Source of the DNA: an uncultured Acidobacteriota bacterium
Lineage (GTDB): Bacteria > Acidobacteriota > Terriglobia > UBA7540
Reading direction: 5' to 3'
Length of the DNA: 64,000 nucleotides
Assembly (NCBI GenBank): GCA_963804995.1
Contig: CAWDSK010000006.1
Coordinates: 1,376,001-1,440,000, forward strand
Shown piece by piece: positions 1 to 64,000 of the stretch (positions are counted from its first letter, which is position 1; the number at the start of each line of letters is the position of its first letter). The position numbers were made by a program, and so were the translations under genes. A model generated the notes under the pieces. That model saw only the letters and a program-made list of their open reading frames with translations, did not search any database and was not told the origin of the DNA.

Positions 1-713
1 GCTGCGTAACACTCGCAGGCGCTCTCTTCAAGCTTCGCGCGGCTCAGAATCTGTACTCCGCCACGAGTCCACTTGATAACTCCCTTTTTCTGCAATATTC
101 CGGCTGCCAAGCTCACCGTAGGTCGGTCTGTCCCTAGCATCGTGGCCAGGAAATCCTGCGTGATGGCGAACGTCGGGGAATCCACCCTGTCCTGAGTGAT
201 CAGTAGCCAGCGTGAAAAGCGCTGTTCGATATTGTGAAGTCGATTGCACGCGGCGGTTTGAGCCATTTGCATCCAGTGAGTTACTGCATACCGAGTCAGA
301 ATCTGTTGAAGTTGTGGACTTGACCGCAAGACTCTTTGCAATTCGTCGACTCTCACCCTGAACCCATCTCCGCCGATTTGTACGACCTCACGCACTTGGC
401 TCTTCCTCATGCCCACCGCCGCCGGTATCCCTGCAAACCCTTCCTTTCCTACTTCACCTACTTCCACCGTCCTTCCGTCTTCCGTCTCAATGACCAGAGA
501 CACCATGCCTGCATTCGGAAAATACACAAACTCCAGTGGATCGTTCGGTTCGTAAAGGCTGAGCTGGTGAGGCATGCTGAGGAACTCTAAGTGAGGACGG
601 ATGGCGCGGTATTCTTTGTCGGAAACCGACAGAAGGACCCGGTTGTTTATCGGCTTCCCAATAGGATTTGTCCGTTCGCCTGCCTTCGCTGTTTGATAGT
701 CTTTTTTTGCCAC
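1..713 (-). CDS. Crp/Fnr-family transcriptional regulator (3' end runs off the window)
   Basis: Hand-translated; absent from the ORF track because no stop lies in the window. GTG start at 713 after AAAGGA. Protein contains VYFPNAGMVSLV..DGRTVEVGEVGKEGFAG (cNMP-binding fold), QTAACNRLHNIEQRFSRWLL, ITQDFLATMLGTDRPTVS (HTH) and LEESACECY. Confidence 0.92.
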   Translation of the reverse strand, partial: MAKKDYQTAKAGERTNPIGKPINNRVLLSVSDKEYRAIRPHLEFLSMPHQLSLYEPNDPLEFVYFPNAGMVSLVIETEDGRTVEVGEVGKEGFAGIPAAVGMRKSQVREVVQIGGDGFRVRVDELQRVLRSSPQLQQILTRYAVTHWMQMAQTAACNRLHNIEQRFSRWLLITQDRVDSPTFAITQDFLATMLGTDRPTVSLAAGILQKKGVIKWTRGGVQILSRAKLEESACECYA

Positions 714-1389
714 AGAAGTCCTTTGCCATGCTGGATTTGTTTGCCCGAAAGGGTTCGGCTTTCTTGGGACCGCCTAATGCGCTTAAATTATGAGCTACCG
801 CATCTGCGGGGGGCTGGCTCCTCTTTACAAACGAAGCCGGGAAAACGTCATGCGCTTCCCCACCAAAGCCTGACGGGCAGCTAGAAGCACACACTTTATA
901 CCCAAAGGTGTTTAGCGCGTCGGTTTGATACCAAACACACGTTAGGTCAAGATTATACAGTCATGTGTGCGTAATGGAGCAGACACGCGTCTCCGCCGCT
1001 TCTATCATGATGTTTAGGGGAAGAATAAGAAGTAATTCCTCTCACCATTAAAGAGTGTATATGGGAAGCATAAGGAAACCTAGGAACGAATCTGACAAAG
1101 CGACGCTCGCCCGCATCACGAAAGAAATGGCGCAGCCCCGCATCGCCAAGTCCGCGAAAAAGGGGAGCTTGAGCCCGACAAGACTCGCAGTGGCCGCGTC
1201 ATAACCGTTAGTCGGCGCAGTTCCCTCCCGAGCTATATTGCTCGGCATCCTGCCGAGCGGGTCAGTGCAGTTCTGCGTGGGATTTTCTCATGCCCGACAC
1301 CTCAGCGGCAAACGCATGTGGTCAATCGGGATGGGGCATGGTGCTGAGGAAAAGCTTTCAGCTTTCAGCTCTCAGCTATCAGATCGCTT

Positions 1390-1463
1390 GTAGCGCGGGT
1401 GTCCTCACCCGCGTCTTCGAGGTAACGAGACACGTAAAGCGCGGGTGGGGACACCCGCGCTAC
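1390..1463. repeat. Inverted pair of GTAG-type REP-like palindromes, embedded in heptamer tandem repeats (~1355-1590)
   Basis: gtagcgcgggtgtcctcacccgcg ... cgcgggtggggacacccgcgctac; flanked by (gctttca)-like and (cccgtat/cccgatt)-like 7-mers. Confidence 0.75.
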
Positions 1464-1629
1464 AAGCTCACAGCCGACAGCCCACAGTCAGTTCCGAGTC
1501 CCGATTCCAGATTCGGGATCGCCGAACCCCGTATCCCGACGCGCGTATCCCGAACCCCGTGTCCCGTTTCCCGTATCCCGCCCCCCGAGACCTTGCTTTC
1601 AGACAATTAGACGCCCCTATTTACGATTT

Positions 1630-1645
1630 GGGCTACCGGAAGCCC
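1630..1645. promoter_or_regulatory. Palindrome GGGCTACCGG(A/T)AGCCC, copy 1 of 3, 17 bp upstream of TTGACA
   Basis: gggctaccggaagccc (one mismatch); TTGACA at 1663-1668; possible extended -10 tgctagcct at 1682-1690. Confidence 0.6.
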
Positions 1646-1904
1646 ATCTGCATATATCTTTCTTGACAATGGCCGGGTCCCTGCTAGCCTATTAAATGGA
1701 GAATTGTGTCGTGGTGAAGTCGAGCACCCTAAAGGCACCCGGAACGCGCCGCGGAAATCGCGCCCTGCCATGCCGACGCCTTGCTGATGCGTCAAATGCA
1801 AGATGGCAACCGGCGGGAAGTCCACCCACTCACCAACCCGCTGCTGAAAATCTAATGCTCAGAGCGCAAAATGGAATCCTGGGAAGCGAGCGACGGGGAC
1901 CTCC

Positions 1905-2172
1905 TAACCCACGATATACTAGAAAACAAAGCTACTTAGGGGCGGAATGGTAGAAATGTCAAAACACCTATGTATTTGAAATCAAATAACATAGCGCGTG
2001 ACGACGGCGTGGGGGCAGCGAGAAGGGGGAATTAAAAATGAAGGTTAAACCCACGATGTTGTTGAAAACAAAGAAAGAAGGAAGTGACATTTTGACTAAT
2101 GCCACGATGTTTATGGAAAATAAGCTAGTTAGTGTTGCTAACCCACGATGTTGTTGAAAATAAAGGATTAAG
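1905..2172 (+). repeat. Array of five ~30-35-bp AT-rich repeats (consensus ~CCCACGATGTTnnTGAAAAyAAAGnnnTTAG), locus A
   Basis: Copies at 1905-1939, 1963-1994 (degenerate), 2047-2073, 2098-2132 and 2139-2172, with unequal spacers. Confidence 0.85.
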
Positions 2173-2404
2173 TCATCTGACGCGAAGTCGATGCGGTGTT
2201 GTCTGGAGGCTCGTGGCGTGCCGCTGCCGGTACCGGACCTCAGATTGAGGCTTCCCCAAAACTCGACGAGGGCCTTCAGAAAATCATTGACGCGCTGGTG
2301 GACTAAATGTAGTTTGGGCTCCTCAGCGCAATTAAGGCAGCAGGCAGCGAGCGCTCTAGCCTTTTGCGCGTGGGCATTCAGGGCAAATCAGGGGGTCCGA
2401 ATCT

Positions 2405-4114
2405 ATGCTCCAAATCATTCGCTCCGCGAAGGTTTTTGATGTGTGCGTGATCGGCTCCGGGGCGGCGGGTGGCGCCGCTGCAAAGGTGCTGACCGAGGGC
2501 GGCCTGAACGTCGTATTGCTCGAAGCCGGGCCTCCGCTGAATCCAGGGACCGATTACCCGGAACACGTGTGGCCGTACGAATTGGCGCATCGCGGGGCGG
2601 GCATCGGCGGGGCAGGCTTCGAGGATTTCGGGCGCACAGAGTTGATGGCCCCCAACGGTTCCTGGACGATCGAGGGTGAGCCGTACACCAGCGCCCCCGG
2701 GACCGAATTCCGCTGGTTTCGCTCGCGTATTGTGGGCGGGCGCACGAACCATTGGGGACGCATCGCGCTGCGTTTTGCCGAGGTGGATTTTCGTTCGCGC
2801 TCGACGGACGGCCGCGGCGACGATTGGCCGGTCAGCTATCAGGATATTGCCCCGTACTACGACAAGGTGGAAGCCTCTGTGGGAGTCTACGGCAGCCGCG
2901 AGGGAATCCCCAGCGCTCCCGATGGAGTGTTCCAGCAGCCGCCCAAACCCCGGTGCACGGAAGTGATGGTCAAGCGCGCCTGCGACCAGCTAAAAATCCT
3001 CTGCGTGCCGGCGCGCATGGCAATCCTGACCCAGCCTCTGAACGGGCGCCCGGCGTGCCATTACTGCGATCAGTGCGGACGGGGCTGCAAGACGGCGTCA
3101 AACTTCAGCTCAAGCCAGGTCTTGATTCCTCCCGCCCAAGCTACAGGACGCCTGACGCTCAAGACCAACGCCATGGCGCGTGAAATCCTGGTGAACGACG
3201 AAGGGAAGGCGACGGGCGTTTCCTACATCGACCGCACCACCCGCCAGGAGCAGCAGGTCCGCGCCAAGGCCGTGGTGGTGGGAGCGAGCACGGGCGAATC
3301 CACTCGGCTGCTGCTGAATTCCAAATCCCGGCGCTTTCCGAATGGCCTCGCGAACTCTTCCGGCGTGGTGGGGCGCTACCTGATGGATTCGGTGGGCAGC
3401 GACGGCCATGGGCATGTGCCCTTGCTTGAAAAGATGCCGCCCCACAATCACGATGGCACGGGCGGCATGCACCTCTACATCCCCTGGTGGAAATTCGACC
3501 GGAAGAATGAGTTTCTGCGCGGCTATCACATTGAGTTTGGCGGCGGCCGCCACATGCCCGGCGTGGGCCAATTCCACGGCGTCTGCCACAGTTATGAAGG
3601 TTACGGTCTGGGGCTGAAGCAGCAGTGCCACAAGATGTATGGCACATCGATTGGACTGTCGGGCCGCGGGGAGATGATCCCCAACCAGGACACCTACTGC
3701 GAGATCGACCCCAGCGTCGTGGATGAGTGGGGGATTCCCGTGCTGCGCTTCCATTTCAAGTGGGGAGAAAATGAAATCAAGATGGCGCGCGATATGCAGG
3801 AAACTTTTCGCGCCATCGTGGAAGCGGCGGGCGGTACCTATCAGGCGCACGCAGAACCCACTGGAGATTTTCCATACGGCATCAGTAAGGGTGGCGAGAT
3901 TATCCATGAGGTGGGAACCGTGCGCATGGGGAAGGATCCCAAAACCTCAGCGCTGAATGGATTCTGCCAGTCGCACGACGTGAAAAACCTTTTCGTGACC
4001 GACGGCGCGTGCTTTGTGACCATGCCGGATAAGAATCCCACGCTAACGATTCTGGCGCTTTCCTGGCGAGCGTCGGAGTATTTGCTGGAAGAGGCGAGGA
4101 AGGGGAATCTGTGA
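2405..4114 (+). CDS. GMC-family FAD oxidoreductase (gluconate-2-/glycoside-3-dehydrogenase-like flavoprotein subunit)
   Basis: GSGAAGG FAD-binding motif, GGRTNHW, Cys cluster CHYCDQCGRGC, HEVGTVRMG and NPTLT. Confidence 0.92.
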   Translation: MLQIIRSAKVFDVCVIGSGAAGGAAAKVLTEGGLNVVLLEAGPPLNPGTDYPEHVWPYELAHRGAGIGGAGFEDFGRTELMAPNGSWTIEGEPYTSAPGTEFRWFRSRIVGGRTNHWGRIALRFAEVDFRSRSTDGRGDDWPVSYQDIAPYYDKVEASVGVYGSREGIPSAPDGVFQQPPKPRCTEVMVKRACDQLKILCVPARMAILTQPLNGRPACHYCDQCGRGCKTASNFSSSQVLIPPAQATGRLTLKTNAMAREILVNDEGKATGVSYIDRTTRQEQQVRAKAVVVGASTGESTRLLLNSKSRRFPNGLANSSGVVGRYLMDSVGSDGHGHVPLLEKMPPHNHDGTGGMHLYIPWWKFDRKNEFLRGYHIEFGGGRHMPGVGQFHGVCHSYEGYGLGLKQQCHKMYGTSIGLSGRGEMIPNQDTYCEIDPSVVDEWGIPVLRFHFKWGENEIKMARDMQETFRAIVEAAGGTYQAHAEPTGDFPYGISKGGEIIHEVGTVRMGKDPKTSALNGFCQSHDVKNLFVTDGACFVTMPDKNPTLTILALSWRASEYLLEEARKGNL

Positions 4115-4710
4115 TGTCCACTCACATCTCCCGTCGCGATGTCTTGAGAGGCTTGACGATGGGCGTGTCGGCGGGGTCGGTGCTGCGCATGATCCCCGTC
4201 CAGGCCGCGGAGCACGTGCACAATCTGCTCAAGGAGGAGCGCGCCAAAACACCGGGCGGTGCTTACACGCCGAAGTTTTTTCCGCCACATCAGTACCAGA
4301 CGCTTCAGGCGCTGTGTCAGATGATTATTCCTCCTGACGCGCAGGCGGGTGGGGCACTGGAAGCAGGCACGCCTGAATTCATCGATCTGTTGACGAGTGA
4401 AAATCGGGATTACCAACTCAAGCTGGGGGGCGGAATCGCCTGGCTTGATTCCACCTGCGACGACCGATACGGGAAGGCGTTTCTCGATTGTGCGGCCCCA
4501 CAACAGAAAGAAATTTTGGATCTGATCGCTTACCGCGCCAGTGCCAGAAAGGATCCGGCGCTCGGCCCGGGCGTTGAGTTCTTCGCTTTCCTGCGTGATC
4601 TTACCGCCGACGGCTTTTTCACCAGTGAAATCGGCATCAACTATTTGCAGTACATCGGCAACACCTACCTTGCCGAATTCCCCGGCTGCCCACCGTTGCC
4701 GGAGGGCTGA
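4114..4710 (+). CDS. Gluconate 2-dehydrogenase subunit 3 (gamma)-like Tat-exported partner
   Basis: Twin-arginine signal SRRDVLR; motifs IIPPD..GGALEAG..FID and GFFTSEIG...Y.GN; start overlaps the GMC stop. Confidence 0.88.
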   Translation: MSTHISRRDVLRGLTMGVSAGSVLRMIPVQAAEHVHNLLKEERAKTPGGAYTPKFFPPHQYQTLQALCQMIIPPDAQAGGALEAGTPEFIDLLTSENRDYQLKLGGGIAWLDSTCDDRYGKAFLDCAAPQQKEILDLIAYRASARKDPALGPGVEFFAFLRDLTADGFFTSEIGINYLQYIGNTYLAEFPGCPPLPEG

Positions 4711-4800
4711 CGTCCGCCGCTTGGAGGAGAAACAGAAGAACTCCAGTCGGCCAACGGAAAGTTATGGCGTGTGGGAGCATGCCCATTTAGAATTCCAAGC

Positions 4801-5292
4801 ATGATGCGGACAAAGGGCATTTTTCTTTTCACTCTCATCTGGGGATTCTCTACTTTGATGATGGCACAGGATAATCCTACTTTCCCAGCGACCAGCCAAG
4901 CCACGCGCCCAACCGCGACAATCAAGAAACCCGAAGCGCCGCATCGCTTTTGGGACCGTGAGAACGACTGGCTCTTCGCCGGAGTCACGGGCGCACGGAT
5001 GCTCGACTACGCTTCCACGCGGCACTTCCGCGACCAGGGTAATAATGAAGTATTGCTGAGCAACTCTGTCGTGGATAACAAACCGCTTTTTGTGGGAATT
5101 GAGCTGGCGGGCGCGGCGGTGTCAGTGGGCGTGTCTTACCTCTGCCACCGCACGGGCCACCATCGCGCCGAGCGCTGGGTTTCCATCGCACACATCGGGG
5201 TGGCGGTAGGCGGCTCAATTCACAACTACACCCTCAAACCACCTGCCCCGCAAGCCCAGCCCGCGCTGGCGATTCAATCTGGCGCGAATTAG
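4801..5292 (+). CDS. Hypothetical exported/membrane protein
   Basis: Signal-peptide-like N terminus and hydrophobic segments; HRFWDREN motif. Confidence 0.7.
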   Translation: MMRTKGIFLFTLIWGFSTLMMAQDNPTFPATSQATRPTATIKKPEAPHRFWDRENDWLFAGVTGARMLDYASTRHFRDQGNNEVLLSNSVVDNKPLFVGIELAGAAVSVGVSYLCHRTGHHRAERWVSIAHIGVAVGGSIHNYTLKPPAPQAQPALAIQSGAN

Positions 5293-5404
5293 TATCGGGC
5301 GGTATTTGATGATTCCGAACGGAGTACTCATCCAGACCATGAAATAACCCGCATATCTTTCAAGTTCTCGCGCATTCTGCCGAAAAGATAGAGGAGGGCC
5401 CTAA

Positions 5405-7419
5405 CCGAACTTTCGCACTTCAGGGTGTTGAGTTGGGTTAACTCGCTTCTTTTCAGTACAGGCATTGCCAAGGTCTGGCCTACAAACGCAGCATTCCAGC
5501 AGGAAAGATTTCCGGCTGGACCGTGATCCTGGGCGGTGGCTGAGTGGGGAGCACGAGCTGCAGTTCGTGCAACAGGAGCTTTTGTTCGGGTGTCGGCTCG
5601 GTGTAGCGGGGCATCACTAATCGGCGCCCATCCGTGGTCGGGAAAGACACATCGAGCATCTGCATGCCCGCCAGCTTCTCCAGCACCGCTTTCGGCGTCA
5701 GGCCCGGAGCGTGGGCCTGCAGACGCTGTTTCAGCGTCACCCACAAGCCGTACGCCAGAAAGGCAATGAGGATGTGGGCCTCGACGCGATGTTCTATTTG
5801 ATGATAAATCGGCCGAATTCCCAGCTCACTCTTCAAACACTTAAAGGCCGCTTCGATCTGCGCCAGTTGCATGTAGCGGTCCCACAACACCTCGGGATTT
5901 TCCCCCGTCAGATTGGTGCGCAACAGATAATGTCCATCGCGCCGCTCCGCTTCCTCCAACTTGCTGCGCTCGAGCCGGAACTGGAAGGTCTGGCGAGTCA
6001 CTTCTTCCTGGGCCTTGGGCACGCTGATCTTCACGAAACCGAAGGCCCGTCCGGCTTCACTCTTGGCTGCTCCGATCTTCATCAGCAACGCATCACGCGT
6101 CGGACACACGCGCCGCAAGGCCCGCAGCCTCCACAACAGCCGTGCCAGCTTGCGTCGACGGATGGCCATCTCTTTCGCCTGGCGGCCTGCGCTCTTCGCC
6201 AGCACATACAACTCGCCTTCCTCCGCGAACAGTTTCACCTCTACCGACTCGCGCACCTTCCGCCACGGCAGTTCCGTCCACTTCGCTTCGTACTGCCGGA
6301 TCTTGCCCCGTGGCGTCCCCACCAGGTAAAACATCTCCCGCCCCGGGGTGCGCATCTCCGCCAGCAGTTCTTCACTGGGAACTCCCCGATCCATCATCCA
6401 CACCCGCCGTGCCTTGCCGTACACGCTCTCGATCTTGTCCAGAAAACCGCGCAAGCTGTTCCGGTCGGAAGTATTCCCCTCCATCACTTCGTAGGCCAGC
6501 GGGAAACCTTCCGGCGTCAGCACCAGGGCGATCACCACCTGCCGACAGTCGAACCGCCCGTCCCGGCTGTAACCGTGGCGGGCTTTGGGAATCGCTTCCG
6601 CCTCTCCTTCCACATAGGTGCTGGTGAGATCGTAGAGGAGCAGATCAAAGCGCGCCGCAAAGAGGTCTTGCCACCGCAGCCGCAGGTGCTGGAACAACTC
6701 CGCCTTGTGCGCCAGTATTCGATCCAGACAACGATAGAGCCGGTCCTTCTCGGCCACCGCGAAGTTCACTGCCAGCAACTCGGCCATGGCGGTCTGATCG
6801 AACCAGTGCCGATGCACACGGAATTCGCTGCCCGGCTCGATCAACCGGTTCACCACCAGCAGCCGTAGCACCTTCTCCCACGGAACTCCCTCGCGCCCTT
6901 CCGGCAACCTCGCCTGCCAGAACTCGTCCAGCTTCAACTGGCGCCACAGCTCGCAGCCCAACCAACAGCCACCGAAGGTGCGCGGCCGCTCAACGCGCAT
7001 TTCACTCAACTTCACTTGTACGCCGTCCACAGCATCCGCAGGAAGTTCGCGGTCCTCCGGGAAGAGGCTCAGGGACGCGAGGACGCGACGGTCCTCGTCA
7101 AAAACCTCCAGCGTCTTGCGCCACGCGGATTGTTGGCTGTCGTTGATTTCGCCCAGATACAGCACCGTCCGATGCACGACCTTCGAGCGCGACACGCGCC
7201 GACTCTCGACGATGCTGAAATAACGATGTTCCTTGCCGTCCTTTTTGCGTCGATGAATCTTCAGGTGCACGCCCCAGAATGCCAGACCTTCGCGCCCCAG
7301 AAAAGAGGGTAGGTCGGGCCTACAAGCACTCTTCAACCCGCGCCCATTGAAGGCAAAGACCTTGTGCACCGCAAGCTGCCAAAATCAGCCCGGTAGCGGG
7401 TGGAAGTGCGAAAGGCAGG
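5405..7419 (-). mobile_element. IS1634-family insertion sequence, copy 1 (2015 bp)
   Basis: 17-bp imperfect TIRs cctgcctttcgcacttc / ccgaactttcgcacttc; 4-bp target duplication CTAA at 5401-5404 and 7420-7423. Confidence 0.92.
5480..7270 (-). CDS. IS1634-family DDE transposase
   Basis: Motifs LLYDLTSTYVEG, GYSRDGRFD, MMDRG, YLLRTN and IEAAFKCLKSELGIRPIYH. Likely start is the GTG at 7270 (MHLKIHRRKKDGK); the ORF track extends to 7369. Confidence 0.93.
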   Translation of the reverse strand: MHLKIHRRKKDGKEHRYFSIVESRRVSRSKVVHRTVLYLGEINDSQQSAWRKTLEVFDEDRRVLASLSLFPEDRELPADAVDGVQVKLSEMRVERPRTFGGCWLGCELWRQLKLDEFWQARLPEGREGVPWEKVLRLLVVNRLIEPGSEFRVHRHWFDQTAMAELLAVNFAVAEKDRLYRCLDRILAHKAELFQHLRLRWQDLFAARFDLLLYDLTSTYVEGEAEAIPKARHGYSRDGRFDCRQVVIALVLTPEGFPLAYEVMEGNTSDRNSLRGFLDKIESVYGKARRVWMMDRGVPSEELLAEMRTPGREMFYLVGTPRGKIRQYEAKWTELPWRKVRESVEVKLFAEEGELYVLAKSAGRQAKEMAIRRRKLARLLWRLRALRRVCPTRDALLMKIGAAKSEAGRAFGFVKISVPKAQEEVTRQTFQFRLERSKLEEAERRDGHYLLRTNLTGENPEVLWDRYMQLAQIEAAFKCLKSELGIRPIYHQIEHRVEAHILIAFLAYGLWVTLKQRLQAHAPGLTPKAVLEKLAGMQMLDVSFPTTDGRRLVMPRYTEPTPEQKLLLHELQLVLPTQPPPRITVQPEIFPAGMLRL

Positions 7420-7699
7420 CTAAGGGCCGGACCGCGGAACCTCAGAACTCCATCCGCGACCTTGGGTGCCCTCACTTCAGCCCAGTGGCCACAAGGTGTA
7501 CCGGGTGTGAAGCATGGGAATAAATGAGAAGGTCCTGAAACGGCGGAGCCAAGGTACCGCCCTTCCCCTGACTGGGGATGAATCCGGACTACACGATTCG
7601 GCGGGTTGGCGACAAGTATGAAGAAAGCCTAGCTGCTACCATGCAAATCGGGTCGGCTGCAAGACTCCTGGCTCTTTACCTCCCCTCGCATTTCCGTGG

Positions 7700-10600
7700 G
7701 TGGAGCTCGCTTGTTTGGGGGGCCAGCAAGCCACGCTTCCGGCGGGCGCACCTTCGCTGCCGGTTCTAGGACAGGTCAGTGACACCGGAGCGTTTCCTGC
7801 CCTGCTGCCGAGGAAAAGTCATGCTTTATTCGCTACCAATAATTTCGAGGTCCTATGGGATTTAAGTGGGACCTCGCGCGCTATGCCCCGCTTAGAGCGA
7901 ATTTCCGCGGGGGTGGTACCGGGCATAGCAAGCGCCTTGTGGGACGTGGGACGCGCCCCCTGGGTGCTGGGATTCGTGGGCCTGCTGATGCTCGGCGCCG
8001 CGGCGTGGGTGTGGATCTTGCAGCGTCAGGTGCGAGCGAAGACGGAGCTGATGCGGGAGTGGCTGCGGCGCGAGGCGGCCTTGAAGGAGCAGTACCGCGA
8101 CCTGCTGGAGAATGCCATCGACATCGTCTACACGCGCGACCTTGAGGGGCGCATCACCTCCTGGAACAACACGGCGGAAAGGGTCTTGGGCTACGGGCGC
8201 GTCGAAGCCCTGGGCATGAATGTCAGACAAATCGTCGCCCCCGAATTCCTGGATCTTCTCAATCGAGGAATTCTCAGCGCTGCGGAAGGAAGGCCTGTTG
8301 ACAACGTCGAAATGGACATTATCACCAAACCCGGAGCCCGGATTACCGTGGAGGTGCGCACGCGGTTGCTCTACGATAACGGCAAACCCGTGGGGGTCCA
8401 GGGAATCGCCCGCAATGTAACAGCACGAAAGCACGTAGAGCAGCAGGCTTGCCTGCAGGCAGCGGCTTTGGAGGCGACCGCCGTTGGCATCGTTATCACC
8501 AACCCGGAGGGAGCAATCCTTTGGGTCAACCCCGCGTTCACGGCCTTGTCGGGCTACGCGCTGGCGGACGTAGTGGGCAAGAATCTCCGCCTGCTGAAGT
8601 CCGGCAAGCATGACGTGGAGTACTACCGCGACCTGTGGGGCACGCTCAAATCGGGCCGGGTCTGGCATGGGGAGATTGTCAACCGTCGCAAGGACGGCAC
8701 CCTCTACACCGAAGAGTTGACGATTACGCCCGTGCGGGGCACAGGCGGAGAGGTCACACATTTCGTGGCCATCGCGCAGGACATCACCCTGCACCAGCAG
8801 GCCGAGGAGGCGCTCCGTCAAAGTGAGGAGAAATACCGCTCCATCGTCTTGAATATTCCCGAGGTTGTCTGGACGGTCGATTCCCGAGGCCGTTGCGTCT
8901 TCATCAGCCCCAATATCGAAAGGCTTTCTGGATATACCGCCGAGGAGGTCTATCAGGCAGGCTTGAATCTGCTCTTCCAGAGCGTTCATCCTGACGAGGG
9001 GCAAGCGATCACGGAGGCATTGCAAGCAGCCTTCGGGGACCAGCAACCGCGGGATGTGGAGTTCCGGACGCGACACAAAGACGGCAAATGGATTTGGGTA
9101 CGCGCCCGGACCATGGGCTCTTATGAAAAGGAAGGTGTTCGACACCTGCAAGGCCTCCTTGCGGACATCACCGAGCGCCACCGGGCGGAAGAAGCCATAC
9201 GGCGCTCGGAGACAAAGTTCCGCACGCTGTATGAATCCATCACCGATGCGGTGCTGCTTTTTGGCGAGAACGGTTTTCTCGACTGCAACAAGGCGGCCCT
9301 GGCAATCTACGGCTGCGCTACCTGGGAGGACATCTGCGCGCTACACCCCGCCGATCTGTCGCCGCCCCTGCAGCCTTGCGGAACAGATTCCTCAACGCTG
9401 GCCAACCAGCACCTCGCTACGGCGATGGAAAAGGGCGTCAATCACTTTGAATGGGTCCACAAGAGAGTCGACACGGGTGCGATCTTTCCCGCCGATGTGC
9501 TGCTCAATGCCACGGAACTGGATGGCAAACGGGTTATCCAGGCCGTTATCCGCGACATCACCGAACGCAAGCGGGCGGAGCGTTTCCAAAATCTTTCCGC
9601 TGAAATCCTGGGTACCCTGAATGAACCTCTGGGTGTAACGGATGTGGTCGACCAGATTCTCGCCGCCATCAAGCGGGAAACCGGTGTCGACGCTGTGGGG
9701 ATTCGACTACGAAGCGGCGATGACTTCCCCTACTTTGTCCAGAGCGGCTTTTCCCAGGGGTTCTTGCTTACGGAAAATACGCTAATCGCCCGGGATAAGA
9801 ACGGTGGCCCTTGCCGGGATAAGAACGGCAACATCAGCTTGGAGTGCACCTGCGGCCTGGTCATTTCCGGGCAGACAGACCCGGCAAACCCCCTCTTCAC
9901 CACGGGTGGAAGTTACTGGACAAATAACTCGCTGCCCTTGCTGGATCTTCCTGCCCACCAGGACAAGAGGCTTCATCCGCGCAACATTTGTGTCCATCAA
10001 GGGTACAGCTCTGTGGCGCTTATTCCCATTCGCGCCCATGGCGACATCGTTGGCCTGATGCAGCTCAATGACCGAAAGAAGAACTGTTTCACGTTGGAGA
10101 TGATCCAGTTCTTTGAGGGGATAAGTGCCAGCATTGGTGTAGCCCTGATGCGCAAGCAGCAGGAGGAGGCTCTGCGCCGGAGCGAAGCCCAGCTAAAAGA
10201 AGCCCTGCTGGCCGCCCAGATGGGCGTCTGGGAGTGGGCACTCGAGACTGGCACCGTCACCTGGGACGGAAACCTCTACCGCATCTCGGGTCGAGACCCG
10301 AAACTGCCCGCGCCCAGCTACGCGGAGCAGCAACAAATCTATGCTCCGGAGAGTTGGGAACGACTGGAGGGGGCGGTAAACAAAGCCCTCGCTGCCGGAA
10401 CTCCTTACGAGCTCAACCTGGAGTTAGTCCGCCCGGACGGCTCCAAGCGGTGGGTGATTGCCCGTGGAGAGGCGTCGCGGGATGCGAGTGGCCACATCAC
10501 GCAGCTCCGCGGCACCGTGCAGGACATTACCGAGCGGAAGGCGGCAGAGGAAGCAGCCGCGATAGCTGAGAACGAATACCACAAGATATTCGAGGGGGCG

Positions 10601-13600
10601 CTGGAAGGAATCTATCGAACCTCACCGGAAGGGAGAAATTTGGCTGCGAACCCCGCTCTGGCCAGAATGCTCGGTTACGATTCACCGCAGGAGGTCGTAT
10701 CGACGGTCAATGACTCGGGGCATCAGGTATGGCGGGATCCTCAGGACCGCCTGGCCTTCTCCCGGCTGCTGGAGGAGCAAGAGATCGTCCGCGGATTTGA
10801 GTGTCAGTACCTGCGCAAGGATGGAACCGTCATCTGGGTGTCACTTAATAGCCGCAGAGTTCGTGGGCCGGACGGGCAAACGCTCTACTATGAAGGTTTC
10901 ATAGAAGATATCACCGAGCGCAAGCGCACGGAGGAAGCATTGCGCGAGAGCGAACAGGGCTTGGCGGCGGCCCAACGCATCGCTCACGTCGGGTCCTGGC
11001 AATGGAACGTCCAAACCAACGCCGCGCATTGGTCCGCTGAAACTTTCCGGATCTTTGGCCTGGCTCCCGGGCAACTGGAAGAGCATCGTAAAGCCTTCCT
11101 GGAAATGATTCATCCCGCTGACAAGCTGCGGGTGGATCAAGCCCTGACCGACGCGCTCCTCGGAACCAGCGAGTACAACCTTGACTATCGCCTGCAACTG
11201 CCGGATGGAACCGAGAAGGTGATTCACTCCCAAGCCGAAGTTTTGCTCGACCAGGCCGGCAAACCCCTCGCGTTGCAGGGGATCGTGCATGACATCACGG
11301 AGCAGAAGCAGGCCGAGGAAGCGCTCCGGCAGAGTGAAGACCAGTATCGTTCGATGGTTCTGAACATTCCCGAAGTGGTGTGGACGGTAGATTCCGAAGG
11401 CCGGATCGCCTTTATCAGCCCCAACCTCAAAAAGTTAAGCGGGTTTACCCCCGAGGAGGCTTATCAAACTGGGCTTTCTCTGTTCTTCCAGTCCATTCAT
11501 CCCGACGACGCGCCGAGAATTAAAGCAGCCTTTATAGCCCTCTTCCGAGGGGGCCACCCCTACGACGTGGAATGCCGTGTCCGCCGTAAGGACGGGGAAT
11601 GGATTTGGGTGCACGACCGGGCCGTGGGCACTTATGAAAAGGATGGTGTCGTGTACGCGCAAGGCTTGCTCTCAGACATTACCGAACGCAAGCGCGCGGA
11701 AAAGGCTCTGCAAGATAGTGAGGAGCGCTTCCGGAGCCTGGTTGAGAACGCCACCGTCGGCATCTACCGCACCACTCCTGAGGGTCACATCCTGATGGCG
11801 AATCCCACCCTGGTGCGGATGTTAGGGTGTGAGAACGCCGGAGAAGTGGTGGCGCGCAACCTCGAGGAACAAGGGTTCGAGCCCAGTTACCCGCGCCGCG
11901 CCTTTCGAGAGCGCATCGAGCGGGATGGCGAAGTCTACGGTTTGGAATCCACATGGACAAAACGGGATGGGTCAATAATCTTCGTCCGTGAAAGCGCGCG
12001 AGCCATCCGGGCAGAATCCGGCCAGTTGTTGTACTACGACGGAATCGTCGAGGACATCACGGAGGTCCGGCGCGCCGTCGAGGCGGTCCAGGAAAGTGAA
12101 GAACGCTTTCGTCAATTAGCGGAGAACATTCGCGAGGTCTTCTTTGTCATGACCCCGGAACCGGTCCGGGCCACTTACCTGAGTCCGGCCTACGACGAAA
12201 TCTGGGGCAGGCCGCGCCAGGAAGTCCTGGACTCTCCCGTCGCCTGGATTAACTCGATTCATTCGGAAGACCGCGAAGGGGCGATCCAGACCTTTGCCCA
12301 ACAACTGCGGGGCGAGGCGACCGATATGGAGTATCGGATCGTGCGCCCGGACGCCTCTCTGCGCTGGATCAGGAACCGCACCTTTCCGGTATGCGATGCG
12401 GAAGGGAGGTTCTATCGAGTCGTGGGCATTGCGGAAGACATCACGGAGCGCAAGCAAGTGGAGGCGGCGATGCAGAGCGCCATGCAAGCCTCCGAGGAAG
12501 CCAGCCGCTCGAAGAGTGAGTTCCTGGCGAATATGAGCCATGAACTTCGCACGCCCATGAATGCGGTGATTGGCATGACGGAACTTGCCCTGGCCACAAA
12601 CTTGAATCCTGAGCAGCGCCGCTACCTGGAGCTCGCCGAGTCGTCAGCCGGGTCCCTGCTGGCAATGATTGAAACAATTCTGGACTTTTCCAAAATCGAG
12701 GCGCGCAAATTCCAGCTCAACTGCGTTCCCTTTCGCTTGCGCTCCCTGGTGGATGAGGCCCTGCGGCCCCTGGCGATCGAAGCGTACCGCAAGGGGCTGG
12801 AGATCGCCTACGGGGTGTCACCCACCATCCCCTCCTCCCTGCGCGGGGACCCGGTCCGTTTGAAGCAAATCCTGGTGAACCTGGTGGGAAACGCCATCAA
12901 GTTCAGCGAGCGGGGAGAAGTCGTGGTCCGCGCCCAGGTGGAATCACACGAGCTGGATGCCGTTTGGCTGAAGTTTCAGGTGAGCGACACGGGGGTGGGC
13001 ATTCCTGCGGACAAGTTGGAGATGATCTTTGAGGCTTTTACGCAGGTGGATGGCTCCCTGACGCGAGACTTTGAAGGCACGGGTTTGGGGCTGACGATTT
13101 GCGCGGAGCTGGTGCGGATGATGGGAGGGCGCATCCGGGTGGAAAGCCAGGTAGGGAGAGGAAGCACCTTCCACTTCAACGTACGTCTGGGCGTGGAGAA
13201 AGACCCTGCCCCACCCGGAGCCGAGCCCGCCCATCCGTCCCTCCGCGGGCTGCCCGTGCTGGTGGTGGATGACCATGCGGCCAGCCGCGAGGTGGTGGCG
13301 GAAATCCTGCTCCATCACGGAATGATCCCCACCCTCGCCGAGGGCATGGAAGCTGCGCTCGAAGCCATTCTTAACAATCAGGAGTCCCAGGCGCCTTTCC
13401 GTGTGGCGCTGGTCGACGCGCACCTGCCGTCGGGGGATGGCTTTTCCCTGGCGGAGCGGACGCGCCGCATCCCGGGATTTTCCGCCGCGATTCTGCTGAT
13501 GGTTCCTCCCGACGATGCGTGGCACGATACGGCCCGTTGCCGGGAGCTGGGAATTGTGAATTATCTCCACAAGCCGGTGCGGGAAAAAGAGCTGCTAGGG

Positions 13601-14410
13601 ACGATTGCCACCGCCATCGAAAAATCCGCCACGGCGGGAAAGGGGGCTTCCCGGATGCGAGGTTCAGCGGAGGAGCTCGGACGTGTAATGCGTGTGTTGC
13701 TGGTAGAAAACAACGAAGTCAGCCAGGTGCTGGTGACGCACCTCCTGGAGAAACGAGGCCACGAAGTCGTGGTGGCCCGCGACGGCGAGGAGGCATTGAC
13801 CGCGCTCGCCCGGGTCAAAGCGGGCGGTTTTAATTTGGCCCTTCTGGATGTCGAGATGCCCGGTCTGAGCGGGCCAGAAACCGTCCAGGCAATCCGGAAA
13901 ATGGAGGCTAAAACCGGTGGCCGCCTGCCCATTATCGCCACGTCAGCCCACCCCACCGAGAGCGAGGAGCAGCACTGTCGCGCCGCCGGGATGGATGGCT
14001 ACATCGCGAAGCCCCTCCGTACCCATGAGCTCTTTGAAATCATCGAAGGCGTGGTCGACCGCAAGGGGCCGGTTTTTGATAGGGCACGCTTCCTGGCCCG
14101 GCTGGAGGGAGACGAACTGCTGATTACAGAAATCGTGGGAATGTTTTTACAGGAGTGCCCCAAGCTGATGAAGGGTGTGTGCCAAGCCATCACCCAAAGT
14201 GACCCCCACGCCTTGGAGCGCGCCGCCCACACGCTGAAAGGTTCCGTGGCGGATATGGCGGCCCCGCAAGCTGTCGAAGCCGCCCAAAACCTGGAAAAGA
14301 TGGGACGGGAGGGAGACCTTGGACAGGCCGGGCCCGCCCTCGAAGTCCTGGAAGGCGCCATCGACCGACTGACTCCAGAACTGCGTAAATTGGAGAAGCG
14401 TACGGCCTAA
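7700..14410 (+). CDS. Hybrid sensor histidine kinase: TM, 10 PAS/PAC, 1 GAF, HisKA, HATPase, 2 REC, Hpt
   Basis: Repeated DITERK PAC ends; H-box FLANMSHELRTPMNAV; N/G boxes NLVGNAIKF, DTGVGI, GTGLGL; REC domains VVDD..VDAHLP and LLDVEMP; Hpt AHTLKG. Start uncertain (ATG 7883 is plausible). Confidence 0.93.
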   Translation: MELACLGGQQATLPAGAPSLPVLGQVSDTGAFPALLPRKSHALFATNNFEVLWDLSGTSRAMPRLERISAGVVPGIASALWDVGRAPWVLGFVGLLMLGAAAWVWILQRQVRAKTELMREWLRREAALKEQYRDLLENAIDIVYTRDLEGRITSWNNTAERVLGYGRVEALGMNVRQIVAPEFLDLLNRGILSAAEGRPVDNVEMDIITKPGARITVEVRTRLLYDNGKPVGVQGIARNVTARKHVEQQACLQAAALEATAVGIVITNPEGAILWVNPAFTALSGYALADVVGKNLRLLKSGKHDVEYYRDLWGTLKSGRVWHGEIVNRRKDGTLYTEELTITPVRGTGGEVTHFVAIAQDITLHQQAEEALRQSEEKYRSIVLNIPEVVWTVDSRGRCVFISPNIERLSGYTAEEVYQAGLNLLFQSVHPDEGQAITEALQAAFGDQQPRDVEFRTRHKDGKWIWVRARTMGSYEKEGVRHLQGLLADITERHRAEEAIRRSETKFRTLYESITDAVLLFGENGFLDCNKAALAIYGCATWEDICALHPADLSPPLQPCGTDSSTLANQHLATAMEKGVNHFEWVHKRVDTGAIFPADVLLNATELDGKRVIQAVIRDITERKRAERFQNLSAEILGTLNEPLGVTDVVDQILAAIKRETGVDAVGIRLRSGDDFPYFVQSGFSQGFLLTENTLIARDKNGGPCRDKNGNISLECTCGLVISGQTDPANPLFTTGGSYWTNNSLPLLDLPAHQDKRLHPRNICVHQGYSSVALIPIRAHGDIVGLMQLNDRKKNCFTLEMIQFFEGISASIGVALMRKQQEEALRRSEAQLKEALLAAQMGVWEWALETGTVTWDGNLYRISGRDPKLPAPSYAEQQQIYAPESWERLEGAVNKALAAGTPYELNLELVRPDGSKRWVIARGEASRDASGHITQLRGTVQDITERKAAEEAAAIAENEYHKIFEGALEGIYRTSPEGRNLAANPALARMLGYDSPQEVVSTVNDSGHQVWRDPQDRLAFSRLLEEQEIVRGFECQYLRKDGTVIWVSLNSRRVRGPDGQTLYYEGFIEDITERKRTEEALRESEQGLAAAQRIAHVGSWQWNVQTNAAHWSAETFRIFGLAPGQLEEHRKAFLEMIHPADKLRVDQALTDALLGTSEYNLDYRLQLPDGTEKVIHSQAEVLLDQAGKPLALQGIVHDITEQKQAEEALRQSEDQYRSMVLNIPEVVWTVDSEGRIAFISPNLKKLSGFTPEEAYQTGLSLFFQSIHPDDAPRIKAAFIALFRGGHPYDVECRVRRKDGEWIWVHDRAVGTYEKDGVVYAQGLLSDITERKRAEKALQDSEERFRSLVENATVGIYRTTPEGHILMANPTLVRMLGCENAGEVVARNLEEQGFEPSYPRRAFRERIERDGEVYGLESTWTKRDGSIIFVRESARAIRAESGQLLYYDGIVEDITEVRRAVEAVQESEERFRQLAENIREVFFVMTPEPVRATYLSPAYDEIWGRPRQEVLDSPVAWINSIHSEDREGAIQTFAQQLRGEATDMEYRIVRPDASLRWIRNRTFPVCDAEGRFYRVVGIAEDITERKQVEAAMQSAMQASEEASRSKSEFLANMSHELRTPMNAVIGMTELALATNLNPEQRRYLELAESSAGSLLAMIETILDFSKIEARKFQLNCVPFRLRSLVDEALRPLAIEAYRKGLEIAYGVSPTIPSSLRGDPVRLKQILVNLVGNAIKFSERGEVVVRAQVESHELDAVWLKFQVSDTGVGIPADKLEMIFEAFTQVDGSLTRDFEGTGLGLTICAELVRMMGGRIRVESQVGRGSTFHFNVRLGVEKDPAPPGAEPAHPSLRGLPVLVVDDHAASREVVAEILLHHGMIPTLAEGMEAALEAILNNQESQAPFRVALVDAHLPSGDGFSLAERTRRIPGFSAAILLMVPPDDAWHDTARCRELGIVNYLHKPVREKELLGTIATAIEKSATAGKGASRMRGSAEELGRVMRVLLVENNEVSQVLVTHLLEKRGHEVVVARDGEEALTALARVKAGGFNLALLDVEMPGLSGPETVQAIRKMEAKTGGRLPIIATSAHPTESEEQHCRAAGMDGYIAKPLRTHELFEIIEGVVDRKGPVFDRARFLARLEGDELLITEIVGMFLQECPKLMKGVCQAITQSDPHALERAAHTLKGSVADMAAPQAVEAAQNLEKMGREGDLGQAGPALEVLEGAIDRLTPELRKLEKRTA

Positions 14411-14501
14411 AACCATGGCTGTTCACTTAAACTTTGTTGTTCCCGGTTCGACCGTAGTACATCGTTCCGTTTGTTCTTTGTATTATAGGGAACTCAAATT
14501 C

Positions 14502-15132
14502 ATTGCGGGAAAACGTCCAGGCTTTTGATCAGCAAGACCCGGATTGATCCGCTGGTAATATAAAGCCCTGTGTGTACGACGGACTAGCCCTTCCCCGAGG
14601 GGAGAGGGCGGAGCTATTTGAATTCATAACCCTCTCCGAAGGGAGAGGGTGGACCGCAGCCGGCGTTTTCATCAGCCGGGGCGGGACGGGTGAGGGGTCA
14701 GTCCTCCATGCAAGTACCAGGTCCCAGAGTTCGCGATCTGCGGCGGCAAGAAACGCCAGCAGAAAAGCTTGCGTGGCACCTTTTGCGCGACCGCCGCGCG
14801 GGACTCAAGTTTCGTCGCCAGTTTCCCATCGGAACCTACGTCGTCGATTTTTACTGTTTTGAAGTTCGTTTGGCAGTAGAGCTTGACGGTAGCGCGCATT
14901 CCCAACCGAGCCAAGTGAAGAAGGATCGTGCCAAGGACGCGTACCTGACCGGCATGGGAATTCGGGTGCTGCGCTTGCCGAACGGACAGGTGAGGGAAGA
15001 TCCGGAGGGGTTCGTGAAGAAGATCCGCGAGTCTCGACTGAGTCGGATACCGCCTGAAAGACCCCTCACCCGGCCCGCTGCGGCTTGAGAAATTGCGGGA
15101 AAACGTCCAGGCTTTTGATCAGCAAGACCCGG
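14502..15132. repeat. 41-bp perfect direct repeats bracketing the DUF559 cassette
   Basis: attgcgggaaaacgtccaggcttttgatcagcaagacccgg at 14502-14542 and 15092-15132. Confidence 0.95.
14708..15088 (+). CDS. DUF559 (Vsr-like PD-(D/E)xK) endonuclease domain protein
   Basis: LRRQETPAEKLAW.LLR, KFRRQFPIGTYVVDFYC, AVELDGSAH, D..KDAYL..GIRVLR. Confidence 0.9.
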   Translation: MQVPGPRVRDLRRQETPAEKLAWHLLRDRRAGLKFRRQFPIGTYVVDFYCFEVRLAVELDGSAHSQPSQVKKDRAKDAYLTGMGIRVLRLPNGQVREDPEGFVKKIRESRLSRIPPERPLTRPAAA

Positions 15133-15465
15133 CAGCGGCGCACACGACGTTCACTTAACAATATTTTACGACCCGCCAGATAACCTCTACTGCCTTTTCT
15201 TACTCCAACCCATGGCGAACATTTTGGCGTGGTAATTCCGATGGGGACTGGGGAACCAGGCGTGGATTTCTTACCACCCTGGGGTTAATCTGGGGTAAGG
15301 GCGGTAAACTCGCCACTGCCGCGCTAGACTGACTCTCGACAGTCCCCCATGGCCAGAGGCGGAATTCCAGTCTATGATGCTGATTAAACCTTTTTCACCA
15401 GGGGCCATACGCCTAATTGATAAGGTCAACAGCAAAAGACGGAAAAAGCGTAAGGATGGGAGAAT

Positions 15466-15915
15466 ATGAAAACCATATTGGGAGTATTACTGATTCTGAT
15501 TCTGGGCGCCGCGCCAGCGTGGGCGGTCCTGGGTGAATATGAGTCGTCGGTGAGCTTGGATCAACAGGTTTTTGGCGGTGCGCATCGCGAAGAGGCCCGC
15601 CAGGGCTATAAACTTCACGAAATTACTACTCCGGATGGCACGGTGGTGAAGGAATTCGTGTCGCCAGCGGGTTTGGTTTTTGGGATTAGATGGCAGGCGT
15701 CGCACATGCCGAACCTGCAACAGTTAATGGGCTCCAGTATGACGGAGCTGCAGGCGGCCATGCAATCCAAGACGCGCCGACACACGGGGGGACCCTTGAT
15801 CGTGCGCACCGACAAGCTGGTGTTTGTCAGTGGCGGTCATATGCGCTCCTTCCACGGGTATGCCTATGTACCCAGCCTGGTGCCAGGCAACGTCTCGCCG
15901 GAGGTGGTGCAATGA
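15466..15915 (+). CDS. DUF2844-family secreted protein
   Basis: Signal peptide ending PAWA; GTVVKEFVSPAGLVFGIRW, PNLQQLMG, GGHMRSFHG.AYVP; overlaps the DUF3443 start (ATGA). Confidence 0.85.
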   Translation: MKTILGVLLILILGAAPAWAVLGEYESSVSLDQQVFGGAHREEARQGYKLHEITTPDGTVVKEFVSPAGLVFGIRWQASHMPNLQQLMGSSMTELQAAMQSKTRRHTGGPLIVRTDKLVFVSGGHMRSFHGYAYVPSLVPGNVSPEVVQ

Positions 15916-17234
15916 CGCGCAGATTGACTTCGGCGGCCGCAGGGGGCCGTCTGCTTGCTGTGGTAATGGGCTTGATTGCTTTGGCGAGTTGCGGAAGCGG
16001 TGGTGGCACTCCCCCTGCTTCCCCACCCCCACCGACGCCGGTCGGCAACACCGCATCCGTTACGGTGGGCTTTGGGGCCTTGGGAGCCGCGGGTGGGTAC
16101 ACGAATGGGATCTGGACGACGGTGACGGTTTGCGCTCCGGGCAGTACCACCAATTGCGTCGCCGTCCCGGACGTCCTGGTCGATACCGGCTCCGTGGGAT
16201 TGCGTGTCCTTTCTTCGGCGCTGGGCAGCCTCCAACTGCCGCCGATCACTGATGGCAGTAACCCCGCTAATCCGCTGCAGGAGTGCATCCAGTTCGCCGA
16301 CTTCTCCTACATCTGGGGGCCAGTGGTGGTGGGCAACGTTCAGATTGCCGGAGAAACGGCTGCGCAGGTCCCGGGTCAAGCCGCGAACTCAGGAATTCCC
16401 ATCCATGTTATTGGTTCTTCGCCCTACGTCGTGCCCGCGAGTTGCATTACGAACCCCCCCGGCGGTGGTGTGGCGACCCCTCTCGACACGCTGCAGGCAC
16501 TCGGCGGTAACGGTATTCTGGGCATAGGCAACTTCCCCCAGGATTGTGGCAGTAGCTGCGCTTCGGGTTCACAGCCCTATTACTTTCTCTGCCCCGGCGG
16601 CGTCTGCTCCATTGCCTCCGTACCCGAGCAGCTCCAGGTCTTTAATCCCGTTTCGGCGTTTACCTCAGACAACAACGGGGTGTTAATAACTTTACCGTCT
16701 GTCGCTGCCGGCGGCGCCCCCTCCGTCACAGGAACGCTGATTTTCGGTATCGGGACGCAATCCAATAACGCCCTGGGCAGCGCCAAAGTCTACGAGATCG
16801 ACGGGTACGGTAATTTCCCCCAGGTTACACTCAATGGCGTTAACTACATGTCAGGACAGAACACCTTCGGCGGCTTCATTGACAGCGGCTCGAATGCCCT
16901 CTACATCTCTGATGCCACCACCTTGGCCTCGACTGGCATCGTCGAGTGTGCGGGCAACCTCCAGGGTTACTACTGTCCCGCCTCCACGGTCCAACTTACC
17001 CCCACCGTTTTTGGAGCGAATAGTGTCTCGGCCCCAGTTCAGCTCAGCGTCGCAAATGCTGCCACGTTGATTAACAGCGGTAACGCAGTGTTTAACAACG
17101 TGGGTGGGGATAGCGGCATTGGCTTGTCAACAGACTACGTCGATCTGGGAATACCGTTCTTCCTCGGTAAGTCAGTGTTCGTGGGGATTGAGGGTACCAA
17201 CGCTACCTACCCGAACGGCTATTGGGCGTTTTAG
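15912..17234 (+). CDS. DUF3443-family lipoprotein with pepsin-like aspartic protease motifs, copy 1
   Basis: Lipobox LASC; LVDTGSVGL, NGILGIG, FIDSGSNAL, DLGIPFF. ATG 15912 preferred to the track start at 15690. Confidence 0.85.
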   Translation: MTRRLTSAAAGGRLLAVVMGLIALASCGSGGGTPPASPPPPTPVGNTASVTVGFGALGAAGGYTNGIWTTVTVCAPGSTTNCVAVPDVLVDTGSVGLRVLSSALGSLQLPPITDGSNPANPLQECIQFADFSYIWGPVVVGNVQIAGETAAQVPGQAANSGIPIHVIGSSPYVVPASCITNPPGGGVATPLDTLQALGGNGILGIGNFPQDCGSSCASGSQPYYFLCPGGVCSIASVPEQLQVFNPVSAFTSDNNGVLITLPSVAAGGAPSVTGTLIFGIGTQSNNALGSAKVYEIDGYGNFPQVTLNGVNYMSGQNTFGGFIDSGSNALYISDATTLASTGIVECAGNLQGYYCPASTVQLTPTVFGANSVSAPVQLSVANAATLINSGNAVFNNVGGDSGIGLSTDYVDLGIPFFLGKSVFVGIEGTNATYPNGYWAF

Positions 17235-17275
17235 GGTGAAGTCTGAAAGCAGATTGTCGTGCTGAGTTCTTGGTA

Positions 17276-17317
17276 GGGGCGCATCTCAGTTAAGCGGGAT
17301 GCGCCCCTGAATTTTTC
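17276..17317 (+). terminator. Probable intrinsic terminator after DUF3443 copy 1
   Basis: ggggcgcatc...gatgcgcccc stem followed by tgaattttt. Confidence 0.55.
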
Positions 17318-17343
17318 TGTAGCCGCGACTTCCTTTTCAAGCT

Positions 17344-17434
17344 GTAGCGGCGGGTTTACCCCGCCATTTGGCGCCATAGGCGCAACAGACAATGGCGGGG
17401 TAAACCCGCCGCCACGTCAAACTGAACCAGCACC
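17344..17434. repeat. REP/MITE-like element, family 1 (GTAGCGGCGRGTTTACCYCGCC with a TCAAACTGCACCACTACC-type end)
   Basis: Inverted REP pair plus a terminal motif shared with 29782, 44169 and 56582. Confidence 0.8.
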
Positions 17435-17577
17435 GGAGTCCGACAGGACTGGATAGCTTCAAAAATTATGTGGTATCTTGAAAGGTTAAACGCAATACTG
17501 ACAACCTTTCGTAGCGGAATGGTGTCCGAGCATAAGAAGCAAATGGAAAGCCCTGGCGAAGGGCAGCGTGGCATTAT

Positions 17578-17744
17578 ATGAAAACCACTTTGAATCCAAG
17601 ACGCGCCGGCACAGTGGGGGACCTTTGATCGTGAGGACCGATAAGCTGGTGTTTGTCAGCGGCGGTCACATGCGGTCTTTCCACGGGTACGCCTACGTGC
17701 CCAGCCTGGTACCCAAGAACATCACCACGGAGGTGGTGCAGTGA
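17578..17744 (+). pseudogene. Internally deleted second DUF2844 copy
   Basis: Starts atgaaaacca like copy 1, then jumps out of frame to SKTRRHSGGPLIVRTDKLVFVSGGHMRSFHGYAYVPSLVPKNITTEVVQ*; about 280 bp missing; stop overlaps the next GTG. Confidence 0.85.
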
Positions 17745-19093
17745 CCCTTAGGAATGGTTTCGCGGCCTCATGGGGCCGTCTGGTCGCCTTGGCGGTGAGC
17801 CTGATGGTTTTGGCAGGGTGTCGCAACAACAGCCCAACCACCACGCCTACCCCCCCGACCGTGAACAACACAGCGACCGTCCAGGTGGGGCCGCTCAACG
17901 CTTCCACTCCCAATTTGCCTTACCCGAATGGGGTCTATACCACGGTAACCGTTTGTTTGCCCGGCACGCTGATTTGCCAGACAATCCCCAACGTTCTGGT
18001 GGATACGGGTTCCGTGGGGCTGCGCGTCCTGTATTCGGCGCTGGGCAACCTCGCCCCGGAGATGCAGGTGGTGACTGAAGCTGGAAGCAAAAATATTTTG
18101 CAAGAGTGCGTCGAGTTCGCAGACTTCTCCTATACCTGGGGGCCGGTGGCACTGGCCAACATTCAAATTGCCGGAGAATCAGCCACCCAGGTCCCAGGCC
18201 AAACTGCGAATTTTGGGGTTCCCATGCAGATTATCCCCACCAATGCGCAGTTCCCCGTGCCCTCGACGGGTGCTTTGAGCTGCCTCCATTCCCCTCCGGA
18301 CAACGACACTGTCATCGACGACAATACCGTCGAGACGCTTGGAGCCAACGGCATTCTGGGAGTTGGCCTTTTTCCCCAGGATTGCGGCAACAACTGTGGC
18401 CCGGCCTCCGGCAACCTTCCTAACCAGTACTATTACTGCACGCCCGGCGCCTCCTGCCGCATCGCTGCCGTACCCTTGCAATACCAGGTCTGGAACCCCG
18501 TCGCGGCATTCACCTCGACCGACAACAATGGAGTGCTGCTATCTCTGCCGTCGGTGGCTGCGGGCGGCGCCACCTCCGTCACCGGGTCGCTGATCTTCGG
18601 CATCGGAACTCAATCCAACAATGCCCTCGCGAGCGCCACCCTTTACGCTACCGACGAGTACGGCAACTTTCCCATGGTTGTTTACAACGGCGTCCAATAC
18701 AACTCTCCCGCCAATGGAAGCTATCTCAACAGTGGCTCGAACGCCTACTACTTCGTCGATACGACCACCCTGGGCATCGCGGAGTGTCTCGACCAGTCCG
18801 GCAATGCCACGGGGTATTACTGCCCCAGCGCGCCGACCCCATTCACGGTCACCCCGCACGGAGCAAATGGCACATCGAGCGCTGTCATGTTCAGCATCTT
18901 AAACGCCGCCACCTTGTTTGCGAGCGGCAACGCGGCACTCCCCAACCTGGGTGGCGATAGCGGGGTGGGAGCCTCAACGGACTACATCGATCTTGGAATC
19001 CCGTTCTTCTATGGCCGCCCCGTGTTCGTGGGAATTGCGGGTTCGACAGTGCCCAACAATGTAAGCGCCCCATTTGGATACTGGGCGTTTTAG
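17741..19093 (+). CDS. DUF3443-family lipoprotein, copy 2 (second putative catalytic Asp replaced by Asn)
   Basis: Lipobox LAGC; LVDTGS, NGILGVG, YLNSGSN, DLGIPFF; paralog of 15912-17234. Confidence 0.85.
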   Translation: MTLRNGFAASWGRLVALAVSLMVLAGCRNNSPTTTPTPPTVNNTATVQVGPLNASTPNLPYPNGVYTTVTVCLPGTLICQTIPNVLVDTGSVGLRVLYSALGNLAPEMQVVTEAGSKNILQECVEFADFSYTWGPVALANIQIAGESATQVPGQTANFGVPMQIIPTNAQFPVPSTGALSCLHSPPDNDTVIDDNTVETLGANGILGVGLFPQDCGNNCGPASGNLPNQYYYCTPGASCRIAAVPLQYQVWNPVAAFTSTDNNGVLLSLPSVAAGGATSVTGSLIFGIGTQSNNALASATLYATDEYGNFPMVVYNGVQYNSPANGSYLNSGSNAYYFVDTTTLGIAECLDQSGNATGYYCPSAPTPFTVTPHGANGTSSAVMFSILNAATLFASGNAALPNLGGDSGVGASTDYIDLGIPFFYGRPVFVGIAGSTVPNNVSAPFGYWAF

Positions 19094-19249
19094 GCCGCAC
19101 GCAAAGTAACAGGACTTCACCCCATAACCCAGTGCCCACCCGGCAGTCACTGCCAGCTTATAAGGCAATTCCCTTTTCCGTCTTTCTCCGTGGGCTCGGC
19201 GGTAAATTCCGTTTGGATTATTGGAAGGCCTGGGCACTGGAGAATCTAC

Positions 19250-21264
19250 CCTGCCTTTCGCACTTCCACCCGCTACCGGGCTGATTTTGGCAGCTTGCGG
19301 TGCACAAGGTCTTTGCCTTCAATGGGCGCGGGTTGAAGAGTGCTTGTAGGCCCGACCTACCCTCTTTTCTGGGGCGCGAAGGTCTGGCATTCTGGGGCGT
19401 GCACCTGAAGATTCATCGACGCAAAAAGGACGGCAAGGAACATCGTTATTTCAGCATCGTCGAGAGTCGGCGCGTGTCGCGCTCGAAGGTCGTGCATCGG
19501 ACGGTGCTGTATCTGGGCGAAATCAACGACAGCCAACAATCCGCGTGGCGCAAGACGCTGGAGGTTTTTGACGAGGACCGTCGCGTCCTCGCGTCCCTGA
19601 GCCTCTTCCCGGAGGACCGCGAACTTCCTGCGGATGCTGTGGACGGCGTACAAGTGAAGTTGAGTGAAATGCGCGTTGAGCGGCCGCGCACCTTCGGTGG
19701 CTGTTGGTTGGGCTGCGAGCTGTGGCGCCAGTTGAAGCTGGACGAGTTCTGGCAGGCGAGGTTGCCGGAAGGGCGCGAGGGAGTTCCGTGGGAGAAGGTG
19801 CTACGGCTGCTGGTGGTGAACCGGTTGATCGAGCCGGGCAGCGAATTCCGTGTGCATCGGCACTGGTTCGATCAGACCGCCATGGCCGAGTTGCTGGCAG
19901 TGAACTTCGCGGTGGCCGAGAAGGACCGGCTCTATCGTTGTCTGGATCGAATACTGGCGCACAAGGCGGAGTTGTTCCAGCACCTGCGGCTGCGGTGGCA
20001 AGACCTCTTTGCGGCGCGCTTTGATCTGCTCCTCTACGATCTCACCAGCACCTATGTGGAAGGAGAGGCGGAAGCGATTCCCAAAGCCCGCCACGGTTAC
20101 AGCCGGGACGGGCGGTTCGACTGTCGGCAGGTGGTGATCGCCCTGGTGCTGACGCCGGAAGGTTTCCCGCTGGCCTACGAAGTGATGGAGGGGAATACTT
20201 CCGACCGGAACAGCTTGCGCGGTTTTCTGGACAAGATCGAGAGCGTGTACGGCAAGGCACGGCGGGTGTGGATGATGGATCGGGGAGTTCCCAGTGAAGA
20301 ACTGCTGGCGGAGATGCGCACCCCGGGGCGGGAGATGTTTTACCTGGTGGGGACGCCACGGGGCAAGATCCGGCAGTACGAAGCGAAGTGGACGGAACTG
20401 CCGTGGCGGAAGGTGCGCGAGTCGGTAGAGGTGAAACTGTTCGCGGAGGAAGGCGAGTTGTATGTGCTGGCGAAGAGCGCAGGCCGCCAGGCGAAAGAGA
20501 TGGCCATCCGTCGACGCAAGCTGGCACGGCTGTTGTGGAGGCTGCGGGCCTTGCGGCGCGTGTGTCCGACGCGTGATGCGTTGCTGATGAAGATCGGAGC
20601 AGCCAAGAGTGAAGCCGGACGGGCCTTCGGTTTCGTGAAGATCAGCGTGCCCAAGGCCCAGGAAGAAGTGACTCGCCAGACCTTCCAGTTCCGGCTCGAG
20701 CGCAGCAAGTTGGAGGAAGCGGAGCGGCGCGATGGACATTATCTGTTGCGCACCAATCTGACGGGGGAAAATCCCGAGGTGTTGTGGGACCGCTACATGC
20801 AACTGGCGCAGATCGAAGCGGCCTTTAAGTGTTTGAAGAGTGAGCTGGGAATTCGGCCGATTTATCATCAAATAGAACATCGCGTCGAGGCCCACATCCT
20901 CATTGCCTTTCTGGCGTACGGCTTGTGGGTGACGCTGAAACAGCGTCTGCAGGCCCACGCTCCGGGCCTGACGCCGAAAGCGGTGCTGGAGAAGCTGGCG
21001 GGCATGCAGATGCTCGATGTGTCTTTCCCGACCACGGATGGGCGCCGATTAGTGATGCCCCGCTACACCGAGCCGACACCCGAACAAAAGCTCCTGTTGC
21101 ACGAACTGCAGCTCGTGCTCCCCACTCAGCCACCGCCCACGATCACGGTCCAGCCGGAAATCTTTCCTGCTGGAATGCTGCGTTTGTAGGCCAGACCTTG
21201 GCAATGCCTGTACTGAAAAGAAGCGAGTTAACCCAACTCAACACCCTGAAGTGCGAAAGTTCGG
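19250..21264 (+). mobile_element. IS1634-family insertion sequence, copy 2 (2015 bp)
   Basis: Same TIRs as copy 1; own 4-bp target duplication CTAC at 19246-19249 and 21265-21268. Confidence 0.92.
19399..21189 (+). CDS. IS1634-family DDE transposase
   Basis: Protein identical to copy 1 except PPPTIT vs PPPRIT. Confidence 0.93.
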   Translation: MHLKIHRRKKDGKEHRYFSIVESRRVSRSKVVHRTVLYLGEINDSQQSAWRKTLEVFDEDRRVLASLSLFPEDRELPADAVDGVQVKLSEMRVERPRTFGGCWLGCELWRQLKLDEFWQARLPEGREGVPWEKVLRLLVVNRLIEPGSEFRVHRHWFDQTAMAELLAVNFAVAEKDRLYRCLDRILAHKAELFQHLRLRWQDLFAARFDLLLYDLTSTYVEGEAEAIPKARHGYSRDGRFDCRQVVIALVLTPEGFPLAYEVMEGNTSDRNSLRGFLDKIESVYGKARRVWMMDRGVPSEELLAEMRTPGREMFYLVGTPRGKIRQYEAKWTELPWRKVRESVEVKLFAEEGELYVLAKSAGRQAKEMAIRRRKLARLLWRLRALRRVCPTRDALLMKIGAAKSEAGRAFGFVKISVPKAQEEVTRQTFQFRLERSKLEEAERRDGHYLLRTNLTGENPEVLWDRYMQLAQIEAAFKCLKSELGIRPIYHQIEHRVEAHILIAFLAYGLWVTLKQRLQAHAPGLTPKAVLEKLAGMQMLDVSFPTTDGRRLVMPRYTEPTPEQKLLLHELQLVLPTQPPPTITVQPEIFPAGMLRL

Positions 21265-21297
21265 CTACCAAAAGGCCCGTAGCACTGGGCCCGCAAG

Positions 21298-21373
21298 GTA
21301 GCACAGGCACTCCTGCCTGTGAATGCGGCTCGATGTTCGAGCATATCGACACAGCCAGGAGTGGCTGTCCCAC
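21298..21373. repeat. GTAG-type REP-like inverted pair
   Basis: gtagcacaggcactcctgcctgtg ... cacagccaggagtggctgtcccac. Confidence 0.6.
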
Positions 21374-21409
21374 TTTACTCGGACAATTCGTTGCCCGCCT
21401 TGCATTTTT

Positions 21410-21425
21410 GGGCTACCGGTAGCCC
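21410..21425. promoter_or_regulatory. Palindrome GGGCTACCGGTAGCCC, copy 2 of 3, 18 bp upstream of TTGACA
   Basis: Perfect 16-bp palindrome; TTGACA at 21444-21449. Confidence 0.6.
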
Positions 21426-21829
21426 TAACGTGCACATTGCCTATTGACATAGCCTAGTGGATGAAGCGCACAATGGAGGTAGGGAAGCGTAGCGCCCTGA
21501 TGTGTCCAGGTACCCCTTTCTACCGAACAACCACGGGGCCCAAAATGGGGGGTCTGCAATGCTTCACGAACACGCCGACAAACGTCCGGGAAGGGGGGTT
21601 CTGTCAAAAGTTTTATGAAAGGTAATGAAGGGTCGGGAGGTGGGTAGAGCTGGGGGATTTGCCCCCAGACCCCCAGGATTTATCGCTTTGGTGCCAAGAT
21701 GGGTCTGGACTGGGGGAGCGAGTGGGGCTCGCTCCCGACCGATCTCGGCCCCGGGGTCGGCGCTCAGGTCGCATCCCTGCGGAGCCCTATCCTCCGCCCC
21801 GGCCACCGCGAAGTTTACTCCCACCGGGC

Positions 21830-23287
21830 TCAGGCCGCCAGGGCGAGAGCGAGGATCTTGTTCCACTGGCCTTGCAAGGTGGTGAGGGAACTCAACTCCG
21901 GCAAGGGGATGGGTACGCGGTAGCCCAGGGCCAGATGGGGGCGAAGGAAGTTGTAGTGGGTGACGAACAGGGTGGTGAGGGCCACGGCGCCGTTGCGCGT
22001 GGCAAAGCCGCAAGCCGGGCGGACGTGGTATTTGTAGGTGCGATTGAGACGTTCGATGAGTTGCTTGAAGGGGCGGAATTCCTTGGAGACCGCGTCGAGG
22101 TTTTCCAGGCCGATGACCTGCCGCAAGGTATGGGGAGGTTGGGAAGCGGTGCGGTGAGCGTTGAGGAAGTGTACGCCGGCCTGATAAGCGGGGTTGCCGT
22201 CGGTGATGAAACGCAGGGCCTGATCTTCGGGCAAGGTGCGCGCGGCCTCGCCCAGGGCCACGGTGGCGGCCAAGGCATCGCGCTCCGGCGCCACGTGATA
22301 GGACGTGATGCGATGTCCTTGGGGATCGAGAAAGAAGAACGTGTATGGGTGCTTCCCCGCGACGCGAATATAAGTCTCGTCGCCGGTGGCGGTGGCGCTG
22401 AGCGGGGCTTTGTAGCGGAGGTTGAAGGCGTGGCAGTAGTAAGCGGCGGCCTGGGCATAGTTGAGAACGGACTGGTAGCTGAGAGGCACGCCGAAGACTT
22501 GCCGCAGGACCTGGGCGGTCTTGCGGGCGGAGAGGGCGAAAGAGATGTGGAAGGCCAACACCAGGCCCAAGACATCGGAAGAACGATGCAGACGGGTGAG
22601 GTCGACGGTGGGCGGATCGGGAGCGGTGGGGGCCAGTTGGGCGGGTTGAAAGTGGTATTCGCGATACTGGTAACGCAGCTTGAACTGCGTGCGGCGCAGC
22701 TTCTGGAGCAACTTCTCGTTCCAGTGCAGGGCTTGCTGCTTCTGGAGATAGTGAGGACAACGCTCGCCAGGACATTTGTAGATGGTGCAATCGGCACGCT
22801 GCTTCCAGCGGAAGAGGGAGCTGCCGCAGTAGGGGCACCAGTAAGGAGTTTTCGTCGGGCGATGACAACGAGCGATTTGCGACAGCCGGCCACAGACTTT
22901 GCAGCGCAGTTGGCGGGCGTGACGGCCATCGTTGAGGTAGAGGAAGTCGCGCGGTGCGCCGCAGTGGGCACAACGACAAGTGGGAGGCAGGGGGTGGGCG
23001 CCAGAACGCTGAATCGGAGCCAACGGTCGGCGGTGCTGGCGCTGGTACTGAGCCAGCAACTGCCGCCAGTTCCAGGTGCGAGGTGCCGGAGGCGGCTGGG
23101 TCAAGGGAGCCAGAGGGTCAACGTAGAAGTCGCGATAGTGTGGATGCTGCTGGCGAAAGTCGTCGCGGGGTTGAGGCTCGGGCTGGCGCCCGGCGAGAAT
23201 CTCTTGCAGTTGCTCAACCAGTTCCTGCAAATCCTGGCGGGTAAATTTCCTACAGAGCCAAAGCACCAATCGTGGTATCTTGCCCAT
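21830..23287 (-). CDS. DDE transposase/integrase (IS6/IS1-like) with several N-terminal Cys clusters
   Basis: GDETYIRV, ITDGNPAY, IERLNRTYK catalytic motifs; CAHC, CKVC, CPYC and CPGERC zinc-ribbon-like pairs. Confidence 0.85.
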   Translation of the reverse strand: MGKIPRLVLWLCRKFTRQDLQELVEQLQEILAGRQPEPQPRDDFRQQHPHYRDFYVDPLAPLTQPPPAPRTWNWRQLLAQYQRQHRRPLAPIQRSGAHPLPPTCRCAHCGAPRDFLYLNDGRHARQLRCKVCGRLSQIARCHRPTKTPYWCPYCGSSLFRWKQRADCTIYKCPGERCPHYLQKQQALHWNEKLLQKLRRTQFKLRYQYREYHFQPAQLAPTAPDPPTVDLTRLHRSSDVLGLVLAFHISFALSARKTAQVLRQVFGVPLSYQSVLNYAQAAAYYCHAFNLRYKAPLSATATGDETYIRVAGKHPYTFFFLDPQGHRITSYHVAPERDALAATVALGEAARTLPEDQALRFITDGNPAYQAGVHFLNAHRTASQPPHTLRQVIGLENLDAVSKEFRPFKQLIERLNRTYKYHVRPACGFATRNGAVALTTLFVTHYNFLRPHLALGYRVPIPLPELSSLTTLQGQWNKILALALAA

Positions 23288-23444
23288 GGCGGTGAGTCTC
23301 TCGGGAACCTGGCGGGTTCCCTACAAGGTGGATTGGGAAAGAGAGACTTCACCGCCCTTTTTGTTTGCCGTCAAGCCCCACGACGCAGTTACGTCCAGGA
23401 ACTTAAGCGCGGCAACCCGACCGCACCTCACGCCAACGTCCTAG

Positions 23445-25081
23445 GAGCCTGTCGGAGATAGATTTTGGCCGCAGGAGGGATCCAGTCGCAAGATTTTCGG
23501 GGGGGGCATTGGATTGATTATTGATAGTTTTAGAAGATGTTGTAAGATGGAGTTATGGGCAAACAGTTTCGGAGTTGCGATTTAAATCAGGCGTACTTGC
23601 TCCCGCCCTCGTTGCAGGATTGGCTGCCGGAGGGTCACCTGGCGCGGTTCGTGGCGGAGGTGGTGGAAGCCTTAGACCTGTCGGCGATTTACGCGAAGTA
23701 CGAAGCGGGAGATGGGCGGGGGCTGGCGGCGTACGATCCGCGGATGATGGTCCGGGTGCTGATTTACGGTTACTGCCGAGGGGTGGCGAGTTCGCGACGG
23801 ATCGAGCGGGCGACGTACGAGGACGTGGCGTTCCGGTATTTGGCGGCCGACCAGCATCCGGATCACGACACGATCGCGACCTTCCGGCAGGAGCACTTGG
23901 TGCCCTTGGCGCAATTGTTCGTGCAGGTGTTGCAGTTGTGCCAGCGGGCGGGCCTGGTGAAGCTGGGGCACGTGGCGCTGGACGGGACGAAGATCAAGGC
24001 CAACGCCTCGAAGCACAAGGCGATGAGCTACGAGCGGATGGAGAAGGCGGAGAAGGAATTAGCCGCGGAAGTGCAGGCGCTGCTGGCCGAGGCGGCACGG
24101 GTAGACGCCGAGGAAGATGGAAAATATGGGAAGGGTAAGCGCGGCGACGAACTGCCGAAGGAACTGGCGCGGCGCGAGAGCCGGTTAGAGAAGATTCGGG
24201 AGGCGAAGGCGGCACTGGAGCAAGAGGCAAAAGAGGCGGCGGAAAAGAAGCAGGCGGAGGTGGCGGCGCAATTAAAGGAGCGGGCGAAGCAGGAACGGGA
24301 ACGGGGGCGGAAGTTCGGGGGCCGACCGCCGCAGGCGCCGGACGCGGAAGCGGCGAAACCGGAGCCCCAAGCGCAACGGAATTTTACCGACCCGGATTCG
24401 CGCATCATGAAGGACGGAGCGACGAAAGAGTTTGTGCAAGCCTATAACGCCCAGGCGGCGGTGGACAGTCACGCGCAAGTGATCGTGGGGGCGGCGGTGA
24501 CGCAGGAAGCCAACGACAAGAAGCAGTTGGTACCGATGCTGAAGGAAGTGAAAGCGCAGATGGGGCGACCGCCGCGGCAAGCGACGGCGGACAACGGGTA
24601 TTTCAGCGAGCCCAACGTCACCGATGCGCAGGTGCGGGAGATCGATCTGTTCGTAGCGCCGGACGCTCAGAAGCACAGCGAGAAACCGCCCGTCACGACC
24701 GGGCCTCCGCCCTCCGGGGCCAGCGTGGCCGAGCAGATGCGGCACAAGCTGCGCACGGCGGAAGGACAGGCGGTTTATAAACTGCGCAAGGCGGTGGTGG
24801 AACCGGTCTTTGGACAGATCAAAGAGGCGCGCGGGTTTCGGAGATTCCTGCTGCGAGGACTGAGGAAAGTGCAGGCGGAATGGCAGATGATCTGTGCCAC
24901 GCACAACCTGTTGAAACTCTTCCGCTCGGGATGGAGCCCCCAAAGGGCCTGAAAGCGCTGGCCCAACCGACCCCGTTGCTCGCGTGGACGGCCTGGCCAG
25001 CGTCAAATGCCTAACATTCGGTTCGCGGAGAACGAGAGTCGGTAAAAAGTAAGATTGTGGGGCCGTATCTCCGACGGGCTC
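23445..25081 (+). mobile_element. IS1182-family insertion sequence (1637 bp)
   Basis: TIRs gagcctgtcggagata / tatctccgacgggctc (15/16); CTAG duplication at 23441-23444 and 25082-25085. Confidence 0.93.
23555..24952 (+). CDS. IS1182-family transposase
   Basis: LLPPSLQDWLPEGHLA, YDPRMM, PDHDTIATFR, ALDGTKIKANAS, TDPDSRIM, ADNGY, VEPVFGQIK. Confidence 0.95.
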   Translation: MGKQFRSCDLNQAYLLPPSLQDWLPEGHLARFVAEVVEALDLSAIYAKYEAGDGRGLAAYDPRMMVRVLIYGYCRGVASSRRIERATYEDVAFRYLAADQHPDHDTIATFRQEHLVPLAQLFVQVLQLCQRAGLVKLGHVALDGTKIKANASKHKAMSYERMEKAEKELAAEVQALLAEAARVDAEEDGKYGKGKRGDELPKELARRESRLEKIREAKAALEQEAKEAAEKKQAEVAAQLKERAKQERERGRKFGGRPPQAPDAEAAKPEPQAQRNFTDPDSRIMKDGATKEFVQAYNAQAAVDSHAQVIVGAAVTQEANDKKQLVPMLKEVKAQMGRPPRQATADNGYFSEPNVTDAQVREIDLFVAPDAQKHSEKPPVTTGPPPSGASVAEQMRHKLRTAEGQAVYKLRKAVVEPVFGQIKEARGFRRFLLRGLRKVQAEWQMICATHNLLKLFRSGWSPQRA

Positions 25082-25200
25082 CTAGTCAAGCGCACCCGGA
25101 GGGGGGAGAAAGCAGAAAATCCAGTTTCTCCCAGCAATTCAATGGGTTATCGCCTTAGGGGACAAAAATTCTTGACACAACCCACTGATCCGTAGAGATG

Positions 25201-25981
25201 TTAAAAATGAAGGTCGATCCGGGGATGTGTATGAAAACACAGGAGAGGGGACGATTTGTCAGGCTATTTTTCGATCTTTTTGCAGAAAATTCCGGAGTTT
25301 TGTGACAATGGACGGCAAACGATCGGGATTGTGGGCCGACAATGCACAGGTTATACGGAAATTCGGGGCGAATCAGCGCCGACCTTTAGAGCCCTCCCCG
25401 AACACTTCCGGTTATCGGCGGGTTGGGGCACGAACCTGAGCTCACCAATCGGCCTGGAGCTGGGCAATCCCGCACCCTCGATGGGGCATCGCAGACGGGC
25501 GGAAGGTGGTGGGTCAAATGGAGGACGTAGCGGCGAGTTTACCTTGCCCAAGGGGGGCGTCCCGATAGGATCGAGATCGATTCCGCCCCGTGGGCATCAT
25601 GTTGGCTCACGACCCTATCCCACGATGTTTCAGATAACAAAAGGAGTTAGCGAAGAGGAGCAAAAACTCGCAAAATGCAACTCATTGAAACCACAACAGT
25701 AATGAAATTGGCTGAAGTTTACGCACGCCGGTATCCCACGATGTTATAGAAAGCAAAGGGGGTTAGTGATGGGGAGAAGAAACCCGGCAAATATCTATCT
25801 AATTGAAAAAAGGGGAGTTAATTGATTTGCTGCCAATGGGGCGACGGAAAAAGGGGGAATTATTATTTGCGCCTTTCTTCCGGCGCCTTTAGATGTAACT
25901 ACTTTTATTTCAACTAGATAGATTTTTGCTAAAAACCCCATTTCTACCCCTAACCCCCTTTATTTTCATTAACATCTTCAC
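25201..25981. repeat. AT-rich repeat array, locus B, ending in a ~245-bp imperfect inverted repeat
   Basis: Plus-strand copies at ~25201-25243, 25616-25650, 25674-25703 (degenerate), 25732-25766 and 25789-25820; minus-strand copies at ~25896-25927 and 25950-25981. Confidence 0.85.
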
Positions 25982-27101
25982 AAGCAGCGGGCGCTTCTGA
26001 ACCTTCTGCACGCGAAGCCTGCCGTTTAATCTTCATAAGCAGGTTCGTCAAGCGCCAGATTTGGCGAAAGTAGGAGTCTTCCATTCTCTGCATGACCATT
26101 GCAGAGAGATGGGTAGGCGCGATTTCTGCGGCACGTTCATAAGGCGAGGGACCTTTCACGCACTCCCGCAGATTGGCAAGGCGCTCCATCTCGCACAACT
26201 CCACCTGACGCGTCAGGATGTGCTGCAGAAGTTGGCGCACCCGCTCCCGAGATTCCCATTCCTCCTCCGTAATCTGGGGATAATCGGCCTGCCTTGTATC
26301 GGCGGCCTGCAAATCGGCACTTGCCTCTGTAGCGCCGACCTTGAGGTCGGCACTTACCGGATCGAAGTCCGCCGGCACGTCGCCTTCCTCGTCCGGCGGG
26401 GTTTCCGGCTCCAACCCGAAGCCCCGTTGCCTTTCTTCCTCCCGGGTGAAGGGGGGCAAATTAAAGATGGCTCGGGCCTGAGTCACGACTCGGCGGGCGT
26501 TCTCAAGCTCATCCTCCACTTCACCCGCTTCTTCCGATTCCACAGCCCCCGGCGCCTGAAGCTGGCAGAAGAGTGCGAGAGCGATTTCGCCCAATTCCTT
26601 CATGGCTCCCTCGCGGCGCAAGTTCTTCATTTGCTCGAGGTCTTCGGGCGTGGTGACGTAATATTCCTGTGCCACCGATTGGGCGAGCATCTGCAAAACG
26701 GCGGAATTCATTTTCAGATTCATCATGTGCGCGTGCAGGCGGGCCTCCCGGCCGCGGTTTGCCTCCTGCGCCTGCCGCACGGCCATGCCCTCCTGCATGC
26801 GGTCAAAACGCTTCATCCGCCACAGGGCCCGCGCCAGACGCTCCACCAATTCTTCCTCCGAACCGCTGCGGGGGCGCCACTCGCACTGGAGTTTTTCCCG
26901 CAGTTCCCGAAGGTCGGCTGAATCCTCACCCAGGTCGAGCAAGGCGGTTTCTTCCCACTGCGCGTAACGTCCATGGCGCAAGTGCGCGGCGCGGATGCGC
27001 TCCACGCCCTCCGCCGTCTTCGGGCCGTGCGAATGCTTTCGGTTGCGCCGAAGGGCGGCCAGTTTCTTGGCCGTCAGGCGCGGCTTCTTGACCAGTGACA
27101 T
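25950..27101 (-). CDS. Uncharacterised protein with an N-terminal 'N..HS.GPKT..G......RHG' (STGPRT/HGGxSTG-like) motif
   Basis: GGAGG RBS before ATG 27101; KKLAALRRNRKHSHGPKTAEGVERIRAAHLRHG, EEELVERLARALWRMKR, and a late helix RMEDSYFRQIWRLTNLL. Confidence 0.8.
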   Translation of the reverse strand: MSLVKKPRLTAKKLAALRRNRKHSHGPKTAEGVERIRAAHLRHGRYAQWEETALLDLGEDSADLRELREKLQCEWRPRSGSEEELVERLARALWRMKRFDRMQEGMAVRQAQEANRGREARLHAHMMNLKMNSAVLQMLAQSVAQEYYVTTPEDLEQMKNLRREGAMKELGEIALALFCQLQAPGAVESEEAGEVEDELENARRVVTQARAIFNLPPFTREEERQRGFGLEPETPPDEEGDVPADFDPVSADLKVGATEASADLQAADTRQADYPQITEEEWESRERVRQLLQHILTRQVELCEMERLANLRECVKGPSPYERAAEIAPTHLSAMVMQRMEDSYFRQIWRLTNLLMKIKRQASRAEGSEAPAACEDVNENKGG

Positions 27102-27134
27102 AAAACCTCCAAGGGCGGATACGGGATACAGGAT

Positions 27135-27197
27135 TCGCAAAGGGCGCTCGCTGCCTATCCCGACTTGTCGGGACTCGCAAAAGGCGCTCGCTGCCTA
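27135..27197. repeat. 23-bp direct repeat around the mini-palindrome TCCCGACTTGTCGGGA
   Basis: tcgcaaa(g/a)ggcgctcgctgccta at 27135-27157 and 27175-27197. Confidence 0.85.
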
Positions 27198-27280
27198 GAC
27201 CTTACTGCTTCTCCCCAACCCCCCAGTACCCAGTTTAACATTTACTTTAGGGGTATCTGCAAGTGGAAGATTTACGAGTT

Positions 27281-27296
27281 GGGCTACCGGTAGCCC
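27281..27296. promoter_or_regulatory. Palindrome GGGCTACCGGTAGCCC, copy 3 of 3
   Basis: Extends to ttgggctaccggtagcccaa; shares the upstream atttacga with copy 1; lies between divergent genes. Confidence 0.6.
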
Positions 27297-27413
27297 AAAC
27301 GGGCAAAAATCTTTTGGCGAGGGCGTCTAATTGCCCGAAATCGTTCTTGCGCTCGCTGGTAAGGGTCACAGAACCCCAGCACCCCGGGGCATATCGGCGT
27401 TAAACTGTCGCTC

Positions 27414-28712
27414 ATGAAAAAACGCAAAACGAACAGCGCAGACGGCGAGTGCTCCTCGCGAAGAACTTTTTTGAAGAAGGCAGCGGGGTGGGGCTTGACC
27501 CTCGCGGCCAAGCCGGCTTCTGCCACTACCCTATTCCGCCCACAGGCAGCGACGAGACGGGGCAGGGTCAATTGGCGGACCCACGAGGTCGCGAAGGTCC
27601 CATCGGGCTACCAGGTGGCAGTGGCAGATGTGAATGGCGACGGCCGGCCGGACATCCTGGGATTGAGTGCGGGTAAGAACATCGTCGAGTGGTACGAGAA
27701 TCCGACATGGAAGGCCCGACCTGTGACCACCGCGACGCAAAACAACATCAGCCTGGCGCCACTGTTTCACCCCGGGTATCCGGTGCGGGGCATGGCGCTG
27801 GCAACTGACTTCGCGCTCGATGACAGCACGCACGGCGGCAGCTTGTGGTGGGCCGAGCCGGGAACTGACTGGGCGGCGGAGTGGCGGATCGAGTTGCTGG
27901 GGAAAATTCCCACCTCGCACCGGCTGCGCTGGGCAAACCTGGATGGCACGGGGCGGTTGGCGCTGGTGGACGCAGTTCTACTGGGCTTCGGCGCAGTGGC
28001 TCCGGATTACAAAGTGCCGGCGCCGCTGACTTGGTTCGAAATGCCGGAACAGCTTTTGCGTGGGCACGTCTCAGCCGGAGGGCCGCCACCGGCCGCCTGG
28101 ACTTCGCACGTGATCGACGCTTCCACTACCGTCGTGCATGGAATCAACGTGCTGGATTGGGATGGCGATGGACGCGATGAAATCCTGACGGCGAGTTTTG
28201 AAGGTGTGCATCTGTATCACGCCGCTGGACGCGGCGCTGAAATTACCTGGACCAAGACACACCTCGCCGCGGGGGATCAACAGTCAACGCCTAAGCGCGG
28301 TTCGAGCGAAATCGGATTGGGGAAGGTGGGCGGGAAGCGCTACCTTGCCACCATCGAACCTTGGCACGGCGACCAGGTGGTGGTCTATCTGGAAGGCAAA
28401 CCGGGTGAGTTGTGGAACCGTCACGTGATCGATACGAGTTTCAACGATGGGCACGCCCTCGCCTGCGCAGATTTGGATGGCGACGGTAACGATGAAATCG
28501 TGGCGGGCTACCGCGGACCGGGCACCAGCCTCTGCGTTTATTACGCTGCGGACGCTTCCGGGATGAATTGGGAGAGACAACTGCTGGATGCAGAGATGGG
28601 CACGTCCTGCGTGGTTATCTGGGATCTGAATGGCGACGGCCGCAAAGATGTCGTGGCCATTGGCTCCTCAACCGGAAATGTGAGGTGGTACGAGAACGGG
28701 GGACTGATGTAG
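27414..28712 (+). CDS. Tat-exported FG-GAP/VCBS beta-propeller protein, possibly aldos-2-ulose dehydratase-like
   Basis: SRRTFLK signal; DVNGDGRPDI, DWDGDGRDEI, DLDGDGNDEI, DLNGDGRKDV repeats; His motifs SHRLRW, EPWHGDQV, GHALAC. Confidence 0.8.
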   Translation: MKKRKTNSADGECSSRRTFLKKAAGWGLTLAAKPASATTLFRPQAATRRGRVNWRTHEVAKVPSGYQVAVADVNGDGRPDILGLSAGKNIVEWYENPTWKARPVTTATQNNISLAPLFHPGYPVRGMALATDFALDDSTHGGSLWWAEPGTDWAAEWRIELLGKIPTSHRLRWANLDGTGRLALVDAVLLGFGAVAPDYKVPAPLTWFEMPEQLLRGHVSAGGPPPAAWTSHVIDASTTVVHGINVLDWDGDGRDEILTASFEGVHLYHAAGRGAEITWTKTHLAAGDQQSTPKRGSSEIGLGKVGGKRYLATIEPWHGDQVVVYLEGKPGELWNRHVIDTSFNDGHALACADLDGDGNDEIVAGYRGPGTSLCVYYAADASGMNWERQLLDAEMGTSCVVIWDLNGDGRKDVVAIGSSTGNVRWYENGGLM

Positions 28713-29284
28713 GGCTCAGAAGGCAGAAGGCAGAAGGCTTTGACACCTCAATGGTGCAGCGGCATGCAAGAAACGAATGGTCGAGGGCAAAGGAAAGAAT
28801 TGAGACATCTTTTGGGCCAAGCCGCAGGCTGGCGGGCTGCTCGGCGGTTAAGCTTGCGGGTTCGCGGAGAGCATCAGAATTACCATGCCGGTCAGAACGA
28901 GTACAAACTGGATCATGAAGAACATCGGAACTATTTGGTGTAGGACGCTCATTTTAACCTCCCGCCGTCTTCCTTAGCTTTCACAACTTCTGGGTCTATC
29001 TCGGCGTTCACCTACCTAATCGGCGGGGGGCAAGAACTTCATGAATGTTTTTTAATGTTATGGGAGAGACAAGATGTACCTAGGCAAAAATGTCGCCAAT
29101 CCGCATTTCTTACCGCAGTGGGGTGGGGCTGCCGGAAGGGCGGGGCATCAGGATCTGTATGAAATCCCTGATCTGTAGGGGCGGTCGGCGCCAGCCCCCA
29201 GTGGTGGGGACCGCCAACTTTTAGAATCAACGACTTCGGCGATCAGAGTTCGCCGCTACGAGAAAGCCAAAGTGAACTGCCACC

Positions 29285-29581
29285 TTAGAAGCGATAAATC
29301 GGCGTAGACAGTTTGGATGTGACTAAGTGCGCCAAGCGGGCGGCTGACCCATAGGTTCGCCGCGGCAGGCCACCCACAAAGGCCAAGCTTCTGAGGATGG
29401 CCGCGGTGCCGGTTTCGCGCCCCAGGAGGGGAACATCTGGCCGCGCCACGAGCAGCGCCACGACCATGATCGTTAATACCACCAGAAACTGGATCAGGAA
29501 GAATGCGAGAGCAATCCGAAGAATGACGCCCATGCTGACCTCCCGCCGGCCAACGGCACGCGCTTCCATTCGTCTTGCCAA
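29285..29581 (-). CDS. Possible small membrane protein
   Basis: Long hydrophobic stretch; GGAGG precedes the internal ATG (MGVILR...). Confidence 0.35.
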   Translation of the reverse strand: MARRMEARAVGRREVSMGVILRIALAFFLIQFLVVLTIMVVALLVARPDVPLLGRETGTAAILRSLAFVGGLPRRTYGSAARLAHLVTSKLSTPIYRF

Positions 29582-29781
29582 TCGCGCCGGGGCTCGGCGT
29601 ACAGGTATCTAATCGGTTGGAAGTCAGGGCCACATGAATCATTCTTAACGTGGCGGAAAGGACGAGCGGTAGCAGGATTGGCGCGGCGTGAGGGTCACGG
29701 ATGCGGAAAACTTCCGTGGCCGATCAGGATTCCCCCCAATCCAACAGTATGGGCAGCAACCCCATACGCGGCGAGGCAGTC

Positions 29782-29891
29782 GGTTCTGGTGCAGTTTGAT
29801 GTAAAGGCGGCGGCATACATCCCGATCTGATCGAGACGCCGCCATATGGCGAGGTAAACTCGCCGCTACACAATCAAACTGCACCACTACC
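29782..29891. repeat. REP/MITE-like element, family 1
   Basis: Ends ggttctggtgcagtttga / tcaaactgcaccactacc; internal ggcgaggtaaactcgccgctac and tcccgatctgatcgaga. Confidence 0.8.
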
Positions 29892-29943
29892 AGGCAGTCG
29901 TACACGTTGACACACCTCGCCGCGCAGGGGGAAAATCCTAGTT

Positions 29944-30378
29944 ATGCATCAGTTGAGGAAAACCATGTGGGCCGTCGCTCTCGGACTTCTTCTGGCCGGG
30001 CCGGCGGTTCGCGCGCAGGTCCCTGAGAAAATACCGCTTCCCTCGGGCAATGACGATTGGGAGTATACGAACCCGGGGCCGGCAAAATCCGTGGAAATCG
30101 GAAACTTTTATTTGCACAAAGGCAATTTGAAGGGGGCCCTCAGCCGCTTTCAAGAGGCGATCAAGACGAACCCGCATTACGCGCCGGCATTCCTGGGCTT
30201 GGGCAAGGTGTATGAAAAGATGGGCCAGAAGCAGAAGGCGCTAGAGTCTTACGAGCGTTATTTGGACGAGCTTCCCTCCGCTAGGGATGCCGACAACGCC
30301 AAGGCGGCGCAGAGGGCCATAGCACGCTTGCAGAAGGAAGTGGGGACAGGCAAGCCCAACCCTACTCCTCCCCGTTAG
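29944..30378 (+). CDS. Exported tetratricopeptide-repeat protein
   Basis: Signal peptide; IGNFYLHKGNLKGALSRFQEA and LGLGKVYEKMG TPR motifs. Confidence 0.85.
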   Translation: MHQLRKTMWAVALGLLLAGPAVRAQVPEKIPLPSGNDDWEYTNPGPAKSVEIGNFYLHKGNLKGALSRFQEAIKTNPHYAPAFLGLGKVYEKMGQKQKALESYERYLDELPSARDADNAKAAQRAIARLQKEVGTGKPNPTPPR

Positions 30379-30751
30379 GTTCCTCCTCCTCCGTACCCGT
30401 GGGCGTCACCGTATCGAGATAGTCCCGCAACACATGCCCGGCGCGCACGGCGTCTTCTTCGCGCACGAGCAATTGGACATCCAGCACTGGGATGATTTCC
30501 GCCGACCCTCCCCCGGACAGCGTGCAAGGAATTCTCTGCGATTGCAGGATGCTTTGCGCCACTTCGGCATCCATTTGCGCGGTGCCGCTGGTGAAGACTC
30601 GCACTGGAACCAGCTTTACGTTTTTTTCATCACTGAGCTCGAGGGTCGGAGGGGCCTCGGGCGGCGGGCCGGGGAGCAAAAGAGCTCCGCAGTCTTCGCA
30701 CTGGGTGGTGCCATCCACGTACTCGATGAAACACGAAGGACAGTACGGCAT
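30362..30751 (-). CDS. Zinc-ribbon plus DUF2007-like putative signal-transducing protein
   Basis: MPYCPSC...CEDCG; AEVAQSILQSQRIPC; LLVREEDA; GAGG RBS. Confidence 0.8.
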   Translation of the reverse strand: MPYCPSCFIEYVDGTTQCEDCGALLLPGPPPEAPPTLELSDEKNVKLVPVRVFTSGTAQMDAEVAQSILQSQRIPCTLSGGGSAEIIPVLDVQLLVREEDAVRAGHVLRDYLDTVTPTGTEEEEPNGEE

Positions 30752-30935
30752 AACGCACCTCGCCTTCCACTCCTTAGTATAAACCTGGGGGAGCCCGAGA
30801 GCGCTGATTCGTTGCGCAGGATTTCTATGATTGCACCGTCTGGCGCGCTATAATGCCGTCGCATCTTGGGGCTTAGCAGCCGGGGCAGGCACGATGAACG
30901 TCCGGCTGAAGCTCCACCCTATTCAGGAGGTATTT

Positions 30936-31112
30936 ATGTCGTGGCTTCCACGCGTGCTCGTGATCCTCGCTACTCTAGGGCTACTGGTGGGCCTCGCGGA
31001 TCGCATCGTGAAAAGTGGGTTCCTCGGAGATCCGGTTTTCTTCTGGCGCGGTTCAGTGGCCTTGTTGATACTGTCGATCGCCATTAGCGTCAATCAGAAT
31101 CGCAGCAAGTGA
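30936..31112 (+). CDS. Small (58 aa) two-helix membrane protein
   Basis: AGGAGG RBS 5 nt before ATG; two hydrophobic segments. Confidence 0.65.
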   Translation: MSWLPRVLVILATLGLLVGLADRIVKSGFLGDPVFFWRGSVALLILSIAISVNQNRSK

Positions 31113-31149
31113 AGGGTATCGGGTCATCGATTCATCGGGCCATCGGGTC

Positions 31150-32928
31150 ATGGGGAAAACTATGTCCCGGTGGCCCGAGGGCTCACTTGCCCATACCTGG
31201 GGGTTTGTCGTGACTTCACGGACTGACATTTGCCGGCGAACAGTGAGGCTGGCACTGCCCAGCGTTCTAGTGGCGGTCATGGCAATCGCTGGTTTTATGG
31301 TCCGCCAACCACGGGCGGAAGAAGCGCAATACGACCTGCTGATCATTAACGGCCATATCGTGGATGGCAGTGGAAGCCCATGGTTTGAGGGCAGCGTGGC
31401 CGTGAAGGACGGCAAGATCGCGGACATAGGGAGATTGATCAATGCCACGGCACGCCGCGTGATCGACGCGAAGGGACTGGTCGTCGCGCCAGGATTCATC
31501 GACCTGCACAGCCATTCTGATCGCACCCTGCTGGTTGACGGCAAGGCGGAAAGCAAGATCCGTCAAGGCGTGACCACGGAGATTCTGGGCGAAGACCACT
31601 CGGCCGGACCGGTTCCGCCCGGCGCGTCGAAAAATCTGACAGAGTACGGATTGACCCGTGACTGGACGACGCTCGGCGAGTACCTGGCGCGCCTCGAACG
31701 CCAAGGTATGTCTGTGAACATCGCTTCTTACGTGGGCGCGGGGCAAGTGCGCGAGGTGGTACTGGGCAACGCCAATCGGGCTCCGACGCCGGCGGAGCTT
31801 GAAAAGATGAAAGCGCTGGTGGACCAGGCGATGCGCGAGGGTGCGATCGGGCTTTCCTCCGGTTTGATCTACCTCCCCAACCTTTATGCCCAGACCGATG
31901 AGCTGATTGAGTTGGCCAAAGTGGCGGCGAAGTATGGCGGGATTTACACCAGCCACATGCGCGGTGAGGGCGCCCACTGGAAAAAGTCCGTCGACGAAGT
32001 GATCGAGATCAGCGAGAAAGCGGGCCTGCCGGCTCACATCCTGCACTTCAAGATCGATGGCAAGGCAAACTGGGGACAGATGGCGGAGCAGGTTAAAGAG
32101 GTTCAGGCGGCGCGCGACCGTGGCGTGGACATCACGGCGAATCAGTATCCTTACATCGCCTCCATGACCGATCTCGAGACGTGCATTCCACCTAAGTACC
32201 TGGCGGGGACTTCGGCGGATGAAGTGAAACGGCTCCAAGACCCCAAGGTGCGCGCGGAGATTCGCCAGGCCATCGCGACGGGATTGCCCGGCTGGGAAGC
32301 AAACCAGGTGCAGAGCGTGGGGGGATGGCACGGGGTCATGGTGGCGTCGCTTCAAAAGCCGGAGAACAAGAAATACGAAGGTAAGCGCATGGATGAAATC
32401 GCGAAGCTGATGGGCAAAGACCCCGTGGACGCGCTGTGCGATCTATTGGTTTCGGAAGGCGGGGCAGCGGAAGCCATCTACTTCAACATGAGTGACCAGG
32501 ACGTGGAATTGGCCATGAAGGAATCCTGGGTCGGAATCGGCTCCGACGGTGGAGCGGTCTCACCGGAGATGACCTTCGTGGGCAGGCCCCATCCGCGCTT
32601 CTACGGAACTTTTCCGCGTGTCCTGGGAGTCTATGTGCGCGAGAAACATGTGCTGACGCTCCCCGACGCGGTGCGCAAGATGACGTCACTTTCAGCGGCG
32701 ATCACCGGCCTCACGGACCGCGGCATGCTCCGGCCGGGGATGGCGGCGGATATCACCCTCTTCAATCCCGAAACGGTGATCGATAAGGCTACCTTCGAAG
32801 ATCCTATGCAGTACCCCGTGGGCATTCCGTATGTCATCGTGAACGGCACCGTGGTGATCGACCAGGGCCAGCATACTGGCGCGAAGCCGGGACGCGTGCT
32901 GCGCGGTCGGGGTAAGAGCAGCGGTTAG
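31150..32928 (+). CDS. N-acyl-D-amino-acid deacylase (D-aminoacylase) family amidohydrolase
   Basis: PGFIDLHSHSD, QGVTTE, SHMRGE, GSDG, HPRFYGTFPRVL; start uncertain. Confidence 0.9.
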   Translation: MGKTMSRWPEGSLAHTWGFVVTSRTDICRRTVRLALPSVLVAVMAIAGFMVRQPRAEEAQYDLLIINGHIVDGSGSPWFEGSVAVKDGKIADIGRLINATARRVIDAKGLVVAPGFIDLHSHSDRTLLVDGKAESKIRQGVTTEILGEDHSAGPVPPGASKNLTEYGLTRDWTTLGEYLARLERQGMSVNIASYVGAGQVREVVLGNANRAPTPAELEKMKALVDQAMREGAIGLSSGLIYLPNLYAQTDELIELAKVAAKYGGIYTSHMRGEGAHWKKSVDEVIEISEKAGLPAHILHFKIDGKANWGQMAEQVKEVQAARDRGVDITANQYPYIASMTDLETCIPPKYLAGTSADEVKRLQDPKVRAEIRQAIATGLPGWEANQVQSVGGWHGVMVASLQKPENKKYEGKRMDEIAKLMGKDPVDALCDLLVSEGGAAEAIYFNMSDQDVELAMKESWVGIGSDGGAVSPEMTFVGRPHPRFYGTFPRVLGVYVREKHVLTLPDAVRKMTSLSAAITGLTDRGMLRPGMAADITLFNPETVIDKATFEDPMQYPVGIPYVIVNGTVVIDQGQHTGAKPGRVLRGRGKSSG

Positions 32929-32958
32929 GGACGCGTTGCCGGGAACGAACGGGTCGCC

Positions 32959-34968
32959 TCACTTGGCGGGCGTGAAGATCACCGCCGCCCCGCCGCCCGG
33001 CGCGAGGTGCAGTGTGAGCTTGTCACCTGCCTTCACACGCTGGGTCGAAATCGCGAGACTCTTGGCATCCTTATCCGCATCCGCTCCGTCAGCGAAAATC
33101 TGAGTTGCAAAATCTCCCGAGCCCAAGAAGCTGAGCGGGATTTCAAGATCCCGTGCGTCCCAATTTGTCATCGCACCCAGATACCAGGTGTCGCCGTGAC
33201 GGCGGGCAATAGTGAGGTAGCGCGCCGGTTCGCCGTTCAAAACTTTCGTTTCATCCCAAACCGTGGGAACCTTATCGAGGAACTCCATCCCGGGGTTGTG
33301 GTCATAAGCTTCGGGGTAATCGGAGAGCATCACGAGCGGGCTTTCGAACACCACATACATAGCCAACTGATGGCCCCGGGTGCCCTGGCACATGGGCTCA
33401 ACATTGCGGGGTTTGAACTGGTCGCGCGTGGCGTTGTTGAAGCAGCCCGGCGTGTAGTCCATGGGCCCGGCAAGCATGCGCGTGAAGGGAATAGTGACGT
33501 CGTGTTCGGGGGTCACGCGGTCGCTCCACTTGCTGTACTCCATGCCCATCACACCTTCGCGGGTAAGGAGATTGGGGTAAGCCCGGCGCAGGCCCGTGGG
33601 CTTGTACGCTCCATGCAGGTCCACGACCATATGATGCTGCGCCGCCTTGCGGACCAGGCGCTCGTAAAAGTTCACCATCTCCTGATCATCGTGGTCCATG
33701 AAATCCACTTTGATGCCCGCCGCCCCCCACTTTGAATAGAGGTCGAGGGCTTCGTCCATCTGTTTATCGATCGCTCCCCAGTAAACCCACAGCAGCACTT
33801 TGACGCCCTTCTGCTTCCCATAAGCAATGATTCCCGGCACATCCACTTCCGGAACGTGTCGCAGGATATCTTCCGGATGCGTGTAATCCTTGGCCGGGTA
33901 CCAGCCCGCATCCACCAGCATGTACTCGAGACGGTGCTCAGCCGCGAAATCAATGTAATGCTCCATGGTGGCGGTGTTCATACCCGGCTTGAAGCTGACG
34001 CCGCGCGCGAAGCTTCCTGACCACCAATCCCACGCCGCTTTGCCGGGCTGGATCCAGGAAGTGTCCGCGAGTGCGGAAGGCGCGCTGAGGTCGAGAATAA
34101 GGTAACTGGATTCGATGAGGCCGCCCGGTCGGTCGTTGATCAGGAGCACACGCCAGGGCGAAGTCTTGGGCGTCGCGCCCACGACAACTTCATCCATGCG
34201 CTTGGAACCCTGCGAAAGTTTGCTTACCAGGGCGTTGTCGAATCCGGGGACGCCGCCGACGTACATGCCGGCGTAATCCGTCAGGTCGGCTTCCAAAAGC
34301 GCCACCCAGGGTCCGCCGGGAGTCTCCACCAGCAGCGGCAGGTTGATGATCGAAGCCGGCTTGATTTCATGCAAGCTGATGGGACGGTACTCGCCTTCGT
34401 TGCTGGTGTTGAAGCGCCCCTGGTTCAAGGCAAAAGCCGAGGCATCGCGCGCAAAATAAAAGCCCGTGTTCTCCGCCATCAGGGTGAATTTTTCAAGGCC
34501 CGCCTGTTGGGGCAGGAAGTAGCGAAAGGCCGCGCCCTCATTGTAGGCGCGGAAAATCAGGTCGACGCGGCGTCGGGGCGTTTGCTCCTCCTCGAGCGAC
34601 ACGCACAGTTGGTTGTAATGGTCGGGGACGTTCCGCTGGGCGCCGAAGGGATTCGTCCAGGCGTCGTCGTGCGAGTGCCGGTCCGTGGCGACAATCTTGA
34701 AGTCGTGATCGAGCGTCGAGGCGCCTTCGAAGTCAAGGCCCAGGGGAGAGTCCGCCAAGACAGGCACGCCCTGGTAGCTGATCCGGTAATAAGCCCGTTC
34801 CCCGGGCAAGTAGGGTTGAAGATTGGATTTGAGAGCGAAGGAAATCTCCAGTTTGCCATCGGGTGAAGCAACCGTCAGCGCTTCCGCCGCGAAGACAATT
34901 CGAGGGGGAATCAGGGTAAGCAGGATGCACGTCAACGCGAATAGAAGGTGAGATGATTTGCGTGTCAT
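32959..34968 (-). CDS. Glycoside hydrolase family 97 (alpha-glucosidase/galactosidase)
   Basis: WIQPGKAAWDWW, YIDFAA, GIKVDFM, TREGVMGMEY, FTRMLAGPMDYTPG; signal peptide; AAGGAG RBS. Confidence 0.93.
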   Translation of the reverse strand: MTRKSSHLLFALTCILLTLIPPRIVFAAEALTVASPDGKLEISFALKSNLQPYLPGERAYYRISYQGVPVLADSPLGLDFEGASTLDHDFKIVATDRHSHDDAWTNPFGAQRNVPDHYNQLCVSLEEEQTPRRRVDLIFRAYNEGAAFRYFLPQQAGLEKFTLMAENTGFYFARDASAFALNQGRFNTSNEGEYRPISLHEIKPASIINLPLLVETPGGPWVALLEADLTDYAGMYVGGVPGFDNALVSKLSQGSKRMDEVVVGATPKTSPWRVLLINDRPGGLIESSYLILDLSAPSALADTSWIQPGKAAWDWWSGSFARGVSFKPGMNTATMEHYIDFAAEHRLEYMLVDAGWYPAKDYTHPEDILRHVPEVDVPGIIAYGKQKGVKVLLWVYWGAIDKQMDEALDLYSKWGAAGIKVDFMDHDDQEMVNFYERLVRKAAQHHMVVDLHGAYKPTGLRRAYPNLLTREGVMGMEYSKWSDRVTPEHDVTIPFTRMLAGPMDYTPGCFNNATRDQFKPRNVEPMCQGTRGHQLAMYVVFESPLVMLSDYPEAYDHNPGMEFLDKVPTVWDETKVLNGEPARYLTIARRHGDTWYLGAMTNWDARDLEIPLSFLGSGDFATQIFADGADADKDAKSLAISTQRVKAGDKLTLHLAPGGGAAVIFTPAK

Positions 34969-34993
34969 GGATGGTCCCTCCTTGCGGGACACT

Positions 34994-35725
34994 TCATCGT
35001 GCGCAGAATTTCTTGAGCTGGCGGCAGGCTAGTTCATATTTGGGAAACTTCTTCTCAGCCTCGCGAAATTCCCGCGAGTGTATGACCCGACGATGACCGT
35101 GCCGCTCGACGGGGAAACGCATGTGCAGCATTTCGTGGTAGACAACATACTCCACCAGGTAAGGCGGGACAAGGGGCGCATCAAGCAGGCGGCTGACGAT
35201 AATCGCCCCGTGCCCGGAGTCATAGTGCCCCAGAAGGGAGCGCGCGTTCTGGTGGCTCCAGCCGAGGCGAGGCATGGGAAGCTGGTCGTGGAAGAAGCGA
35301 TGATTCAGGTGGCGGAATATCTCTTCCAGGTCATAGACCAGGCCACGGGCGGGCAACAGGCGTTTGGTCCCGCGCTCCCGCCGCACCGCGTCAATGCGGC
35401 TGCGCACCGTGGACCGGAACGTGTAGGCCAAGTAGCATTCGCGAGCCTCGCGCGAGGGACGCCGCCGGAAAATTCGCGCCAGCAGGATTTCCGCCAGCGC
35501 TTCCAGGATGATGGGCGAAGCCTCCGCCAGAACATCGGAGACGCGGGCTACCACCTTACCATTTCGCAAGGAGATAGTACTGCGCAACCCAGGAAAGGGA
35601 TGGAAGTCAGCGCAGATACCCGCGACCGGCGACTTGATTCGCAGACGGTGAAAGACCCGATGGAATAATTCGTTGAGATCGGGCGGCCCCGCCAAGGGCA
35701 AGACGAGCTGTTCGGCTGGTTTCAT
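34994..35725 (-). CDS. SprT/M48-like zinc metallopeptidase domain protein
   Basis: LGHYD, YVVYHEMLH, HSREFREAE. Confidence 0.85.
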   Translation of the reverse strand: MKPAEQLVLPLAGPPDLNELFHRVFHRLRIKSPVAGICADFHPFPGLRSTISLRNGKVVARVSDVLAEASPIILEALAEILLARIFRRRPSREARECYLAYTFRSTVRSRIDAVRRERGTKRLLPARGLVYDLEEIFRHLNHRFFHDQLPMPRLGWSHQNARSLLGHYDSGHGAIIVSRLLDAPLVPPYLVEYVVYHEMLHMRFPVERHGHRRVIHSREFREAEKKFPKYELACRQLKKFCAR

Positions 35726-35770
35726 AAGGGCAGTGGCGAATGATTGGTGGATTTTGGTTCGCCGCTCTCT

Positions 35771-35994
35771 GAAGGGCGGGGCTTTAGACCCGCCCTAGAG
35801 TTTCTACATTTCCAGCTCAGCACCACCCCCGCCGCTAGCGCGTCGCCCCTCCTCATCTGAGGAGGGGAGCCTCGCGGAACTCCCCTCCTGAATCAGGAGG
35901 GGTGGCGCGATAGCGCCGGGGTGGTTTCCGGCATGTAATTCAAGGCGTAGGTAAATGTAGAAACTCCAGCGGCGGGGCTAAAGCCCCGCCCTTC
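35771..35994. repeat. Nested inverted-repeat element (REP/MITE-like)
   Basis: ~41-bp arms gaagggcggggctttagacccgcc-ctagagtttctacattt and their reverse complement; internal cccctcct...aggagggg hairpins. Confidence 0.8.
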
Positions 35995-36052
35995 CATCCC
36001 CCGGCAAATAAGGTTGCTATTTCCTACAACTAGCCACTAACCACTGCCTTTT

Positions 36053-36694
36053 CTAATTCTCGTCCGCGTCGGCAGGGACACCTTTCTGGTGCTCCTTCTT
36101 CCTCAGTTTCTTCTCTTCCTTGGCGCGCTTCTTCTCATCCTTCTCACGCTCCTGAACGGCGTGAGCGTCGGCCTTTTCTTCGCGTTTAATTTCCCCAAAC
36201 AACTTCACTTGCTCGGTGAAAGCCTTCGAGGCCCCGTCGAGCGCATCATCGAAATCGTCAATCGCGTCGCCAAGGTTCTTGCGGTAGGCGTCCACATAAG
36301 GATCGGATGATTGCTGAATATGCCGGAGCTGCTCCTCCTGTTTGGGTCCAGTCTCGATGAACTTCTTCAGCCCGGTGCGCATATCGCTGTGGCGGTCGTA
36401 CTGAACCTGGATCCAGTTCTTCAACTCATCGGTTATGCGAATATACTGGTCAAACTGTTGCTCAAGGTAAGCCGCGACATCGACCGTGGGATCAGGCGGG
36501 CGGTTGCGATAATCCTCAATCCGCTCGAGCCGGGTTTGGGCAAATTCCAAATACACCCCAATTCGCTCTGAAGGGTCCTGTTCTTCCCGGATCTTGTCCG
36601 CTTCCTCCTCACTCAGGTAATCCTCCTTGCGGTCAGCGCGTGTCAACCCCGGCACAGCCACGAGGAGCAGGAGTGAAGCCAATAGGGCACGCAT
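36053..36694 (-). CDS. Hypothetical exported helical protein
   Basis: Signal peptide MRALLASLLL; DYLSEEEADKIREEQDPSERI; charged C terminus. Confidence 0.75.
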   Translation of the reverse strand: MRALLASLLLLVAVPGLTRADRKEDYLSEEEADKIREEQDPSERIGVYLEFAQTRLERIEDYRNRPPDPTVDVAAYLEQQFDQYIRITDELKNWIQVQYDRHSDMRTGLKKFIETGPKQEEQLRHIQQSSDPYVDAYRKNLGDAIDDFDDALDGASKAFTEQVKLFGEIKREEKADAHAVQEREKDEKKRAKEEKKLRKKEHQKGVPADADEN

Positions 36695-36701
36695 GCGGCA
36701 T

Positions 36702-37251
36702 TCACCACACTTCTGAAAAGCTGCCGGGACCCGCAAATCGCTGGGGCGTGGCAGGAGGATTGGTGGTATGAGGTTTCGAGGCGGGGAACAGCGCCTGAAG
36801 TACCTCAGTCCGAATCCGATCCATTTCCTTGGCAGCCTTCTCGATGGGAGGGCGTTCGAAATAACCCACTTTCCGGGCCATGTCTTCCAGCGTACGAGCT
36901 CGTTCGCGAAGCGCAATATCCAGCTCCTTGAATCCCTGCGGTTGTTTCGCCGCTTTCCGCCCCGATCCTTCGAAGATCTTTCCAGGAAGCCTGCATGTGC
37001 GTAACAAAGGTTTCTACCAGCTTAGCGCCCGATTCCGTGTCGCCCTTGGCATAAGCGTCCTGGGCCTGCTCGAGCTTGATTTCCGCGAGCTTCATTTCAT
37101 CCTTGGCCCTGTTTACTGGATTCTGTTCGTTTTGGATGCGTTGTACGAGTTGCTCCTCGGTCTCGCGCCCTGGGGCAGGCGAGCCAGGCAAGACCAGGAT
37201 GCCGGAAACTAACCAGCCAACCAGAATGAAGGTACAACGTCGCCACTGCAT
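36702..37251 (-). pseudogene. Exported hypothetical gene split by a +1 frameshift near 36980 (or a sequencing error)
   Basis: N-half MQWRR...HMQASWK joins C-half IFEGSGRKAAKQPQGFKELDIALRE... if one A is removed from tggaaagatc. Confidence 0.65.
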
Positions 37252-37265
37252 ACGTATGATTATAG

Positions 37266-38642
37266 CTATTTCCCAAGCATTCGTCGGAGGAGCTTTGCGC
37301 GTTGTTGAGCTTGCCACTCCTGATCAGGCGCCTGGCCCTTCGAAAGTTCGAGGAAGTGCTCGTAATTCGCCAGAGCTTCTTTTCGTACGCGCAGGTGATC
37401 ATAGGACGTCGCCAAGAAGAAAAACAGGGCGGGAGGTGGGTCGGGCGCGTGCGCCAACTGCTCCAGAAGCGGAATGGCCTCCGGGTAGCGCTCTTCAAAA
37501 TAGACGCAGGTCGCAAGGCCGTAGGCAGCCTCACGGTTGTGCGGGTCCAGTTTCAGGGTGGTGCGGAACTCCGCTTCGGCTTCGGGGTATTTCTGTTGCT
37601 CCCATAGGGTCTGCCCAAGGGCGCGGTGGATATCGGCGCTATTGGACGTAGCAGCGAGGGCAAGGCGATAGTACTTCTCAGCCTCGGGGAATTTCTTCAG
37701 GGCGGAGTTGACATCACCCAGCGCCGCAGCCAGACCAGGCATATCCGGTTTGGCGTGGTAGACCGCCTCCAGATAGTCGCGAGCTTTCTCATTCTGGTTC
37801 TGCTGCAGGTACAGCCGCGCCAGGTGGAAGCGCGTCTCTAAATCATCCGGCTTCAGCGCCAGATATTTTTCAAAGTGACCGATGGCCTGGGGAGTGTCCT
37901 TCAGGTCTTCGGCGGCCAGCGCCGACCCCAGCTCCGCCTGCACAAGTTGCGGGTCCAAAGCCAAGGCTTTCCCGAACGCTGCCAGCGCCTCCGCCGGATG
38001 TTTCTCGTGGAGCTCCAGCTGGCCGAGATCAAATGGGGCCATGGCATTACGTGGGTCGAGGCGAATGACTTCCTGGAACTGCTTCGCCGCAGCGTCTGCC
38101 TGGCCGGACTGGGCGAGCGCCCGTGCATAGTAGAGGTGCGCGCGGACATGGTCAGGCTTCAAAGTCGTGGCTTTCTCAAGGTGTTCAAGCGCTGCTTGCG
38201 ATTGCTTCCCCTCAAGAAGCAGGATTCCCAGATTCAGGCGCGCTTCGAAGAGATCGGGCGCGAGTTCCAGCGTCTTTTGGTAAGCCTTGATTGCGTCAGC
38301 GTCCTGGTGAAGCCCCGTGTACGCATAGCCCAGGTTGAACCAGGCGGGGACCGAATCAGGTTGCAGTTCGATGAGGGCCTTCAGCGATTTCACGGCTTCG
38401 GCAAAATCTTTACGATTGAGAGCCTGCTGGGCGGCATCGAGAAGCGCAGCCTCCTTCGTGGCCTGCGAGGCAGCGGGCGTCGGCTTCGGGGTCTGGGCAG
38501 CGGAAGTCGACTTGCGGGTTTGCGCACCGGCCGCCCAAGCAGCAGCCAGAAGCCAGAGGGCGAGGAGGGCACTGGCGACAACGTGTGCCGGTCGCACGCC
38601 GGGTATCGAAGGTTGATCAATTTCGCGGTCGTATCGGGTCAC
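37266..38642 (-). CDS. Exported multi-TPR protein
   Basis: Serial TPR motifs ([27 protein letters not shown], and others). Confidence 0.9.
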
Positions 38643-41600
38643 GCGCCACCTTGGAATTCGGAAGATACTTCGCCAGGAACTTTCCAGTGAAAGAGAGGGA
38701 ATTCTTCTTCAGGCTCTCGGGCGGTCCCGCCGCCACCACATACCCACCGGAATCACCGCCTTCCGGGCCGAGGTCGATGATCCAGTCGGCCGTTTTCAAA
38801 ACGTCCATGTTGTGTTCGATGACGAGAACCGAGGCGCCGGCGTCAATCAAGCGGCGAAAAGCTGCCAGTAGCTTGCTGATGTCGTCAAAGTGCAGCCCCG
38901 TCGTGGGCTCGTCGAAGATGAAGAGCGTATTCTCGCTGGCACGATGAGCCAGGTGGGCGGCCAGGCGGACCCGCTGCGCCTCGCCTCCGGAAAGCGTGGT
39001 GGCCGATTGCCCCAGCCGCAGGTACCCCAATCCAACTTCTTCGAGCACGCGGAGTTTGCCGGTCAGCTTGGGAACATTGGAAAAGAACGCCAACGCCTCT
39101 TTGACAGTCAATTGTAAGACATCGTAGATGTTCTTCCCTTTGTAAAGAATCTCAAGAATGCTGGGCTTGAAGCGGCGTCCGCGGCACTCCTCGCACACCA
39201 GGTCAACGTCTGCGAGGAATTGCATTTCCATGGTCACCGTGCCGTCACCCTGACAGGTCTCGCAGCGTCCCCCCGGGATGTTGAAGGAGAAGTATCCGGG
39301 GGTGTAACCGCGCTTGCGAGCCGCGGGGGTGGAAGCGAAAACGTCGCGAATGGTGTCAAAGGCCTTGATGTAAGTGATGGGATTGGAGCGCGGGGTACGT
39401 CCCAGGGGCGATTGATCCACCAGCACGATATCCGAAAGCTGCTGGTCCCCCTCGATGCGGTCGTACTCGGCGCGGGGCGCGGGCATGCCACGGCGCGAAA
39501 TCAATCCGTTGTAAAGCACATCGTGGACGAGCGTGGATTTGCCGGAGCCTGAAACCCCACTGACGCACACCATGAGCCCCAAAGGAACGTCCACGTCAAT
39601 CGACTTCAAATTGTGCTGACGCGCCCCCCGGATGCGGAGCCACGCCTTGGCGGGTTTGCGCCGCTCTTCCGGTACGGGAATCTGCAACTCTCCGGAAAGA
39701 TAGCGTCCGGTGAGCGAATGCGGATCGGCGAGCAGCCCCGCCAAATCCCCCTCGTAAATGATGCGGCCGCCGTGCTCACCTGCGCCTGGCCCCAGGTCCA
39801 GGATTTTGTCGGCTTCGCGCATCATCTCCGGATCGTGCTCAACCACCAGGACGGTGTTTCCCAGATCTCGCAGGGTCTTCAAGATTTCGATCAATCGCCC
39901 GGTATCGCGCGCGTGCAGGCCAATGGAAGGCTCATCGAGAACGTAGAGCGCCCCCACCAGATTTGAACCAAGCGCCGTGGCCAACTGAATCCGCTGGGAC
40001 TCGCCACCGGAGAGGGTGGAGGCCAACCTGTCAAGCGTCAAGTATTCCAGGCCCACCCGGAAAAGGAACTTCAAGCGCGAGCGAATCTCGTCGAGAATCT
40101 TGTCCGCAATCGTCTGCTGCTGGGGAGAGAGACGAAGCTGGTTAAAGAAGTGATAAGCCTCCTGGATCGCCATGCGGCAAACGTCGGTGATATTTTTCTC
40201 GTTGATGCGGATGTGCAGGGTCTCGCGCCGCAGACGCCCGCCCTGACAATCCGGGCAGAGGGTATAGCCGCGGTATCGAGCCAGGAAAACGCGGACGTGC
40301 AACTTGTATTTCTTGCGCTCCAAATACTCGAAGAAACCACGAATGCCCTGGAAATCGTCGTCGCCTTCCACCACCCAGCGGCGCTGCTCAGCCGTGAGTT
40401 TGTAATAGGGGGTATCAAGGGGAATCCCCTTGGCCCGTGCCACGCGACGCATTTCGTTTTGAGGCATGCGATAGCGGGGCTTGGTCCAGGGCTCAACCGC
40501 GCCTTCCGCCAGCGTCTTGTTCTTGTCAGGAATCACCAGGTCAAGATCAAAATCGATAGTGTTTCCGAAACCCTGGCAGCGCGGGCAGGCGCCATAGGGA
40601 TTATTGAAGGAAAACAAACTCGGCTCAGGTTCCTGAAAAACAATCTTGCAATGCTTGCACTCAAAGCGCTCATTGAAAACCCAGCGTTCGGAGGGCGCGG
40701 TGGGATCAGGTGCAACGAATTCAAGAATCGCTTCACCGGATTCGCGATAGCAGAGTTCCACGGAATCGATCAGGCGCTGGCGGATTTCCGGGGCGGCAGC
40801 GAGCCGGTCCACCAGGATGTAGACGGGCCGCGAAAAATCCACGTCCAACAAGGATTCGGGCGTCGAGAATTCAAACACTCGCCCGTCCTGGTAAAGCCGA
40901 TTGAAGCCGCGCTGGCGGAGAGCGAAGAGCCGGGGCTTCAAGTCCTCGCCGGGTGGGGTGGGGAGCTGCGGGGTGAGGGCTGCGACCTCAGTTGCCGCAG
41001 CCTGCTTCGGCCTTCTGGATTTGCCACGGGCTTTTGGAGACGGGAGCTCGCCTGCGCCGGGTTCGGGACTTGGGGACGCAATTGAAACCGCAGGGTTGAC
41101 CTGAAACAGAACGTAGAAACGGCGGCCTGGTTCCAGGGCCAGAACGCGTCCGGCTATCTCATCGACGTTATCCTTCTTCACGATGAGCCCGCAACGGTAA
41201 CACTCCGTGACGCCGATGCGCGCGAAGAGTAAGCGCAGATAATCATAGATTTCCGTTGCCGTCGCCACGGTCGAGCGCGGATTGCGCGTGGTGTTTTTCT
41301 GGCGAATGGCCACCGGCGGCGCGATGCCGGCAATCTCATCGACATCCGGCTTCTCCATGCGCTCCAGAAACTGGCGAGCATATGCCGACAGGGATTCCAC
41401 GTAGCGGCGCTGGCCTTCGGCATATAGCGTGTCAAAGGCCAAACTGGATTTGCCCGAGCCCGAAGGCCCGGTCACCACGGTGATGCGGTTGTGGGGGATC
41501 GTGCAGTCGATGTTCTTCAGATTATGGACGCGCGCGCCGCGGACGACAATCGCCTCGTCGGGCGAATCCGGCGGGACCGCACCGGAAACCTCGGGCGCCT

Positions 41601-41697
41601 CGGGTGGCGTCAGCAGGCTGCTCCCTACGGACGGAACCGATCCCGGCGCGTCAACTCCGGCAGGTTCTCTCGTGAATTGTTGATTGCCTTCGCTCAA
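38617..41697 (-). CDS. uvrA: Excinuclease ABC subunit A
   Basis: [32 protein letters not shown], zinc fingers, [27 protein letters not shown]. Confidence 0.96.
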
Positions 41698-42046
41698 GGA
41701 TTCCCCACTCCGTTACCGGGAAGCATCGCAGCCATACGTCTGCCCATTTTCGGGGCGGACACAGCGAGCCGCGGAACAGTCAGCCCAAACTCCTAATTAT
41801 ATGTCGGAGGGAATCCGTGTGTAAAACGGAACAGGTTCAGCGCGGCGGAGCGCTTGATGAAAAGTCCTGGTGAAAAACGTAGGTAGTTGGGAAAGTTGGT
41901 GGGACCTGGCGCGCTATGCCCCTCGGAGAGCAACATCTGGGACAGTCCCACATTGACAAAAGTCGGGGGAGGTTATGACAGGACCGCCCGGAAGCAGGCG
42001 GCGGGGTGCGCGCGATTCATCCCCACCGCCTGCCCAGGTATTTATC

Positions 42047-42772
42047 TTACTGATTGGGGGGATTGGTGGTATGTGCCGGGGAAGTCGCCGGCGCGCCAGG
42101 GCCGGCGCCGGGTCGGCCGGGGGGGCGGCCTTGACCTCCACGGTGTTCCATCATGTGTTCGCGCTCCGGACCTCCCGGCCCGCCGCGACCGCCGAAGCCC
42201 CGATTCTCCATCAGGGAGTGCATTTTCTTAAGCTGCTCAGGCGTGAGGACGCTCCGGGCGGTGAGCATCGTTTCCATATGTTGCTTCGCCATCTGACCGC
42301 GCAGGTCGGAGATCGCCTGAACCTTGTTCATAATGGCGTCATGGTCCGGATTGTCAGCCCGCAGCAATTCGCGGAGCTCGATGCCGTGCAATTCCAGATC
42401 GGCGCGAGTCTTTATGGAGGATTTCTCCGACTCCACGGCGAGCGCATGCAAGCGGCCCACCTGCGCATCCGTCAGATTCAGCTCCGCGCGCATGCGGGGA
42501 TTATCTGCCAGGCGAAGCAGCGCAAATCCGTGACGGCCGCGCTGCCCACCCATTCTCTCGCGCTCAAAGCCACCCTCGCGGCCCTCCATCCCAAATTGGT
42601 GGTGACCGCCCTCACCAAATTGGTGATGGCCGCCCTCACCGAATTGATGCTGCCCTGCGGGTGGTCCCTGCCAACGCTCGGGCCCACCCGGCGCATCCTG
42701 CGCCCGAGCGACCATGGCCGCCGCGAGCGCCACCATCAGACCCATCACACCCAACGCAAATAGTTTTCGCAT
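42047..42772 (-). CDS. Spy/CpxP (LTxxQ) family periplasmic chaperone-like protein
   Basis: Signal peptide; LNLTDAQ and VLTPEQ motifs; Gly/His-rich HQFGEGG repeats. Confidence 0.85.
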   Translation of the reverse strand: MRKLFALGVMGLMVALAAAMVARAQDAPGGPERWQGPPAGQHQFGEGGHHQFGEGGHHQFGMEGREGGFERERMGGQRGRHGFALLRLADNPRMRAELNLTDAQVGRLHALAVESEKSSIKTRADLELHGIELRELLRADNPDHDAIMNKVQAISDLRGQMAKQHMETMLTARSVLTPEQLKKMHSLMENRGFGGRGGPGGPEREHMMEHRGGQGRPPGRPGAGPGAPATSPAHTTNPPNQ

Positions 42773-43019
42773 GTTCAAACCCCCTGGTGTTTCTCTTGCC
42801 TACACCTCCATCATACGATGGGGAGGCTGCCGGCGTTACATCGGATTTCACAAAGGAAGCATATTTAACATAGTTAACAACGCGCCCGTTCCTGGAGGGG
42901 CGGAAGGGGGTAAAGCCGCCCGGCGGATAGAATAACCACCCCGTCGCCTACGGCGCCACGAAAATCAGGAGGGGAGTTACGCGGAGCGTTTTCATTCCTT
43001 GTGGCGCGCCGGAGGCACC

Positions 43020-43123
43020 TTGGAGTGCGGTCGCAGCAGCTACCGCTTTCCTCTTTCGGTCCAGACGGCAAGTAGGCGAGGTGCGGAGGAAGAAAAGCGG
43101 TAGCTGCTGCTACCGCACTCCAA
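43020..43123. repeat. REP-like inverted pair
   Basis: ttggagtgcggtcgcagcagctaccgcttt ... aaagcggtagctgctgctaccgcactccaa. Confidence 0.75.
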
Positions 43124-43172
43124 GACGCTGCGCGCATTTTCATCGTCAGGGGTGCAAAGGAGGAACAAATTC

Positions 43173-44096
43173 TTATTTGGAATCGTGCAAACCTTCCTCA
43201 ATCAGCTTATCAACATCTGCCAGTGTCGGCGATCCCACTACGATGCGTCCGTTGATGAAGCTGGTAGGGGTCTGGGAAACGCCCAGAGTCTGCCCTTCTC
43301 GCATGCTGGCCTCGACACGGGGGAGTGAGGCCTGCGAGTCAATGCAGGAGGCCAATTTCATATTATCCACTCCCACCTTCGCGGCCAAGTGGAGAAGCAG
43401 GTCGCGGATATGGTCAGCGTTCAGGGTGACCTGATTTTTAAAAATCACAGAACGGAAGGCGACGTACTTGGAGGGATCAATTTGATAGGTGCATTGGGCC
43501 GCGACGGCGGCGGTAAGCGACCAGTCGTGCACATTCACCAGAGGGAACTCCTTGAAAACCACCCGCAGCTTATCGCCGTATTTAGGGATGATCTGCGTTT
43601 CCAAGGTTCCATGGAACTCCGCGCAAGAGGGGCATTGCAGGTCAGAGTATTCCACCAGGGTGACCGGGGCAGTGGCCGGTCCCTGCGTAGCCTGGTCCGC
43701 GGTTGACATGAGGCGCACGATGTCTTTCCGTGGATCTCCATTCAGTGTGAAGATGTCCCCTTCCACCAAATAGCGTCCATCCCTCGATAGAAAAAAGGAC
43801 TGCGTGCGCTTGCCCTTGCCGTCGTCAAGCGTCAGTATGGTCTCGTAGAAATCCGGGTAGATGGACTCCCGGAATTCGCTGACCGTGAGCTTGACCGTGT
43901 CGGGAACGTTAAAGCGCTGGCGGATGTACTTGATGATCTTCTCACCCGTCGCCGCCTGGTTCAGGGCTTGCGCGGCGGAGGCGAGGTTCGGTGCGGAAAG
44001 TGCGAGACCACTGAACACAAGAAACAGGACCACAGGCCTGCGAAGTGTGGAAACAAGGCGGCTCAACAAGTCAGGCTCCTTTCGTTCGAGCAGCAA
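43173..44096 (-). CDS. DsbA/DsbC-like thioredoxin-fold protein, paralog 1 (CPSC)
   Basis: APVTLVEYSDLQCPSC, FKEFPL..HDW, QTPTSFING; start uncertain. Confidence 0.9.
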   Translation of the reverse strand: MLLERKEPDLLSRLVSTLRRPVVLFLVFSGLALSAPNLASAAQALNQAATGEKIIKYIRQRFNVPDTVKLTVSEFRESIYPDFYETILTLDDGKGKRTQSFFLSRDGRYLVEGDIFTLNGDPRKDIVRLMSTADQATQGPATAPVTLVEYSDLQCPSCAEFHGTLETQIIPKYGDKLRVVFKEFPLVNVHDWSLTAAVAAQCTYQIDPSKYVAFRSVIFKNQVTLNADHIRDLLLHLAAKVGVDNMKLASCIDSQASLPRVEASMREGQTLGVSQTPTSFINGRIVVGSPTLADVDKLIEEGLHDSK

Positions 44097-44168
44097 CGGG
44101 AAGTGGCACAGATTGAAAAGGTGATTCTAACATCCCTCAACAAAATCGTGCCAGAGACGCGTAGGGTC

Positions 44169-44278
44169 GGTCGTGGTGCAGTTGGATGTTGTAGCGGCGG
44201 CATTTGTCCCGATCCGATCGGGACGCCGCCATATAGCGAGGTAAACTCGCCGCTACAACATCAAACGGCACCACTACC
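44169..44278. repeat. REP/MITE-like element, family 1
   Basis: ggtcgtggtgcagttgga ... tcaaacggcaccactacc; internal tcccgatccgatcggga. Confidence 0.8.
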
Positions 44279-44843
44279 GTCGGGTCCTTACTTTGTTCGC
44301 GGCAAGCGATCCGCCCGCGTGCTCATACGGGCCTTGTGCCGGCGCGAGATGTCCATGGTCATGGAAGGGCGTTTCGTTCCTAATCAGCCTTAGGTGGTGG
44401 GAAGGGCTGTTATCAACACCTATTCGGTTCTTGTCCGGGCTTCACCTACCCTCCATTTCACTCGATATGACTGTCGACGACCTCCTCGCGCTCCTGTCGA
44501 ACCCGAAAAAATGACACAGCCGCCCTCGGAACGTCTGTCCCGGCAAGGTGCCTGTCCGGAATCAGCCTGAATCGAGCGGGGCTTTGACGCTTTACGAGAG
44601 GCGAGATCTTACTGAATGACCCTGTTGGGGGGTGTTGTGATAGGGCCCGGAAGCGTGCGTTGGCCTACGCTATCTTGAGATAAGTGGCGCTGACCTTGCT
44701 GACACCGCCTTCTTTTGCCCAGAACGGTTCGATTTCTCGCGCCAGATCCAAGAGCAGGCAGATGAAAGAGCCGCGCCTTTTAATCGGGATTATAATCCAG
44801 GCTCCCCAGTTTGACCCGTTAACGTTCATTAAGGAGCCGCACC

Positions 44844-47086
44844 ATGGTCATGGGTTCATTCAAACAAATTTCGCCTCGCAAGGTTCTGTGTATGGCCGTC
44901 GCCGCCGCGCTCGGCGTTGTACTGGTGTACAGCGGAAATCTTTTCCAGGTTCGCGCGCAAACGGCTCCGCAGGCGGCCACGGTCGATCCGGGAGCCACCG
45001 TCCATGTTGACGTGACCCCGGAGCACATCCTGAACACAGTCTATCCCGACACCGCCACGGGGGCGTGGATGGATGACTTGACCAAGGCCCAGGTGGACAA
45101 TCTCAGCAAACCCGAGACGATCCAAGGGATCAAAAACCTGGGCTGGGGTTCCATCACCATGCGTAACAATAGCGAGTTGCGCCTGTCCGCATGGCACTGG
45201 AACGAAAACGGGACATGGAGCGATGCGGCCAGCAAGAGCGGATACTTTACAGGGAGCACCGAACTGGGGGAACCGATCCACTACGGCTATTCCTATTCGC
45301 TGCCCCATCGCGATTTCATGACCAGCGGCGATCCACCGTTAGTGGCGGGTTTTCAAAGCTACTGGAAGAGCAATCCTTACCTGACCAGCCGTTTCACGGG
45401 CGAAAGCGACGCCCTGCACCCGCAATGGGTCGTGATCGATATGGGTATGGCGCGGCCCCTCAATGCGATTCACATCCAATGGGTGAATCCCTACGCCGTC
45501 GTTTATGTCGTGCAATATTGGATCGGCGATAACTACGCTCTGGACTGGGACATGGGCCCGAATGGCGTGTGGAAGGCTTTCCCGTCAGGCACGGTGACCA
45601 AGGGCACGGGTGGGGATGTGCGTCTTAAGCTTTCGGAGAAGCCGATTACCGCCCGATTCGTCCGCGTTTTGATGTCAAAATCCTCCGGCACGTGCGACAC
45701 GCATGGTGCGCAGGACATTCGGAACTGCGTGGGTTACGCGCTCCAGACACTGTCAGTTGGGAGGATGGATGCGGGAGGAACCTACTCGATCGTCTATCCA
45801 GCGAATGGTGTGGAACCGGGGCCTTCCAGGGGAGGCCAGGGCCGGGAAGTTGGCGGCGGGGGAGCGGGCGGGGCCTTTCCCGGATCGGCGGCAGATACCG
45901 CGGGTCCTTCTGCGCTTCTTCGATCGACCCCTGGCACCAAGCCGGTAATCTGATCACCGGCGGCCGCGACCAATACAACGGCATGGACAATTTCTTTACC
46001 AGTGGATTGACCATGGGGCACCCGGCGCTGGTGGCCTGCGCGGCGATTTATGACACGCCCGAGGATTGCGCCAACGAGGTTGCGTATATCCACAAGCGCG
46101 GTTATCCAGTGGTGGGAATTGAGATCGGGGAGGAGTGCGACGGCAAGCACACCATGCCGGAAGACTACGGCGCGCTCTACTGTCAGTGGGCAGAGGCCAT
46201 TCACAAGCTGACTCCCGACGCTAAGCTGGGCGGTCCGGTTTTCGAAGGCGTCGATAAAGACATCACCCTCTGGACGGACGACCAGGGACGCACTTCCTGG
46301 TTAGGCCGATTCATCGACTACCTTAAGGCCCACGGACACCTTCAGGACCTCTCGTTCATGTCTTTCGAACACTACCCGTTCATGGTTAACGGCTTCAGTC
46401 CACCGAACGACTGGGACACGCTTTACCTGGAACCGGGAATCATGAAGCACGTCTTGCACATGTGGCGTGAGGACGGTGTTCCCAAGGACGTGCCGCTGGT
46501 TATTTCCGAGAGCGGAATCGCGGCGGGCCGAAGCGGGCGGGGCTACCTGGGCGTGACGGGCCGCGCTATCTGGGAATGCGACGCGTTCGGCACGTTCTTT
46601 GAACAGGGAGGCACGGCGTTCTACCGGCCGGCGATCAATGATGGCGCCAGCGATCGCTGGAATTATGGCGGCAGGCCTGACGGCGGCGGGGCCTACGGCA
46701 CGCCGGAATACACTCCCTTCACTTCTGCGCACCTTATCAACTTCGAGTGGCTGCAGCACGGCTCGGGAGCGAATCAGATTTCCCCCGCCTCGACCGACTT
46801 TAGGGACGCCCTCGGGCGCACGGTGATTACCTCTTACGCGGTGCACCGCCCGGATGGAAACTGGTCGTTAATGCTGATCAATCACGACTTGTATGCCGCT
46901 CACCGGATTCACATTGTCATAGACGATGCGAATCACGTGCAGCATTCTTTCGCAGGGCCTGTCGCCCTCGTGCAATACTGCAATACTCCCAGTGAGAACA
47001 AGAACACGACCCTAACCCCAAGCCCCGACGGCATGTATACCCTGCCGATCGGGTCGATCACCGTGATACGTGGAAAGGTGAAGTGA
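44844..47086 (+). pseudogene. Discoidin (F5/8 type C) plus clan GH-A-like glycoside hydrolase, split by a frameshift at ~45830-45905
   Basis: 5' ORF: signal, PQWVVIDMG...IHIQW...ARFVRV (discoidin). 3' ORF: CASSIDPWH, IEIGEECDG, FEHYP, VISESG. The junction lies in a G-rich tract. Confidence 0.75.
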
Positions 47087-47345
47087 ATTCCAGACAGGCG
47101 TTGGCTCGCGGTCGATTTCCTACAAATGCTTGGGTCCGAAGTGCCAAAGGGAATTGGTCCAGCCAGAAAACGACTATGTCTAGGAGCCCTGAGCGGCAAG
47201 ATTTGTTTTTGTAGACGTTGAAATCCGCCTTCCGCATAACCGAAGCGGTCTAGTGCCTGAAAGGCGCCCGCTGCGGCCTCCATCGGGGGGCTACTGCGCC
47301 CAACTATTGGGAAATCCCCTTCCCACCAATGATTTCGGGGGAACT

Positions 47346-47481
47346 GGTAGCGCACAGGTACGCGTAGTTTGCGTTCCTCCGCGGTTCTTCCCAAATACGT
47401 GCGGTGTTCAGGTTTTTATTAACGCCAACGGGAGATGAAACGCCGCACAAGAACGCAAAGTATGCGTACCCGTGCGCTACC
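47346..47481. repeat. REP-like element, family 2 (GGTAGCGCA...TGCGCTACC)
   Basis: Inverted arms; relatives at 49941-49985, 50991-51182 and 51714-51809. Confidence 0.75.
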
Positions 47482-47688
47482 CGCTGTTGGAGGCAGAATT
47501 CCCCTAGCCACGAGGTCAAAAAGGAAATTCGGGTTTGCGGGCTAATTGTCGATGCGTCACCATACAATTATATTTAGGTAACGCAACATCCATGTAAGTG
47601 CTAAAATGGCTGCAAGTCCAGGAAGTTGGTGTAGGGTTCGCAGCACACCAATTCCCGCCGCGTAGAATCCTCCGTTCCGGGGGTGAGT

Positions 47689-49905
47689 ATGGTCATGCCT
47701 CGTACGTTTTCTTCCAGACAAGCTTCAGTCTTGGGGGTGGCCGCCACTGCCCTCCTCAGCGTTTCTCTGGCTTTGCCCGAATGTGCACGCGCACAGGAGA
47801 GCGTGGCCCAGCCGGGGATTCAGGAGCAGGTCAACATCAAGGTCCAGGCGCCGTCAGTGGTTGTGGACGTGATCGTGACCGACAAGAAAGGCCGGCACGT
47901 CAGTGGTCTGACCGCGCAGGACTTCAGGGTTTCCGAAGGCGGCGCACCACAAAAGATCGTGGCTTTCGCGCCACCTACAGAGCAAGGCACAGGACTACGC
48001 GCGGAAGCGGCGGCTGAAACTCCAACCGCACGGCAGGGCGTGGATCTCACCAAAGTGCGATTCATCACCTTGGTGATGGACCTCGGGGACCTTCAACCTG
48101 AAAATGTGAAAAGGTCCGCGGACGCGGCCGTCCAGTATCTCGAAAAGTACGTAGCGCCCGAAGATTACGTGGCCGTCCTCTGGATCGACGAAAGCCTGCA
48201 TATCGCTGTCCCCTTCAGTCGCGACCGGCAGCAACTCGTGGAGGGACTGCGAAGGCTCGGCAACCATGTACCGATGGGGAATCTCACGGTCCAGGCGCGG
48301 TTGGAAACGCAGAGGGAAATCGACGAAATCTCGAAGTCGGTTTATGGCATGGGGGGATTCCTGCCCTATGACCCCAGCAGGCTCGCGGAACCGGGTTCCA
48401 ATACGGTGAACGTGCGCCTTTTGGACACGCTCAGGACCTTTCTCTGGACGCAGTCAAATCTCCAGGCCCGTGCGGTTTTTGTGGCTTTGCGAGCCATCGC
48501 CCAGTCTTATACCAACATTCCCGGGCGCAAAAACGTGGTGGTGTTTTCAGAAGGATTCGTACAAGCGCCGGAGGGAAAGCCTCTGATGGATGCGGTGATT
48601 GACGCCGCCAACCGCGCTAACGTGGCGTTTTATGTCATCGACGCGGCAGGATTGCAGGCAGGCTTCAGCGCAGCGACCAGCGTTGCCGACCAGACTGAAA
48701 ACGCCCGGATAGCCCAGTTATCCGAGGAAGGCCCGATGAGGAATTACGGGGGCTACAACAAATTCGATTGGATCCAGAGCATGGGATTTTACAGCCAGTA
48801 CGACTACCTTACCCAGGTCGCGTCTGCCACCGGCGGGTTCTTGTTGAAGAACCAGAACGACCTCTTGCGGGAACTGGGCACGGTCGATCGCGATTTGCGC
48901 GAGTTCTACACCCTCGTCTATCAACCCACCAACAAAACCTACGACGGCGCTTTCCGCCCGATCAAAGTCGAGCCCCTCCAGTCCGGCTTGCGCTTGCGCT
49001 ACCGGAGTGGGTATTGGGCAATCCCCGCTGGCCAGGAGTTTGTTCTGACGCCGGCCGCCGCCCAGTTGCTGGCCGGGGTTGAAAGCGGCGCCCTGAAACC
49101 CTCCCTCACTCCCAAGGTAAACTCAGCTTTGTTACTTGCCTCGAACGGGCAACTGGCTGCACCCGTGTGCGTGAGCATACCGACCAAGGTTCTCAGGTTC
49201 GATAAAGACCCGCACAAGGAAATTTATCGTGCCGGGGTAACCATGGTACTCGTGGGGCGCGACAACTCACACGGGCTCGTCAGCGCCTACCAGCGCTTTC
49301 TCACCTTCCAGTTCGGCAAGAAAGAGTGGAAGGAATTCATAAAGCACGACTCAGTTGAAATCACCGGCCGCCTGGCGGTCAACAGGCTGGAACCGCTCAC
49401 GGTTGAGGCCATTCTCCAGTTCGCCGATGGGAGCGTGGGGCGGGGCGAAAAGCAGCTCTCGATCCCGCCCAGCGACGCAAAGGGACTGCAACTGACAGGC
49501 ATCCTGCTCTCAAATCACATCGAGCCCGCGGCCGGCGCGGTCGACCCCTCCGACCCCCTGGCCGGGGAGGGCTTCCGGCTCGTGCTCCCCTCCCAGCCAT
49601 CCTTCTCGCCCTCCGACAAAATGATTGCGTACTTCATGGCGCTGAACCTGTGGCCCGATCCCGCCGCTCACCGAGCACAGATCACGCTGTCCTATGCTCT
49701 CAAGCAAGGCGAGAAAGTCCTCCGGTCGTTCCCAGCAGAATCGGTAGAGGGGGCGACAGGCGAGAGTGCCATGGTCGCATCGAAGCGGTTCGACTTGAAC
49801 CAGCTCAAACCCGGAACCTATACCATGGAAGTGACCGTGGAGGACCAAATCGCGCACGTTGTGGCGGTGCGAGATACAGGGTTCACCATTGAGGGCGGCG
49901 CCTAA
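47689..49905 (+). CDS. Acidobacterial VWFA-related (VWA) domain exported protein
   Basis: VVVDVIVTDKKGRHVSGLTAQDF, PGRKNVVVFSEGF, ANRANVAFYVID, ATGG, YTLVYQP, LRYRSGY. Confidence 0.9.
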   Translation: MVMPRTFSSRQASVLGVAATALLSVSLALPECARAQESVAQPGIQEQVNIKVQAPSVVVDVIVTDKKGRHVSGLTAQDFRVSEGGAPQKIVAFAPPTEQGTGLRAEAAAETPTARQGVDLTKVRFITLVMDLGDLQPENVKRSADAAVQYLEKYVAPEDYVAVLWIDESLHIAVPFSRDRQQLVEGLRRLGNHVPMGNLTVQARLETQREIDEISKSVYGMGGFLPYDPSRLAEPGSNTVNVRLLDTLRTFLWTQSNLQARAVFVALRAIAQSYTNIPGRKNVVVFSEGFVQAPEGKPLMDAVIDAANRANVAFYVIDAAGLQAGFSAATSVADQTENARIAQLSEEGPMRNYGGYNKFDWIQSMGFYSQYDYLTQVASATGGFLLKNQNDLLRELGTVDRDLREFYTLVYQPTNKTYDGAFRPIKVEPLQSGLRLRYRSGYWAIPAGQEFVLTPAAAQLLAGVESGALKPSLTPKVNSALLLASNGQLAAPVCVSIPTKVLRFDKDPHKEIYRAGVTMVLVGRDNSHGLVSAYQRFLTFQFGKKEWKEFIKHDSVEITGRLAVNRLEPLTVEAILQFADGSVGRGEKQLSIPPSDAKGLQLTGILLSNHIEPAAGAVDPSDPLAGEGFRLVLPSQPSFSPSDKMIAYFMALNLWPDPAAHRAQITLSYALKQGEKVLRSFPAESVEGATGESAMVASKRFDLNQLKPGTYTMEVTVEDQIAHVVAVRDTGFTIEGGA

Positions 49906-50032
49906 AGTCGCGCTGGGGATCTGCAAACCAGTCAGGCAGCGGGTAGCACACAGGTACACGTTCTTTGCGTTCCTGTGCGCTACCCGCTCGGATCGAAACA
50001 CCTGATGAGAATATTGCATCCGCTGGAGGCAA

Positions 50033-50554
50033 TTATCCGGCGAAGAGTCTTTCCACCGTCTTCATGGGGATATACATCCGGTTCTGTGCGTCAGGGAAGG
50101 ACAGAAACCCATACTTGGAGTAGAACCGCCGGGCGTTGTCGTCTTTGACATCAACCATGACCGCCAGCGACGCGACGGTCCCAATGTTGTCAAACGCCCG
50201 CCGTAGCGCATCCAGCAGCAGCAAGTCTCCCATGCGTTGTCCGCGGAACCTGGTGTCGCGGGCGAGGCGCCCGATCAGCGTCGCGGGCAATTGAGGATAG
50301 CGCGGCCACTTCAGCTTCTTGAGGTCTTCCTCGGGGAGGTTGTCCGCCAGGATAACGGTTGAGGAGAGCGTGTAATAGCCCGCGATACGATTTTCCGGGG
50401 TCAACAAGACAAAGGGCGCGGCGGCATGTTTGCGTGCGTCCTGGCCTGCCTGCTCGCGCAGGTAGCGATCCAGCGGTTCGACGCCACACGTAAAATCCGC
50501 CCGGTCGTGGTCGCCCAGCGGCTCGATCCGAAAGACGGGTTGGGAAGGACTCAC
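50033..50554 (-). CDS. GNAT acetyltransferase toxin (AtaT/TacT-like, type II TA)
   Basis: HDRADFTCGVEPLDRYL, IAGYYTLS, PATLIGRLA, RGQRMG.LLLDA, ARRFYSKYGF. Confidence 0.9.
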   Translation of the reverse strand: MSPSQPVFRIEPLGDHDRADFTCGVEPLDRYLREQAGQDARKHAAAPFVLLTPENRIAGYYTLSSTVILADNLPEEDLKKLKWPRYPQLPATLIGRLARDTRFRGQRMGDLLLLDALRRAFDNIGTVASLAVMVDVKDDNARRFYSKYGFLSFPDAQNRMYIPMKTVERLFAG

Positions 50555-50838
50555 GGTTTTCCTATCACCTGCTGATAGTACCGGGCGGCGTCTCGCAGGC
50601 GCCGGTTGGGCAGAGGAGGATTCAACAGCGAAGCAACGAAGGCTTTGCGGTCACGCCGACTCAAATCGATCAGTTCCCGTTCGCGAATCACCCGCCGGGC
50701 AGATTCGACGGCACTGGCCACGATAAAATCCGTCAGACTTCGCCCTTCGAGGTTTGCGGCTTCCTGGCACAAGGCTTTCGTTTCAGCATTGACCCGTGCC
50801 TCGATCCGCTCCACCTTGCGCATGGCGGTTGTTGCCAT
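50551..50838 (-). CDS. DUF1778 RHH antitoxin
   Basis: ERIEARV...K....AANLEGRSLTDFI, LS..D...F..SLLNPP.PN.RL; 4-nt overlap with the toxin. Confidence 0.9.
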   Translation of the reverse strand: MATTAMRKVERIEARVNAETKALCQEAANLEGRSLTDFIVASAVESARRVIRERELIDLSRRDRKAFVASLLNPPLPNRRLRDAARYYQQVIGKP

Positions 50839-51264
50839 AATTAGTATCTCCCCGTTCAAAAACTACTTTCCTGTTGTACGGCAATTGGCCGCACATTGCA
50901 AGGAGATTTTCGGCATTGTTTACAAAGACTTGAGGGACTGGCGTTTCCGGGAGCGGCTAGCGCCCTCCCCGATTTCGTCTTAGCAAGCGGGGTAGCGCAA
51001 AGTCTCGTGCTCTTCGAGACTCTGCGGCTTTTCGTTTGCGGGGTGCAACTCCGGATCACCGCGCATGACACCCCGGAAAACGGGATTAGCATGTTACGTG
51101 TCAAGGTCATATGTTAATAAGACAGTTTATGTTTATCAGATTAAGAACCGCAAAGTGTGAAAGGCATACACTCTGCGCTACCTACTAATTTTAGTGAGTC
51201 ACTCAGGTGGATATAAGGAAGATATAAAGAAAAGGTAAATTTTGTCAACGCCTGTCGATTTTTC

Positions 51265-51294
51265 TTGACAGGCTCGAAGGCCCTGGCTTAGTTT
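51265..51294 (+). promoter_or_regulatory. Probable sigma70 promoter of the Mg2+ operon
   Basis: TTGACA at 51265-51270 and TAGTTT at 51289-51294, just upstream of the riboswitch. Confidence 0.5.
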
Positions 51295-51342
51295 GCCATG
51301 GGACGCTGGATCCGCAGGCTTTGATACGATTCGGCGTCTGGA

Positions 51343-51512
51343 TCCTCGGTAGGCGAGGCGTCCGCGCGACACACAAGCCACTGCCCAGTCAGTGTCCAAA
51401 GATGCTGATGGAATCGGTAGAACAGGCACTCCCGGATTAAGGGTTTGTCTAATGTGGCTGAGGTTCGAAAGCCTCTCACGGCGTGCGGTGCTGAAGCTTG
51501 GGCGAGTGAGGA
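51343..51512 (+). ncRNA. M-box (ykoK) Mg2+ riboswitch aptamer
   Basis: Hallmark blocks TAGGCGAGGC, CACTGCCC..TGTCCAAAGATGC..ATGG, AACAGG, TAAGG, TAATGTGGCTG, GGTGCTGAAGCT; closing stem tcctc/gagga; lies upstream of Mg2+ transport genes. Confidence 0.9.
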
Positions 51513-51566
51513 CAACCAGCTCGACAAAGGCTGCACGTCCGGGCCTTGCGGTCAGCCCTCGGCATT

Positions 51567-51606
51567 AGCCCCTTCTCCGTCTCCTGGGGAGGGGTAATTT
51601 TGTTTC
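51567..51606 (+). terminator. Putative riboswitch expression-platform terminator
   Basis: ccccttctcc...gggggagggg stem followed by taatttttgttt. Confidence 0.6.
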
Positions 51607-51888
51607 CCTCCCTGGTTTCACGTCTCACCTGCAGAAAGGAATATGAGAAACACCGGCAACAAGCCTTGGGGTCAAGGCGCGCCTGGCGTTGCTTGTTAGA
51701 AACGGCAGTGACTGGGTAGCGGACCTGCGTTTCTTGCAGGTCTGCGGCTTTCAAAAGTTCACGGCGGGAAAAGCCGCAGACTTCGAAAAGCACAAAGTCT
51801 GCGCTACCCGCCGTTCCTGCCGGATCACACCTTTTCTCCCACTGCCATCGCGCCTCAAATCCGAACCGAGAGCCAGCGGGATGCGTCC

Positions 51889-53160
51889 ATGAACGTTTTT
51901 TCCAAGCTCTATTACCGGTACAAGAAGATCCTGAAGGTCATCAGGCTATTCCTCATCATCGCCGGCCCCGGCATCATCGTCATGGTTGCCGACAACGATG
52001 CCGGAGGCATCACGACGTATACCGCCACGGGGGCGAAGTTCGGTTTCAGCCTCATCTGGTTCCTGATCCTGCTGGGGCCGGTCGCTTACTACGTGCAGGA
52101 GATGACCGTACGACTTGGGGCGGTGACCAAACGGGGTCATGCGGAGGCTATTTTTCACGCCTTCGGATCTTTTTGGGGATGGTTTTCCCTTTTGGACCTG
52201 GTGCTGTTGAATTGGCTCACCATGATCACGGAGTTTATCGGCATGACGGCGGCGCTCGGTATTTTCGGTGTGCCGCGAATCGTCACGGTGATCCTAGCTT
52301 CGGTCATGATGGGGACCATGGTCATCCAGGGGCGCTACTGGACATGGGAGAAGGCGGCCATGGTCTTTTGTGTACTCAATCTCATTTACATCCCCGCCGC
52401 GTTCATGATCCATCCTCCGGTCAGCCAAGTTCTTCAGGGATGCTTGATTCCACAGCTTCCACCCGGAGGCTTTACGAACGAGCTGTTCTTCTTCCTCATG
52501 GCGAATATCGGTACCACGATTGCGCCGTGGATGATTTTCTTCCAACAGAGTGCCGTGGTGGACAAGAGCCTGCAGGAGAAAGACATTACCGGCGGCAAGG
52601 TGGACACGGCGATCGGCGCCTTTTTCACCGTGCTGGTAGCCGCCTTTTGCGTGATCCTCACCGGCACGCTTCTCCCCGGTCAGAACATTTACGATGCCGC
52701 CTCGGCAGCCGCCAAATTTATGGGCATCAGCAAGCAACTCGGCACCTTCCTGGCCATCGGGTTATTCGACGCGGGATTTCTGGGAGCCATCTGCATCTCG
52801 CTCGCCAGCTCGTGGGCTTTCGGTGAGGTGTTCGGTTGGGCCCACTCTCTGAACAACAAAGTGAAAGAGGCGCCCTGGTTCTACGCGTATTACTTTTTCG
52901 GCATCTTTTTGGCGGGGGCGGTGGTTCTGATTCCGCACGCACCTCTGGTGCTGATCACCCTTTTTGTGCAGGTGATCGCGGTGACCTTACTGCCTGCGGC
53001 CTTGGTCTTTCTGATCCTGCTCCTTAACAACGAGGAAACCATGGGCCGGTACAAGAATTCAATGTTCCAAAATATCGCCAACATCACGATCGTGACGATG
53101 ATCATCCTCGTTTCCACCTTGTACGGAATCAGCGCGCTGTTTCCAAACATTCTGAAGTGA
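51889..53160 (+). CDS. NRAMP-related divalent cation (probably Mg2+) transporter
   Basis: GPG...ADNDAGG, QEMTVRLG, GTTIAPW in place of the MntH DPGN / MPH motifs; many TM helices; M-box upstream. Confidence 0.9.
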   Translation: MNVFSKLYYRYKKILKVIRLFLIIAGPGIIVMVADNDAGGITTYTATGAKFGFSLIWFLILLGPVAYYVQEMTVRLGAVTKRGHAEAIFHAFGSFWGWFSLLDLVLLNWLTMITEFIGMTAALGIFGVPRIVTVILASVMMGTMVIQGRYWTWEKAAMVFCVLNLIYIPAAFMIHPPVSQVLQGCLIPQLPPGGFTNELFFFLMANIGTTIAPWMIFFQQSAVVDKSLQEKDITGGKVDTAIGAFFTVLVAAFCVILTGTLLPGQNIYDAASAAAKFMGISKQLGTFLAIGLFDAGFLGAICISLASSWAFGEVFGWAHSLNNKVKEAPWFYAYYFFGIFLAGAVVLIPHAPLVLITLFVQVIAVTLLPAALVFLILLLNNEETMGRYKNSMFQNIANITIVTMIILVSTLYGISALFPNILK

Positions 53161-53181
53161 ACGATTGGGTCGAGGCTCAAC

Positions 53182-53358
53182 ATGATTCTTGAATTCTTTA
53201 AGAACACGATCGGCACCGTGAGGTCCATCAACCAGAAGTACGCTAAACCCCAGATCAAAATGACCCGAATGGTGAAGTTCTCTCTCTTGTTGCTCCGGCT
53301 TTATTTGATATTTCTGGTCGGGATATTGGTCTACAAGTTCATTACGATGCTCCGTTAA
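53182..53358 (+). CDS. Small (58 aa) single-TM protein in the Mg2+ operon (not in ORF track)
   Basis: GAGG RBS; MILEFFKNTIGTVRSINQKYAKPQIKMTRMVKFSLLLLRLYLIFLVGILVYKFITMLR; fills the intergenic gap. Confidence 0.8.
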   Translation: MILEFFKNTIGTVRSINQKYAKPQIKMTRMVKFSLLLLRLYLIFLVGILVYKFITMLR

Positions 53359-53371
53359 GCAGAGGTAACTC

Positions 53372-54649
53372 ATGAGCGAAACGAAAACGGCCCGGAACGG
53401 GGTAGAGAAGCGCTATTTCTTAACCGAACTCATCGGGGCACGCGCCTATCTGCAGGGGAAGAAGATCGGCAAGCTAACCGACGTCATCGTCGTAGACCAG
53501 GGCAAGCTGGCCGAGGTCACCCATTTCGAGATTAGTCGGCCCTTCGGTGACCCCGCGTTGCTGATACCGCAGCAAAAGGCCCGATCGCTTGGCCCTCGGG
53601 AAATCACCATCGACATCGAGGATCCACAGAGCTATGTACGGGGGCTTTTGCCCGGAGAAATCCCGCTGAGGGACTATCTCTTGGACAAAAAAGTTTTGGA
53701 CATCGAGGGCCGAGAGGTCGAAGTTGTCTACGACATTCGTTTGGCGGTAACTAGTGACAAGGTCTACGTGAGCGATGTCGACATCAGCCGTTACGGGTTG
53801 CTCCGCCAACTGGGACTGCGGGCTCTTGCCAACCGCTTATCCAAACGAAGCGGCGACGGCGAAAAAAACCTCATCCCTTGGTCCTATATCCAGCCCTTGC
53901 CGCCCCAACTGGGCGCACTACAAGGGGATCTCAGGCTCAGCATCCTGAAAGAAAGGCTCGCCGAGATTCATCCCGTGGACTTGGCCGATATCCTGGAAGA
54001 ACTCGACAGTTCCCAAAGGGCCACCATCATGGAGGGTCTGGATACCGAACACGCCTCCGACACGCTGGAGGAGGTTGAGCCGGCGGTGCAGCGTGATATT
54101 GTCCGCTCGCTGCGGAAAGATCGAGTGGCCGAACTGATCAGAGAAATGACACCCGGCCAGGCGGCCGATATTCTGTCGGTTCTTCCCTCCGATGACAAGA
54201 AAGCCATCCTAAGACTGCTCGAGCCATCCCAAGTCACGAAGATCGAAAAAATATTAGAAGAACAGGACCTCAACATTATCAGTTTCGCCTCGACTCGCTT
54301 TTTCAAGTTTCCCCCGGAAATCACCGTCGAGGAAGCCCAGGTAAAATGCCGTGAAATGGCCAAACGAATCGACGTTGTGATGTACCTCTACATCGTGGAT
54401 CCCAGCGACAAACTCCTGGGGGTGGCGGATATCAAAGACCTGTTCATGGCTGGGGACAACGAACTGCTGCGGGACCTGATGGTTGATAACGTCATCACCC
54501 TCAACCCCACGAGCACGATGAAAGAGGCCTTGAATCTGTTCACGCGATACAACTTTAAGGCTCTCCCCGTGGTCGGTGTGAACAACGCCATTCTGGGGGC
54601 TGTACCTTGCCGTGATGTGATGAACGTTAGGCACCGGGTTTTAGAGTAG
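53372..54649 (+). CDS. Soluble PRC-barrel / MgtE N-domain / CBS-pair protein (no TM domain)
   Basis: LLDKKVLDIEGREV, IHPVDLADILEEL, MTPGQAADIL, YLYIVD..DKLLGV, YNFKALPVV. Confidence 0.88.
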   Translation: MSETKTARNGVEKRYFLTELIGARAYLQGKKIGKLTDVIVVDQGKLAEVTHFEISRPFGDPALLIPQQKARSLGPREITIDIEDPQSYVRGLLPGEIPLRDYLLDKKVLDIEGREVEVVYDIRLAVTSDKVYVSDVDISRYGLLRQLGLRALANRLSKRSGDGEKNLIPWSYIQPLPPQLGALQGDLRLSILKERLAEIHPVDLADILEELDSSQRATIMEGLDTEHASDTLEEVEPAVQRDIVRSLRKDRVAELIREMTPGQAADILSVLPSDDKKAILRLLEPSQVTKIEKILEEQDLNIISFASTRFFKFPPEITVEEAQVKCREMAKRIDVVMYLYIVDPSDKLLGVADIKDLFMAGDNELLRDLMVDNVITLNPTSTMKEALNLFTRYNFKALPVVGVNNAILGAVPCRDVMNVRHRVLE

Positions 54650-54708
54650 ACAACCCCAGGGCCTGCCCGCGCCTACTCCAGCGTGCTGGAAGTGTGGAGG
54701 AGGCAATC

Positions 54709-54858
54709 ATGGGAACGCTTGCAAAGATTGTTTACCTCGGGTTTGGAGTGAGCTACATCTTGGGCTTGGCGTTGTACTTTTTAGCGCCGAGATTGCGCAA
54801 GCTTGTAAGGCGTAGTTTGACAAACCAGGATCGACACAAAGCCAACTATAACGAATGA
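54709..54858 (+). CDS. Small (49 aa) single-TM protein (not in ORF track)
   Basis: GGAGGAGG RBS; MGTLAKIVYLGFGVSYILGLALYFLAPRLRKLVRRSLTNQDRHKANYNE. Confidence 0.6.
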   Translation: MGTLAKIVYLGFGVSYILGLALYFLAPRLRKLVRRSLTNQDRHKANYNE

Positions 54859-55030
54859 AGGGAGGGAGCGACAAGGCTCACCCTGAAATGGACGACGGCC
54901 TGCCGGCGCAGGGCGAGCGCAGCCCTGCGATCCTAATACGGTCTGATGACGTGAATCGCCCCGACTGGTCGGGGCGCCAACCGGATAACCGCTGGGCTCC
55001 GGAGACACCATTGATTCTTCCTCATAACGA

Positions 55031-55064
55031 GAGGAATAGGCAATAATGCAGGAGGATCAGGCTA
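55031..55064 (+). promoter_or_regulatory. Possible AraC-type operator: direct repeats at 21-bp period
   Basis: gaggaataggcaa at 55031 and gaggatcaggcta at 55052, upstream of the aldo/keto reductase. Confidence 0.5.
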
Positions 55065-55089
55065 CCGCTCCGACGGCTCCTGACTCTAA

Positions 55090-56124
<1,035 letters not shown>

Positions 56125-56156
56125 TGTTTAATCACGATCCGTAGAGGTTGAGGACA

Positions 56157-56552
56157 ATGGAAATCAAACGAAGCGGTTCACAGCCTTCCGTCAAGGGTCC
56201 GTCAGAGTGGTTCACTGGCACGGTACGGATCGATCCGCTTTTTCAGGCGCCCGATCCGGCACTCGTTCAAGGCGCCAGCGTGACTTTTGAGCCGGGCGCG
56301 AGGACTGCGTGGCATACGCATCCACTCGGTCAGACTCTCATCGTTACGGCTGGCTGCGGCTGGGTCCAGCGCTGGGGAGGCCCGATTGAGGAAATTCGGC
56401 CCGGCGATGTGGTCTGGTTCCCGCCCGGAGAGAAGCACTGGCATGGGGCCACGCCGACCACGGCTATGACGCACATCGCCATTCAGGAAAAGCTCGACGG
56501 AAAGGTTGTCGACTGGATGGAACAGGTCAGTGACGAGCAATACCGGAAGTGA
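56157..56552 (+). CDS. Cupin domain protein
   Basis: [18 protein letters not shown] and GEKHWHGA. Confidence 0.92.
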
Positions 56553-56581
56553 TCGGTTCCCGCCGGCTGGCGCGTAGGGTC

Positions 56582-56673
56582 GGTCGTGGTGCAGTTTGAT
56601 GTAGCGGCGAGTTTACCTCGCCATGTGGCGGCGTCATGCCGCCTCGATAATGGCGGGGTAAACCCGCCGCTAC
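56582..56673. repeat. REP/MITE-like element, family 1
   Basis: ggtcgtggtgcagtttga followed by the inverted pair gtagcggcgagtttacctcgcc / ggcggggtaaacccgccgctac. Confidence 0.8.
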
Positions 56674-56709
56674 GAAACAGGGGCGGGACCGGAAGTTCCA
56701 CGCCGCTGC

Positions 56710-57828
56710 TCACTTCGCGTTGCGCAGGGCTTCGTCCACAGCTTGGTAATAGCTTTCGGGGGAGTCCAGGCCCAGGACCTTCTTCCCATTGATAAAGCTG
56801 GTGGGTGTCCTGTCCACGTCCACGCGCTTGCCTTCGGCGCTATCGGCGTTTACGCGCGGCAGCGACGCCTTGGCATCAATGCACGCGGCCAGTTTCACGC
56901 GGTCGACCCCCGACTGCTCGCCGTAAGCAAGCAGCAAATCCCGGAGGTTGGTGATATTGATGGCCTGCTGGCTGCGGAAGATCGCCGAGCGCAGGGGCAC
57001 ATAGGAGGAGGGGTTCATCTGGTAGGCACACTGGCAGGCAATGGCAGCCGTCAAAGACCAGTCGTGAAAACCCACGAGGGGGAATTCCTTGAAGACCACG
57101 CGCACCTTGTTTCCGTATCGGGGCAACAATTGGGTTAACAGGAACTCGTGCAGCCGGGCGCACATGGGGCATTGCAGATCGCCGAACTCAACGATCGTCA
57201 CGGGAGCGTTCTCCGGCCCTAGCGAGGGCGCGTTGTGAAGCGAAAGGGTGTGCAAGGCTTGCTGCTGCGGATCTACTTGTAAATTGAAGATCTCGCTCAT
57301 GATCAGGTGCTTGCCATCCCGGGCGAGAAGCAGGGGCTTGGTCTGCTTAACCTTTCCGTCGTCGGCGAGAAGGGACCCTTCCCTGAAGTCAGGCGCGGGA
57401 GAGGGGTGGAAGGCTGTCACCGCAAGCTTTGTCGCGTCCGGAACCTTGAAGGCCTCCTTGACTCGTCGAACCATCTCAGAGTCTGAATTCTGATCGAGAC
57501 TCAGGACGGGGCCCACAACCACAATGAGATAATGCGAGTCCTTGGAGATGAACACCAACTGATTGCCCTTGTTCTTGCCGTCGTCCACAGCGACGTCGGC
57601 TTCATAGAAACCCGCGGTAAATGAATTGCGCGGCGGACCCAGGGTGAGCTTCGTACTATCGTGAACCCCAAAGCGTTCACGGATGTAGTGCAACACCTTG
57701 TCACGTGTGGCGTTGTCGAACGCCGGTGGGGCAGCGGATTGCCCCGCTCCGCCTACCAGCCGCGGGACTCCACCCCCCAGCGCCAGGAATAACGCCACCC
57801 ACAGGACCTTCGAAGGTTTGCCTTTCAA
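56710..57828 (-). CDS. DsbA/DsbC-like thioredoxin-fold protein, paralog 2 (CPMC) with a duplicated N-terminal domain
   Basis: APVTIVEFGDLQCPMC, FKEFPL..HDW, RTPTSFING; two copies of the 'F.V.D..KL....SKD/RDG..L' domain. Confidence 0.9.
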   Translation of the reverse strand: MKGKPSKVLWVALFLALGGGVPRLVGGAGQSAAPPAFDNATRDKVLHYIRERFGVHDSTKLTLGPPRNSFTAGFYEADVAVDDGKNKGNQLVFISKDSHYLIVVVGPVLSLDQNSDSEMVRRVKEAFKVPDATKLAVTAFHPSPAPDFREGSLLADDGKVKQTKPLLLARDGKHLIMSEIFNLQVDPQQQALHTLSLHNAPSLGPENAPVTIVEFGDLQCPMCARLHEFLLTQLLPRYGNKVRVVFKEFPLVGFHDWSLTAAIACQCAYQMNPSSYVPLRSAIFRSQQAINITNLRDLLLAYGEQSGVDRVKLAACIDAKASLPRVNADSAEGKRVDVDRTPTSFINGKKVLGLDSPESYYQAVDEALRNAK

Positions 57829-58068
57829 GCGGGTCTTATCCTCCCTTGGGAACGAGTTCGCCTGCAGCCCATAGATGATTCTAGTGAATCTGGCGCGTTC
57901 ATGGCAAACGCGATTTTTCCGGGCAGACCTATACCAAGCCCGGATTTCTCGCGGCGGGCCTTGTAGCAGCGGTCTATGAGGTTTTCACACAGACTCTTCA
58001 GCCCCGCCTTACGACAGCTCGAAGAAAATGGTATGGCCTGGTGAGAAATCCCAGCTAGCGTCCGATTT

Positions 58069-58950
58069 TCATTTGCCCTTGGGTGTTTCCAAAGCCACTT
58101 TAGCGTTGGAAAATCCTGTCTCAATATCCCTGCCGCGGTGGTACAGGAAAACGTGCACAAGAAACATTAAGGTAAGAACACCCCCGAAGGTGCAGACGAT
58201 AGTCGCGCCAGTAGGCAAATCCAGCACGACTGAGAGATAAACGCCCAGTGCTGAAACCAGCGTTCCCATCGTCCACCCGATGGCCAGGCGCCGCCCAATC
58301 CGATCCGCAAACAGCATGGCGCCCACAGAGGGCACGATCAAGTAACAGAAAACCAGCAGGACGCCGGCGATGGCGACCGAAGACGTGACCACGAATCCGA
58401 ACGATGCGTAGAAGAGGAAGTCCCAGAATCGTACCGAGATGCCCTGGGCCTCGGCCCCCTTGGGATCGATGGAAATGAGCAGGAACTTCTTGCGGAAGAT
58501 GAAGTGGAATAAGCCAATGGCGGCATAGAGCGCCGCGGTCTTGGCCACTTCCGGCCCGGAGACGGCCAGGATGTTGCCCACCAGCATATCCTTCAGGTGC
58601 TCAGTTTCGCCGGTGGCTTTGCTCATGGCCAGAATCGCCGCGGCGGAGGCAACGGCATAGGCAATGCCGATGATGGCTTCCTGCGGAATGTGCGCGCGTC
58701 GCACGCGGAGGAGAGAAAAGATCGCCGCCCCCAGAAAAGTGAAAGCCAAGCTGACCCAGTAAGTTCTGCCGCCGTGCGGGTCCATGCCGAAAAGGATCGC
58801 CACCGTGGCGCCGAGCGCCGCGATCTGCGCCAGGGCGAGATCGACGAAGATAACCCCGCGCTCGACCACGTGCACGCCCAGGTAGGCGTGGATACCCGTG
58901 AGGATCAGACTGGCCAGGAACGGCATCAGCAAGAACGGAAGAATTTCCAT
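58069..58950 (-). CDS. Metal (Zn/Mn-type) ABC transporter permease
   Basis: YLGVHVVERGVIFVDLALAQ, EAIIGIAY, GVLLVF.YLIVP, DLPTGA. Confidence 0.9.
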   Translation of the reverse strand: MEILPFLLMPFLASLILTGIHAYLGVHVVERGVIFVDLALAQIAALGATVAILFGMDPHGGRTYWVSLAFTFLGAAIFSLLRVRRAHIPQEAIIGIAYAVASAAAILAMSKATGETEHLKDMLVGNILAVSGPEVAKTAALYAAIGLFHFIFRKKFLLISIDPKGAEAQGISVRFWDFLFYASFGFVVTSSVAIAGVLLVFCYLIVPSVGAMLFADRIGRRLAIGWTMGTLVSALGVYLSVVLDLPTGATIVCTFGGVLTLMFLVHVFLYHRGRDIETGFSNAKVALETPKGK

Positions 58951-58968
58951 TCAACCTCCTTCGTCTCC

Positions 58969-59916
58969 CTAATGTATGGCAGCGACCGCTTTACTAAGCA
59001 ACGCAATATCGTAATCGAAAAGTTTGAAATAATCCGTCACTTCTTTTTCCCCGCCCACCGAGGGCAGCATGACCAGAACCTGTGCTCCCGTCTGGCTGCC
59101 AATGCTGTTCGGGGTCTTCAGGTCAAAGTAGGGCTCAACCATGATCAGCTTCACATTGTCACGCCGCATCATCCCGATCAGTTCCAGGGTGTGGCTGGGA
59201 GAGGGGGGGATGCCCGGGCGGGGTTCGACATAGCCCACCACATTCAAATCGAAGCGTTTGGCGAAGTTCGGCCAGGACTTATGATAGGAAACTACCTTCA
59301 ACCCGTGGAACGGCTTCATGGCTTCGTCCCAGACTTTTTCCTGAGTGGTAAGCCGCTGGCTGAACGCCTGGAAGCGTTGTTCGAAATAGGCAGTATCTTC
59401 GGGCCGCATCTCCGCAAGTTTCATCTGAATCCCATGCGCGATGCGGCGACCGTTCTCCGGGTCAAGCCAGTAGTGCGGGTTGCCCAACGGGTGCACATCA
59501 CCCATGGCCCGAGTGACCACCCCGGTGGGCTTCTCAAGTATTTCCGCGAAATCCGAGGCGTCCAGGTAGCCGGCCGCTCCCACCTGAATGCGCGGGTTGC
59601 CGGACTGGGTAATAAGAGGCGGCAGCCAGCCGATTTCCAGTTGCAGGCCGACCACGATCAGCAAGTCCGCCTTTCGCAGCTTCAGCAGGAAGCTGGGCTT
59701 CGCCTCCACAAAGTGGGGGTCTTGATAGCCGCGGGCAATGGATTCCACCTCAATGTGGTCGCCGCCGATCTCCGACGCGAGCGCGGCCAGGTCGCTGGTG
59801 GCCGTGACCACCTTGATCTTCGCGGCAGCTCGCGCCCGGACGGGGCAAAGCACGCCGAGCGCGATGGCCAAGCTCGAAAACAGCGCGAAACGCAAGAGCA
59901 CGTATTGTTGGTTCAT
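58969..59916 (-). CDS. Metal ABC transporter substrate-binding protein (cluster A-I)
   Basis: QDPHFVEAKPS, GDVHPLGNPHYWLDP, SYHKSW, EPRPGIPPSPSH. Confidence 0.92.
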   Translation of the reverse strand: MNQQYVLLRFALFSSLAIALGVLCPVRARAAAKIKVVTATSDLAALASEIGGDHIEVESIARGYQDPHFVEAKPSFLLKLRKADLLIVVGLQLEIGWLPPLITQSGNPRIQVGAAGYLDASDFAEILEKPTGVVTRAMGDVHPLGNPHYWLDPENGRRIAHGIQMKLAEMRPEDTAYFEQRFQAFSQRLTTQEKVWDEAMKPFHGLKVVSYHKSWPNFAKRFDLNVVGYVEPRPGIPPSPSHTLELIGMMRRDNVKLIMVEPYFDLKTPNSIGSQTGAQVLVMLPSVGGEKEVTDYFKLFDYDIALLSKAVAAIH

Positions 59917-59925
59917 CGGACCTCC

Positions 59926-61266
59926 TTAGAAGGGATGGGCGCCATGGGCTCCCAGGGAGAATTGGAATTGGAAAAGCAGTTCATTGGCGTCCCGGCCGTC
60001 CGCGTAGTGGCCGAAACGATACTGTCCCCGAATCTGGCTGAACTCGCTGGGCCAGTACGTGAGGATCGTGGAAAAGCCCGAGTCCGTGAGGCTGGCATTG
60101 GTTGCCCGGTCGGAGCGGTCGAATCGCCCCCCCACAAACCACCTCCTGCCGAGTTGGTAGTCCCCGGACGTATAAAACCCGAAGGCTTGCTGAACGGATC
60201 CGAGCTGGTCGCGCTCGCTCCAGATAAGCTCGCTGCGGCCAATAAAAGAGTGGTAGATGGCGCGCCGCAGCGGCTTCCAGTGTAGCGTGGCATCCATCCC
60301 ATAGAGTTGCGTCCGAAACGCGCTGCCCAGGTCGTTATGGCCCCGCGCAAAAGAGAAGCCGAGATCGAGATTGGTGTTGTCAGTGATGTCCTTATAGCTG
60401 CGCAGGTGCCCGACCAGGCTGACATTGCCCCGTTGGCTCGACTTGAAAACATCCCCGGAGTCTCCCCGGAAGACCTGTGCCGTCCCCTCCAGGAAGATGT
60501 TCTTGGGCGCAGGCAGAATGCGGGTTATGGACAGACCCGCATCGTCAATTCCATCCTCGCCACCTACCAGGTTTTCAGTTACCAGGGGTCGGTCAGTCCA
60601 GGGTAGCACATGATTGTGAAGCGTGTTGACCTTACCAAAAGCGGCGCGCATCTTGCCCACCCTGGCGACAAACCCTCCGGGGAGCGAAGTAAAGGTGAGG
60701 TAGCCTTCTTCCAGATTCACGCCTTCCTCACCAAAGGATAGGAAGAAGTCAGCGCGCGCGTACGGATTGACGATTGCCTGAAGGCCGACTTCAGACTCGT
60801 GCATTTCCAGGGCAGGCCCCCCGTGCATGGGGTTCTTGCCGACGGCACCAAGAAAATCGCCAATCACACTGATATCAGGGTTGAGGGCTTTCGCAGCAGC
60901 GCTCGCTCCCCCATAGACGGGTAATTGGCCGGGGGTTTCACCCGGTAAGAGGGGAGCCGCCGCGACGGTTTGGGGAGCTCGGGCAGGCGCTTGCGGCTCG
61001 GGGGGCGGCTGCGTGGCTGCCTCTGGCGCGGGCGGCGGAGGGGCCGCCGCAACCTCGGGGGTTGCATTAGGAATCTGCCCCACGGCCACGGGCGCTGCCG
61101 AGGTTACGGCCGCGAGGGCAGTCTTGAGCGCCTTGATTTCTTCCTCCAAAGCCCGGATGCGATCTTCATCGGCCTTCAGCCGTTCCTCTACCTTATCATT
61201 CGTCTGCGCCCCGAGGATTCCGGGCGCGAGAACTAACAACCAGACCAGAACCACAAGTTGTCGCAT
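59926..61266 (-). CDS. Outer-membrane beta-barrel associated with metal ABC uptake
   Basis: Signal, coiled coil and Pro-rich linker; LNPDISVIGDF, FGKVNTLHNH; C-terminal FSLGAHGAHPF. Confidence 0.8.
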   Translation of the reverse strand: MRQLVVLVWLLVLAPGILGAQTNDKVEERLKADEDRIRALEEEIKALKTALAAVTSAAPVAVGQIPNATPEVAAAPPPPAPEAATQPPPEPQAPARAPQTVAAAPLLPGETPGQLPVYGGASAAAKALNPDISVIGDFLGAVGKNPMHGGPALEMHESEVGLQAIVNPYARADFFLSFGEEGVNLEEGYLTFTSLPGGFVARVGKMRAAFGKVNTLHNHVLPWTDRPLVTENLVGGEDGIDDAGLSITRILPAPKNIFLEGTAQVFRGDSGDVFKSSQRGNVSLVGHLRSYKDITDNTNLDLGFSFARGHNDLGSAFRTQLYGMDATLHWKPLRRAIYHSFIGRSELIWSERDQLGSVQQAFGFYTSGDYQLGRRWFVGGRFDRSDRATNASLTDSGFSTILTYWPSEFSQIRGQYRFGHYADGRDANELLFQFQFSLGAHGAHPF

Positions 61267-61472
61267 GGTAAGAATCCTCCTGGCCCCTTCGATTTAGGAT
61301 GATCGAGAAAGGCGAGATTCGGTGGGGCGGCGTGGAATCAGTGCCTTTCGGGCCCTGTGCATCACTCACTTTCTGATGCCTGCAAGCTAGCACGAGCCCG
61401 GCGTTTCGTTTAAACAATTTTCGCGAGCTGGAGCAGTCGCATGATTTCAGATCGAGAGCGTCAATTGATTCC

Positions 61473-62777
61473 TTATGGCAAGTTCCTTGTCCCTACGGCT
61501 TCCTTCAATTGCACGAGAGAGAGCAGGTAGTTCGCCAGCGCCTGGCGATAGGCAAGCTGGATGGCGCGGAAGCTGCGCTCCGCATCAAGAAAGTCGAGCA
61601 GGCTGGCCGCGCCGCGCTGGTAGGCGTATTCGCTGATGTCGCGCGAGTCTTTGGCCTGTTGCAGGTATCCCGAAGTGTAAAGCTGAACGATCTGGTCGTT
61701 GGTCTTCAGCCCCTGATAGGCGTTTTCAACATCCGTCAGCACAATTTCGGAAGCGGCGGTCTGGAGCTCCTGCGCCCCCGTAATGGCGTAATGGGTGCGG
61801 GCAATCTCGCCCTGGTTACGATCGAAAATGGGAATCTCGATATTCATGGCGAAGCTGGCGCTATTCATGGCAGTAACATGAGAATAGTCAACGGTGGTGG
61901 TCAGGTTCCGCTTGCCGTTGGCCTTCGCCAAATCGTACTGGCTTTTAGCCGCCGTTACACCCTGCTGAGCGGCTAGAAGGTCAGGGCGCTGTTTGAGCGC
62001 CAAGGATTGCAGGTCTTCCTGATTGCCGTGCACGGGAGTGTAGGTGAGTTCGCCGATGACTTCAAAATCGGCCGGAACCGATTCGAAGCCCAGGAGCTGC
62101 CGGAGGCCGGCGCGTGCCTGCACCAGGGCAATTTGCGCCGCGGAAACGTCGGTTTGAAATTGCAACAACTGCAACTTGATTTTCAGCAGGTCGGCTTCAC
62201 TGATCGCCCCGGCTTTGTACCGCGTGTCACTCAGTTTGACTGTCTGCACAAAGCTTGCCAGGTCCTGTTTAGCAAACTCCAGGTTCGACATAGCCAGAAG
62301 AATGGTGACAAACTGCTGCGCCACGTTGAAGGTCAAGCCCCGCTCCGTGTCCTTCACCTGGGAGCGGGTGACGGCGGTTGCGTCGTGCGCAGCCTGGATG
62401 CGGGCTTGACGCTTGTGACCGCGTTCAAAGGTATAGCTGAGGCCCAGGTCAAACTCCGAGATGTTGTCGAGCGTGGAGCCGGTAAGCTGGCTGGGGCTGA
62501 AGAGGGGGATGAATAAGTCGTCGTAGGTGAACACCGGGTTGGGGCGAATGGCCGCCGTGATCTCCTCCGCCTCGCTCTGCTGAATCTGGTTCTCCGCCGC
62601 CTTCAAAGCGTGATTATGCTTGATGGCAAGCTGGATGGCCTGCTCGATATCGATGCGGGACACCGGCGGAGCCTTTTGCGCGCTTGCTGCGCCGATCCCG
62701 GTAGCCAACAAAAGGACCACGGGCATCAAGAATCCCAAACGCTTCAGAGTGGAGAAAATGCCATTGACGTTCATCAT
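61473..62777 (-). CDS. TolC-family (CzcC-like) outer membrane factor
   Basis: PNP, FERGHKRQAR, RPDLLAA, IPIFDRNQG, AYQRGAASLLDFLDAER. Confidence 0.9.
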   Translation of the reverse strand: MMNVNGIFSTLKRLGFLMPVVLLLATGIGAASAQKAPPVSRIDIEQAIQLAIKHNHALKAAENQIQQSEAEEITAAIRPNPVFTYDDLFIPLFSPSQLTGSTLDNISEFDLGLSYTFERGHKRQARIQAAHDATAVTRSQVKDTERGLTFNVAQQFVTILLAMSNLEFAKQDLASFVQTVKLSDTRYKAGAISEADLLKIKLQLLQFQTDVSAAQIALVQARAGLRQLLGFESVPADFEVIGELTYTPVHGNQEDLQSLALKQRPDLLAAQQGVTAAKSQYDLAKANGKRNLTTTVDYSHVTAMNSASFAMNIEIPIFDRNQGEIARTHYAITGAQELQTAASEIVLTDVENAYQGLKTNDQIVQLYTSGYLQQAKDSRDISEYAYQRGAASLLDFLDAERSFRAIQLAYRQALANYLLSLVQLKEAVGTRNLP

Positions 62778-62875
62778 TACGGAGCCACCACAGTCAAGGT
62801 TTTGGTAGGCAAAGCCAACCAGCTACAGGTCTCTAGGGAACCTAGGATTCATTCGTGGAAATAGGGAAGGAAGTC

Positions 62876-63223
62876 TTAGATGAGGGGTGGAGCTCGACCG
62901 AATCTGATGGCCGGCTGCAACGAGCGGTAGAATCGGTGGTTCAGGCTGGGAGGCAGGGGAACCGAAGCCGCCGGCTGAAAAACCACCACGTCCGTGGCGG
63001 GTTGAACGGCGCTCTGGCGAACAATCTGGCACGCCGTGCAGGGTAGGCCGTTCTCCCCCGTGGGCAACTGCTGAACCTGCGCCTGCACCGACGGGGTGTG
63101 CCCCAGCGTCAGCATCTCACCATGGTGATGCAGCATGGTCACGCCAAAGAGGTGAACCTGCAACAGCACCAGCGCGTAAGGCGTGACAATCCGATTGACT
63201 CGGTGAATCAGACCACTTGCCAC
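62876..63223 (-). CDS. Small His/CxxC protein (DUF2946-like) leading the metal operon
   Basis: Hydrophobic helix followed by HHH, CTAC and a C-terminal GRAPP. Confidence 0.7.
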   Translation of the reverse strand: MASGLIHRVNRIVTPYALVLLQVHLFGVTMLHHHGEMLTLGHTPSVQAQVQQLPTGENGLPCTACQIVRQSAVQPATDVVVFQPAASVPLPPSLNHRFYRSLQPAIRFGRAPPLI

Positions 63224-63467
63224 AATAATTATTCTACTGGAATCCTAATCCCAGCGTGGGCAAATCTTCCCCGGCCCAGCGGCCGAAGAAGTTCAAATTT
63301 GCTCCAGCGATCCTCGACCCGACGAGCGGGTTCATTTGCTATATGTAGTTATACATCTTATGTGGACGTTTTTTCAACCACTTAAGTTACAACCGGGCGT
63401 CCGCTCGACGGGGGCCGTGGTCGCCCGTGGCCTGCCGAGCCGGAGTTCTGGCCAGGGACTACTCCCC

Positions 63468-64000
63468 TCATTTATCAATCCGCCGTGACAGCGCCTTCAC
63501 CTTTTCTGCCAAATCGTCGAGCCTCGCCAGGCGGGCAATGGTTTTCTTGAATTCGCTCATGGGCCGGCTGGGTGTTCCCCATATGACCGAGCCACTGCGC
63601 ACGATTTTGCCGGGAAGAATCCCGGCTTGGCCCCCCACCGTCACCCGATCCTCAACGCGCACGTGATCGCCAATGCCAACCTGCCCGGCCATGACCACGT
63701 AGTCGCCGATCTCAACGCTGCCGGAGATTCCCACCTGCGCGGCAATGACGCAGTGGCGGCCAATCCTTACGTTGTGGGCGATTTGCACCAGGTTGTCGAT
63801 CTTGGTGCCTTGCCCGATGACCGTGGTGCCCAGGGAGCCGCGGTCGAGCGTGGTGTTGCTGCCGATCTCAACATCGTCCTCGATCACTATATTTCCCAAC
63901 TGCGGAAACTTCACGTGCTTCCCTTCGGCGAAGACGTAGCCGAAACCGTCGGAGCCCACCACCACGCCCGCGTGCAGTATCACGCGGTCGCCAATCCTCG
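63468..64000 (-). CDS. lpxD: UDP-3-O-acylglucosamine N-acyltransferase (3' part only)
   Basis: [39 protein letters not shown], hexapeptide repeats. Confidence 0.95.

Follow-up and report, generated by a model that had tools for sequence, protein, structure and literature searches.

A one-gene unit with a phased repeat array in an Acidobacteriota genome and its possible link to a phage-like packaging operon

Two joined copies of a multi-copy unit

The window, a stretch of 64,000 nucleotides from an uncultured Acidobacteriota bacterium, harbours at 21410-27296 two copies (A and B) of a multi-copy unit, joined tail to tail at 25862. On sequence grounds this fused two-copy locus is a rearrangement product (Table 1). 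The order of parts in the unit is palindrome, promoter, gene and phased repeat array. A sequence-only reading had described a single 2.3-kb unit ending in two palindromes. The palindromes at 21410-21425 and 27281-27296 are present (four window matches with at most 3 mismatches, against 0.32 expected), as is the TTGACA at 21444, 18 nt after the first, but they are the heads of two convergent copies, and were rejected both as terminal repeats and as the ends of one unit. A hairpin telomere reading was also rejected.

Table 1. Features of the unit copies and the nested insertion sequences in the window
Feature	Position	Strand	Basis or remark
Copy B left-end motif CGGACAATT	21380..21388	+	kept about 30 nt ahead of nearly every palindrome
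Copy B palindrome	21410..21425	+	window motif scan; 18 nt before -35 box
Copy B -35 box TTGACA	21444..21449	+	sequence
IS6/IS3-like DDE element in copy B (transposase 21830-23287)	21597..25182	-	
IS1182 element inside the DDE element	23441..25085	+	396.9 bits against an NCBIfam cut-off of 270; inverted repeats
Copy B remainder: last-codon remnant of a paralog, REP-like insert, first repeats	25183..25862	+	
Copy B repeats	matrix starts 25223, 25623, 25739, 25795	+	final three repeats absent
Tail-to-tail B/A junction	25860..25865	.	reciprocal junction at G000:C5:473558-473629
Opening repeat pair of copy A, with matrix starts at 25977 and 25921	25863..25985	-	matrix scan; the first of the pair covers the gene's final codons and stop
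Copy A gene, intact; 383-aa all-helical protein P0001, putative repeat-binding adaptor	25950..27101	-	co-variation, structure model
Copy A -35-like box TTGCAG	27257..27262	-	18 nt past palindrome; sequence
Copy A palindrome	27281..27296	-	window motif scan
Copy A left-end motif CGGGCAATT	27329..27337	-	sequence
Third copy, internally deleted	1600..2175	+	palindrome at 1630, gene-end remnant, five repeats

The junction point lies 19-23 bp upstream of the former position of the third-last repeat in each of the two copies. The ends missing from the window copies were found joined together on another contig, and this reciprocal break was in the same register in A and B. Contigs from runs X2 and X3 of one study spanned the B/A junction, at which 3 extra bases are present. 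When filled and empty sites were compared, both sites were empty in relatives, with the gene order predicted for a two-copy rearrangement, the relatives' sites being too diverged to set the ends at base level. The single 2.3-kb unit was therefore not supported. A palindrome scan of metagenomes gave eight loci, two of them element-like and none usable as an empty site. The head-to-head pattern occurred in 1 of 29 genomes, so that the break represents a single event, and a scan for the pattern across all genome contigs returned AT-rich noise only. A short AT-rich microhomology could have caused the break.

The nested block at 21597-25182, proposed from the sequence, was confirmed by an IS1182 transposase above the NCBIfam cut-off within a DDE element whose own best match, IS6, was below the cut-off. 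The insertion site was continuous without the block at C6:1467564, C3:923544 and C6:2009168. By this comparison the block is a passenger in copy B, and it was rejected as a component of the protein-repeat system.

In genome G000, 66 palindrome sites were present at up to 1 mismatch. Among 67 palindromes, 52 were followed within 1.5 kb by a repeat on the same strand, compared with 1 in the mirror control, and the distance from palindrome to -35 box was 17-18 nt in 56. Many copies were internally deleted and yet kept both ends: of the 43 retaining both, 32 were shorter than 1.4 kb. No target duplication was detected, as the flanks of these 43 copies shared 4.88 nt, compared with 4.85 nt for mismatched pairs. 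No fixed ends were found, the shared flanks being ragged among copies, and no att-like repeat was found at the unit ends; each unit has one gene, and the integrase, att and replication functions of a satellite were not found.

Shared flanks often stopped within REP-like repeats, and 14 Y1_Tnp matches were present in G000. Both observations would suit a passive unit, mobilised by tyrosine transposases associated with REPs or through recombination of the REPs on either side, with the protein-array pair serving autoregulation, DNA bridging or the like. The window copy and a copy on contig C4 had 0 mismatches over 1,092 bp of interior and different ends, a pattern as after gene conversion, which would also suit such cargo. 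However, in many copies unique DNA directly adjoined the left motif or the last repeat, and passive carriage leaves unexplained the retention of both ends in deleted copies, the fixed helical spacing of the repeats and the promoter shared with an operon (both below). We consider it distinctly unlikely.

The repeat array and its protein

At least two repeats were found at 60 of 79 homologous loci across the genus. The genus arrays gave 285 matches, compared with a single match on the opposite strand and a single one in coding DNA. Gaps between repeats were 40/41 bp (47 times), 51 (40), 61 (10) and 55 (22); the characteristic array spacing is 51/61 and 40/41 bp, lengths conserved at helical multiples. 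In the third window copy the gaps were 56, 86, 51 and 41. The spacing had been called irregular, but only seems so because the window arrays were cut; intact arrays are regular. Of the roughly seven repeats first noted, six were recovered as matrix matches in 25200-26000 and one as a degenerate copy by eye near 25678; they do not form one array, as four lie on the plus strand and two on the minus strand, from two different copies. The stop codon of the gene does sit within a repeat copy, as had been noticed. Each repeat has a variable part common to all repeats of one copy, with a 7-nt word whose identity was 0.83 within elements versus 0.42 between them (58 elements), and an IHF-like half.

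A repeat-derived RNA had been offered as one possible partner of the protein. The array lies directly downstream of a promoter-bearing gene, as would be expected if its transcription yielded small RNAs acting as guides or pairing partners of the protein. Nevertheless, an Rfam search gave no match, intact arrays folded barely above shuffles (z -0.6 to -1.7), spacer lengths are conserved at multiples of the DNA helical turn, and the variable part, in contrast to a guide spacer, does not change among the repeats of one copy. The strong fold of 25600-25980 (z -4.8) was rejected as an RNA signal, as it arises because two inverted arrays face each other there. Neither constant repeats with variable spacers nor a structured RNA, as in CRISPR, TIGR or bridge RNA arrays, was found. 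Such an RNA is extremely improbable.

P0001, the 383-aa product, had been called uncharacterised, and neither it nor its homologs had a significant match in Pfam, NCBIfam or PHROGs. PDB sequence and Atlas searches gave no named family, 79 aligned members shared no Pfam or NCBIfam family, and full-text literature searches, with most subscription papers outside reach, turned up no account of the family. The family comprises 3,729 clusters at 50% identity, with distant members named in Acidobacteriota, Planctomycetota, Chloroflexota and Armatimonadota. A phage search with one distant member and a viral-contig search with another gave no match; a plasmid search gave three weak matches. The suggested structure prediction yielded an all-helical model, with no strands in the full protein or its core. 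Fold searches with the full model returned generic helical bundles only (best Z 10.1 over 109 residues, rmsd 2.5), which does not make the fold new, and no nuclease, recombinase or TerS match.

P0001 might itself be the enzyme that moves the unit, a transposase or recombinase with a novel fold. It would bind the array and cut some 20 bp upstream of the third-last repeat, and the promoter shared with the operon would do no more than time its expression. The reciprocal break in one register would agree with this, as would the nearly invariant H, E, E, W, R and R of the wide family, the RY motif in its consensus, and the recent copies of genome G008, which are 93-99% identical and lie at different loci. 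Against it, the P0001 clade has M or L in place of the Y of the RY motif, the predicted all-helical structure matches no nuclease or recombinase, the unit has neither fixed ends nor target duplication, and the break lies inside the unit, away from its ends. This explanation is unlikely.

Protein and repeats co-vary. One repeat base tracked residue 17 of the protein, with N-C in 42/44, S-T in 9/10 and R/H-G in 7/8. The top mutual-information pairs among 110 x 8 involved residues 17, 4, 24 and 7 in 74 elements (78 before four near-duplicates were removed); later co-variation tests left out L244, L247, L293 and L241, whose word was mis-called or whose N-terminus was frameshifted or gapped. On three different trees residue 17 shared 16/17, 15/16 and 20/22 of the changes of one base, while the median shared-change fraction of other residues was 0.35-0.44. 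An independent-pairs test on the protein tree gave p 0.004, for residue-base rules picked after the data were seen. On the array-DNA and upstream-DNA trees each rule had too few informative pairs for a significant result. The changes shared under the R4 rule dropped from 9 to 4-6 there; part of the signal therefore comes from co-inherited ends. Because residue 17 tracks one repeat base, P0001 likely reads the repeats of its own unit, as had been proposed. The idea that protein, repeats and palindrome form one system is likewise supported, by the array association and this co-variation.

The palindrome and a phage-like operon

The core palindrome was found at the same promoter position ahead of a conserved operon at 11/14 loci (control 1/14). 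By PHROGs the operon genes encode an endolysin, a large terminase and a portal. The portal was present in 23 of 29 genus genomes, and in 9 of the 13 relatives having the first operon gene, the two were 8-12 kb apart on one contig, the region being read over 20 kb. Such a lysis and packaging cluster, conserved across related genomes, is one feature expected of a gene transfer agent (GTA). In G000 its large terminase has an internal stop and may for that reason be inactive. The palindrome core was present at 33/76 element loci (control 7) and absent at 43/76, and at 3/14 operon loci. The palindrome is genome-wide, but is tied to the gene family and to the one operon. In G000, operon and elements both have the GGG...CCC variant, while the operons of the nine relatives with two copies have TTCC...GGAA or near variants. 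A promoter switch common to element and operon is the better reading of the palindrome, to which an activator likely binds, about 26 nt ahead of the -35 box. A shared activator site is evidence of shared timing, not of hijacking.

The shared promoter layout and variant, and the presence of the gene in 23 of 24 same-genus genomes, might also indicate a host-side or defensive regulator, co-induced with the operon to block or titrate packaging while palindrome copies soak up the activator. However, the sites vary between genomes and are empty in relatives, and every copy pairs a word of its own with matching residues, a pattern more in keeping with selfish self-recognition than with a single host function. 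A host-side or defensive role appears very unlikely.

The explanation we favour, at about even chances, is that P0001 is a small-terminase-like adaptor and that, through it, a domesticated packaging system of phage or GTA-like type is hijacked. An activator of the operon would bind the element palindrome, so that the gene would be switched on during particle production. Residues 1-25 would contact the repeats, and IHF-type bending would occur between one repeat and the next; the protein-array complex would recruit the large terminase of the operon, which would cut near the array. Packaged DNA would enter new cells and be fixed by homologous recombination, short REP homologies giving new sites with ragged ends. 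As its protein likely reads the repeats and its promoter has the operon's switch, the unit likely spreads by directing that machinery at itself.

Several points weigh against this hijack. The PHROGs small-terminase profile matched 2 of 12 proteins, with E 0.042 and 0.095, too weak to count as homology. The G000 terminase has its internal stop, the array break is one event explicable by microhomology, the palindrome core is often absent, and the residue rules are post hoc, with co-inherited ends accounting for part of the co-variation. By analogy with lambda, moreover, packaging would proceed on the side where the last three repeats lie, pointing away from the gene.

A more specific version, which we rate somewhat short of even, is that of an enzyme-free selfish element of one gene that copied the operon's switch and has its own adaptor, which follows a simple residue-to-base code. 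Packaging and recombination would spread it; its helper would be a domesticated GTA-like system of Terriglobia, and it would belong to a very large unannotated family in several phyla. To our knowledge, the mobile elements described so far use a recombinase of their own or a borrowed one; this unit, by contrast, seems to lack both fixed ends and an enzyme. A function and target are thus proposed for a large unannotated protein family. If a GTA-like system is hijacked, this would be a direct case of cheating on GTA packaging, bearing on why GTAs are kept. The results also draw attention to a GTA-like operon of peat Acidobacteriota that has not been described before, together with its activator site, and the protein may offer a compact DNA-binding arm whose specificity may rest on three or four residues.

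Comparison with known systems

In REP/RAYT (REPIN) systems and MITE-bearing IS families, a single autonomous gene is accompanied by numerous short, non-autonomous copies in which the cis sequences are retained, and the unit likewise has gene-bearing and short end-keeping copies. It differs from them in that P0001 has no HUH, DDE, serine or tyrosine recombinase domain and the unit has no inverted terminal repeats or target duplication; of the marks of an insertion sequence, no DDE, HUH, serine or DEDD domain and no fixed ends were found.

In SaPIs, an element-encoded small terminase (TerS) redirects helper packaging. The PICI protein Rpp is an element-encoded DNA-binding protein that redirects the large terminase of the helper to a site adjacent to the gene encoding it, with specificity residues that vary with the site (PMC9026076). 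The proposed likeness to Rpp and to small terminases is that of a DNA-binding protein steering a helper's terminase to a site by its own gene. In contrast to PICIs and SaPIs, the unit spans about 1.6 kb, has a single gene and lacks integrase and replication genes, is present in dozens of copies per chromosome with ragged ends, and has a conserved chromosomal operon as candidate helper; P0001 also models without strands or a winged helix.

Lambda cosB is described in the same source as three R sequences and one IHF site, with R3 at bp 50-65 (PMC9026076). The unit would resemble it in its three terminal putative protein-binding repeats, IHF-like sites and one-sided break, whereas that break lies 19-23 bp from the first repeat, nearer than R3 in lambda. 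The unit's repeats, unlike those of lambda, all face one way, each with its own IHF-like half, and its array is at the 3' end of the gene.

RcGTA is encoded by a conserved chromosomal cluster of lysis and packaging genes. Although the G000 operon differs from it in the internal stop of its terminase, the candidate helper is likewise a lysis and packaging cluster, found at one locus per genome across the genus.

Unit heads and a promoter palindrome shared with a packaging operon

The window lies at C6:1376001-1440000 of the source genome (G000). Each part described in the sequence-only reading was recovered there: the 383-aa gene, the repeats and the nested IS block, together with the palindrome and its -35 box. 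Homologs of the 383-aa protein were listed under names given as Terriglobia. Forty-one genomes were scanned for the palindrome at no more than one mismatch; 66 sites were found in G000, seven in each of G007 and G015 and one in G021, and the palindrome was absent from the other 37. Its context was fixed and asymmetric, with CGGACAAT about 30 nt upstream. In G000, a -35 box lay 17-18 nt downstream at 56 of 67 sites, and a same-strand repeat followed within 1.5 kb at 52/67 (mirror control, 1). As the context is fixed and asymmetric and such a repeat follows so often, each palindrome is the head of one separate copy, and the earlier view of two palindromes as the ends of a single element was not borne out. 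The concern that the palindrome occurs genome-wide independently of the family was justified as to its spread, but not as to its independence, given the repeats that follow. At L328, L331, L334 and L337 (G008) and L016 (G003), the order of the left module (a GGACAAT-like motif plus the palindrome) with respect to the gene was reversed.

Copies of the palindrome without an array were also located ahead of a packaging operon, a candidate GTA or domesticated prophage. The large terminase gene of G000 is split by an internal stop. A portal match, in most cases of 76-89% identity, was obtained in 23 of the 29 genomes of the genus. The core palindrome was found upstream of the first operon gene at 11/14 loci, two of the 14 being weak protein matches (control, 1/14), and at 33 of 76 element loci (control, 7). 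Nine relatives had two core palindromes 42 bp apart upstream of the operon, and the nearer of the two keeps the distance of 17-18 nt to the -35 box that the elements show. GGG...CCC flanks were common to operon and elements in G000; the operons of relatives had TTCC...GGAA flanks, likewise many of their elements. Judged from these sequences, the palindrome is probably a promoter switch common to elements and operon, and its position at about -61 fits an activator site (class I activation). With the switch shared, the protein could also be a regulator of the operon, which we consider very unlikely. By eye, the -35 box of operon promoters lacking the palindrome (L421 of G005, L425 of G020) was preceded by TGTAGCCT or TGTAGGC, and a similar TAGCCT motif preceded some element promoters (L003, L004, L005, L265); these motifs possibly represent a second activator type.

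Distribution of the unit and neighbouring mobile DNA

Homologs were present in 23/24 same-genus genomes, usually as many copies. The predicted enrichment of repeats in their flanks was found, with at least two repeats at 60 of 79 fetched loci. Repeat gaps clustered at 40/41, 51, 61, 55, 86-89 and 126/127 bp, close to whole helical turns, and we take the 3' half of the repeat to resemble the IHF consensus. At some loci of distant members the word (the bases before ATGT, which vary between copies) was another one, of the CGAAACGAACCC type, and two Planctomycetota loci had a 42-bp period. One distant homolog, P0267, has the STGP motif about five times over, which suggests a modular DNA-binding unit; a CRISPR-like array lies downstream of another (L175).

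In G000, 43 copies kept both ends, 32 of them below 1.4 kb; 10 N-termini of the family and 14 Y1_Tnp matches were detected. No target duplication was found at the 43 copies. The shared flanks were ragged on both sides, often stopping inside REP-like repeats; this bears on the idea that the unit is passive REP cargo, to which we attach a small probability. The recurring position of the IS6-like element reflects either carriage along with the copies or a hot spot.

Coordinates of features in the source genome (C, contig; L, fetched locus)
Feature	Location	Remark
Operon: endolysin, large terminase, portal	G000:C5:301168-313000 (L413:8168-20000)	conserved, one locus in most genus genomes
Four palindrome copies without array	C5:300717-301094	inside two promoters ahead of operon
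Three copies	C2:20833, C5:32740, C9:148105	>700 bp upstream flank in common, 95-97% identity
Copy A	window 27299 to 25862 (minus)	98% match to C4:37155-38592
Missing ends of copies A and B	C5:473558-473629	joined head to head
IS6-like element	window 21597-25182	shared insertion position in four or more B-type copies, each at its own locus
Further IS6-like sites in B-type copies	C3:402213, C6:923035, C9:175767	
IS1634, two copies	window 19245-21267, ~5400-7420	~19 genome-wide; one window copy directly beside copy B
Three distinct REP-like families	window 21289-21373, 25495-25590, 27131-27215	tens of copies each
DUF3443 lipoprotein-like genes	window 15690-19093	in tandem

Exchange between the two window copies

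What had been read as one unit is a fusion of two copies, A and B, which meet tail to tail at 25862. The match of copy B (plus strand) to other copies ends at the same base as that of copy A. Intact copies have three further repeats, and both A and B end 19-23 bp short of the first. The missing ends were found at C5, where the A-type end best matches the C4 copy. The neighbour gene of copy A adjoins the gene beyond the C5 junction (which we take to be leuC-like) in G015, G007 and G043, three of 14 genomes examined, and in G043 the DUF3443 gene beside copy B adjoins the gene on the other flank at C5. The proposed comparison of filled and empty sites showed both sites empty in relatives, at gene level, and the gene order of relatives confirms an exchange between A and B. 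The window junction was bridged by contigs of two runs of one study. The head-to-head pattern was found in 1/29 genus genomes, so the fusion is one event. Between the window copy and its C4 counterpart there are 26 mismatches; the stretch from offset 104 to offset 1195 is free of them, a pattern suggestive of interior gene conversion.

The protein, its repeats and known systems

The bases before ATGT had an identity of 0.83 within copies versus 0.42 between copies. In a non-redundant set of 74 copies, residues 17, 4, 24 and 7 gave the strongest residue-base pairs. Residue 17 was associated with one base in 70 copies: N with C (42/44), S with T (9/10), R/H with G (7/8) and I/V/L with A or G (8/8). 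Of about 97 residues compared for shared changes, it came top on both the protein tree and the array tree, and joint top on the upstream tree. R4 copies carried GA in 11/11 cases versus 0/59 of the rest, and H7 went with AA or AT in 13/13, plus four others. These rules are post hoc; those for V/L4 and R7 lacked significance (p 0.125), and on the DNA trees (array, upstream) informative pairs were too few for every rule. The S17, R/H17 and H7 rules were seen again (2/2 each) in a separate, deep-branching clade of 10. In the 383-aa protein (P0001), residue 17 is L and residue 4 is V; all three repeats of the C5 end belonging to it carry TAACG. These pairings indicate that the protein likely reads its own repeats; guidance by RNA, the other account of the repeats, is hardly credible. 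The suggested structure prediction yielded an all-helical model (pLDDT 86; core model, 80.5), but the fold search with the full model gave no meaningful match; that the protein is a recombinase of new fold seems unlikely.

The array, code and promoter facts fit a packaging adaptor protein. Such an adaptor would be expressed together with the packaging genes, would bind the array of its own unit and, once bound, could bring the large terminase to it. Rpp plays such a role for PICIs, according to PMC9026076. No description of the family was found in the main texts searched, among which subscription papers were thinly covered. The unit failed the membership tests for IS elements (a known transposase domain; fixed ends or a target duplication) and, having one gene and no att-like repeat at its ends, that for PICIs on integrase, att ends and replication module; in its proposed way of working, it most resembles the packaging hijack of PICIs.
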